From a virus (taxonomy: Duplodnaviria; Heunggongvirae; Uroviricota; Caudoviricetes), in IMG/VR virus record IMGVR_UViG_3300029840_000137, positions 1 through 7,346 of that record: 7,346 bases of DNA; one strand, written 5' to 3'. The first letter of the stretch is position 1. The number at the start of each line of letters is the position of its first letter. The position numbers were made by a program, and so were the translations under genes. The notes below the pieces were generated by a model, which saw only the letters and a program-made list of their open reading frames with translations, ran no database searches and was not told the origin of the DNA. Of this stretch, positions 1 to 7,346 are shown piece by piece.

Positions 1-338
1 GTTGAAGCCACTTTGCGTGATGTGGTACCAAACAATGTAGCCAGCTCATCAGCCGTTTGTGGTCCTCGTTGTTCAATCGTCGCGGTTAAATCGCACTCTG
101 AGATTTTCGCTACTGTTGCTGTGGTGATTTCTTCCGGCAGTTCTGCCTGCGCTGGCTGTTCCTGCTGAACGTTGTTATCAGCCACACGCCAGGTGTACGC
201 GCTTTTATCAACAAAACCAGCCTTTTTCAGTTCCCATAGTTCGTTCAGCACTTCTTCACGACTGATATCAAGTCGCGCAGCAAGTTCTATGGATGTGGCT
301 TTTCCCATTGCTTTCAGTGCGTCAAAAACAGTCTCCAT
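1..338 (-). CDS. Hypothetical prophage protein, partial (start in window, continues beyond the left edge); N-terminus [46 protein letters not shown], possibly winged-helix
   Basis: Minus-strand frame open for 112 codons from ATG (plus 336-338) to position 1 with no stop. GGGAGA lies 9 nt upstream. Start is 22 bp downstream of the dnaC-like stop. Absent from the supplied ORF track because it has no in-window stop. Confidence 0.5.
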
Positions 339-360
339 TAAATTTTTCTCCCGGTAAAAA

Positions 361-1107
361 TTACTTCGCAATTCCTGGCTGGACGACATTCGGACGCCAG
401 CTCTCCCAGTTAAAATTCACCCATAGCCCGCCGTTCATGGTCATGCGATCCATAATCCGCTCGCCGAGCAATGTTTTCATGGCCTCATAGTTCAGGTTTG
501 TCAGCATCCCCACGCTGCGCATCGACGCTGTCCGGCGATCAACAATCTGGTGCAGTACCACCTGCTCGTTTTTCGTCTCGCGCTGAATGCCAATTTCATC
601 AAGAACCAGCAGATCCACTTCGCACAGTTCCCGCAAAAATTTTTCGCCTGACTGCCCATCGTCATAGCTGGCGTGGAGGGCACTCATAACATCAGCCACG
701 GTAACCACAATCACTGTCTGACCGTCTTTCAGCAGGCGATTCCCGATAGCTGCTGCTAAGTGGTTCTTCCCGGTACCAGGTTTTCCGCTAAACGCGAAAT
801 TTGTGCATCCGGTCATCAGTTCATCAGCTATAGATTTCGCCTGGCTCAACGCGTATCGCTGACCGTCGTTCTGCACCTGGTAATTCGCAAACGAGCATTT
901 ACGGTGCAACGGCTGGATGCCTGAGCGATTCAGAATTTTTTCCACCCGCAACTGGCGATTCAGGCGGTTGATCTCCTCGCTACGTTTCTGGCCTTCAGCA
1001 AGTTGCCACTCGTGCCACTCCGCTACCGTTCTGAATGGGGCGGTTACATGTGGCGGAGCCAGTCTTCGGATACGTTCAAGAACGCCGCCTGCCGCAATGT
1101 TTTTCAT
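361..1107 (-). CDS. DnaC-family replicative helicase loader (AAA+ ATPase), prophage copy of the YdaV type
   Basis: 248 aa with Walker [18 protein letters not shown] and Walker [10 protein letters not shown]. Overall resemblance to E. coli DnaC from recollection. GGGGGTGA 6 nt upstream of ATG. Stop of the upstream initiator gene lies 6 bp away. Confidence 0.9.
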
Positions 1108-1113
1108 GACACG

Positions 1114-2076
1114 TCACCCCCTGAATCCCGGCGGTATTTCAGTGTCCGGTTCAGAAATGTGATTCACGCAACGCTGCGCAGGCGAACGCCCCAGGCGGAT
1201 AACCAGTTCATCCCATTTTTCCCGGAGTTTTGCCGGACTCATGATGTTTTTTACCCAGAACGAATCCCGCTGGAGACGCCCAAACATTTCACAAATTTGT
1301 CTGTGAGTTCTGCCATCCAGCATCCGCATTGTGCGAACGTCATTGGCCCATGCTGTCCAGTTGGGTTCTTTCGGTCTAGTGATCTCGCCATCATAGCTGG
1401 CCGCCTGCTCGTAAAGACTCACGATTCGTCCCCAGATCCACTGTGCGCACACCAAATCTTCCTGACTTCCCCACTGGCGTTTTTTCGCACTGAACACAAC
1501 CGCGTCAGGGTGTCGGGTTAAAAAATCCTGTTCAGCCGTCTGCGGGTCCGGTTGCGAAGCGTCCGGACAAGAAGATCTTTTATCTGACGGATCAGGTTTT
1601 AATACTGACGGATCGGGGTCAATCATCGNNNNNNNNNNNNNNNNNTTTTTATCAACAGTTGATCCATCAAAATTTGACGGGTCAACCGTTGAGGGGTCAA
1701 TATTTGACGGGTCAACTGTTAACGGGTCATTTTTTGCCGGGCTAATTTTTCTTTTCGGTTTATATGACTCACGCGCCGCCGCCGCAGCTGCTTCGAGTTT
1801 TTCCACATTAAGCCGATAGATATTGCTTACATTACGCCCACCGACCTTACGCTCTTCCTTCGTCAGCCAGCCCTCTTTCGCCAGTTCTGCAATAGCCGAT
1901 TTCACTGTGGATTCACTTCTTGCACCGATCTGACGCCGGATAGTTTCAATGGCAGGCCATGACACGCCCTCGTCATTGCTGTAGTCTGCAAGACGGGCCA
2001 TAACCGCCACCCTGGATAAGATCATGCCGGTGAAGGCGCACCCTTCCCAGACAAGACCATGAAGCTTGCTGCTCAT
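1114..2076 (-). CDS. Phage replication initiator (lambda O-like / YdaU-like) with internal origin iterons; interrupted by a 17-nt N run
   Basis: Long minus-strand ORF directly upstream of the dnaC-like gene. N-terminal domain looks like a winged-helix DNA-binding domain. Central DPS-rich repeats (DPSTVDPSN, DPSNIDPS) are encoded by the iteron DNA. ATG at plus 2074-2076 follows GGGGG plus 4 nt; the track's longer frame begins at a GTG at 2091 with no Shine-Dalgarno. Confidence 0.8.
   Translation of the reverse strand: MSSKLHGLVWEGCAFTGMILSRVAVMARLADYSNDEGVSWPAIETIRRQIGARSESTVKSAIAELAKEGWLTKEERKVGGRNVSNIYRLNVEKLEAAAAAARESYKPKRKISPAKNDPLTVDPSNIDPSTVDPSNFDGSTVDKXXXXXXXMIDPDPSVLKPDPSDKRSSCPDASQPDPQTAEQDFLTRHPDAVVFSAKKRQWGSQEDLVCAQWIWGRIVSLYEQAASYDGEITRPKEPNWTAWANDVRTMRMLDGRTHRQICEMFGRLQRDSFWVKNIMSPAKLREKWDELVIRLGRSPAQRCVNHISEPDTEIPPGFRG
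1585..1735. repeat. Iteron array, putative prophage origin of replication, inside the initiator gene
   Basis: GGGTCA cores at 1679, 1694, 1709 and 1724 give an exact 15-bp period (gacGGGTCAaccgtt, gagGGGTCAatattt, gacGGGTCAactgtt, aacGGGTCAtttttt). Related ctGACGGATC units at 1585-1618 and the palindrome TCAACAGTTGA at 1652-1662. Four GATC sites within 1576-1664. T/A-rich tract 1730-1770 immediately adjacent. Confidence 0.7.
1629..1645. other. Run of 17 ambiguous bases (N): assembly gap or masked sequence
   Basis: Literal n characters at 1629-1645, inside the iteron region and the initiator ORF (seven X codons in the track translation). Confidence 0.95.
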
Positions 2077-2098
2077 AAAACCCCCGAACACCGTGCTT

Positions 2099-2524
2099 TT
2101 AGTGCATCACCACAGCATTCCCTGCCGGGCCGCCGCGATTCATCTGGTCATACAAAACAACCGCTGACGCAACAAAATCATCGACATCCTTCACCAGCCG
2201 ATCCCTCCGTTCGACGATATCACGGTAATATTCAGAACTGTGGCTACGCATACGGGCCACCAGCAAAGGCGGCATCGCCTTTTCGATCGCCGGTAACAGA
2301 GCCTGCATTTTTTCAACAGCATCAGGGGTGTCTTTATCCAGCCAACGGAAAATTTTCTGGGTATTACGGGCCAGGGCTTCCGGATGGCTGTCGTCATACA
2401 GTTCCGGGAACGTCATTCCCAGCTCGAAATACGCTTTGGTAATTTTCGCAGCCGGCACTTTTTCGCCGTCCGGATGCGCCCAGACATTCATCGCCATGCG
2501 GATGTGTTCATGCTTGATTTTCAT
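2099..2524 (-). CDS. ydaT: YdaT-family protein (described as a CII-like functional analogue in Rac-type prophages)
   Basis: 141 aa beginning MKIKHEHI, which I recall as the YdaT N-terminus. Sits immediately downstream of the cro-like gene and overlaps it by 17 nt. GGAG 8 nt upstream of ATG. Confidence 0.7.
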   Translation of the reverse strand: MKIKHEHIRMAMNVWAHPDGEKVPAAKITKAYFELGMTFPELYDDSHPEALARNTQKIFRWLDKDTPDAVEKMQALLPAIEKAMPPLLVARMRSHSSEYYRDIVERRDRLVKDVDDFVASAVVLYDQMNRGGPAGNAVVMH

Positions 2525-2789
2525 GAATCAAGCTCCTAGAAAGTGGTTGTGTTAACGTTTTGGTATCTTCCAGCTCGGGCCAAATATTCATCCAATCAAA
2601 AGGCCTTAGTTGCTGACGTGTAACTTCACCATTACTGGCTCGCTCAATAAGGACACATAACGATGCCCCTAACACTTGACCTTTACTCAATGCCTTTCTT
2701 AGATAACCGATGCTGGTACCACACTCGCATGCAAACATACGCTGTTCATCTGACGAAAGAGAATTGAGAAATATTCTTAATTCTTCCAT
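2508..2789 (-). CDS. ydaS: Cro-like helix-turn-helix regulator (YdaS family)
   Basis: 93 aa with an HTH-like segment (GTSIGYLRKALSKGQ). Divergent from the repressor gene. Strong AAGGAG 5 nt upstream of ATG. A sigma70-like promoter lies on the minus strand upstream. Confidence 0.75.
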   Translation of the reverse strand: MEELRIFLNSLSSDEQRMFACECGTSIGYLRKALSKGQVLGASLCVLIERASNGEVTRQQLRPFDWMNIWPELEDTKTLTQPLSRSLIHENQA

Positions 2790-2889
2790 AGCTACTCCTT
2801 AGTAAACACAGCAAAGAATACCCACAGGTAAACAAAAGTCAATACCCACAGGTTGTTTACCTTGCGGTAATCGCATCTATTATTTACCT
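2790..2889. promoter_or_regulatory. Divergent switch region: PR-like promoter for the cro-like gene (minus), PRM-like leaderless promoter for the repressor (plus), direct-repeat operator candidates
   Basis: Minus strand: -35 TTGACT (plus 2837-2842), 16-nt spacer, -10 TATTCT (plus 2815-2820). The 12-bp direct repeat AATACCCACAGG (plus 2817-2828 and 2841-2852) overlaps the -10 and the -35. Inverted repeat GGTAAACAA/TTGTTTACC at 2827-2835 and 2853-2861. Plus strand: TATTAT at 2878-2883 sits 6 nt before the repressor ATG, which has no Shine-Dalgarno. Confidence 0.55.
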
Positions 2890-3309
2890 ATGGACAAATA
2901 TGAATTTAGACGACAGCAACTCATCAAAATTCGTGATGAGAAATGCGATGGTAAAGCGGTTAACGTGGCCAGAAAGATCGGGCGCGAGCCTTCTTATGTA
3001 TCAAGAATGTTGTACCCAGAGGGGAAAAAGGGAAAAAAACGGATCGCTGATGATATGGTGGAGATTATCGAAGAGTCCTTTGGGTTACCCCGGGGATGGA
3101 TGGATGGTATCGTTTCATCATCAACGAACACAGCCTCCAGTTATGAAACAAGGGTTCTAACGCCACGACAACGTATTTTTTTAGATCTCTTAGACGAACT
3201 GCCAGAAAGTGAAGCGGATAAATTATTAAAAACTCTTGAAGAGAAAAAACAGTATTACAATATGATCTACGAAGAAATCCGTAAAAAGAAAGCACAAAAC
3301 GCATCATAG
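2890..3309 (+). CDS. CI-like prophage repressor (HTH DNA-binding protein), probably translated from a leaderless mRNA
   Basis: 139 aa. HTH-like segment (VNVARKIGREPSYVSRMLYPEG). Divergent to the cro-like gene. No Shine-Dalgarno; candidate -10 directly upstream. Confidence 0.75.
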   Translation: MDKYEFRRQQLIKIRDEKCDGKAVNVARKIGREPSYVSRMLYPEGKKGKKRIADDMVEIIEESFGLPRGWMDGIVSSSTNTASSYETRVLTPRQRIFLDLLDELPESEADKLLKTLEEKKQYYNMIYEEIRKKKAQNAS

Positions 3310-3349
3310 CTCACCAAACAACTAGTCACCAGTTAAGACACCGCAAAAA

Positions 3350-3390
3350 TTTACCCATGGGTATTTACTTTTTAAATACCTATGGGTATC
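3350..3390 (+). promoter_or_regulatory. PL-like early promoter with two palindromic operator sites
   Basis: -35 TTTACC (3350-3355), 16-nt spacer, -10 TTAAAT (3372-3377). Perfect palindrome TACCCATGGGTA (3352-3363) overlaps the -35. Near-palindrome ATACCTATGGGTAT (3376-3389) overlaps the -10 and start. Half-site ATACCCA is shared with the direct repeats in the divergent region. Confidence 0.5.
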
Positions 3391-3493
3391 CTTCTTTTCA
3401 TACCAACCCACCCCGCCCCACAGAATGCAGGGCAATACTTCGAGTTACCAGGCAGTGGTCAGGGGTTAAGTAGCCAGCCCGAGGCGTAAGAAC

Positions 3494-3727
3494 ATGACGG
3501 CAGGGTTCAACTTTAATAACTATGCAGCAGGTTTTTGTTCCGCTACCCCGGCGTTAAGGGGAAATGAGGTCAACATGGATATGCTCAATCTTGGCAACAA
3601 CGAATCTCTGGTATGTGGCGTGTTCCCCAACCAGGACGGCACGTTTACCGCGATGACGTATACCAGAAGCAAAACGTTTAAAACTGAAGCTGGCGCGCGT
3701 CGCTGGTTAACCAGAAACACTGACTGA
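3494..3727 (+). CDS. Small hypothetical early protein (77 aa; alternative start at 3575 gives 50 aa)
   Basis: First ORF downstream of the PL-like promoter. GAGG 9 nt upstream of ATG 3494; GAGG 5 nt upstream of the internal ATG 3575. Sits where the small ydaF/ydaG-type ORFs lie in Rac (from memory). Confidence 0.55.
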   Translation: MTAGFNFNNYAAGFCSATPALRGNEVNMDMLNLGNNESLVCGVFPNQDGTFTAMTYTRSKTFKTEAGARRWLTRNTD

Positions 3728-3738
3728 TGAGGTTGACG

Positions 3739-4140
3739 ATGGAATTTAAAGATTTACCAGTACCATTCCAGGAAATGGCATCGAATGTGGTTCGCTCTCA
3801 ACTGGCGACTCTTGACCTGAGTACCGTAGAAAAAGAAACCATCGATACTATATCCGGTAACGTGCGTCGTGCCTTTATAGGTCTGTATGAAGAGAAGCGC
3901 CTATTCGGCGGACAGAATTCGCCTGAAAACAAGAATCAAGCAAATGATGAGAAGCTGAAACACATTATCGCCTTACTTTTGGAAGACGCAAAACGTCTAC
4001 AGCAACTGGAACCAAATGCAGGCACAGAGGCCCGCATTTGGATTGCCATGAAATCACTCAAATGTGAAAGCAGTGATTATTTCAAAACAACAATTAAAAC
4101 TACTCAACTTTCGGGAGAGCTACTGAAGAAATTGCCATAA
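3739..4140 (+). CDS. Hypothetical early protein (133 aa from ATG 3739; track frame opens at 3727)
   Basis: GAGG 6 nt upstream of ATG 3739. The ATG at 3727 overlaps the upstream stop (TGATGA) but has no Shine-Dalgarno. No domain recognised by eye. Confidence 0.55.
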   Translation: MEFKDLPVPFQEMASNVVRSQLATLDLSTVEKETIDTISGNVRRAFIGLYEEKRLFGGQNSPENKNQANDEKLKHIIALLLEDAKRLQQLEPNAGTEARIWIAMKSLKCESSDYFKTTIKTTQLSGELLKKLP

Positions 4141-4378
4141 GAGCATGGTCTTTCTCTTGTTCTGCAAGATGAGCATTAATACCTGGTATGGTTTTTTCAA
4201 ATTTATCTATCTGTTGAATAACAACTTCGCGGTATACGTTTGTTTTTGTACCACCAAGCGCAGCCGTTAATGCAGAAAGCATATTTAGTATCATATCAGT
4301 GCGATATGAAAGAATCCTGATAGCTTCATCTTGTTTTTCAATAATAGATTGCAGGGCCTCAATTTGCTTTTTATCCAT
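4100..4378 (-). CDS. Hypothetical small protein (92 aa from ATG 4378; track frame extends to 4417), oriented against the early-left operon
   Basis: Strong AGGAGGG 4 nt upstream of the ATG at plus 4376-4378; the 4417 start has no Shine-Dalgarno. AT-rich. The 3' end overlaps the convergent plus-strand ORF by 41 bp. Contains a short hydrophobic stretch (MILNMLSALTAALGG). Confidence 0.5.
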   Translation of the reverse strand: MDKKQIEALQSIIEKQDEAIRILSYRTDMILNMLSALTAALGGTKTNVYREVVIQQIDKFEKTIPGINAHLAEQEKDHALMAISSVALPKVE

Positions 4379-4612
4379 TTCACCCTCCTGAGGGTTGGTA
4401 ATTAAGGAGTTCTCCACGGGTCAGGTGGAGTGCGTGCGCCGGACACGGGTGAACATCCGGCACTGACAGTTTACTGAAAGGATATGTCCCTGAAAAGTCA
4501 GGGCATAACGCGAAAGCGCACGGCGAAATTGGTCTCTCTGTACGGTGTCGTTAAATTTAGTTCGACCGTGCGCTTCCGGTTGTGAATAACAACATTGCTG
4601 TGTGTAGCCCTT

Positions 4613-4653
4613 GGCGGACATCGGTTTGCCGATTGCTGATGTCCGCCCTTTTT
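4613..4653 (+). terminator. Rho-independent terminator, plus strand
   Basis: Perfect 10-bp stem GGCGGACATC (4613-4622) / GATGTCCGCC (4638-4647) with a 15-nt loop, followed by CTTTTT (4648-4653). Confidence 0.7.
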
Positions 4654-4829
4654 AAAGTGAATTTTGTGATGCGGTGAATGCGGCTATGCGCACGCGGAAC
4701 AGTTAAACCGACAGGATGTCACGGAAAGTCATCGTCCCCTGACCCGGCGTTAGTTGTTAACTGGTTAACGTCACCTGGAGGTACCAGGCACCGCATCAAC
4801 AAAGTTCATTTGTGAAAATGGAGATAATT

Positions 4830-5051
4830 ATGATTGCTCATCACTTCGGAACTGATGAAATACCACGTCAGTGCGTGACGCCTGGCGATTATGTTCTTCA
4901 TGAAGGTCGGACATATATCGCTTCAGCAAACAATATTGAAAAGAGAAAACTCTATATTCGTAACTTCACAACAAAAACATGCATTACCGACTGCATGATT
5001 AAAGTTTTCATCGGGCGCGATGACTTACCCGTAAAAGCAGCGTCGTTGTGA
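4830..5051 (+). CDS. kilR: KilR-like cell-division inhibitor (73 aa from ATG 4830; track frame opens at GTG 4812)
   Basis: GGAG 6 nt upstream of ATG 4830. The 73-aa length matches Rac KilR and the position between the immunity region and recE is as in Rac. Identity rests on recollection of [10 protein letters not shown]... and on context. Confidence 0.6.
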
Positions 5052-5134
5052 CGAGTAATAAAATACACCTTCCATATCTGTAACAGACAAGCCGAAATAA
5101 AACCGCATTAATTATCAACCACGGAAAAATAAAA

Positions 5135-5521
5135 ATGAAAGAACTTGCGCAAAATGAAATATTTTCCGAAACCAGTCCTGATGCAATAAATGAAGTCAAA
5201 GAAATTGCAGAACGCATCAGTAAAATATGCAAAGAATACAAAATCGACTTTGTATTTTCTTTTTCAGTACTTACAGAAGTTGGAAATAACGAATATAAGG
5301 ACAGTCGTTTTGTTTTATGTGGGTTAAATGGCAAAACACCAAGCCCATATATTCATGCTGCATGTGAAGTCGTCAGAAGCAACATTGGAGCACAACAAAT
5401 CCATACACTGGCGCAGGCTCTTGAGTTTGCAAGAGAAAATTCTGAGTGCGACTGCCCTGAATGCCAGCACGAAAAGGGAAAAACAACTCACAAAACAGCA
5501 AACCAGGCAACCTTCCACTGA
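5135..5521 (+). CDS. Hypothetical protein with C-terminal CxCxxC motif (CDCPEC), possibly YdaE-like zinc-binding
   Basis: 128-aa ORF between kilR-like and recE-like genes, in the slot held by ydaE/racC in Rac. Weak A-rich ribosome-binding region. Confidence 0.65.
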   Translation: MKELAQNEIFSETSPDAINEVKEIAERISKICKEYKIDFVFSFSVLTEVGNNEYKDSRFVLCGLNGKTPSPYIHAACEVVRSNIGAQQIHTLAQALEFARENSECDCPECQHEKGKTTHKTANQATFH

Positions 5522-5628
5522 AATAAAAATCCGGCAGCGCAGGCTACCGGATTTCTCCCTGCGTCACCGTATTCGGAGAAATCAGACAAAGGGCCGCTAA
5601 TTCTAATCCAGCCAGAGGTTTAAATACA

Positions 5629-7346
5629 ATGAGCGCTGATAAACAGACTTTTGCACTACACTGCGAAGCAAAAAACGATAAAGTCAGAAAACGCCTTGGC
5701 ATCAAAGGCGGTTTTTTCTGGACCGAGGCCAGAAAACTTTCTGTCGCAGTTTCCCGCTGCATTGCAGCCATGGACGATGCAGGCTACGACGAGGATGATT
5801 TCAAAAAACCCGTTCGCGTAAATTTCCCCGTCGTGAATGACCTTCCACCGGAAGGCGTGTTTGATACTGAATTCTGCAACCGCTATGAAAAAGGCGGGGA
5901 AGATGGCATCACCATGATGGCTATATCCTTCAATGACAACATCAACGGTGAAGATGCCACAACTGCTGGCGATGACAACGATGACCCGGACGGAACTATT
6001 CCGGATGATGTGGAGAAAAGCGAATCCCCGGACAGCGACGATGACTGTTCTGAGTGTGAAACTCCCGTCGCCACTCTGAGCCTTACTCATCGCTTCCTTC
6101 ACCTCTTCTTCTTCAGCAAGGATGAAGATGGAAAATACCGGCATCACGCCACACCAGAACAACGCAATAACGTGATCCGTATGGAGATGGACACAGAGGA
6201 CAGTTACCTTCAGAGCCTGCTTACTGCTGTGCGCGCCGCACATCATGAACTGGATAAACTGACGAACTATCACCTTAGTCGCCTGGCTGAATCTGTAGGG
6301 AAAGCATTCCCCCACTCTGCAAATCATCGCATCAGCCCGGCTGAATTCGACAAGTTCATTTCCACCTGGATGAAAACTGACTACCTTGATCAGGGCCTGC
6401 TGACAAAAGAATGGCAGAACGGAAATTATGTTTCAGGCATTACCCGTACGCCTTCCGGTGCTAACGCTGGCGGCGGAAATCTTACCGATCGTGGTGAAGG
6501 ATTCAAACATGATAAGACATCACTCGCACGAGATGTAGCCACCGGCGTTCTGGCCCGTTCAATGGATGTGGATATTTATAACCTGCACCCAGCACACGCA
6601 AAACGCGTTGAAGAAATCGTGTCAGAGAATAAGCCGCCCTTTTCTGTTTTTCGCGACAAATTTATCGCCATGCCCGGTGGGCTGGATTATTCCCGCGCCA
6701 TTGTGGTGGCTTCCGTGAAAGAAGCACCAATCGGCATTGAGGCCATCCCGGCACGCGTGACTGAATATCTCAACAAAGTGTTGACCGAAACCGATCACGC
6801 TAACCCGGATCCGGAAATCGTGGAAATTGCCTGCGGTCGCTCATCAGCACCGATGCCGCAGCGCGGAACAGCAGAAGGAAAACATGGCGATGAAGAAAAG
6901 CAACAAGCATCGGACACAATGGCTAATGAACAGGCAGCGCCTGAATCAGTGGAAGAAATTCCAGTTAAACATAATGAGGACACGCAATCACTGGAAAATG
7001 TCTCATCTGTAGAAACGAAATACCAGGAACTGAGGGAGGAACTCAATAAAGCCAGGGAAAACATCCCCCCAAAAAATCCAGTCGATGCCGACAAATTACT
7101 GGCTGCCTCGCGTGGAGAATTCGTTGAAGGCATCAGTAACCCTGCTGATCCGAAGTGGGTGAAGGGGATCCAGACTCGCGACACTGAGGACCAGAATCAG
7201 TCCAAAGTGGAACAAATTGCCCCAGAAGCGGGACAAAACAGCCCGGATACGCAACAAAACGGGTCAGAAGAGCAACAGCCAGGGCCAGTAGCGCAACCGG
7301 AGCTGGAAAAAAACTGCCGCGTCTGTGGTCAGACTGGCGGGGGTAA
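5629..7346 (+). CDS. recE: RecE-like protein (exodeoxyribonuclease VIII family), N-terminal 572 codons; 3' end beyond the window
   Basis: Frame open from ATG 5629 to the window end. AGAGG 10 nt upstream. Translated segments ([101 protein letters not shown]) match my recollection of E. coli RecE. Absent from the ORF track because it has no in-window stop. Confidence 0.75.

Follow-up and report, generated by a model that had tools for sequence, protein, structure and literature searches.

Plasmids of the iteron type and the P1 oriR carry repeated sites for winged-helix initiators (RepA/RepE/pi), with GATC repeats in P1. The plasmid iterons, 17–22 bp long and repeated every ∼22 bp (two helical turns), are found outside the rep gene, together with DnaA boxes and AT-rich repeats. 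In bacteriophage lambda, the ori is located within the initiator gene O, as dyad-symmetric repeats in the codons of the interdomain linker. The iterons number four in lambda and six in Stx phages, and the Stx-phage work deals only with lambda-type O proteins and their iterons (PMC7466680). For the Rac prophage, with the genes ydaS-ydaT-ydaU-ydaV, an active origin, oriJ, has been reported (PMC3945230). The domesticated lambda-O-like protein DopC combines an HTH_36 domain with a DnaT C-terminal motif, and no iteron-like sequences were detected at the dopC locus (Brezellec et al., 2017, PMC5509034). The non-lambdoid replication regions of Eru8/Eru11 Stx phages contain YdaT-like and HTH_36 genes; the corresponding paper classifies genes only, describes no origin, and states that nothing is known on the replication of Eru phages (PMC8951638).

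The prophage early region and its initiator

The window analyzed here, a 7,346-nt stretch of DNA, comes from a Rac/lambdoid-type E. coli prophage, of which it covers the immunity and early-replication region. The replication initiator gene is positioned at 1114–2076 on the minus strand as a 320-codon ORF, which near-identical genomes annotate as a CDS of 963 nt; RefSeq places its start at the ATG at 2076, and an in-frame GTG is present upstream at 2091. The product matched PHROG 391, "replication initiation O-like," over its whole length (E 4e-115), while its RefSeq label is merely "helix-turn-helix domain-containing protein." The full-length gene was found in 1514 of 5426 complete E. coli genomes. 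Directly downstream (361–1107, minus strand) is a gene for a DnaC-type helicase loader (Pfam PF01695, IstB_IS21, E 1e-19; PHROG 50), which scored 506 bits against the NCBIfam model PRK12377 (NF009043; cut-off 389) and 310 bits, under the cut-off of 357, against the DnaC equivalog model. Upstream of the initiator, on the same strand, are a YdaT-like gene in the cII position (2099–2524; Pfam YdaT_toxin) and a cro-like gene (2508–2789; sub-threshold YdaS match). The order of the leftward early operon is cro-like, YdaT-like, initiator, and DnaC-like, its upstream part being confirmed by the annotation of near-identical loci, and its transcription, coming from the immunity region, crosses the array of sites described below. 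A repressor gene (2890–3309, plus strand) is divergent from this operon and is followed by DUF1391 and RecE-like genes, and a DUF1627 protein, another winged-helix protein of the window, is encoded at 3–338. An Rfam search gave no match anywhere in the window. A 16-kb circular "plasmid" record built of the early region of this prophage was also noted; it contains homopolymer indels, is possibly an assembly artefact, and gives a weak hint of autonomous replication.

Domain analysis of the initiator revealed an N-terminal winged-helix DNA-binding domain (aa 1–95; 1792–2076, minus strand), with a match to Pfam HTH_36 (PF13730) at aa 25–71 (27.9 bits vs. a gathering cut-off of 25, E 2e-6); relatives of the initiator score 37.6–42.9 bits for the same model. 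This domain is presumed to be the reader of the iterons. It gave no match to Phage_rep_O (PF04492), for which lambda O itself scores 123 bits, and hhalign detected no similarity between it and lambda O (probability 0.2%). A single-sequence AlphaFold2 model of aa 1–100 (pLDDT 54.5) was too poor for a fold search. In the C-terminal half, aa 153–300 (1177–1620, minus strand) align with aa 145–277 of lambda O at 35% identity (BLASTP, E 5e-26), and on this alignment the C-terminal half is judged a true homologue of the P-binding domain of lambda O. The C-terminal tail, SEPDTEIPPGFRG (1117–1155, minus strand), resembles the C-terminal motif of the host primosomal protein DnaT (phmmer E 0.01–0.03 against PDB 2ru8, 6aep, and 9zbt, DnaT C-terminus). 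The linker between the HTH_36 and C-terminal domains is rich in P, S, D, and K.

The gene organization is comparable to that of the lambda early-right operon, where the initiator also follows cro and the cII-position gene and precedes a helicase-loader gene. However, the N-terminal domain is of the Phage_rep_O type in lambda and HTH_36 in the window initiator, the loader is lambda P in the former and of the DnaC/IstB type here, and the window initiator, in contrast to lambda O, ends in a DnaT-like tail. Rac shares the order cro-like, YdaT, initiator, and DnaC-like YdaV, and its initiator YdaU shares the IPPGFRG tail, but YdaU has a DUF1376 N-terminal domain. The two-part architecture of an HTH_36 N-terminus and a DnaT_C tail is shared with DopC, from which the locus differs in its prominent array and in the location of the gene in a prophage. 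Eru8/Eru11 share the YdaT-like gene and the HTH_36 gene beside the immunity region.

Palindromic repeats, GATC sites, and AT content

The hexamer GGGTCA starts at 1616, 1679, 1694, 1709, and 1724, and the last four copies, already recognized in the first-pass annotation, follow each other in exact 15-bp steps. Nine copies are present in the window as against 2.9 ± 1.7 in shuffled sequences, and none of 200 shuffles reached nine. Tandem Repeats Finder reported a period of 15/30 over 1652–1750, and a repeat search yielded five in-register copies with spacings of 15, 15, 15, and 15, along with TGACGGATC units at 1585 and 1606, which are 21 bp apart; both sites in 1585–1615 have the form TGACGGATC(A/G) (n = 2). 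The repeats sit in the middle of the ORF, and the ORF and its translation bore out that they double as DPS-rich linker codons in the center of an O-like gene, the 15-bp units encoding DPLTV, DPSNI, DPSTV, DPSNF, and DGSTV.

Each 15-bp unit contains a palindrome, TTGAC-GG-GTCAA, with the general form YTGA-N4-TCAR (e.g., TTGACGGGTCAA and CTGATCCGTCAG). The repeats noticed at first reading are real, but this 10–12 bp palindrome describes the unit better than GGGTCA does; the GACGGATC units, listed earlier as related, are the same palindromic site with another spacer, CGGA. Perfect TGA-N4-TCA sites are present at 1585, 1660, 1675, 1690, and 1705 and one-mismatch sites at 1606 and 1720, these five perfect and two one-mismatch sites occupying nt 347–492 of the initiator gene. 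Candidate iteron array I (1660–1729) consists of five sites with an exact 15-bp period: TGATCCATCA at 1660–1669, TGACGGGTCA at 1675–1684 and again at 1705–1714, and TGAGGGGTCA at 1690–1699, all four perfect, and TAACGGGTCA at 1720–1729 with a single mismatch. A sixth in-phase unit at 1735–1744 (TGCCGGGCTA) has three mismatches and is a degenerate relic. Candidate array II (1585–1615; coding strand GATCCGTCA) consists of a perfect site at 1585–1594 (TGACGGATCA) and a site with one mismatch at 1606–1615 (TGACGGATCG). The arrays are separated by a masked run of 17 N at 1629–1645, where near-identical genomes have GCCCCCTAATCGGCAGT, which is not a repeat unit. The half-sites are 7–8 bp apart, center to center, and the 15-bp period corresponds to ∼1.4 helical turns; both values are unusual among known iteron origins.

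Comparison of these sites with the described origins revealed a position at the same distance from the start codon as in lambda (gene nt 349–433 for the lambda iterons) and, as between lambda and Stx-phage variants, an iteron number that varies between relatives. The lambda sites are 18 bp long at a spacing of 20–24 bp, whereas those of the window are 10–12 bp long at exactly 15 bp and, in contrast to lambda, contain conserved GATC. Rac YdaU lacks TGA-N4-TCA and has a repeat of its own, TGTTCAAACA, in two copies at gene nt 392 and 425. The combination of a winged-helix initiator with multiple repeated sites is shared with iteron plasmids and P1, and the GATC in the candidate origin suggests Dam/SeqA control, but the 15-bp period, the location inside the initiator gene, and the lack of DnaA boxes and of a strong AT tract set the locus apart from the plasmid iterons.

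Four GATC (Dam) sites, at 1574, 1590, 1611, and 1661, form a cluster at 1574–1664, as the first reading had it, and three of them lie inside iteron sites. The window as a whole has 25 GATC vs. 29.5 expected and is not GATC-rich, so the cluster of four within 91 bp is local. In the GACGGATC units, GATC arises from the CGGA spacer, as GAT-CCG-TCA on the coding strand. GATC is also conserved in the sites across the initiator family, with 10.6 per kb in the linker vs. 3.9 elsewhere and a peak at gene nt 400–520. Its main concentration is in array II, in which GAT is the Asp codon ahead of CCG or CCA; array I sites are mostly devoid of it. An N6-adenine methyltransferase gene (PF02086 or PF05869) was found at most 1.8 kb downstream of the initiator, on the same strand, in 51 of 85 family loci. 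The conserved GATC and the downstream methyltransferase genes suggest control by methylation.

The tract at 1730–1770, T-rich on the plus strand and encoding YKPKRKISPAKN, had been put forward as the unwinding element. This proposal did not hold up as the tract is 66% AT, is not conserved (33–53% AT in the closest relatives), and is equaled or exceeded in AT content by ∼10% of all 41-bp windows of the 7.3-kb sequence; relative to the gene, it is found on the N-terminal side of the array, whereas the lambda tract is on the other side. The likeness to a lambda-type ori within O proposed at first reading stands for the array in the initiator gene and the homologous C-terminal domain, but not for the placement and strength of the AT tract. 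The AT profile averaged over the family showed no tract of ≥75% AT, and the best 40-bp windows reached 66–72% vs. 80% in the lambda tract; a strongly AT-rich tract of ∼40 bp on the C-terminal side of the sites was not found. The sole recurrent AT-richer DNA in the family (66–72%) lies around the last GATCCGTCAG site, corresponding to 1567–1606 in the window (68% AT), which is a candidate for an alternative location of strand opening. No DnaA boxes were found, and no TTWTNCACA is conserved in the family; TTATCAACA at 1648–1656, read by eye as a DnaA box with one mismatch, was rejected as it is not conserved in the family. An intragenic promoter formed by the TTGAC repeats was likewise discarded since relatives have CTGAC and a scan of 1100–2800 gave no promoter-like site.

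Conservation of the sites and inheritance with the N-terminal domain

Relatives of the N-terminal domain were collected from eight phage records (SfIV, Klebsiella Kp4866-6 and Kp4871-1, 733R5, Yersinia YeP1, LLS, an Stx2a phage, and a Pseudomonas phage), with 31–54% identity across the N-terminal domain and linker, and from 80 further loci in more than 30 enterobacterial genera. Comparison with the initiator genes of related prophages, a check proposed in the first-pass annotation, showed that all enterobacterial relatives have an array of 15-bp repeats at the corresponding place in the gene, and the YTGA-N4-TCAR core is common to the whole family, contrary to the earlier view that the iteron was specific to this element. 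The density of TGA-N4-TCA is 4.6 per kb within 88 related initiator genes vs. 0.34 per kb in the flanks, and nearly all matches in the related genes fall at gene nt 290–490. Spacings between successive sites are exactly 15 nt in 163 of 250 cases. Almost every relative has GATCC(G/A)TCAG at the array II position, even where the C-terminal domain is a different one.

The peptides encoded by the arrays of the relatives differ (SDPSK, SDASK, SDTSK, FEGSK, SEPSK, and others). Positions 1, 3, and 5 of the unit are highly variable (S/F/G/P/T/I/V, P/A/T/G, and K/V/E/D/N, respectively), and the 4-bp spacer varies, also within a single array, while the half-sites are kept. Copy number differs between close relatives by whole 15-bp units. 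For an analysis of serine codons, units were chosen by the protein pattern [DE]-x-S in the linker alone, so the test is not circular. The serine of these units is encoded by TCA in 486 of 559 cases (87%), as against 464 of 2492 serines (19%) elsewhere in the same genes. Among 22 representatives less than 85% identical, the corresponding counts were 115/128 and 115/622, and the pairwise identity at third codon positions was 0.86 at the unit serine vs. 0.30 at conserved residues of the N-terminal domain. Randomization of synonymous codons in these representatives gave 5.8 ± 2.4 motifs, whereas 76 were observed; for the linker of the window gene, 0.35 perfect sites were expected and five are present, a number reached in none of 5000 randomizations. 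Synonymous sites are conserved while amino acids vary, which places the constraint on the DNA. Judged from these comparisons, selection acts on the repeats as DNA and is not accounted for by the protein sequence; the peptide of the linker simply follows from the sites. Conservation at the protein level only, which the first-pass annotation had named as evidence against an origin, was not what was found.

All 85 relatives of the N-terminal domain carry the TGA-N4-TCA motif, irrespective of the C-terminal domain to which they are joined; no fewer than three such C-terminal domains occur in the initiator family, with both arrays kept. Three genes with a lambda-O-like C-terminal domain and another N-terminal domain, namely, Rac ydaU, lambda O, and L093 (RefSeq "phage replication protein O," whose N-terminus bears no relation to the window initiator family), have zero TGA-N4-TCA sites, and each has its own, different repeats at gene nt 350–450. 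In E. coli genomes, similarity to L093-type genes ends at ∼1581, a mosaic junction right beside the last site. The neighboring genes vary among the family loci, with YdaT or DUF4222 upstream and a DnaC-like, methylase, or PerC-like gene downstream; the DnaC-like loader gene is present at only 6 of 85 loci, and the N-terminal domain alone is constant. As far as sequence comparison can tell, the sites are inherited together with the N-terminal domain rather than the C-terminal domain. This is the classic lambdoid arrangement, in which a DNA-binding domain and its cognate iterons form a module and the C-terminal domain attached to it is exchangeable.

A candidate replication origin and the competing explanations

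The region 1585–1729 is most likely the initiator-bound replication origin of the prophage, located among the linker codons of the initiator gene. The reading as iterons inside the initiator gene is supported by the sequence comparisons above, the agreement in gene position with the lambda iterons among them, and we infer binding, unwinding, and origin activity from lambda ori and O. In the proposed mechanism, dimers of the winged-helix domain of the initiator would bind seven or eight palindromic sites (an example of a site for the N-terminal-domain dimer is TTGACCCGTCAA), and the dimers on these sites would build up a nucleoprotein complex resembling the O-some. Recruitment of host DnaB, via the DnaC-type loader of the prophage, would then fall to the lambda-O-like C-terminal domain together with the DnaT-like tail. 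Firing would probably be modulated by early-operon transcription through the array and, with SeqA, by Dam methylation of the GATC inside the iterons. Neither binding nor replication data on members of the initiator family turned up in the literature searched.

A different view of the repeats would be that they are only a low-complexity protein linker of DPS-type pentapeptides generated by replication slippage, the DNA likeness of the units reflecting recent duplication. The units are indeed in frame (15 bp being five codons), close relatives differ by whole units, and the linker is P/S/D/K-rich. However, half-sites and the TCA serine are kept where amino acids vary (87% vs. 19%), the motifs far exceed the number given by synonymous randomization (76 vs. 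5.8), spacers differ within one array with conserved arms, and the palindromy has no rationale at the protein level, making this explanation very improbable. Constraint on the DNA could also stem from another factor that is unrelated to the N-terminal domain of the initiator, such as Dam/SeqA, a host regulator recognizing TGA-N4-TCA, or another phage protein. The GATC conserved in array II and the methyltransferase gene that follows the initiator in 51 of 85 family loci are compatible with such a target, and the window encodes further winged-helix proteins, e.g., the DUF1627 protein at 3–338. Most array I sites, however, are without GATC, the neighboring genes differ among family members while the N-terminal domain alone is constant, and the motif is gone where that domain has been replaced. 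The consensus half-sites of FNR and CRP are spaced by N6; host sites of this type were rejected as the spacing here is N4, and the operator-like palindromes of the prophage itself differ in sequence from TGA-N4-TCA. Recognition by a factor other than the initiator is accordingly considered quite unlikely, though less so than the slippage explanation.

Sites bound by the initiator need not mark the point of initiation, and they might serve autoregulation, copy-number control, handcuffing, or an operon roadblock, with initiation elsewhere in the prophage. Plasmid iterons act in both origin and control, as in P1 incA, RK2, and F, and the arrays are without a strong AT-rich unwinding element alongside. 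Against a purely regulatory role are the gene position, which is the same as that of lambda ori; the flanks, which hold no second cluster of the motif (0.34 per kb being background); and the co-inheritance of the module, as expected of an origin and initiator pair. This alternative is rated as unlikely, although less remote than a foreign factor. Only slightly more credit, and still the status of a minor possibility, is given to a distinct type of origin, characterized by dense 10–12 bp palindromes, a 15-bp period, absence of an AT-rich element, gating by methylation, and a DnaT-mimicking tail. In such an origin, adenine methylation of GATC in the conserved terminal iterons would gate firing, which would explain the N6-adenine methyltransferase gene after the initiator in most family members; the helicase would be recruited by the DnaT-mimicking tail and not by a partner of the lambda P type, and the 15-bp period would place successive sites on nearly opposite faces of the helix.

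The array of the window is, on well-supported grounds, a new member of the lambda-type group with the origin inside the initiator gene, with some variant features. No description of this origin was found in the literature searched, where an earlier passing mention is possible; an origin is not discussed in the SfIV paper. Relatives of the initiator are carried by serotype-converting phages of Shigella, by phages of Klebsiella and Yersinia, and by at least one Stx2a phage (L010). As the family is very common and uncharacterized, the finding is useful, though unsurprising to a specialist. The locus also offers a clean and quantifiable case of dual coding, the codons of a tolerant linker being set by protein-binding sites. 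The candidate origin and its recognition motif offer a handle for the construction of mini-replicons and, because the core motif is common to the whole family, for predicting which co-resident prophages are incompatible in replication or cross-activate one another. They may likewise serve replication studies of Stx phages, in which toxin expression depends on phage replication (PMC7466680).

Probable iteron array and motif copy at the gene junction

The size of the iteron array in the initiator gene was found to differ among close relatives in steps of whole 15-bp units. Strain 2022H048 (comparison record L002, around position 3590) carries one unit fewer than the window, namely, the counterpart of 1702-1716, and the arrays of two Edwardsiella species (L017 and L019) consist of 6 and 9 units. 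The run of 17 N within the initiator gene (window 1629-1645) is database masking and not biology; near-identical genomes read GCCCCCTAATCGGCAGT at this position. A further perfect TGA-N4-TCA match, TGACACGTCA, lies at window 1107-1116, across the stop codon of the initiator gene and the start codon of the loader gene. It is probably a chance occurrence, as the TGA stop is itself part of the motif; a gene-end match is also present in a few relatives.

Initiator genes with other N-terminal domains and the downstream gene

Short repeats were also observed in initiator genes with other N-terminal domains. The ydaU gene of Rac (L004 4120-4977) contains two copies of TGTTCAAACA, and the initiator gene of L093 (2499-3464) contains three copies of AGGTCAAAATGA/GGTCAAAATG. 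These repeats occupy the same position in the gene as the window array, with sequences of their own. Judged from sequence, they are candidate iterons of the Rac ydaU and L093 modules, respectively, and such repeats could perhaps serve as candidate iterons for Rac oriJ too. In 51 of the 85 loci sharing the N-terminal domain of the window initiator, a majority, the initiator gene is followed on its own strand by an N6-adenine DNA methyltransferase gene, e.g., L007 3481-4290, L008 3977-4690, and L009 3352-4239. These methyltransferases are of the D12 class or the phage Dam type. The prophage of the window has the DnaC-like loader gene in their place.

Immunity region, remaining ORFs, and a circular relative

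Four operator-like 11-12-mers, TACCYAYRGGT, are located at window 2819-2853 and 3352-3388 (six strand-matches observed against 0.01 expected); one pair is found in the interval from the cro-like gene to the repressor gene, and a second pair, both members of which are palindromic, just downstream of the latter. They bear no relation to the iteron motif. In the long ORF at 5629-7346, which is cut off by the right edge of the window, the N-terminal part gave a match to exonuclease VIII (RecE; PF06630, E 3.5e-11), and window ORFs 3739-4140, 4100-4381 (minus strand), 4830-5051, and 5135-5521 had no Pfam match. A circular 'plasmid' record of 16 kb (L095, NZ_CP148542.1) is made solely of one region of this prophage type, comprising the repressor, cro, YdaT, initiator, and DnaC-like genes through Q to the lysis genes. 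Its initiator gene is nearly identical to that of the window, homopolymer indels excepted. Possible explanations of the record are a lambda-dv-like replicon, over-replicated prophage DNA, and an artefact of assembly.

DnaT-like tail of the initiator

The initiator ends in SEPDTEIPPGFRG (window 1117-1155, minus strand), a sequence almost identical to the motif at the C terminus of the host primosomal protein DnaT (PDB 2ru8, 6aep, and 9zbt). The presence of the same C-terminal tail in Rac YdaU, SfIV gp41, and LLS gp44 suggests that DnaT is mimicked as a route to DnaB/DnaC.

Follow-up and report, generated by a model that had tools for sequence, protein, structure and literature searches.

A probable OR-type control region with three dyad operators in a lambda-like immunity module of Escherichia coli prophages

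The 100 bp that separate the divergent repressor and cro-like genes of this phage immunity module carry an exact direct repeat, and the locus raises the question of whether this repeat is a recognition element in its own right or a part of operators of a familiar kind. We analysed a window of 7,346 nucleotides, which is the whole stretch of DNA taken from the Caudoviricetes record IMGVR_UViG_3300029840_000137 (positions 1 to 7,346). A first-pass annotation had read the intergenic region as the divergent switch of a lambda-like immunity module with operators over a PR-like promoter, and this reading stands, the positions of these elements being kept in 30 further loci. Judged by sequence comparison, 2790-2889 is likely to belong to a lambda-like bistable switch of an E. 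coli prophage, as its OR-type control region with three dyad operators of one kind.

The repressor gene (2890-3309, plus strand; open reading frame, comparisons and structural model) encodes 139 amino acids from a predicted leaderless start at A2890. Its N-terminal helix-turn-helix domain (about AAs 1-75) is common to S24-type CI repressors, and its C-terminal helical hairpin (AAs 92-138) is DicA-like; the C-terminal 50 AAs resemble DicA (NF007257, E = 2e-5), with the full-length DicA model reaching 24.5 bits, far under the cut-off of 101 bits. No Pfam domain was matched and the S24 cleavage domain is absent, whereas PF00717 is found in relatives whose DNA-binding domain is the same. A search of the PDB sequences returned only noise. 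The AlphaFold model of the repressor (pLDDT 82.8) gave weak Foldseek matches, the top ones being mostly XRE/lambda-repressor-like helix-turn-helix proteins and the best one the repressor of phage SPC32H (PDB code: 5D50, E = 1e-3), which is suggestive of a fold of this type. Since the repressor has no S24 cleavage domain, induction must differ from that of lambda; a LexA box that would point to an SOS-controlled antirepressor was not found in the window.

On the minus strand, the Cro analogue (2508-2789) is a YdaS-like protein of 93 AAs with 72% identity to the Cro of phage mEp043. Its gene is preceded by a Shine-Dalgarno sequence, AAGGAG (2795-2800, read from the sequence on the minus strand), 5 nt before the ATG (2789-2787). 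The protein scores 25.8 bits against Pfam YdaS (PF15943), the cut-off being 30, and is distantly related (E = 1e-10) to PDB entries 8C7K and 8CO2, annotated phage Cro antirepressor proteins. The YdaT-like gene (2099-2524, minus strand), a CII analogue, encodes a protein identical in 139 of 140 residues to PDB 8BT1, a CP-933P protein, and scoring 40.8 bits against PF06254 (cut-off 21). The operator of YdaT footprinted in CP-933P is TTGATT-N6-AATCAA (PMC9986795), and its sole exact match in the window, TTGATTTTCATGAATCAA, lies at 2514-2531, outside the switch. In the closest genome the operon downstream of the repressor gene starts with DUF1391 (ydfA-like) and continues with ydfB, ydfC, dicB and ydfD; on the basis of this gene order, the PL-like promoter of the window corresponds in position to the promoter of the Qin dicB operon.

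The operators came out of a motif scan of the window. At up to one mismatch, TACCNNNNGGTA has 7 matches against 1.25 expected, a number reached by none of 200 shuffles, and five of the seven are three sites in the switch and two sites downstream of the repressor gene. Predicted operator O1 (TACC-CACA-GGTA, 2819-2830) is a perfect dyad whose centre precedes the repressor ATG by 65.5 nt and the predicted PR start by about 16.5 nt; it overlaps the -10 hexamer and the spacer of the PR-like promoter. Predicted operator O2 (TACC-CACA-GGTT, 2843-2854), whose right half is imperfect, has its centre 41.5 nt before the ATG and adjoins the PR-like -35 hexamer. The third predicted operator, O3 ((TT)TACC-TTGC-GGTA(A), 2858-2869), is again a perfect dyad, centred 26.5 nt before the ATG and overlapping the -35 hexamer and the spacer of the repressor promoter. 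A possible weak fourth site (TACCTATGGACA, 2885-2896), with two mismatches in its right half, lies over the repressor start codon; it occurs only in E. coli alleles and is absent from other relatives. Downstream of the repressor gene, the scan predicted OL2 (TACCCATGGGTA, 3352-3363), with the same motif as O1-O3, and OL1 (TACCTATGGGTA, 3377-3388), which overlaps the -10 hexamer of the PL-like promoter. Operators of the RacR type (TAGGC-N3-GCCTA) and of the PaaR2 type (GTTTAGTAA) were also sought, and neither occurs in the switch beyond chance level.

A homologous repressor DNA-binding domain accompanied by the same three-site layout was found at 30 other loci, which include phage mEp043, other Enterobacterales, Aeromonas, Neisseria, Burkholderiales and Xanthomonadales; the window and these relatives make up the 31 loci referred to below, the wider set being 41 comparison loci. 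A cro homologue is present in 33 of the 41. O1 has kept its place in all 31 loci; within its half-sites, the four TA/TA positions never vary (2.0 bits) and the remaining four are the same in 30 of the 31 (1.79 bits). In O2 the left half, AATACC, is invariant and the right half is GGTA in none of the 31 loci. The half-sites of O3 are perfect, and its centre departs from the pyrimidine-purine alternation of O1 and O2. The central four positions hold 0.5-1.1 bits in O1, 0.7-1.2 in O2 and 0.1-0.3 in O3. The spacing of O2 and O3 is 15 bp throughout, and that of O1 and O2 is 25 bp in 27 loci and 24 bp in four. The alignment of six E. coli alleles that differ by a few per cent has variable columns at 7 of the 12 positions in operator centres, 1 of the 24 in half-sites and 9 of the 63 elsewhere (Fisher p = 6e-4); taken together, the positions outside the centres account for 10 variable columns in 87. 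The operator core is TACC-N4-GGTA, and the full site is probably one of 16 bp, T(T/A)TACC-N4-GGTAA(A). The invariant half-site has its match in the protein, where S35, Y36, R39 and M40 of the predicted recognition helix (AAs 34-41, PSYVSRML) are likewise invariant. Across the loci (5 kb each), perfect TACC-N4-GGTA is confined almost solely to OR and to a pair 25-26 bp apart downstream of the repressor gene; this pair is present in 21 of the 41 comparison loci, with a single site in nine more. A literature search for six representative operator 12-mers found no paper quoting them as an operator, and the matches that it returned were unrelated.

With the operators in place, the direct repeat takes on another meaning. 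As had been annotated, AATACCCACAGG(T) is present twice, 24 bp from start to start; the exact unit is 13 nt, not 12, and its two plus-strand copies (AATACCCACAGGT) lie at 2817-2829, where the repeat holds O1, and at 2841-2853, where it holds most of O2. The overlap with the PR-like promoter that had been described was found too, copy 1 sharing 4 nt with the -10 hexamer and copy 2 sharing 2 nt with the -35. At up to two mismatches, the 12-mer has only two extra matches in the whole window, both on the minus strand (3354-3365 and 3379-3390), and the total of 4, against 0.45 expected, was reached in 1 of 200 shuffles. These extra matches are the sites downstream of the repressor gene.

The first-pass annotation had set the direct repeats against the palindromes at the PL-like promoter, and had drawn from this contrast the suggestion of two recognition modes or two binding proteins. 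The contrast did not hold, and the suggestion found no support: each copy of the repeat contains a TACC-N4-GGT(A/T) dyad, the PL sites have the same motif, and what the relatives keep is the half-sites and not the identical centres. The exact in-register match of O1 and O2 is 13 nt in the window and 3-11 nt in the 30 relatives, and E. coli alleles that are about 97% identical here have CTTG, CTCA or CATA as the O2 centre, which breaks the repeat. With invariant half-sites and a centre of 4 bp that is free to vary, the exact repeat itself is not kept, and alleles of E. coli already differ in it; in the allele of the window, O1 and O2 happen to share the centre CACA and the 5' flank AA. The dyad in each copy, the third site at 2858-2869 and the common motif of the downstream palindromes had been overlooked in the first reading.

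These data bear on the proposal that the direct repeats are a separate head-to-tail element, bound by the YdaS-like or the YdaT-like protein or by the repressor in a second mode. Such an element would be in line with a 13-nt exact repeat far above chance and with the asymmetry of O2 in 31 of 31 loci, which leaves the left halves of O1 and O2 as a conserved pair of half-sites in the same orientation; moreover, the authors of the CP-933P work likewise noted direct and inverted repeats in their switch (PMC8630535). We nevertheless judge it very improbable, given that both copies hold the dyad of the PL-like sites, that conservation is limited to the half-sites, and that close E. coli alleles have already lost the repeat. 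A cro homologue accompanies the three sites in all 30 relatives, in agreement with the lambda rule of operators common to repressor and Cro. YdaT was considered as the binder of the repeat and rejected: its known operator occurs only at 2514-2531, and nothing in 2800-2870 calls for binding by YdaT.

That the repeat arose by a recent local duplication or gene conversion and means nothing for regulation is harder still to credit, and we give this reading next to no weight. The 13-nt identity is confined to the allele group of the window, and conversion of one operator by the other could explain it; however, both positions hold conserved sites in 31 of 31 loci, at fixed distances to the promoters and the ATG. 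The sites must therefore be old and constrained, and only the identity of the centres could be a recent accident. We retain three operators of one kind, of which two happen to look alike in this allele.

The promoters over which these operators lie were found by a promoter scan. The PR-like promoter on the minus strand consists of a -35 hexamer, TTGACT (2837-2842), with TTG at this place in 31 of 31 loci, and a -10 hexamer, TATTCT (2815-2820), with TAnnnT here in 29 of the 31 and its TA forming the end of O1; the spacer is 16 nt in the window and 16-17 nt across the loci, and the start of transcription is predicted at about 2807-2809. On the plus strand, the PRM-like promoter of the repressor gene has as its -35 hexamer TTTACC (2856-2861), that is, the left half of O3 with its flank (TTTACC in 26, TTTACT in four and TATACC in one of the 31 loci), followed after 16 nt by the -10 hexamer TATTAT (2878-2883), 6 nt before the ATG. 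The scan of the window returned exactly the two promoters that had been named before, and as 2 hits equal the shuffle expectation of 2.0, support for them rests on their positional conservation. In all 31 loci, of very different genome compositions, the best -10-like hexamer (the best over three spacer lengths, 16-18 nt) stands 5-7 nt before the repressor ATG; a strict -10 signature (A at position 2, T at position 6) is present in 24 of the 31. The PL-like promoter downstream (plus strand; TTTACT at 3364-3369, 17 nt, TATCCT at 3387-3392) was read from the sequence, its score of 8/12 being under the threshold of the scan.

The sequence at the start of the repressor gene is as the first-pass annotation described it. 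TATTAT ends at 2883 and is followed by TTACCT (6 nt) and the ATG (2890-2892); GGAG, GAGG, AGGA and AAGG are absent 16 to 4 nt before this ATG, in agreement with the claim that it has no Shine-Dalgarno sequence, and the likeness to lambda cI transcribed from PRM extends to 30 further loci, where the geometry is kept in position. The open reading frame has no in-frame start codon further upstream, and SD-like tetramers precede the repressor ATG in only five of the 30 relatives. The conserved -10-like hexamer close to the ATG supports a leaderless repressor mRNA. Leaderless repressor transcripts have been mapped experimentally for PaaR2 of CP-933P (PMC8630535) and for racR in the Rac switch (PMC9638921); these two switches are likened to the present one in that they pair a repressor with ydaS-ydaT.

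Alternatively, the operators may be as described and the repressor mRNA not leaderless, the gene being expressed mainly from one or more starts further upstream, such as a YdaT-activated PRE-like start near 2530 or others inside the switch. We consider this unlikely. The promoter scan is by itself not significant, which leaves some room for such starts, and they have precedents: of the three starts mapped for racR a single one is leaderless (PMC9638921), and CP-933P has a YdaT-stimulated PRE directed at the repressor gene (PMC9986795), whose YdaT and operator the window shares. The constant placing of the -10-like hexamer 5-7 nt before the ATG and 16-18 nt after TTTACC in 31 of 31 loci argues for the leaderless start, however, and the geometry is that of lambda PRM. 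It is also that of PaaR2, for which leaderless translation was proven (PMC8630535). Moreover, a PRE-type transcript would supplement a leaderless PRM transcript and not replace it. A transcript from upstream would imply translation from the ATG without a Shine-Dalgarno sequence.

How the region compares with the OR of lambda can be stated in numbers. In lambda, OR1 and OR2 are centred at about -66 and -42 from PRM and at about -17 and -41 from PR, the spacing of O2 and O3 is 23 bp, and O3 is at about -19 from PRM. The window shares with lambda the divergent repressor and cro genes about 100 bp apart, three dyad operators over both promoters (predicted in the window), O1 and O2 spaced by 24 bp and centred near -66 and -42 when counted from the repressor start, or near -17 and -41 when counted from that of PR, a -10 hexamer that ends 6 nt ahead of the repressor ATG as at the leaderless PRM, the recurrence of the same operators at a PL-like promoter, and a gene for a CII-type activator after cro. 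It differs in that the operators are TACC-N4-GGTA sites of 12-16 bp and not of 17 bp, that O3 is 15 bp from O2, at -26.5, over the -35 hexamer of PRM and not over the -10, that only two OL sites were found in the window, and that the repressor has a DicA-like C-terminal helical hairpin and no S24 autocleavage domain. Given the different O2-O3 spacing and the different position of O3, the order of occupancy and the logic of autoregulation are not simply transferable from lambda. In addition, neither the YdaS-like protein nor YdaT has sequence homology to its lambda counterpart (Cro and CII, respectively; PMC9986795).

Phage mEp043 is a functional phage with this layout. Its CI (228 AAs) is 65% identical to the window repressor over AAs 1-86, and the three sites ahead of its cI gene are TACCTGTAGGTA (-66.5 from the ATG), TACCCATAGGTT (-41.5) and TACCGGCAGGTA (-26.5); a -10 hexamer 6 nt before the ATG and two OL sites 25 bp apart are also shared, the OL pair of mEp043 lying before its N gene. 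We infer that the C-terminus of mEp043 CI is of the S24 type, from its length and from an N-terminal domain nearly identical to that of P0114 (231 AAs, S24 family). Unlike the window, mEp043 has O1 and O2 at 25 bp instead of 24 bp and with distinct centres, hence no direct repeat, and it carries lambda-type cII and N in the place of YdaT and ydfA-like genes. A literature search found no paper on the mEp043 operators.

CP-933P has in common with the window a short non-cleavable repressor divergent from ydaS-ydaT, with an intergenic region of 97 bp against 100 bp here, the nearly identical YdaT and the TTGATT-N6-AATCAA at the ydaS/ydaT junction. Its leaderless repressor mRNA was established by 5' RACE and N-terminal sequencing, and an additional PL-type promoter carries the same operators (PMC8630535). 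The PaaR2 half-site and its four 18-bp palindromes are not in the window, nor do the toxin-antitoxin genes paaA2-parE2 follow the repressor gene there. Three or four inverted-repeat operators were shown experimentally for the PaaR2 and RacR switches (PMC8630535, PMC9638921), those of Rac being three in the intergenic region between repressor and ydaS (PMC9638921). The DNA-binding domain of the window repressor differs from Rac and Qin in that it is neither an annotated RacR nor an annotated DicA domain; what is shared with the Qin DicA/DicC/dicB system is the DicA-like C-terminus of the repressor and, in the closest genome, the dicB-type downstream operon.

The sites, their spacing and their co-conservation with the repressor domain and the cro gene are observed; operator binding, the order of occupancy, activation and the starts of transcription are inferred, along the following lines. 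Dimers of the 139-AA repressor would bind the operators through the N-terminal helix-turn-helix domain, and occupancy of O1 and O2, 24 bp apart, would block the leftward PR-like promoter and so silence the cro-like, the ydaT-like and the replication genes. The dimer on O2, at -41.5 from the repressor start, would be placed to stimulate the weak PRM-like promoter (TTTACC-16-TATTAT), whose transcript would have its 5' end at the first base of the ATG or at most 1-2 nt away, and would thus be a leaderless mRNA. O3, lying over the PRM -35 hexamer, may serve negative autoregulation or shut-off by the Cro analogue, which would be expected to bind the same operators as the repressor. The same operators recur, as a pair, over the PL-like promoter downstream of the repressor gene.

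In phage 434 the operator centres set affinity through DNA shape. That the defect of O2 and the non-contacted centres are tuning devices in the TACC-N4-GGTA family is a speculative notion, to which we give a rather low probability. If the centres do set affinity via DNA shape, prophages of one nominal immunity type could be diversifying the set-points of their switches, or their partial cross-immunity, through changes in the centre bases alone.

Of 5426 complete E. coli genomes, 822 carry the immunity module, among them strains of O157:H7, O111, ST131 and EPEC E2348/69. RefSeq labels its repressor as a hypothetical protein. One cassette of DNA-binding domain, Cro and operators occurs with an S24 self-cleaving domain in some repressors and with a DicA-like domain without cleavage in others; a swap of the two would change induction and leave immunity unchanged. 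On its sequence, the region is an ordinary lambda-type OR region of an uncharacterised immunity type, a fresh instance of a well-known design with no new regulatory principle and no new mode of DNA recognition. The cassette of repressor domain, Cro and operators is common from enterobacteria to Neisseria and Xanthomonas. The predicted operators, the promoters and the likely leaderless start are a ready map for work on prophage silencing, and in related prophages these operators would control the downstream dicB-type cell-division operon.

The divergent repressor and cro genes of this E. coli lambdoid prophage are separated by a lambda-type OR region, in which, taking the promoters as predicted, every feature tested was found except a self-cleaving repressor domain. 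The first-pass annotation had described a 12-bp unit occurring twice 24 bp apart, a promoter-like site for each gene and a repressor ATG at 2890 without a Shine-Dalgarno sequence. All of these are present, and the repeat is exact, though 13 nt long (AATACCCACAGGT, 2817-2829 and 2841-2853). Each copy contains an inverted repeat, giving the predicted operators O1 (TACC-CACA-GGTA, 2819-2830) and O2 (TACC-CACA-GGTT, 2843-2854); a third site, O3 (TACC-TTGC-GGTA), lies at 2858-2869, and a pair, OL2 (TACCCATGGGTA, 3352-3363) and OL1 (TACCTATGGGTA, 3377-3388), downstream of the repressor gene. The window holds seven matches to TACCNNNNGGTA with at most one mismatch against 1.25 expected, a number reached by none of 200 shuffles, and these sites account for five of the seven. 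Direct repeats at the PR-like promoter had been set against palindromes at the PL-like promoter as a sign of two recognition modes or two binding proteins; both are one motif, and the contrast is a product of parsing. A further site, TACCTATGGACA (2885-2896), has 9 nt in common with OL1 and spans the repressor start codon, as the O3 of RacR likewise overlaps its ATG; it could be a weak fourth operator, and is retained in the E. coli alleles but missing from other relatives.

Over its first ~85 residues, the repressor shares 65-80% identity with the N-terminal domain of full-length LexA/S24-type CI repressors (221-242 aa) from Salmonella, Klebsiella, Pantoea, Edwardsiella and others. In the lambdoid phage mEp043, whose repressor N-terminal domain and Cro share 65% and 72% identity with the window repressor and cro analogue, respectively, the cI-cro intergenic sites (TACCTGTAGGTA, TACCCATAGGTT and TACCGGCAGGTA) have their centres 66.5, 41.5 and 26.5 nt upstream of the cI start codon, compared with 65.5, 41.5 and 26.5 nt before the repressor ATG in the window; two further sites, spaced 25 bp from each other, precede N. 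Relatives were sought with an alignment of the DNA-binding domain, one genome per species, yielding 40 loci. The three-site layout is present in 31 loci, window and mEp043 included, from Enterobacterales, Aeromonas, Neisseria, Burkholderiales, Nitrosomonadales-like bacteria and Xanthomonadales. Sites and spacing are conserved and co-inherited with the repressor domain and with cro, a homologue of which accompanies all 30 relatives with this layout (33 of 41 comparison loci overall). In all 31 loci O2 and O3 are 15 bp apart and O3 starts 32-35 nt ahead of the ATG; O1 lies 25 bp from O2 in 27 of them and 24 bp in the other 4. Within the O1 half-sites, the four TA/TA positions never vary (2.0 bits) and the remaining four are kept in 30 of the 31 (1.79 bits); the O3 half-sites hold 1.45-2.0 bits. 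The information content of the four centre positions is 0.5-1.1 bits for O1, 0.7-1.2 for O2 and 0.1-0.3 for O3, with mostly pyrimidine/purine alternation in O1 and O2. The right half of O2 is never GGTA (0/31), being mostly GGTT, GGGA, GGCC or GGTC. Aligned in register, O1 and O2 match exactly over at most 13 nt in the window and over at most 3-11 nt in the other loci, therefore the direct repeat is not a conserved feature. Perfect TACC-N4-GGTA sites are, within the 5-kb loci, nearly confined to OR and to a pair spaced 25-26 bp from each other on the downstream side of the repressor gene. Four Klebsiella loci (L005, L008, L009 and L011; ~2420-2500) encode an S24 homologue without a divergent cro, and retain O1 and O3 40 bp apart, without O2 and the PR -35. 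In the same four loci a -10 hexamer lies 7 nt before a conserved MDKYE ATG, RefSeq-like ORF calls beginning further upstream.

A promoter scan of 2500-3600 returned exactly two promoter-like sites, PR-like on the minus strand (TTGACT 2842-2837, 16 nt, TATTCT 2820-2815) and PRM-like on the plus strand (TTTACC 2856-2861, 16 nt, TATTAT 2878-2883); this count equals the shuffle expectation, so the scan alone carries no weight. Across the 31 loci, the PR -35 adjoins O2 and has TTG in every case, the spacer is 16-17 nt, and the -10, the TA of which is the end of O1, is TAnnnT in 29. The PRM -35, formed by the left half of O3 and its flank, is TTTACC or a 1-nt variant in 31/31, and the best -10-like hexamer follows after 16-18 nt, with A at position 2 and T at position 6 in 24 loci. 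Between this hexamer and the ATG there are 5 nt in 3 loci, 6 nt in 18 and 7 nt in 10, which leaves no space for a ribosome-binding site. In the window sequence, TATTAT is followed by TTACCT and the ATG at 2890, with neither a Shine-Dalgarno sequence nor an in-frame start upstream. Lambda PRM has the same arrangement (TAGATT, 6 nt, ATG). Leaderless repressor transcripts are documented for PaaR2 of CP-933P by 5' RACE, protein sequencing and mass spectrometry (PMC8630535) and for RacR by primer extension (PMC9638921). The window cro analogue, unlike the repressor, whose mRNA is predicted to be leaderless, has a leader of ~20 nt with AAGGAG (2800-2795). In betaproteobacterial and Xanthomonad relatives (L020, L026, L030, L033, L035, L038 and L040-L042; ~2410-2440) only ~6 nt separate the PR -10 from the divergent cro-like ATG (e.g. 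TAAATTgtagtcATG in L033), and in these relatives both switch genes may lack a leader. The PL-like promoter (TTTACT 3364-3369, 17 nt, TATCCT 3387-3392; TAGACA-17-TATATT in mEp043) has its -10 overlapping the right half of OL1, just as the PR -10 overlaps O1.

If transcription starts at A2890, the centres of O1, O2 and O3 are at -65.5, -41.5 and -26.5; from the predicted PR start near 2808, O1 and O2 are at ~-16.5 and ~-40.5. Lambda OR1 and OR2 are at ~-66 and ~-42 from PRM and at ~-17 and ~-41 from PR, therefore O1 and O2 reproduce OR1 and OR2. O3, in contrast to lambda, covers the -35 and spacer of PRM rather than its -10, at a distance of 1.5 helical turns from O2.

Among six E. coli switch alleles, variable columns number 7/12 in operator centres, 1/24 in half-sites and 9/63 elsewhere in the intergenic region (Fisher p = 6e-4), i.e. 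7/12 in centres versus 10/87 in the rest; the three numbers become 4, 1 and 0 once the most divergent allele is set aside. The centre of O2 is CTTG, CTCA or CATA in 4 of the 5 other alleles (L045-L049, a few per cent apart), and these four thus no longer have the exact direct repeat. In OL the same pattern is seen (centres at 2823-2826, 2847-2850 and 2862-2865 in OR, 3356-3359 and 3381-3384 in OL). Affinity tuning, diversifying selection and inter-operator conversion are all possible causes of this clustering. In RNA, the OL operators and their flanks (3352-3397), ~40 nt past the repressor stop codon, also fold into a hairpin of 16 bp with UCCUUCUUUU behind it (-24.3 kcal/mol, z = -5.1), which looks like a terminator; in the A19 allele (L045) both OL centres are changed in a compensatory manner (CACA and TGTG).

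In the AlphaFold model (pLDDT 82.8), the repressor has a four-helix N-terminal domain, a disordered linker (77-87) and a C-terminal helical hairpin (92-138). Helices 23-30 and 34-41 likely constitute the helix-turn-helix, and the family-invariant residues S35, Y36, R39, M40, L41 and Y42 map to or beside the presumed recognition helix, consistent with the invariant half-site. Foldseek gave weak matches: the top ones are mostly XRE/lambda-repressor-like domains, and the best-scoring is the antirepressor-inactivated repressor of Salmonella phage SPC32H (5D50). The repressor lacks an S24 domain, and no LexA box was found in the window; its last 50 residues are similar to DicA and to phage Tritos CI, which joins the same hairpin to another N-terminal domain. 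Depending on the bacterium, what follows the DNA-binding domain (70-80% identity) is either an S24 peptidase domain (proteins of 221-242 aa) or a DicA-like hairpin (135-139 aa), which amounts to modular swapping of the induction module.

YdaT, suggested earlier as a candidate binder of the switch repeats, is not needed there. The window protein is identical to that of CP-933P (PDB 8BT1) at 139 of 140 residues, the footprinted YdaT operator is TTGATT-N6-AATCAA (PMC9986795), and this sequence occurs once, at 2514-2531, at the ydaS/ydaT junction. YdaT and its operator are common to CP-933P and the window, whereas the repressor operators of PaaR2 and RacR differ from those described here.

Positions 2400-3500 are 100% identical to many complete genomes, and the switch segment (2770-2910, 141 bp) was found in 822 of 5426. 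The minus strand carries the YdaS-like cro analogue (2508-2789, 93 aa), the YdaT-family gene (2099-2524), an O/DnaD-like replication gene (1114-2091) and a DnaC/IstB-like gene (361-1107); on the plus strand, the repressor gene (2890-3309, 139 aa; 'hypothetical protein' in RefSeq) is followed by a DUF1391 (ydfA-like) gene. An N run (1629-1645) breaks the O/DnaD-like gene, and right behind it, within 1629-1735, are iteron-like repeats (TTGACGGGTCAAC and variants), probably a replication origin inside the gene in lambda fashion. Left of ydaT, the window (1-2091) has the O/DnaD-like and DnaC-like genes, whereas strain 203740 (L001, 4095-5628) has a hypothetical protein and DUF977; their immunity regions are otherwise identical, with a mosaic junction near the ydaT end.

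We propose that repressor dimers would bind cooperatively at O1 and an intrinsically weak O2, blocking PR, and that the O2 dimer (-41.5) would aid RNA polymerase at a weak PRM. O3 may serve negative autoregulation or be the preferred site of the Cro analogue, and the same proteins would act on the PL-like promoter via OL. Because O3 is placed differently, the order of occupancy is not transferable from lambda. Our literature search found no paper on TACC-N4-GGTA operators or on the mEp043 switch. This switch is new and widespread but of a well-known kind and ordinary in principle; what could be worth following up are the maintained asymmetry of O2, the concentration of allelic variation in the operator centres, and a DNA-binding cassette that is combined with a cleavable or a non-cleavable C-terminal domain.

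Follow-up and report, generated by a model that had tools for sequence, protein, structure and literature searches.

Two short palindromes lie between the stop codon of a prophage repressor gene (3309) and the DUF1391 gene that follows it, and they raise the question of which protein would bind there and which promoter it would control. The DNA analysed here, referred to as the window, is a stretch of 7,346 nt and is the early-control region of a Rac/Qin-like lambdoid E. coli prophage. Its features are listed in Table 1. Positions 2700-3800 are 100% identical to part of E. coli WP7-S17-ESBL-04, and the immunity specificity of the window is present in ∼12% of complete E. coli genomes (644 of 5426). 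The O-like gene is broken by a run of 17 N (1629-1645), which is followed, up to 1740, by several GACGGGTCAAC-like repeats resembling origin iterons inside an O gene; in lambda the origin iterons are likewise located inside O. A perfect YdaT box, TTGATTTTCATGAATCAA, extends across the start codon of the YdaT-like gene (2514-2531). The same arrangement occurs in Rac and CP-933P, where the box drives a PRE-like repressor promoter (PMC11879457, PMC9986795). In L001 (1844-5237), a genome identical to the window over 2700-3800, the anti-phage genes iteA and iteS are found in the same prophage, a few kb past the replication genes and outside the window; beyond ∼4400, L001 has dicB and DUF1482 genes in place of the kil and 128-aa genes of the window.

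Table 1. Features of the early-control region, with positions in the window.
Feature	Position	Strand	Remarks
DnaC-like gene	361-1107	-	
O-like gene	1114-2091	-	
YdaT (CII-like) gene	2099-2524	-	
Cro-like (YdaS-family) gene	2508-2789	-	93 aa; divergent from repressor gene
PR-like promoter of Cro-like gene, TTGACT-16-TATTCT	2815-2842	-	consensus scan; PWM 11.0
Switch-region operator TACCCACAGGTA	2819-2830		overlaps -10 of PR (- strand); exact motif
Switch-region operator TACCCACAGGTT	2843-2854		abuts -35 of PR; one mismatch
PRM-like promoter of repressor gene, TTTACC-16-TATTAT	2856-2883	+	consensus scan; PWM 9.2
Switch-region operator TACCTTGCGGTA	2858-2869		inside PRM-like repressor-gene promoter; exact motif
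Repressor gene	2890-3309	+	139 aa
OL2, promoter-distal operator TACCCATGGGTA	3352-3363		abuts -35; exact TACC-N4-GGTA
Hairpin (16 bp) of OL2 and OL1 (3352-3388) with T-rich tail TCCTTCTTTT	3352-3398	+	possible repressor-transcript terminator
-35 of early-left promoter, TTTACT	3364-3369	+	predicted; 17-bp spacer
OL1, promoter-proximal operator (A)TACCTATGGGTA(T)	3377-3388		in spacer, 2-nt overlap with -10; exact TACC-N4-GGTA
-10 of early-left promoter, TATCCT	3387-3392	+	predicted
Transcript start C3399/A3400 and conserved 5' leader to DUF1391 ATG	3399-3574	+	predicted start
DUF1391 (ydfA/ydaG-like) gene	3575-3727	+	
Hypothetical gene	3727-4140	+	
Convergent gene	4100-4417	-	
DicF-like RNA	4599-4648	+	
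Kil homologue	4812-5051	+	
recE	from 5629 on	+	

An earlier note on this DNA had described the two sites as a perfect palindrome and a palindrome with two symmetric mismatches, and both descriptions were confirmed: TACCCATGGGTA at 3352-3363 is perfect, and ATACCTATGGGTAT at 3376-3389 contains one non-complementary pair, which is what the two symmetric mismatches amount to. It had further proposed that these sites share the half-site ATACCCA with the switch region. This heptamer is indeed common to both, at 2818 and 2842 on the plus strand and at 3358-3364 and 3383-3389 on the minus strand. The window contains five copies against 0.56 expected, a number that was reached in 0 of 200 shuffles; the fifth is a stray copy at 2358. 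The sharing was therefore upheld, but the half-site is better written as WWTACC(Y)(A) within the dyad TACC-N4-GGTA. Four exact copies of this dyad were found (2819, 2858, 3352 and 3377) against 0.02 expected, again with 0 of 200 shuffles reaching the count, and all are confined to control regions, two in the cro/repressor switch region and two at the left. Allowing up to one mismatch gave seven copies against 1.25 expected and added the switch-region site at 2843. The flanks of the sites are A/T-rich. A fourth switch-region candidate at 2885 (TACCTATGGACA, three mismatches, over the repressor ATG) was not counted because it is unconserved in homologous loci. Near 3350-3390 only two sites with at most one mismatch were found and no third left operator, whereas lambda has three (OL1-OL3).

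Within the immunity type of the window, 98-99 of 99 loci retain the outer quartets of OL2 and OL1 unchanged; variation occurs in the central N4, at 3357, 3358, 3359 and 3381. A matrix of 7-mers shared between the OL and upstream regions of 13 immunity types gave a clear diagonal for six types, including those of Rac and CP-933P. For the window type it carried no information, because the sites of the window share their outer quartets only, and the dyad-pattern test was used instead.

The motif was then followed in a comparison set of six loci, namely phage mEp043 and one locus each from Salmonella, Pantoea, Klebsiella, Yersinia and Edwardsiella, whose repressor DNA-binding domains are 54-82% and whose Cro proteins are 61-73% identical to those of the window. 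Exact TACC-N4-GGTA copies in these loci were limited to the switch region, immediately upstream of the repressor gene, and to the DNA just before the early-left genes. The left pair is spaced by 25-26 bp whatever cargo separates it from the repressor gene; the centre-to-centre distance is 25 bp in the window, in mEp043 and in four other loci, and 26 bp in L218. The Klebsiella locus has a proximal left site with one mismatch and a single switch-region site. In mEp043, Klebsiella and Yersinia the early-left gene that follows the pair is N. At the right side, the operators are spaced by 24 and 15 bp in the window and by 25 and 15 bp in mEp043 and Edwardsiella. The counterpart of the 2843 site, AATACCCAnAGGTT, is kept in mEp043 and in the Edwardsiella locus (L222) and is weaker in L218, L219 and L221; the sites of the 2858 type in mEp043 and L222 lie 15 bp from the middle site. 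Across 114 loci of the immunity type of the window (1.1 Mb), only six exact copies of the motif occur outside OR and OL.

TACC-N4-GGTA thus appears to move together with the repressor DNA-binding domain and Cro. That the palindromes arose by chance in AT-rich intergenic DNA and have no function is a reading to which we assign next to no probability: short palindromes are frequent in general, which is all that speaks for it, whereas the shuffles did not reproduce the observed counts, motif and spacing recur in six other genomes and the outer quartets are near-invariant among 99 loci. The seven-locus comparison instead supports the proposal that the left sites are operators of the switch-region specificity placed on an early-left promoter, and since left and switch sites would have one specificity, a single repressor is expected to act on both regions, and by analogy so is the Cro-like protein. 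We consider it very likely that the two palindromes represent OL2 and OL1, the repressor sites at the early-left promoter of a lambda-like prophage. The literature search returned no description of the mEp043 operators or of the operator strings themselves, and the TACC-N4-GGTA specificity and its promoter register are apparently previously undescribed.

A longer-spaced dyad, TTACCTG-N10-CAGGTAA, precedes the left pair in mEp043 and in the Pantoea locus; the Salmonella and Yersinia loci have degenerate versions of it (L217 4551-4577; in L218, L219 and L221 ∼40-60 nt upstream of the OL pair). It may be a third, differently spaced operator, and it is absent from the window.

The candidate repressor was characterized at the protein level. 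The 139-aa product matched phrog_5736, a transcriptional regulator (E = 6e-70), and had no match in Pfam; it is without the C-terminal S24 peptidase domain of cI/LexA-type repressors, which serves RecA-stimulated self-cleavage. Over its first ∼75-100 residues the protein shares 64-82% identity with the N-terminal part of S24/LexA-family phage repressors, and 65% with that of the cI of mEp043, a functional lambdoid phage; PF00717 is present in homologues that have this N-terminus. The AlphaFold (AF2) model (pLDDT 81) showed an XRE-type HTH and a C-terminal helical hairpin (helices 92-103 and 106-138), according to which the repressor has an N-terminal lambda-repressor-like (XRE) HTH domain. The best Foldseek match of the model was Rep, the repressor of Salmonella phage SPC32H (PDB 5d50; E = 1.3e-3, probability 1.00), followed by C-proteins, HigA, the lambda cI N-terminal domain and HTH_XRE proteins, while a search of the PDB by sequence gave chance-level matches only. 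SPC32H Rep and the Gifsy repressors, which are controlled by antirepressors, are short HTH repressors without an S24 domain like that of the window, although SPC32H Rep has only 17-22% sequence identity to it and TM-scores of 0.38-0.47. As the best fold match of the short form, SPC32H Rep hints at SOS-independent or antirepressor-mediated induction.

Comparison of the window protein (2890-3309) with proteins P0020-P0115 showed that a DNA-binding domain with a conserved REPSYVSRMLY helix occurs in two contexts. It is fused to an S24 domain in proteins of 221-242 aa from many genera, and to a helical domain of ∼50 aa in proteins of 135-140 aa from E. coli, Serratia and Yersinia. The joining of one DNA-binding domain to either an S24 or a short helical domain is apparently undescribed.

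The divergent Cro-like protein matched phrog_35 and, at 25.8 bits and thus under the gathering cut-off of 30, the Pfam family YdaS_toxin. Because the repressor domain and Cro both co-vary with the motif, the comparative data cannot separate repressor, Cro or both as the binder. The sites could accordingly be bound by the Cro-like protein or another factor only, with a different role for the 139-aa protein. Cro and the repressor domain track the motif equally closely, and the Pfam search left the 139-aa protein without a family and without the S24 domain. Against this, the protein has an N-terminal XRE-type HTH and shares its N-terminus with bona fide S24 repressors and with mEp043 cI, from genomes that carry the same motif. 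The position and orientation of its gene and its probable leaderless start are those of cI, RacR and PaaR2 (PMC8630535, PMC9638921). We therefore regard a binder other than the 139-aa protein as very improbable. The leaderless start is suggested by the PRM-like promoter: its -10 (TATTAT, 2878-2883) ends 6 nt short of the ATG of the repressor gene (2890), and the repressor mRNA is therefore probably leaderless, as are those of lambda cI, paaR2 and racR (PMC8630535, PMC9638921).

The promoter that the left operators would control was assigned from its register in related loci. The sequence TTTACT-17-TATCCT had a PWM score of 8.6, the best within 110 bp upstream of the conserved leader. As a promoter it is weak, with four of six matches in each hexamer, and nine sites in the window score equally well. 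Its placement, in contrast, recurs: in all seven loci that share the domain, the -35 of the best sigma-70 match follows the distal site immediately (site A+12), and the -10, at site A+35/36, opens with the TA of the proximal site's GGTA. The -10 hexamers in these loci are TATCCT, TATATT (four loci), TATCTT and TAACGT. The window's own PR, on the minus strand, has the register of PL, with the layout AACCTGTGGGTA-TTGACT-TTTGTT-TACCTGTGGGTA-TTCT for PR and TACCCATGGGTA-TTTACT-TTTTAAA-TACCTATGGGTA-TCCT for PL. Among loci of the same type, TTTACT is intact in 94 of 99 and TATCCT in 96 of 99. A scan of IMG/VR for the conserved leader gave 120 loci of ∼13 immunity types. In 13 of 13 types, 9-15 nt separate the end of the -10 of the best promoter from the leader pattern, and dyads specific to the type flank the promoter. 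Over these ∼13 types the element swaps with the immunity type while the leader stays, and the junction between the two coincides with the predicted start site.

The earlier note had also placed a PL-like promoter at these two sites, which lie on the left border of the immunity module. A promoter there agrees with these results, but the note gave its hexamers as TTTACC (3350-3355) and TTAAAT (3372-3377). These are present with a 16-bp spacer, as it said, but match poorly, and the promoter so drawn lies ∼15 bases too far upstream compared with the best-supported TTTACT-17-TATCCT. If it were nevertheless the functional promoter, OL2 would lie over the -35 and OL1 over the -10 and the start, at ∼3384. 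The spacer length is legal, and TTTACC is also the predicted -35 of the repressor-gene promoter in the switch region. The PWM score, however, is 4.3, with 149 sites in the window as good or better, and TTAAAT lacks the A at position 2 of the -10. TTTACC is changed to GTTACC (T3350 to G) in 35 of the 99 same-type loci and intact in 64. mEp043 and the other five loci have no matching -10, their best promoter always lying 14-15 bp further downstream, and the register conflicts with that of 12 other immunity types on the same leader. This alternative is improbable, and TTTACT-17-TATCCT is taken as the early-left promoter in what follows.

Downstream of this predicted promoter lies a leader of ∼175 nt (3399-3574), of which the first ∼100 nt are near-invariant in ∼13 unrelated immunity types and in K-12 Rac. 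It is also found in inducible E. coli phages, for example Tritos and Evi, and the match of K-12 DNA to the window is limited to 3399-3562. The 5' end of the leader, CCCACCCCGCCCCACAG, is rich in C, and a hairpin, CCCCGGCGUUAAGGGG, precedes the DUF1391 start. A single covarying pair was detected in it, and an Rfam scan of the leader gave no match. Three roles can be envisaged for the leader: a rut site for silencing by Rho, an antitermination RNA acting in cis, or a regulator of translation. In lambda, N and nutL follow the left promoter; the early-left promoter of the window is followed by this different conserved leader instead, with neither an N gene nor a nut site.

Taken together, these data allow a model for the control of the left operon. 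The 139-aa HTH repressor would bind as a dimer at all five sites (2819, 2843, 2858, 3352 and 3377), and by analogy with lambda the Cro-like protein is expected on the same sites. OL2 would abut the -35, and OL1 would fill the spacer and supply the first two bases of the -10. Repressor on OL2 and OL1 would then cover the -35, the spacer and the -10, so that RNA polymerase would be excluded and the leftward operon, comprising the DUF1391 gene, the DicF-like RNA, kil and recE, would be silent in the lysogen. On relief of repression, transcription is predicted to start at ∼3399-3400, exactly where the conservation of the leader across types begins. The repressor may form a higher oligomer that loops OL to OR, ∼520 bp apart. 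Repressor binding, repression, the start site and OL-OR looping are inferred here from the sequence. In related prophages, the OL sites of PL933P of CP-933P and its regulation by PaaR2 and YdaS were shown with reporter assays (PMC8630535), and depletion of RacR derepresses the left-operon genes of Rac (PMC11014345; bioRxiv 10.64898/2026.09.06.749655).

The proposal of the earlier note that the promoter drives the early-left genes through recE is doubtful in that form. A convergent gene (4100-4417) and the terminator hairpin of the DicF-like RNA lie between the promoter and kil/recE, and expression of recE would therefore need read-through. The DicF-like RNA (4599-4652) scored 29.5 bits against an Rfam gathering score of 48 (E = 5e-5 on a short stretch). 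It ends in a strong 13-bp hairpin followed by UUUUU (4613-4652), upstream of the Kil homologue. The literature search on sbcA and the recE promoter returned nothing usable.

The two operators also form a hairpin with each other, which the earlier note had overlooked. With the sites extended by TTTA/TAAA, the arms form 16 pairs around a 5-nt loop, and the structure was terminator-like in a scan, with TCCTTCTTTT as its tail. The RNA fold had a free energy of -22.2 kcal/mol (z = -5.95). An Rfam scan of 3350-3390 gave only a meaningless match of a miRNA model to the hairpin (E = 0.17). Together with the T-rich tail, this inverted repeat of 37 nt (3352-3388) may act as an intrinsic terminator of the repressor (PRM/PRE) transcript, besides or instead of being an operator. 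The scan and the fold are in line with this, and the sole imperfect pair is a G-U in the plus-strand RNA, for which natural variants have A-U (3359 G to A) or G-C (3381 T to C). The hairpin begins 43 nt past the stop codon of the repressor gene, on the strand of that gene. Nothing else between this codon and the promoter resembles a terminator, and a transcript from 3399 would exclude the hairpin. Four of the six homologous loci and most of 12 other types have a separate GC-rich hairpin with a T-run upstream of OL, and in the immunity type of the window no canonical terminator was found in the corresponding interval (3310-3351).

On the other hand, any two near-identical palindromic operators can pair, and comparable folds occur in loci that have a terminator of their own (L222, -21.6 kcal/mol; mEp043, -17.9 kcal/mol). 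The stem is AT-rich, with 5 G-C among its 16 pairs, and the first residues of the tail are U, C and C. A comparison of 105 same-type loci revealed no double compensatory change; six of nine distinct arm substitutions were compatible with the hairpin, which is about what chance would give for transitions. A terminator as the only function is excluded by the comparative data, since it would not account for the presence of the motif in the switch region and, at a fixed promoter register, in six other genomes. Overall, a terminator at this position seems rather unlikely. Slightly less likely still, and put forward tentatively, is the specific proposal that in this immunity type the left operators also act as the intrinsic terminator of the repressor gene, in place of the GC-rich terminator that most sister modules carry upstream of OL. 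If it were true, the same 37 bp would block initiation at PL as protein-binding DNA and, transcribed into an RNA hairpin with a U-rich tail, would halt read-through from the repressor gene into the kil/DicF/recE operon.

With the two palindromes read as OL2 and OL1, the locus can be set beside known systems. As in lambda OL/PL, dyad operators of one specificity are located at both ends of the immunity module, and the proximal and distal left sites lie ∼24-25 bp apart over the -10 and -35 of a promoter that faces away from the repressor gene. PR and PL share their architecture in both, and the repressor mRNA, leaderless in lambda, is probably so in the window. The window differs from lambda in its 12-bp operator core (TACC-N4-GGTA) compared with a 17-bp operator, in a helical C-terminal domain of the repressor in place of the S24 self-cleavage domain, and in an OL-OR distance of ∼520 bp compared with 2.3 kb.

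Phage mEp043 (DNA-binding domain 65% and Cro 73% identical) has the operator core, the 25-bp OL spacing and the promoter register in common with the window. In contrast to the window, its cI has an S24 domain, and an extra gene and a canonical terminator precede OL. Its PL is TAGACA-17-TATATT, which is followed by a lambda-like nutL and N.

CP-933P and K-12 Rac have the gene order of the window (DnaC-like, O-like, YdaT, YdaS/Cro, repressor, early-left operon) and the same leader and DUF1391 gene after the left promoter, and in both, as in the window, the operators at the left promoter match those of their own switch region. Their repressors, however, are unrelated to that of the window, and their operators are GTTTAGTAA-type repeats in CP-933P and TTAGGC-N3-GCCTAA in Rac. 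In K-12 Rac the dyads ATTAGGCATAGCCTAT and ATTAGGCATTACCTAT surround TTGACA-17-TATAGT, and these left dyads fit the consensus of the footprinted RacR operator, TTAGGC-N3-GCCTAA (PMC9638921). The combination of a RacR homologue with such operators, characteristic of K-12 Rac immunity, was not found in the window.

The arrangement is that of a textbook lambdoid prophage and leaves the general picture of lambdoid regulation unchanged, but a concrete operator, TACC-N4-GGTA, a promoter register and a predicted start are now assigned to this immunity specificity. Because the DNA-binding domain and the operator core are common to mEp043 and to Salmonella, Klebsiella, Pantoea, Yersinia and Edwardsiella prophages, heteroimmunity and cross-repression become predictable. 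As the repressor would guard toxic cargo, namely kil, the DicF-like RNA and recE, this element would set the conditions under which they are expressed.

Follow-up and report, generated by a model that had tools for sequence, protein, structure and literature searches.

A structured leader and a 92-aa protein gene as a candidate accessory cassette opposing the early-left operon of a Rac/Qin-type prophage

Introduction

We report that the small minus-strand ORF at 4100-4378 in a 7,346-nt stretch of tailed-phage DNA (hereafter the window; IMG/VR record IMGVR_UViG_3300029840_000137, Caudoviricetes), which encodes a 92-aa protein, is by sequence comparison almost certainly a real gene under purifying selection, and is very probably one interchangeable cargo on a shared leader. 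As a tentative explanation, which we hold at somewhat below even probability, the gene and its leader could form an accessory or moron cassette, complete in itself, that sits within the early-left operon of a lambdoid prophage of the Rac/Qin type, is switched on in the lysogen and, most plausibly, interferes with superinfecting phages.

Morons, as Hendrix and colleagues use the term, are extra genes that carry their own promoter and terminator and lie between conserved phage genes. Accessory genes of the immunity region with an abortive-infection function are an established theme as well, with rexAB and bstA as examples (PMC8585504).

Results

The 92-aa gene and its family

The CDS starts at ATG 4378, which is the start used by RefSeq (WP_000358771.1, hypothetical protein), by the PHROG profile phrog_18692, matched over its full length (residues 1-92 of 92, E 5.9e-63), and by every homologue. 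An earlier sequence-only reading had given the ORF as 4100-4417 (-), which contains the real ORF but is the longest, GTG-started form of 105 aa instead of the 92-aa ATG form. The same reading correctly described a near-consensus Shine-Dalgarno sequence (SD), AGGAGGG at 4383-4389 (-) with a 4-nt spacer to the ATG, and a 41-bp overlap with the plus-strand ORF at 3727-4140, which proves exact, 3′ to 3′, at 4100-4140, the last 41 nt of that ORF, and which recurs identically in Salmonella and in P2-like contexts. No intrinsic terminator is predicted after the stop codon of the 92-aa gene. The gene has a GC content of 36.9%, the window one of 47.6% and the adjoining leader one of 60%.

The reading frame is kept in related prophages. 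Homologues are 90-98 aa long at identities ranging from 99% to as low as 33%, residue conservation extends to the C-terminus, dN/dS is 0.15-0.25, and the frame is the sole stop-free one of six, with the lowest pN/pS of the six. Among complete Escherichia coli genomes, 127 of 5,426 (2.3%) carry the gene, 121 of these 127 records at a nucleotide identity of at least 99%, and EPEC E2348/69 (locus E2348C_RS07385) and EAEC 042 both encode the protein. Rac-like prophages of Salmonella share the layout, as do P2-like prophages, an S24-repressor lambdoid prophage, Pluralibacter and Edwardsiella, and the gene also occurs outside the kil/dicB/sRNA setting, in a Klebsiella island and in P2-like prophages. 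A tblastn search of 50,697 sequenced phage genomes returned no homologue, and the gene may therefore be confined to prophages that are defective. Species-representative genomes scanned with the protein pattern of the family gave no match, and a literature search on the protein accession returned nothing.

The early-left operon

The direction of the early-left operon is defined by the prophage repressor (phrog_5736, 2890-3309, +), from which YdaS/YdaT-type cro/cII genes diverge (2099-2789, -). A DUF1391 early gene of the YdfA/YdaF type (3494-3727, +; PF07151, E 4.7e-28) lies upstream of the 137-aa gene at 3727-4140 (+; phrog_1363), for which the RefSeq-type start at 3739 would give 133 aa, and in which a conserved N-terminal module of ~57 aa is followed by a cassette-linked remainder. 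Beyond the 92-aa gene and its leader, a KilS-type sRNA with a terminator hairpin (4599-4648, +) occupies the slot of DicF in Qin-type prophages; it scores 29.5 bits against Rfam DicF (E 3e-4), under the gathering score of 48, and can be aligned to both Rac kilS and E2348/69 DicF. KilS itself has been confirmed by northern blot (PMC8175672). The next early-left gene is kil, encoding an FtsZ inhibitor (4812-5051, +; phrog_294, E 1.6e-36; NF008465, E 1.5e-44). No terminator of the early operon is found ahead of the sRNA at 4599-4648, and in Qin the homologous operon gives a ydfABC-dicF transcript (PMC10448788). PL-type transcription must run antisense over the 92-aa gene, as had been supposed from the sequence.

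The order of repressor, DUF1391 gene, sRNA with terminator and then division inhibitor is shared with the Qin dicBF operon and with Rac kilS-kilR, and the spacer between ydfC and dicF in K-12 Qin matches positions 4393-4584 of the window at 87% identity. In Qin, however, ydfB and ydfC lie on the operon strand and the leader is a cargo-less remnant, and no antisense gene or promoter has been described for Qin dicBF (PMC10448788).

Interchangeable cargos behind one leader

Pairwise blastn comparison with loci bearing five other cargo types and with Qin delimits a variable cassette at 3898-4378: homology stops at the ATG (4376-4378), to begin again at ~3889-3898, within the neighbouring early gene, and identical flanks hold other small genes in place of the 92-aa gene. 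At least 10 unrelated small ORFs, of 30-112 aa and including proline-rich peptides, stand behind the same leader in lambdoid and P2-like prophages, always opposing the early operon. Throughout 160 leader-bearing loci, RecE, DicB, Kil and YdaE are always encoded upstream and DUF1391 and the repressors always downstream, all on the opposite strand, while SieB never co-occurs. In nearly every cargo type the coding sequence reaches into the 3′ end of the early gene, most often over 4-41 nt, and an own terminator is absent.

The earlier proposal of a moron is supported by this exchange between identical flanks, by the deviant GC content and by the occurrence in 2.3% of E. coli genomes, and the presence/absence comparison that it had called for shows Qin without the gene and other cargos between the same flanks. 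That the gene is one among many interchangeable cargos had escaped the sequence-only reading.

About 70 of 120 leader matches in IMG/VR are of the Qin type, a leader with neither SD nor cargo, so the importance of the leader region may lie, in addition or even in place of this, in the opposite strand, where it belongs to the DicF/KilS precursor. The P2-type leader pattern had no match in IMG/VR.

Two simpler groupings of the cargos were rejected. A single divergent superfamily is contradicted by profile-profile comparison, in which four other families reach an hhalign probability of at most 0.3%, the 91-aa MSTENDEII family being the lone distant relative of the 92-aa family (96.8%). A two-gene system formed with the convergent partner is contradicted by the partners, which are unrelated apart from the last ~17 aa opposite the 3′ end of the target, and whose middle domains are shuffled among cargos.

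The leader and its predicted promoter

The conserved leader, comprising the 5′ UTR and the ATG, spans 86 nt (4376-4461, -). RNAalifold consensus folding places in it SL1 (GCCGGAU..GUCCGGC, 4438-4461), SL2 (CUCCAC..GUGGAG, 4412-4430) and SL3, a predicted SD-pairing stem in which CUCCU at 4405-4409 pairs with AGGAG at 4385-4389, so that the SD forms its 3′ arm. Sequence comparison shows conservation of the leader with compensatory changes: over 18 distinct leaders, 91.2% of cells are paired and double-change cells number 13 vs 4.5 in shuffles (0/500), in a test whose leaders are related sequences and the very ones from which the structure was derived. The covariance model R1 finds 4376-4461 at 102 bits and the other leaders at 86-101 bits, and a search of Rfam with the minus strand of 4376-4461 gave no match at the gathering score and none at E up to 10. 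Counts of G.U vs A.C, which bear on the strand of the hairpins, are informative for SL1 only and do not discriminate for SL2 and SL3.

The SD region GGAGGGUAAAAUG is conserved across all leaders, as is the ATG, and the SD is mostly paired by prediction, with a probability of being unpaired of 0.42 here and 0.01-0.46 over the leaders. It had not been noticed earlier that this near-consensus SD belongs to a structured and conserved leader, within which it is predicted to be paired.

Immediately upstream, a sigma-70 promoter is predicted at 4468-4496 (-), with the -35 hexamer TTTTCA at 4491-4496, a 17-nt spacer and the -10 hexamer TAAACT at 4468-4473. The predicted transcription start, at ~4461, is the first base of SL1; the equivalent position in K-12 Qin is about 1,649,130 on the minus strand. 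Of 26 distinct upstream regions, 21 have a -10 hexamer whose end lies 3-12 nt ahead of SL1, vs 29% of shuffles, and a TGn extension is present in several of the leader-associated promoters. The promoter of the 92-aa cassette matches the consensus at 8 of 12 positions, which is below the threshold of the generic scan, and that scan is blank on the minus strand; no LexA box was found near it. We slightly favour an own promoter and expression of the cassette in the lysogen, which would start from this weak predicted sigma-70 promoter.

The protein and searches for its function

The 92-aa protein is predicted to adopt a soluble three-helix fold with a long N-terminal heptad-repeat helix (AF2 model with pLDDT 71.6, helices at 3-42, 46-59 and 69-85; a second AF2 model, pLDDT 66.7). 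It is mildly acidic (pI 5.7) and has no transmembrane segment, the maximal Kyte-Doolittle value in a 19-residue window being 0.93, with 1.6 as the usual threshold for membrane segments.

Searches of Pfam, NCBIfam, PADLOC and PHROGs had as their sole result the PHROG of unknown function. PADLOC-DB v2 yielded zero families for the protein and no significant match for eight of the other cargo families, and these nine families likewise lack a match in Pfam; Rac SieB is also without a match in PADLOC-DB v2, so Sie-type proteins lie outside that database. The one hit of a profile search of PDB sequences was a coiled-coil artefact, GCN4 (E 4.5). When 1.84 billion proteins were searched exhaustively by HMM, family members alone were recovered, and Foldseek comparison of the AF2 models with PDB and BFVD gave nothing below E 0.35. 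Across HMM, profile-profile and fold searches no defence, exclusion, toxin or regulator family resembles the 92-aa protein, and the other cargos are also without similarity to such families. Sub-threshold resemblances, in one family member each, are to IraP (E 0.039) and ORF6C (E 9e-4), both coiled-coil binders. A type II antitoxin of the RelB-like kind (NF048017) was rejected at 15.9 bits vs a cut-off of 50, there being no conserved partner gene either. The profile- and structure-based homology search suggested from the sequence thus delivered family members, and no function from sequence or fold. An exclusion or defence function, which the sequence-only reading had put forward, appears doubtful.

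Discussion

Based on these findings, the explanation that we tentatively prefer runs as follows. The cassette would consist of the weak predicted sigma-70 promoter, the 86-nt structured leader and the AT-rich 92-aa gene, and, as long as the repressor holds the early-left promoter off, the cassette promoter would drive its transcription. Translation of the 92-aa gene may be tuned by the SD-pairing stem, and after induction strong early-left transcription would collide with the cassette and produce a full-length complementary RNA, which would shut the gene off. The protein may benefit the lysogen by binding some other protein, the most plausible outcome being interference with superinfecting phages.

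Such a cassette resembles morons in its presence or absence between conserved flanks, its deviant base composition, its predicted own promoter and its operon-independent orientation. However, it lacks an own terminator, and the promoter and leader are common to at least 10 unrelated cargos rather than private to the 92-aa gene. Likewise, rexAB of lambda and bstA of BTP1 are accessory prophage genes near the repressor and the early-left promoter that are thought to serve the lysogen (PMC8585504). These genes lie downstream of cI on the repressor transcript, encode large proteins and have a demonstrated abortive-infection phenotype, whereas the gene studied here lies on the other strand behind a leader and a predicted promoter of its own, and encodes only 92 aa.

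A small modulator directed at the host or the phage, rather than an exclusion protein, is the alternative that survives best, although we consider it rather unlikely: the protein might bind a host protein and affect physiology, division or stress, or might act in prophage development. Kil, DicB, YdaE and DicF in the neighbourhood are small host-directed effectors, the predicted soluble, coiled-coil-like helix bundle is typical of binders, and the weak resemblances noted above are to coiled-coil binders alone. A role in lytic development, on the other hand, is spoken against by the orientation opposing the lytic operon, and conflict genes usually show just such a pattern, in which cargos turn over fast while their slot close to the immunity region stays fixed.

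A further alternative, which we judge less probable again, is that the convergent promoter and its RNA matter most and not the protein. By polymerase collision and antisense pairing, the minus-strand transcript from ~4461 would insulate the toxic downstream genes, the KilS/DicF sRNA and kil/dicB, from leaky early-left transcription in the lysogen. The small proteins would then be mere additions, or would modulate early functions of the prophage itself. Temperate phages are known to damp lytic genes by antisense promoters, as with PaQ and PRE of lambda and sar of P22. The retention of leader and promoter without cargo in Qin-type prophages, K-12 included, is consistent with insulation, as are the overlap of nearly all cargo types with the 3′ end of the early gene and their lack of a terminator, and the homologous dicB promoter is spontaneously derepressed in a subpopulation (PMC10448788). 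However, the protein is under purifying selection over its whole length at 33-99% identity, a strong SD and the ATG are conserved along with the leader, and the gene occurs in the Klebsiella island and in P2-like prophages without kil, dicB or the sRNA; the abundance of the Qin type, moreover, may simply mirror one successful lineage.

That the 92-aa protein is a divergent or truncated SieB is very improbable, and this reading is already refuted at the level of sequence and topology. The sieB-equivalent slot that the sequence-only reading recognised is confirmed by position and orientation in the gene order of both Rac (ydaF-|sieB|-kilS-kilR) and lambda, where sieB (34482-35036, +) abuts N (35037-35438, -). 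SieB of lambda, P22 and Rac (PF14163) shares with the 92-aa gene the early-left slot, the orientation opposing the PL-type operon and a 3′ end that meets or overlaps that of the early gene; both are accessory genes, mutually exclusive at the loci examined. The proteins themselves differ. As the earlier reading had it, the 92-aa protein is shorter than SieB, about half its size, with a single short hydrophobic stretch that stays below the membrane threshold, whereas Rac SieB reaches 2.19 (10 windows at or above 1.6) and lambda SieB 1.73 (5 windows), and its pI of 5.7 compares with >9 for SieB. That it is not an obvious SieB also holds in the profile search, in which PF14163 did not match the 92-aa protein at E up to 1 while the controls, Rac and lambda SieB, scored 109 and 103 bits, and BLASTP against Rac SieB gave no alignment even at E 100. 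The leader covariance model is silent upstream of Rac sieB and lambda sieB, by which a sieB gene on the same leader is also rejected, and a hairpin resemblance between the upstream region of Rac sieB and L012 is short and not significant.

Finally, a non-functional chance ORF antisense to the sRNA-precursor transcript is hardly credible, for although the ORF lies entirely within the early-left primary transcript, its near-constant length, its conservation up to the C-terminus, its dN/dS, the stops in all five other frames and the conserved SD and ATG effectively rule this out.

Returning to the cassette reading, we raise a broader proposal with more reserve than the cassette itself, namely that the leader could be a portable expression platform, in which a promoter is combined with a hairpin that stabilises the 5′ end and with an anti-SD riboregulator, at a hypervariable early-region slot of lambdoid and P2-like prophages of the Enterobacteriaceae. 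The cargos would then be unrecognised small effectors made by the lysogen, with exclusion, defence or host-modulating roles, and would be silenced once induction starts the convergent early transcription.

If the cassette is silent, the 92-aa gene is merely another conserved hypothetical prophage ORF. The region is also the one from which the regulatory RNAs DicF and KilS arise, and from the layout one may suspect an inherent switch, based on convergent transcription and the SD-pairing stem, that would allow expression in the lysogen and prevent it during lytic growth. Domain-based defence finders miss effectors of this kind, as none of the nine cargo families tested matches PADLOC or Pfam; if the cassette is expressed in lysogens, the leader would provide a sequence handle by which an entire class of such tiny effectors of prophages could be found.

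Gene order and the convergent 92-aa gene

The window spans the immunity and early region of an E. coli prophage, a lambdoid one of the Rac/Qin type. Its minus strand carries a gene continuing leftwards past position 1 (1-357) and the DnaC-like (361-1107), O-like (1114-2091), YdaT/cII-like (2099-2524) and YdaS/cro-like (2508-2789) genes, and its plus strand the repressor (2890-3309), a DUF1391 gene (3494-3727), a 137-aa early gene (3727-4140), an sRNA with its terminator (4599-4648), kil (4812-5051), a 128-aa gene (5135-5521) and a RecE-like exonuclease ORF (5527-7346, 606 codons open to the right window end); the first and last run off the window ends and are for that reason absent from the ORF list. 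Because of this plus-strand order, the strand right of the repressor is taken as the early-left, PL-type operon. The O-like replication gene contains a 17-N run (1629-1645), masked or unresolved and X in translation.

Against this operon is read a 92-aa gene (4100-4378, minus) with the Shine-Dalgarno sequence (SD) AGGAGGG, as the sequence-only reading had described; its ATG lies at 4378, four bases after the SD (4383-4389), and the coordinates of that reading, 4100-4417 (minus), belong to the longest version of the ORF, with a GTG start and 105 aa. Its overlap with the 3′ end of the 137-aa gene, given as 41 bp, proved exact. The gene is real and under selection, with a dN/dS of 0.15-0.25 (Nei-Gojobori, moderately diverged pairs); only the annotated frame among the six is stop-free, pN/pS is also lowest there, and related prophages keep this frame. 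Relatives were confined to E. coli and Salmonella in a word-indexed search, and an exhaustive profile search (1.84 billion proteins) and a second profile search added homologues of 90-98 aa in Salmonella, Klebsiella and metagenomes that are 33-47% identical, the family's conserved residues spanning L9 to P89. The gene alone is nothing new, its identical product being annotated in RefSeq as hypothetical protein WP_000358771.1 (e.g. E2348C_RS07385 in EPEC E2348/69) and in PHROGs as phrog_18692, of unknown function (match 1-92 of 92). It is an accessory gene, present in 127 of 5,426 complete E. coli genomes (nucleotide identity at least 99% in 121 of the 127 records). A tblastn search of 50,697 sequenced phage genomes did not find it. 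It is AT-rich (36.9% GC) whereas the adjoining leader has 60% GC.

AlphaFold2 predicted three helices (3-42, 46-59 and 69-85) with modest confidence (pLDDT 66.7 and 71.6), and the first has a continuous 3-4 hydrophobic repeat, read from sequence; the pI is 5.7. No significant match was found in Pfam, NCBIfam, PADLOC or PDB sequences, nor by Foldseek against PDB and BFVD; the PADLOC null is uninformative since SieB itself is missing from that library.

The gene occupies the sieB place, as had been claimed: K-12 Rac is ordered racR, ydaG, ydaF (DUF1391), sieB on the opposite strand, kilS, kilR and ydaE, which is the order of the window, and in lambda sieB (34482-35036, plus) directly adjoins N (35037-35438, minus), the two genes being convergent. 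The proteins themselves are unrelated. That the product is itself SieB is rejected, in agreement with its description as not an obvious SieB, as it gave no alignment to Rac SieB, had no membrane segment (maximum KD19 0.93) and lacked a PF14163 match while both SieB controls exceeded 100 bits. Homologues occur in the same layout in Salmonella Rac-like prophages (overlap again 41 nt), in P2-like prophages, directly after cox and one early gene, and in a lambdoid prophage with an S24-type repressor and a HipA-like/DUF3037 pair; one Klebsiella homologue adjoins integrase and restriction-modification genes.

A structured leader shared by unrelated cargos

The 86 nt before the ATG (4376-4461, minus) are conserved in every one of these otherwise unrelated contexts, and RNAalifold predicted three hairpins in this leader, SL1 lying at its extreme 5′ end. 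SL2 varies in a compensatory manner (CUCCAC/GUGGAG, CCCGAC/GUCGGG, CCCCAC/GUAGGG), as does SL3, in which CUCCAU pairs with AUGGAG of the SD, or CUCCU with AGGAG in the window type. Among 18 distinct leaders, 91.2% of cells pair (slid controls, 31-46%) and double-change cells number 13 against 4.5 expected, a value reached by none of 500 shuffles, for leaders that are related to one another and a structure derived from the same sequences. Partition-function folding kept the SD mostly paired, with P(unpaired) ranging from 0.01 to 0.46 among leaders (0.42 for the copy in the window). These leaders also served to build a covariance model, which gave 86-102 bits on all of them and no score upstream of Rac or lambda sieB.

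A leader pattern search in genomes and IMG/VR found further small ORFs, or cargos, behind it: besides the family of the 92-aa gene with a distant 91-aa branch (hhalign probability 96.8%), these are proteins of 77 aa (phrog_10348), 73/74 aa (phrog_7249), 63/69 aa (phrog_2605), 104 aa (phrog_4753), 63/67 aa, and 86, 96 and 112 aa, and proline-rich peptides of 30-36 aa such as MLINQFGDLPKPTPDGQVPYRPAPSPKPPEKP (L037 2661-2753, L056 2818-2916, L087 115-225, L256, L262, L268). None of eight other cargos tested matched Pfam or, significantly, PADLOC; six of the eight belong to PHROGs of unknown function, all nine sequences found by cluster look-up are named "hypothetical" in public records, and in four other families tested relatedness to the 92-aa protein was not detectable. 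A 32-aa proline-rich example matched neither Pfam nor a PHROG, and the exact sequence of a 30-aa form was absent from a 15-billion-protein collection. Many unrelated small cargos share this conserved leader, with its hairpins and predicted SD pairing.

Exchange breakpoints lie at the ATG. Compared with prophages bearing five other cargo types, homology to the window ends at 4376-4378 and restarts at ~3889-3898, past residue ~57 of the 137-aa gene; because it resumes inside that gene, the latter is modular, with a conserved N-terminal ~57 aa (common to proteins of PHROGs 6937, 2151 and 9419) and exchangeable C-terminal parts. In Salmonella, its C-terminal LKHIIALLLEDAK...EPNAGTEARIWIA domain (phrog_30817, 12693, 32391, 2982) stands alone as a 71-aa gene. 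Cargo and partner C-terminus are not a cognate pair: the LKHIIALLLEDAK domain also accompanies an unrelated MTQEEK cargo, the "DNQDLHEKY" domain three different ones, and just the final ~17 residues, whose codons lie opposite the 3′ end of the cargo, follow the cargo. In almost all cargo types the ORF runs into the 3′ end of the early gene, with overlaps of 4-41 nt in most of them, and no intrinsic terminator was found after the 92-aa gene. Within the same flanking homology, some prophages carry this gene and others a different cargo, and K-12 Qin has none.

In 160 leader-bearing loci, oriented by the leader, RecE (110 loci), DicB (93), Kil (19), YdaE (9) and RecT (5) always lie upstream on the opposite strand and DUF1391 (101) always downstream on the opposite strand, as do the repressors (DicA 75, RacR 6), with the exception of two DicA hits on the plus strand and one stray hit each for two further repressor markers. 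The cargo always faces the early operon, likewise in Pluralibacter and Edwardsiella prophages. The SieB marker occurred in none of the 160 loci, and therefore one and the same slot holds either the leader cassette or sieB. In related prophages, other accessory modules, candidates for defence or toxin functions, are inserted beside the repressor: a DUF6932 protein with a 310-aa partner (L004 7011-8413, L005 4968-6370), a HipA-like kinase with DUF3037 (L012 5628-7276), and a three-gene plus-strand block in Edwardsiella (L267 9525-11625).

Predicted promoter and the sRNA region

Of 26 distinct upstream regions, 21 have a -10-like hexamer whose end lies 3-12 nt (mostly 6) ahead of SL1, compared with 29% of shuffled sequences, and independent lineages have extended -10 elements (TGtTATTAT, TGgTATTAT, TGgTAAACT). 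The by-eye candidates TGcTATATC (L009) and TGcTATACA (L010) were not chosen by the scan, which scored no promoter in L009 and selected TACACT, without a TGn extension, in L010. The promoter predicted in the window (minus) has -35 TTTTCA (4491-4496), a 17-nt spacer and -10 TAAACT (4468-4473), with a predicted start at ~4461; it is weak (consensus 8/12) and was missed by a generic promoter scan. A perfect inverted repeat, CCCTGA-N4-TCAGGG (4488-4503), overlaps the predicted -35, is kept in E. coli and Salmonella Rac-like copies and absent from P2-like ones, and may be a protein-binding site.

Positions 4393-4584 share 87% identity with the K-12 Qin spacer between ydfC and dicF, the junction lying directly at the SD. 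Qin (L015 2529-2631, minus; ~1,649,028-1,649,130) retains the promoter-like region and SL1-SL2 (54 bits with the leader model) but neither SD nor cargo, a type accounting for ~70 of 120 IMG/VR leader hits; if active, this remnant would produce RNA antisense to ydfC. In Qin, the repressed dicB promoter is the start of a ydfABC-dicF transcript from which DicF is processed, and an internal or antisense promoter was not reported (PMC10448788).

The window's sRNA in the DicF slot (4546-4657, plus) is a homologue of KilS, which a northern blot has verified as an sRNA of K-12 Rac (PMC8175672). In E2348/69 and strain 382634_2f this place is taken by canonical DicF, so the sRNA slot is itself exchangeable. 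The single-stranded 5′ part of the window sRNA, AUUGCUGUGUGUAGCCCUUGG, has nearly the same sequence as the RprA 3′ seed region (Rfam match 30.3 bits, below gathering). Within 4511-4576, GGAAGCGCAC and GUGCGCUUUC could form a long-range stem of ~11 bp with a 46-nt loop; its Qin equivalent lies, by approximate correspondence, near the RNase III cut reported to yield a 190-nt DicF species (PMC10448788). The kil leader (4650-4844, plus), conserved in alignment in Rac, E2348/69 and 382634_2f, weakly matches Rfam STnc100 (28.3 bits, E 4.6e-4, below gathering).

Discussion

By homology to Qin, the early-left transcript must cross the whole 92-aa gene antisense to reach the KilS-type sRNA, which bears out the antisense geometry foreseen from the sequence. 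We infer that the cassette (predicted promoter, leader and cargo) is expressed from its own promoter in the lysogen; after induction, it would be opposed by an RNA complementary to its full length and by polymerases running head-on, and convergent early transcription would presumably silence it.

Alternatively, part of the leader conservation may serve the plus-strand precursor, or the antisense promoter itself may have a role, its RNA rather than the protein damping leaky early-left transcription of toxic downstream genes; G.U counts tell the strands apart for SL1 only. A leader function on the cargo strand is supported mainly because the conserved block includes SD and ATG and because the leader is found, too, without the upstream sRNA (L037, L129, L010, L260).

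For the 92-aa protein, a protein-binding mode of action seems plausible. The slot and moron layout of the proposed lysogeny-expressed exclusion or defence moron hold, but the function so far does not; profile and structure searches returned homologues and a PHROG and no functional match. A role in superinfection exclusion or defence is speculative. Speaking for it are the slot (sieB belongs here, and in other phages rexAB and bstA lie nearby; PMC8585504), a fast exchange of cargos of the kind typical of conflict genes, and the restriction-modification or HipA-like modules that occasionally adjoin the cassette.

In conclusion, the 92-aa gene is a selected, accessory gene in the sieB slot, in fixed orientation against the early operon, and the leader platform with interchangeable small cargos to which it belongs appears, as far as Rfam and literature searches reach, to be undescribed.

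Follow-up and report, generated by a model that had tools for sequence, protein, structure and literature searches.

The spacer upstream of kil in a Rac/Qin-type lambdoid prophage probably carries an exchangeable KilS-type small RNA cassette

In the window, i.e. the whole stretch of 7,346 nucleotides that was analysed, a spacer rich in hairpins and closed by an intrinsic terminator precedes a kil-type gene, which raises the question of what kind of RNA is specified there. In an earlier note, an undescribed phage sRNA and an antitermination RNA had been considered among other possibilities. Our analysis points, with a probability of roughly 0.8, to an untranslated spacer (4395-4653) within the early-left operon of a lambdoid prophage of the Rac/Qin type, composed of a conserved leader and an exchangeable sRNA cassette of the KilS type (Table 1).

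The gene order on the plus strand is a repressor-like gene (2890-3309), a DUF1391 gene, orf137, the non-coding spacer, kil and a gene at 5135-5521. Pfam searches identified the DUF1391 protein (YdfA/YdaF type) at 3494-3727 as well as YdaS-like and YdaT-like regulators on the opposite strand, and based on these genes together with kil the plus strand was assigned to the early-left operon of a prophage of this type. The gene that had been called kilR is named kil in near-identical relatives, which confirms the position of the spacer just upstream of a kilR-type gene, and its start codon at 4830 is found 176 nt after the terminator end. No gene resembling N was detected in the interval from the repressor gene to kil. 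A small minus-strand gene (4100-4378, phrog_18692) is located antisense within the operon, at the place taken by sieB in Rac and lambda.

Table 1. Position and strand of the features of the spacer and its surroundings
Feature	Position	Strand	Basis or remark
H0, CTCCAC / GTGGAG, start of conserved leader	4412-4430	+	repeat finder
H1, GCCGGA / UCCGGC, 12-nt loop	4438-4443 / 4456-4461	+	repeat finder
H2, CCCUGA-AAAG-UCAGGG	4488-4493 / 4498-4503	+	repeat finder
H3, long-range helix	4504-4584	+	covariation; encloses 42-nt loop
TAAATT, counterpart of the K-12 KilS promoter -10	4552-4557	+	alignment with K-12
Putative KilS-type sRNA, counterpart of the 98-nt K-12 primary transcript	4562-4653	+	homology, same place relative to kil
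Seed core CAUUGCUGUGUGUAG, between H3 and terminator	4593-4607	+	identical in K-12 KilS
Intrinsic terminator, G+C-rich 10-13 bp stem and U5	4613-4653	+	repeat finder, RNAfold
Structured kil 5' UTR, STnc100-like; outside the finding, same scaffold	4654-4829	+	Rfam, sub-threshold
kil (kilR-type FtsZ inhibitor)	4830-5051	+	near-identical genes in relatives annotated kil, Kil or KilR
Mechanical ORF, 66 aa	4421-4621	-	ORF list
Mechanical ORF, 33 aa	4484-4585	+	ORF list
Mechanical ORF, 31 aa	4582-4677	+	ORF list

All four secondary structures listed in the earlier note, two hairpins, a long-range inverted repeat and the terminator, were recovered with a repeat finder. The long-range repeat exists, its length having been underestimated at 8 bp: it comprises 13 nt at 92% (4511-4523 / 4566-4578). 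The terminator was also borne out, with a perfect 10-bp stem (GGCGGACATC, 4613-4622 / GATGTCCGCC, 4638-4647) followed by C and TTTTT (4649-4653), a run of five U only; RNAfold predicted a 13-bp stem of -23.9 kcal/mol, then U5. It was missed by a simple terminator scan because its 15-nt loop exceeds the limit of 8 set in that scan. Folding of 4418-4655 yielded -94.5 kcal/mol, whereas dinucleotide shuffles had -76.1 +/- 4.7 (z -3.9), and 4562-4655 reached z -3.5 relative to shuffles; none of 200 shuffles was equally stable. A covariance-model search of the whole window against Rfam, which had been suggested as a check, returned no family above its gathering score and only DicF, RprA and STnc100 below threshold.

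Judged by homology, the last ~90 bases of the spacer are a variant of KilS, a family that has already been described. Positions 4572-4660 are 80.4% identical to the MG1655-type kilS position over the whole 89-nt query (E 9e-13), and the ncRNA kilS (b4833) is annotated exactly there in the MG1655 RefSeq record (1418405-1418502). With the same query, the cassette was matched in 2028 out of 5426 complete E. coli genomes (~37%), at an identity of at least 95% in 63 genomes and of 100% in O104:H4 (FDAARGOS_349, NZ_CP027394.1, 504269-504357). KilS of K-12 is a 98-nt RNA from the kilR 5' UTR of the Rac prophage, with a transcription start of its own according to TSS data; yncL is a RIL-seq chimera partner, and three RIL-seq interactions are known in all (PMC8175672). 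Bar et al. 2021 (PMC8175672) predicted the RNA, which is associated with Hfq, from RIL-seq data and confirmed it on northern blots. The earlier suggestion of an sRNA locus is therefore upheld, its 3' part being homologous to KilS, and the term "undescribed" had to be abandoned, since this sRNA is both annotated in MG1655 and published with northern verification. Beyond Bar et al. 2021, no mention of KilS was found in the literature searched, and Rfam 15 contains no KilS family.

Like K-12 KilS, the element of the window is situated directly upstream of kil on the kil strand, shares its terminator foot and is followed by the same STnc100-like leader, and besides the 80% identity over 89 nt the 15-nt seed core is identical. 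It differs from K-12 KilS in its upstream leader, which is of the Qin type and not of the Rac type, in the absence of the TG of the extended -10, in a shorter terminator loop with an extra A-U pair that makes the stem perfect, and in six further positions around the seed.

The comparison with dicF and dicB drawn in the earlier note proved to be one of orthology, as both flanks align with the ydfC-dicF-dicB spacer of Qin. The layout of Qin in K-12 is ydfA, ydfB, ydfC, a gap and dicB. In the alignment, 4395-4578 is ~90% identical to the ydfC-dicF spacer and 4643-4810 is ~85-90% identical to the dicF-dicB spacer; ~190 nt of Qin (pre-DicF plus DicF) are replaced in the window by ~65 nt, which can be aligned with the Rac sequence immediately preceding kilR. 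Positions 4400-4860 matched 4614 of the 5426 complete E. coli genomes, mostly as two pieces split by an insertion. In phage Tritos, a "DicF antisense sRNA" is annotated in the gap between two such pieces. When the DicF locus is defined by conserved flanks reaching from ydfABC-type genes to a division-inhibitor gene, the spacer of the window belongs to it, as it aligns on both sides with Qin and with Tritos. The element of the window and DicF (Rfam RF00039, dicBF operon of Qin) thus resemble each other in the upstream leader, the downstream spacer, the terminator foot and the division-inhibitor gene that follows, and they likely share the same biogenesis by termination and RNase E/III processing. 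The seed, however, is entirely different, and ~125 nt of pre-DicF sequence are absent in the window.

For a view of this slot that does not depend on the seed, IMG/VR was baited with the 3' half that the terminators have in common (CCGCCCTTTTTAAAGT). Among the unique loci obtained, 64 carried DicF-type and 24 carried KilS-type cassettes; a third seed (CAACAACCCAUGUUGAUUACCUUUU) was present in six unique loci and a fourth in at least one. Mosaic cassettes were also seen, for instance with the DicF seed joined to a terminator loop of the KilS type, or conversely. All collected cassettes are preceded by the H3 3' arm and have the GGCGG...CCGCCC foot, and on this basis DicF and KilS can be considered alleles of one locus. 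The literature consulted does not state such allelism; Faubladier and Bouche 1994 (J Bacteriol 176:1150), which reportedly deals with dicF-like sequences in prophages, may bear on this point. A contig scan with the terminator and the downstream 26-mer retrieved Escherichia, Shigella and two metagenome bins only, and no other genera.

A second IMG/VR bait, consisting of the seed and GGCGG, yielded together with the earlier loci at least 104 distinct sequences; both baited elements are fixed by this choice, and the set is uninformative on their conservation. A T run follows the seed in 103 of the 104 distinct phage-contig occurrences listed, with a hairpin predicted directly before nearly all of them. 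The terminator stems show 44 different arm combinations among the matches listed, all with the GGCGG/CCGCC foot, and kil or dicB was found within 1.5 kb downstream in 26 of the 104 distinct sequences listed. At two divergent loci a CI/LexA-type repressor gene precedes the element by ~1.1 kb on the same strand, an arrangement that again corresponds to the early-left position. A gathering-mode Rfam scan of 11 other seed-carrying loci gave no family at the seed. For 13 diverse members, RNAalifold recovered the terminator, with double changes in its inner stem, and in addition a small GUUGU/ACAAC hairpin.

Compensatory changes, which had been proposed as a test of the leader structures, were observed in H3 and in the terminator; the two small hairpins H1 and H2 are conserved and show little covariation. 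H3 is the best-supported element of the leader, with strong covariation. Its inner arms are AAGCGCACGG (4514-4523) and CCGUGCGCUU (4566-4575), its outer arms CAUAAC (4504-4509) and GUUGUG (4579-4584), and an internal loop ACGA/CCG separates the two parts. Among 41 distinct arm combinations, very divergent phages included, 97.3% of cells are in standard pairs and both-side changes occur at four of ten pairs (52 cells). The distal arms of divergent phages are fully different (ACGG/CCGU, AUUUCC/GGGAGU, ACUCC/GGAGU, GUUCG/UGAGC). The covariation score was 0.384 compared to 0.176 +/- 0.014 for shuffles (0/500), and slid registers reached at most 0.153. The outer pairs counted (4506-4509/4579-4582, n=4) are 99% paired and vary only between U.G and C-G, and the flanks CA(C/U)AAC and GUUGUG are conserved. 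The numerous G.U variants in H3 fit an RNA of the plus strand only.

Support for the remaining leader hairpins is lower. H1 is 99% paired in 53 distinct Qin-type leaders, with an invariant stem and a variable loop; the only stem variants are five G.U pairs and three mismatches, double changes are not found, and H1 is consequently conserved with covariation giving no information. For H2, support is moderate to weak: the upper four base pairs are conserved, the lower two pairs are formed in about half of the relatives (CC/AC in Qin), and C-G is replaced by U-A in three sequences. H0 is weakly supported, being paired in 77% of cells in the 53 Qin-type leaders and specific to this class, as a different hairpin-forming sequence is found at the same place in another leader class. 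A likeness of H2 to lambda boxB (CCCUGAAAAG resembles GCCCUGAAAAAGGGC) was considered and rejected, given the different stem register and the missing N-like gene.

The seed lies between H3 and the terminator and is mostly unpaired: RNAalifold pairs only four of its bases, via weak invariant pairs. Its GCUGUGU is invariant in the 24 KilS-type alleles, which were collected independently of the seed. The last 14 nt of the seed (AUUGCUGUGUGUAG), together with flanking similarity, equal the block of RprA (Rfam RF00034), a core-genome Hfq sRNA, that directly precedes the RprA terminator. In the Rfam consensus of RprA, the matching block is written in capitals, i.e. as most conserved. Against this 3' block (AUUGCUGUGUGUAGUCUUUGCC), the window is identical at 14 of 14 positions and K-12 KilS at 16 of 16. 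The local alignment of K-12 KilS with RprA scored 40, compared to a maximum of 28 in 5000 shuffles (Gumbel p ~2e-7, or ~7e-4 after multiplication by 4227 families); for the window the corresponding values were 1.4e-6 and 6e-3. The Rfam model of RprA gave 30.3 bits on the window (E 1.9) over the 3' block only and did not reach its gathering score of 70. RprA differs from the window element by the lack of synteny and by its terminator, and its 5' stem-loops and rpoS-pairing region are absent in the window. The likeness is a resemblance of seeds and not membership of the RprA family. The matching seed is presumably the part kept in the processed short form of RprA.

KilS and RprA also have yncL in common as an experimentally detected target, yncL being listed among the RprA targets found by both RIL-seq and TRIC-seq. 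Because the two RNAs that share the block share this target as well, it can be argued that the block is a functional seed. Pairing was evaluated for chosen candidates, with the short seed against 80 nt of target. The seed core is predicted to pair with the yncL 5' UTR at -37 to -16, shortly before the Shine-Dalgarno sequence, in a duplex of 9 + 6 bp with a 5-nt bulge (dG -17.0 kcal/mol, z -4.3; one of 1000 shuffles as good). When duplexfold was applied to the long sRNA and target windows, shuffles scored equally well owing to large loops. Two division genes were rejected as targets: ftsZ, which the earlier note had suggested, and ftsA, for both of which pairing was no better than with shuffled seeds. 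The equality of the last 14 nt of the KilS seed with the RprA block and the shared yncL suggest a cross-talk of the prophage with the host envelope-stress and biofilm regulon.

The downstream flank 4654-4829 is closed by a helix (4662-4676 / 4789-4803) found with the repeat finder. It resembles STnc100 (Rfam RF02076; PasD/StxS prophage RNA group) through a conserved CACC-stem-AGGNA-stem-GGCACC hairpin, with 28.3 bits (E 0.0037) against a gathering score of 47 that is not reached; the likeness concerns this flank and not the sRNA cassette. The STnc100-like leader is conserved in Qin and Rac, and the only changes seen in the closing helix between Qin and the window are C-G to U.G and G-C to G.U. 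The published STnc100 and PasD loci belong to the late (Q) region.

K-12 has an extended -10 (TGTTAAATT) that ends 6 nt before the published KilS 5' end. The window reads TCGTTAAATT at this place, and the TG is lost. Since this extended -10 TG is the probable driver of KilS in K-12, independent transcription is doubtful here, and processing becomes the likelier route to the RNA. A weak -35 (TTGGTC, 4529-4534) was noted 17 nt upstream of TAAATT, and a promoter scan reported no site in the TAAATT region. A single RN|WUU motif of the RNase E type is present in the seed region, with a predicted cut before 4594 that would leave AUUGCUG at the 5' end. RprA is cut by RNase E to a shorter form, and it has the same GA|AUUGCUG arrangement, which we take to be its actual cleavage position. 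For DicF, the 5' end is generated by RNase E from the operon transcript, and the 3' end either by termination at the equivalent terminator, giving a 53-nt form, or by RNase III, giving a 72-nt form. Mapped onto the window, the published 3' end of the 72-nt form, 19 nt past CCGCCC (UUUUGU|GAUG), would fall in the 5' arm of the closing helix. The cassette is bracketed by two conserved helices, the downstream one of which would by this mapping coincide with the published RNase III site. H3, with at most ~16-19 bp and an internal loop, is short for a classical RNase III site.

The following course of events can be proposed for the window; the discrete Hfq-bound RNA of ~98 nt, its end at the terminator and the yncL chimeras are transferred here from K-12 by homology and from published work. 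Upon derepression of the operon, part of the transcription would stop at 4653 and thereby define the 3' end of the sRNA. The 5' end would arise, as in DicF, by processing of the operon transcript, through RNase E before 4594 and/or cleavage at H3, and a weak internal promoter at TAAATT may add to the sRNA. The resulting RNA of ~60-90 nt would bind Hfq and pair through CAUUGCUGUGUGUAG with host mRNAs, among which yncL has the best support as a target; as the seed shares its last 14 nt with the RprA 3' block, part of the RprA regulon is probably within reach of the RNA as well. Read-through transcripts would proceed into the STnc100-like leader and kil, and RNase III cleavage in the closing helix would part the sRNA from the kil mRNA.

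Other explanations of the spacer have to be weighed against this reading. Among them, a purely cis-acting role deserves most attention, in which terminator and leader merely limit read-through into toxic kil and the short RNA is an incidental product that does not act in trans. A toxic gene directly downstream, a strong intrinsic terminator within the operon and the very few RIL-seq partners of KilS are consistent with it. For a plain attenuator, however, it would be unexpected that the single-stranded GCUGUGU core is invariant and the terminator loops and inner stems vary; moreover, the complementarity to yncL is well beyond chance, yncL chimeras have been published, and DicF, which occupies the same slot, is a proven trans-acting sRNA. 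We therefore regard the cis-only explanation as unlikely. Considerably less probable still is a cis-acting role of the leader hairpins in processive antitermination, as an RNA of the HK022 put type by which RNA polymerase would pass the terminator in a phage without N protein. The lack of an N-like gene agrees with this proposal, as do the conserved stem-loops preceding a terminator that has to be read through for expression of kil and the genes beyond. Against it, the element is more than 1 kb away from the presumed early promoter, and H3 spans the 5' boundary of the sRNA, in contrast to two adjacent stem-loops just after the promoter. No Rfam family was matched, and HK022 is not among the 40 of 48 phage records listed as matching 4400-4860, a comparison that does not include a direct put test. 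The antitermination RNA considered in the earlier note thus found no support in our results.

For a diverged DicF that still represses ftsZ together with Kil, the orthologous locus, the common terminator foot (UUGGCGG...CCGCCCUUUUU) and the Rfam DicF match (E 0.0025) can be cited. With 29.5 bits this match does not reach the gathering score of 48; it covers the terminator only, and the DicF 5' region is absent. In addition, the element of the window lacks complementarity to ftsZ: pairing with the ftsZ leader gave z +1.3, and the best site in the whole ftsQAZ region was matched by 64 of 100 and 23 of 100 shuffles. The statement of the earlier note that the sequence is not DicF is in line with these values, and a surviving DicF function appears very improbable, slightly more so than antitermination. 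Least credible of all, with practically no weight, is a small protein encoded by the 66-aa minus-strand or the 33-aa plus-strand frame. Both are present in the mechanical ORF list, yet the two frames are disrupted by three single-base indels in E. coli G6/7, the closest relative at 92% identity, so that the absence of a convincing ORF asserted before is confirmed. The substitutions fit RNA helices of the plus strand (G.U pairs, compensatory changes), and annotated relatives have no gene called here.

Returning to the KilS-type cassette, a more general but tentative proposal, to which we give less than even odds, is that enterobacterial lambdoid phages use the slot in their early-left operon as a general plug-in site for sRNAs, and that in the KilS-type seed they carry a copy of the RprA 3' seed. 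According to this proposal, cassettes of seed plus terminator would be swapped by recombination on a fixed processing scaffold, the latter formed by the covarying H3 on the upstream side and, on the downstream side, by the RNase III helix of the STnc100-like leader; the cassettes seen here would be of the DicF or the KilS type, carry one of at least two further seeds, or be mosaics. The DicF and KilS alleles with their common flanks and terminator foot offer a natural case of seed swapping on a fixed biogenesis scaffold, and this scaffold holds in H3 a strongly covarying helix worth following up. If the seed is indeed copied from RprA, derepressed prophages could gain access to the RprA regulon of the host, yncL being the first target in common.

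Among other prophage sRNAs, the Pas sRNAs and HnrS were set aside as products of the late region, and StxS because the seed string is absent from it. A parallel in position is LPR1/PreS of lambda, likewise an Hfq sRNA, which is formed at the intrinsic terminator tL2a within the pL operon; in gene order it follows sieB and precedes kil, being located between ral and ea10, and it is processed to a shorter form (bioRxiv 10.1101/2024.10.31.621285). In sequence and seed it is unrelated to the element of the window, and its targets are dnaN and other mRNAs.

The place between the 3' arm of the long-range helix H3 and the foot of the terminator, upstream of kil, is occupied in other phage loci by additional cassettes carrying different seeds (L097, L060, L102, L080, L052, L096, L126 and L111). 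One of these seeds is CAACAACCCAUGUUGAUUACCUUUU, and that of L111 is distinct from it. These additional cassettes may represent hitherto undescribed sRNAs. In many loci bearing the KilS-type seed, among them L162, L147, L159, L179, L194 and L236, the terminator hairpins are very long (65-83 nt), and their loops share the conserved motif GGGGGA(G/C)GAAGATAATGTTCT.

The arrangement of the surrounding elements also differs. In L146 (2230-2389), L142, L171 and other phage contigs an STnc100-like hairpin is located immediately 5' of the same seed and terminator, whereas in the window it lies downstream of them. The order of the scaffold modules therefore varies among phages. In the window, the Rfam STnc100 model scored 28.3 bits on the kil 5' UTR (4654-4829), under the threshold of 47. 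Conservation of this structured leader extends to Qin and Rac, to the P1-like phages D6 and P7 and to some plasmids. The stems of its core hairpin differ in sequence in other phages (CCUGG, CCGGG, GGUGG). When mapped onto the window, the 3' end that RNase III reportedly gives the 72-nt form of DicF would fall inside the 5' arm of the closing helix.

Features of the kil leader and of other parts of the window
Feature	Position	Strand	Remarks
Replication-initiator-like ORF	1114-2091	minus	
16-bp hairpin, then T-rich run	3352-3388		between repressor-like gene and DUF1391 gene
92-aa gene	4100-4378	minus	phrog_18692, function unknown
Closing helix of kil 5' UTR	4662-4676 / 4789-4803		
Core hairpin of kil 5' UTR (4654-4829)			CACC-stem-AGG(U/C)A-stem-GGCACC

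The outer part of H3 can form by pairing of GUUGU (4579-4583) with the upstream CAUAAC. According to RNAalifold, the same GUUGU can alternatively pair with the downstream ACAAC (4589-4593), giving a small hairpin with one covarying pair. Since two partners are possible, the free sRNA may adopt a conformation that differs from that of the long transcript.

The 92-aa gene, preceded by a perfect AGGAGG Shine-Dalgarno sequence, is antisense within the early-left operon and shares 41 nt with the end of ORF 3727-4140. It has the same position as sieB of Rac and lambda, and its promoter must be a minus-strand promoter situated inside the leader region.

The 16-bp hairpin is probably a terminator or an operator region adjoining the early-left promoter; an Rfam microRNA match at this hairpin was spurious. 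The replication-initiator-like ORF contains 17 consecutive N (1629-1645), and DPS(N/T)(I/V)D peptides are repeated in its product. These repeated peptides suggest iteron-like DNA repeats, i.e. a putative intragenic origin as in the lambda O gene.
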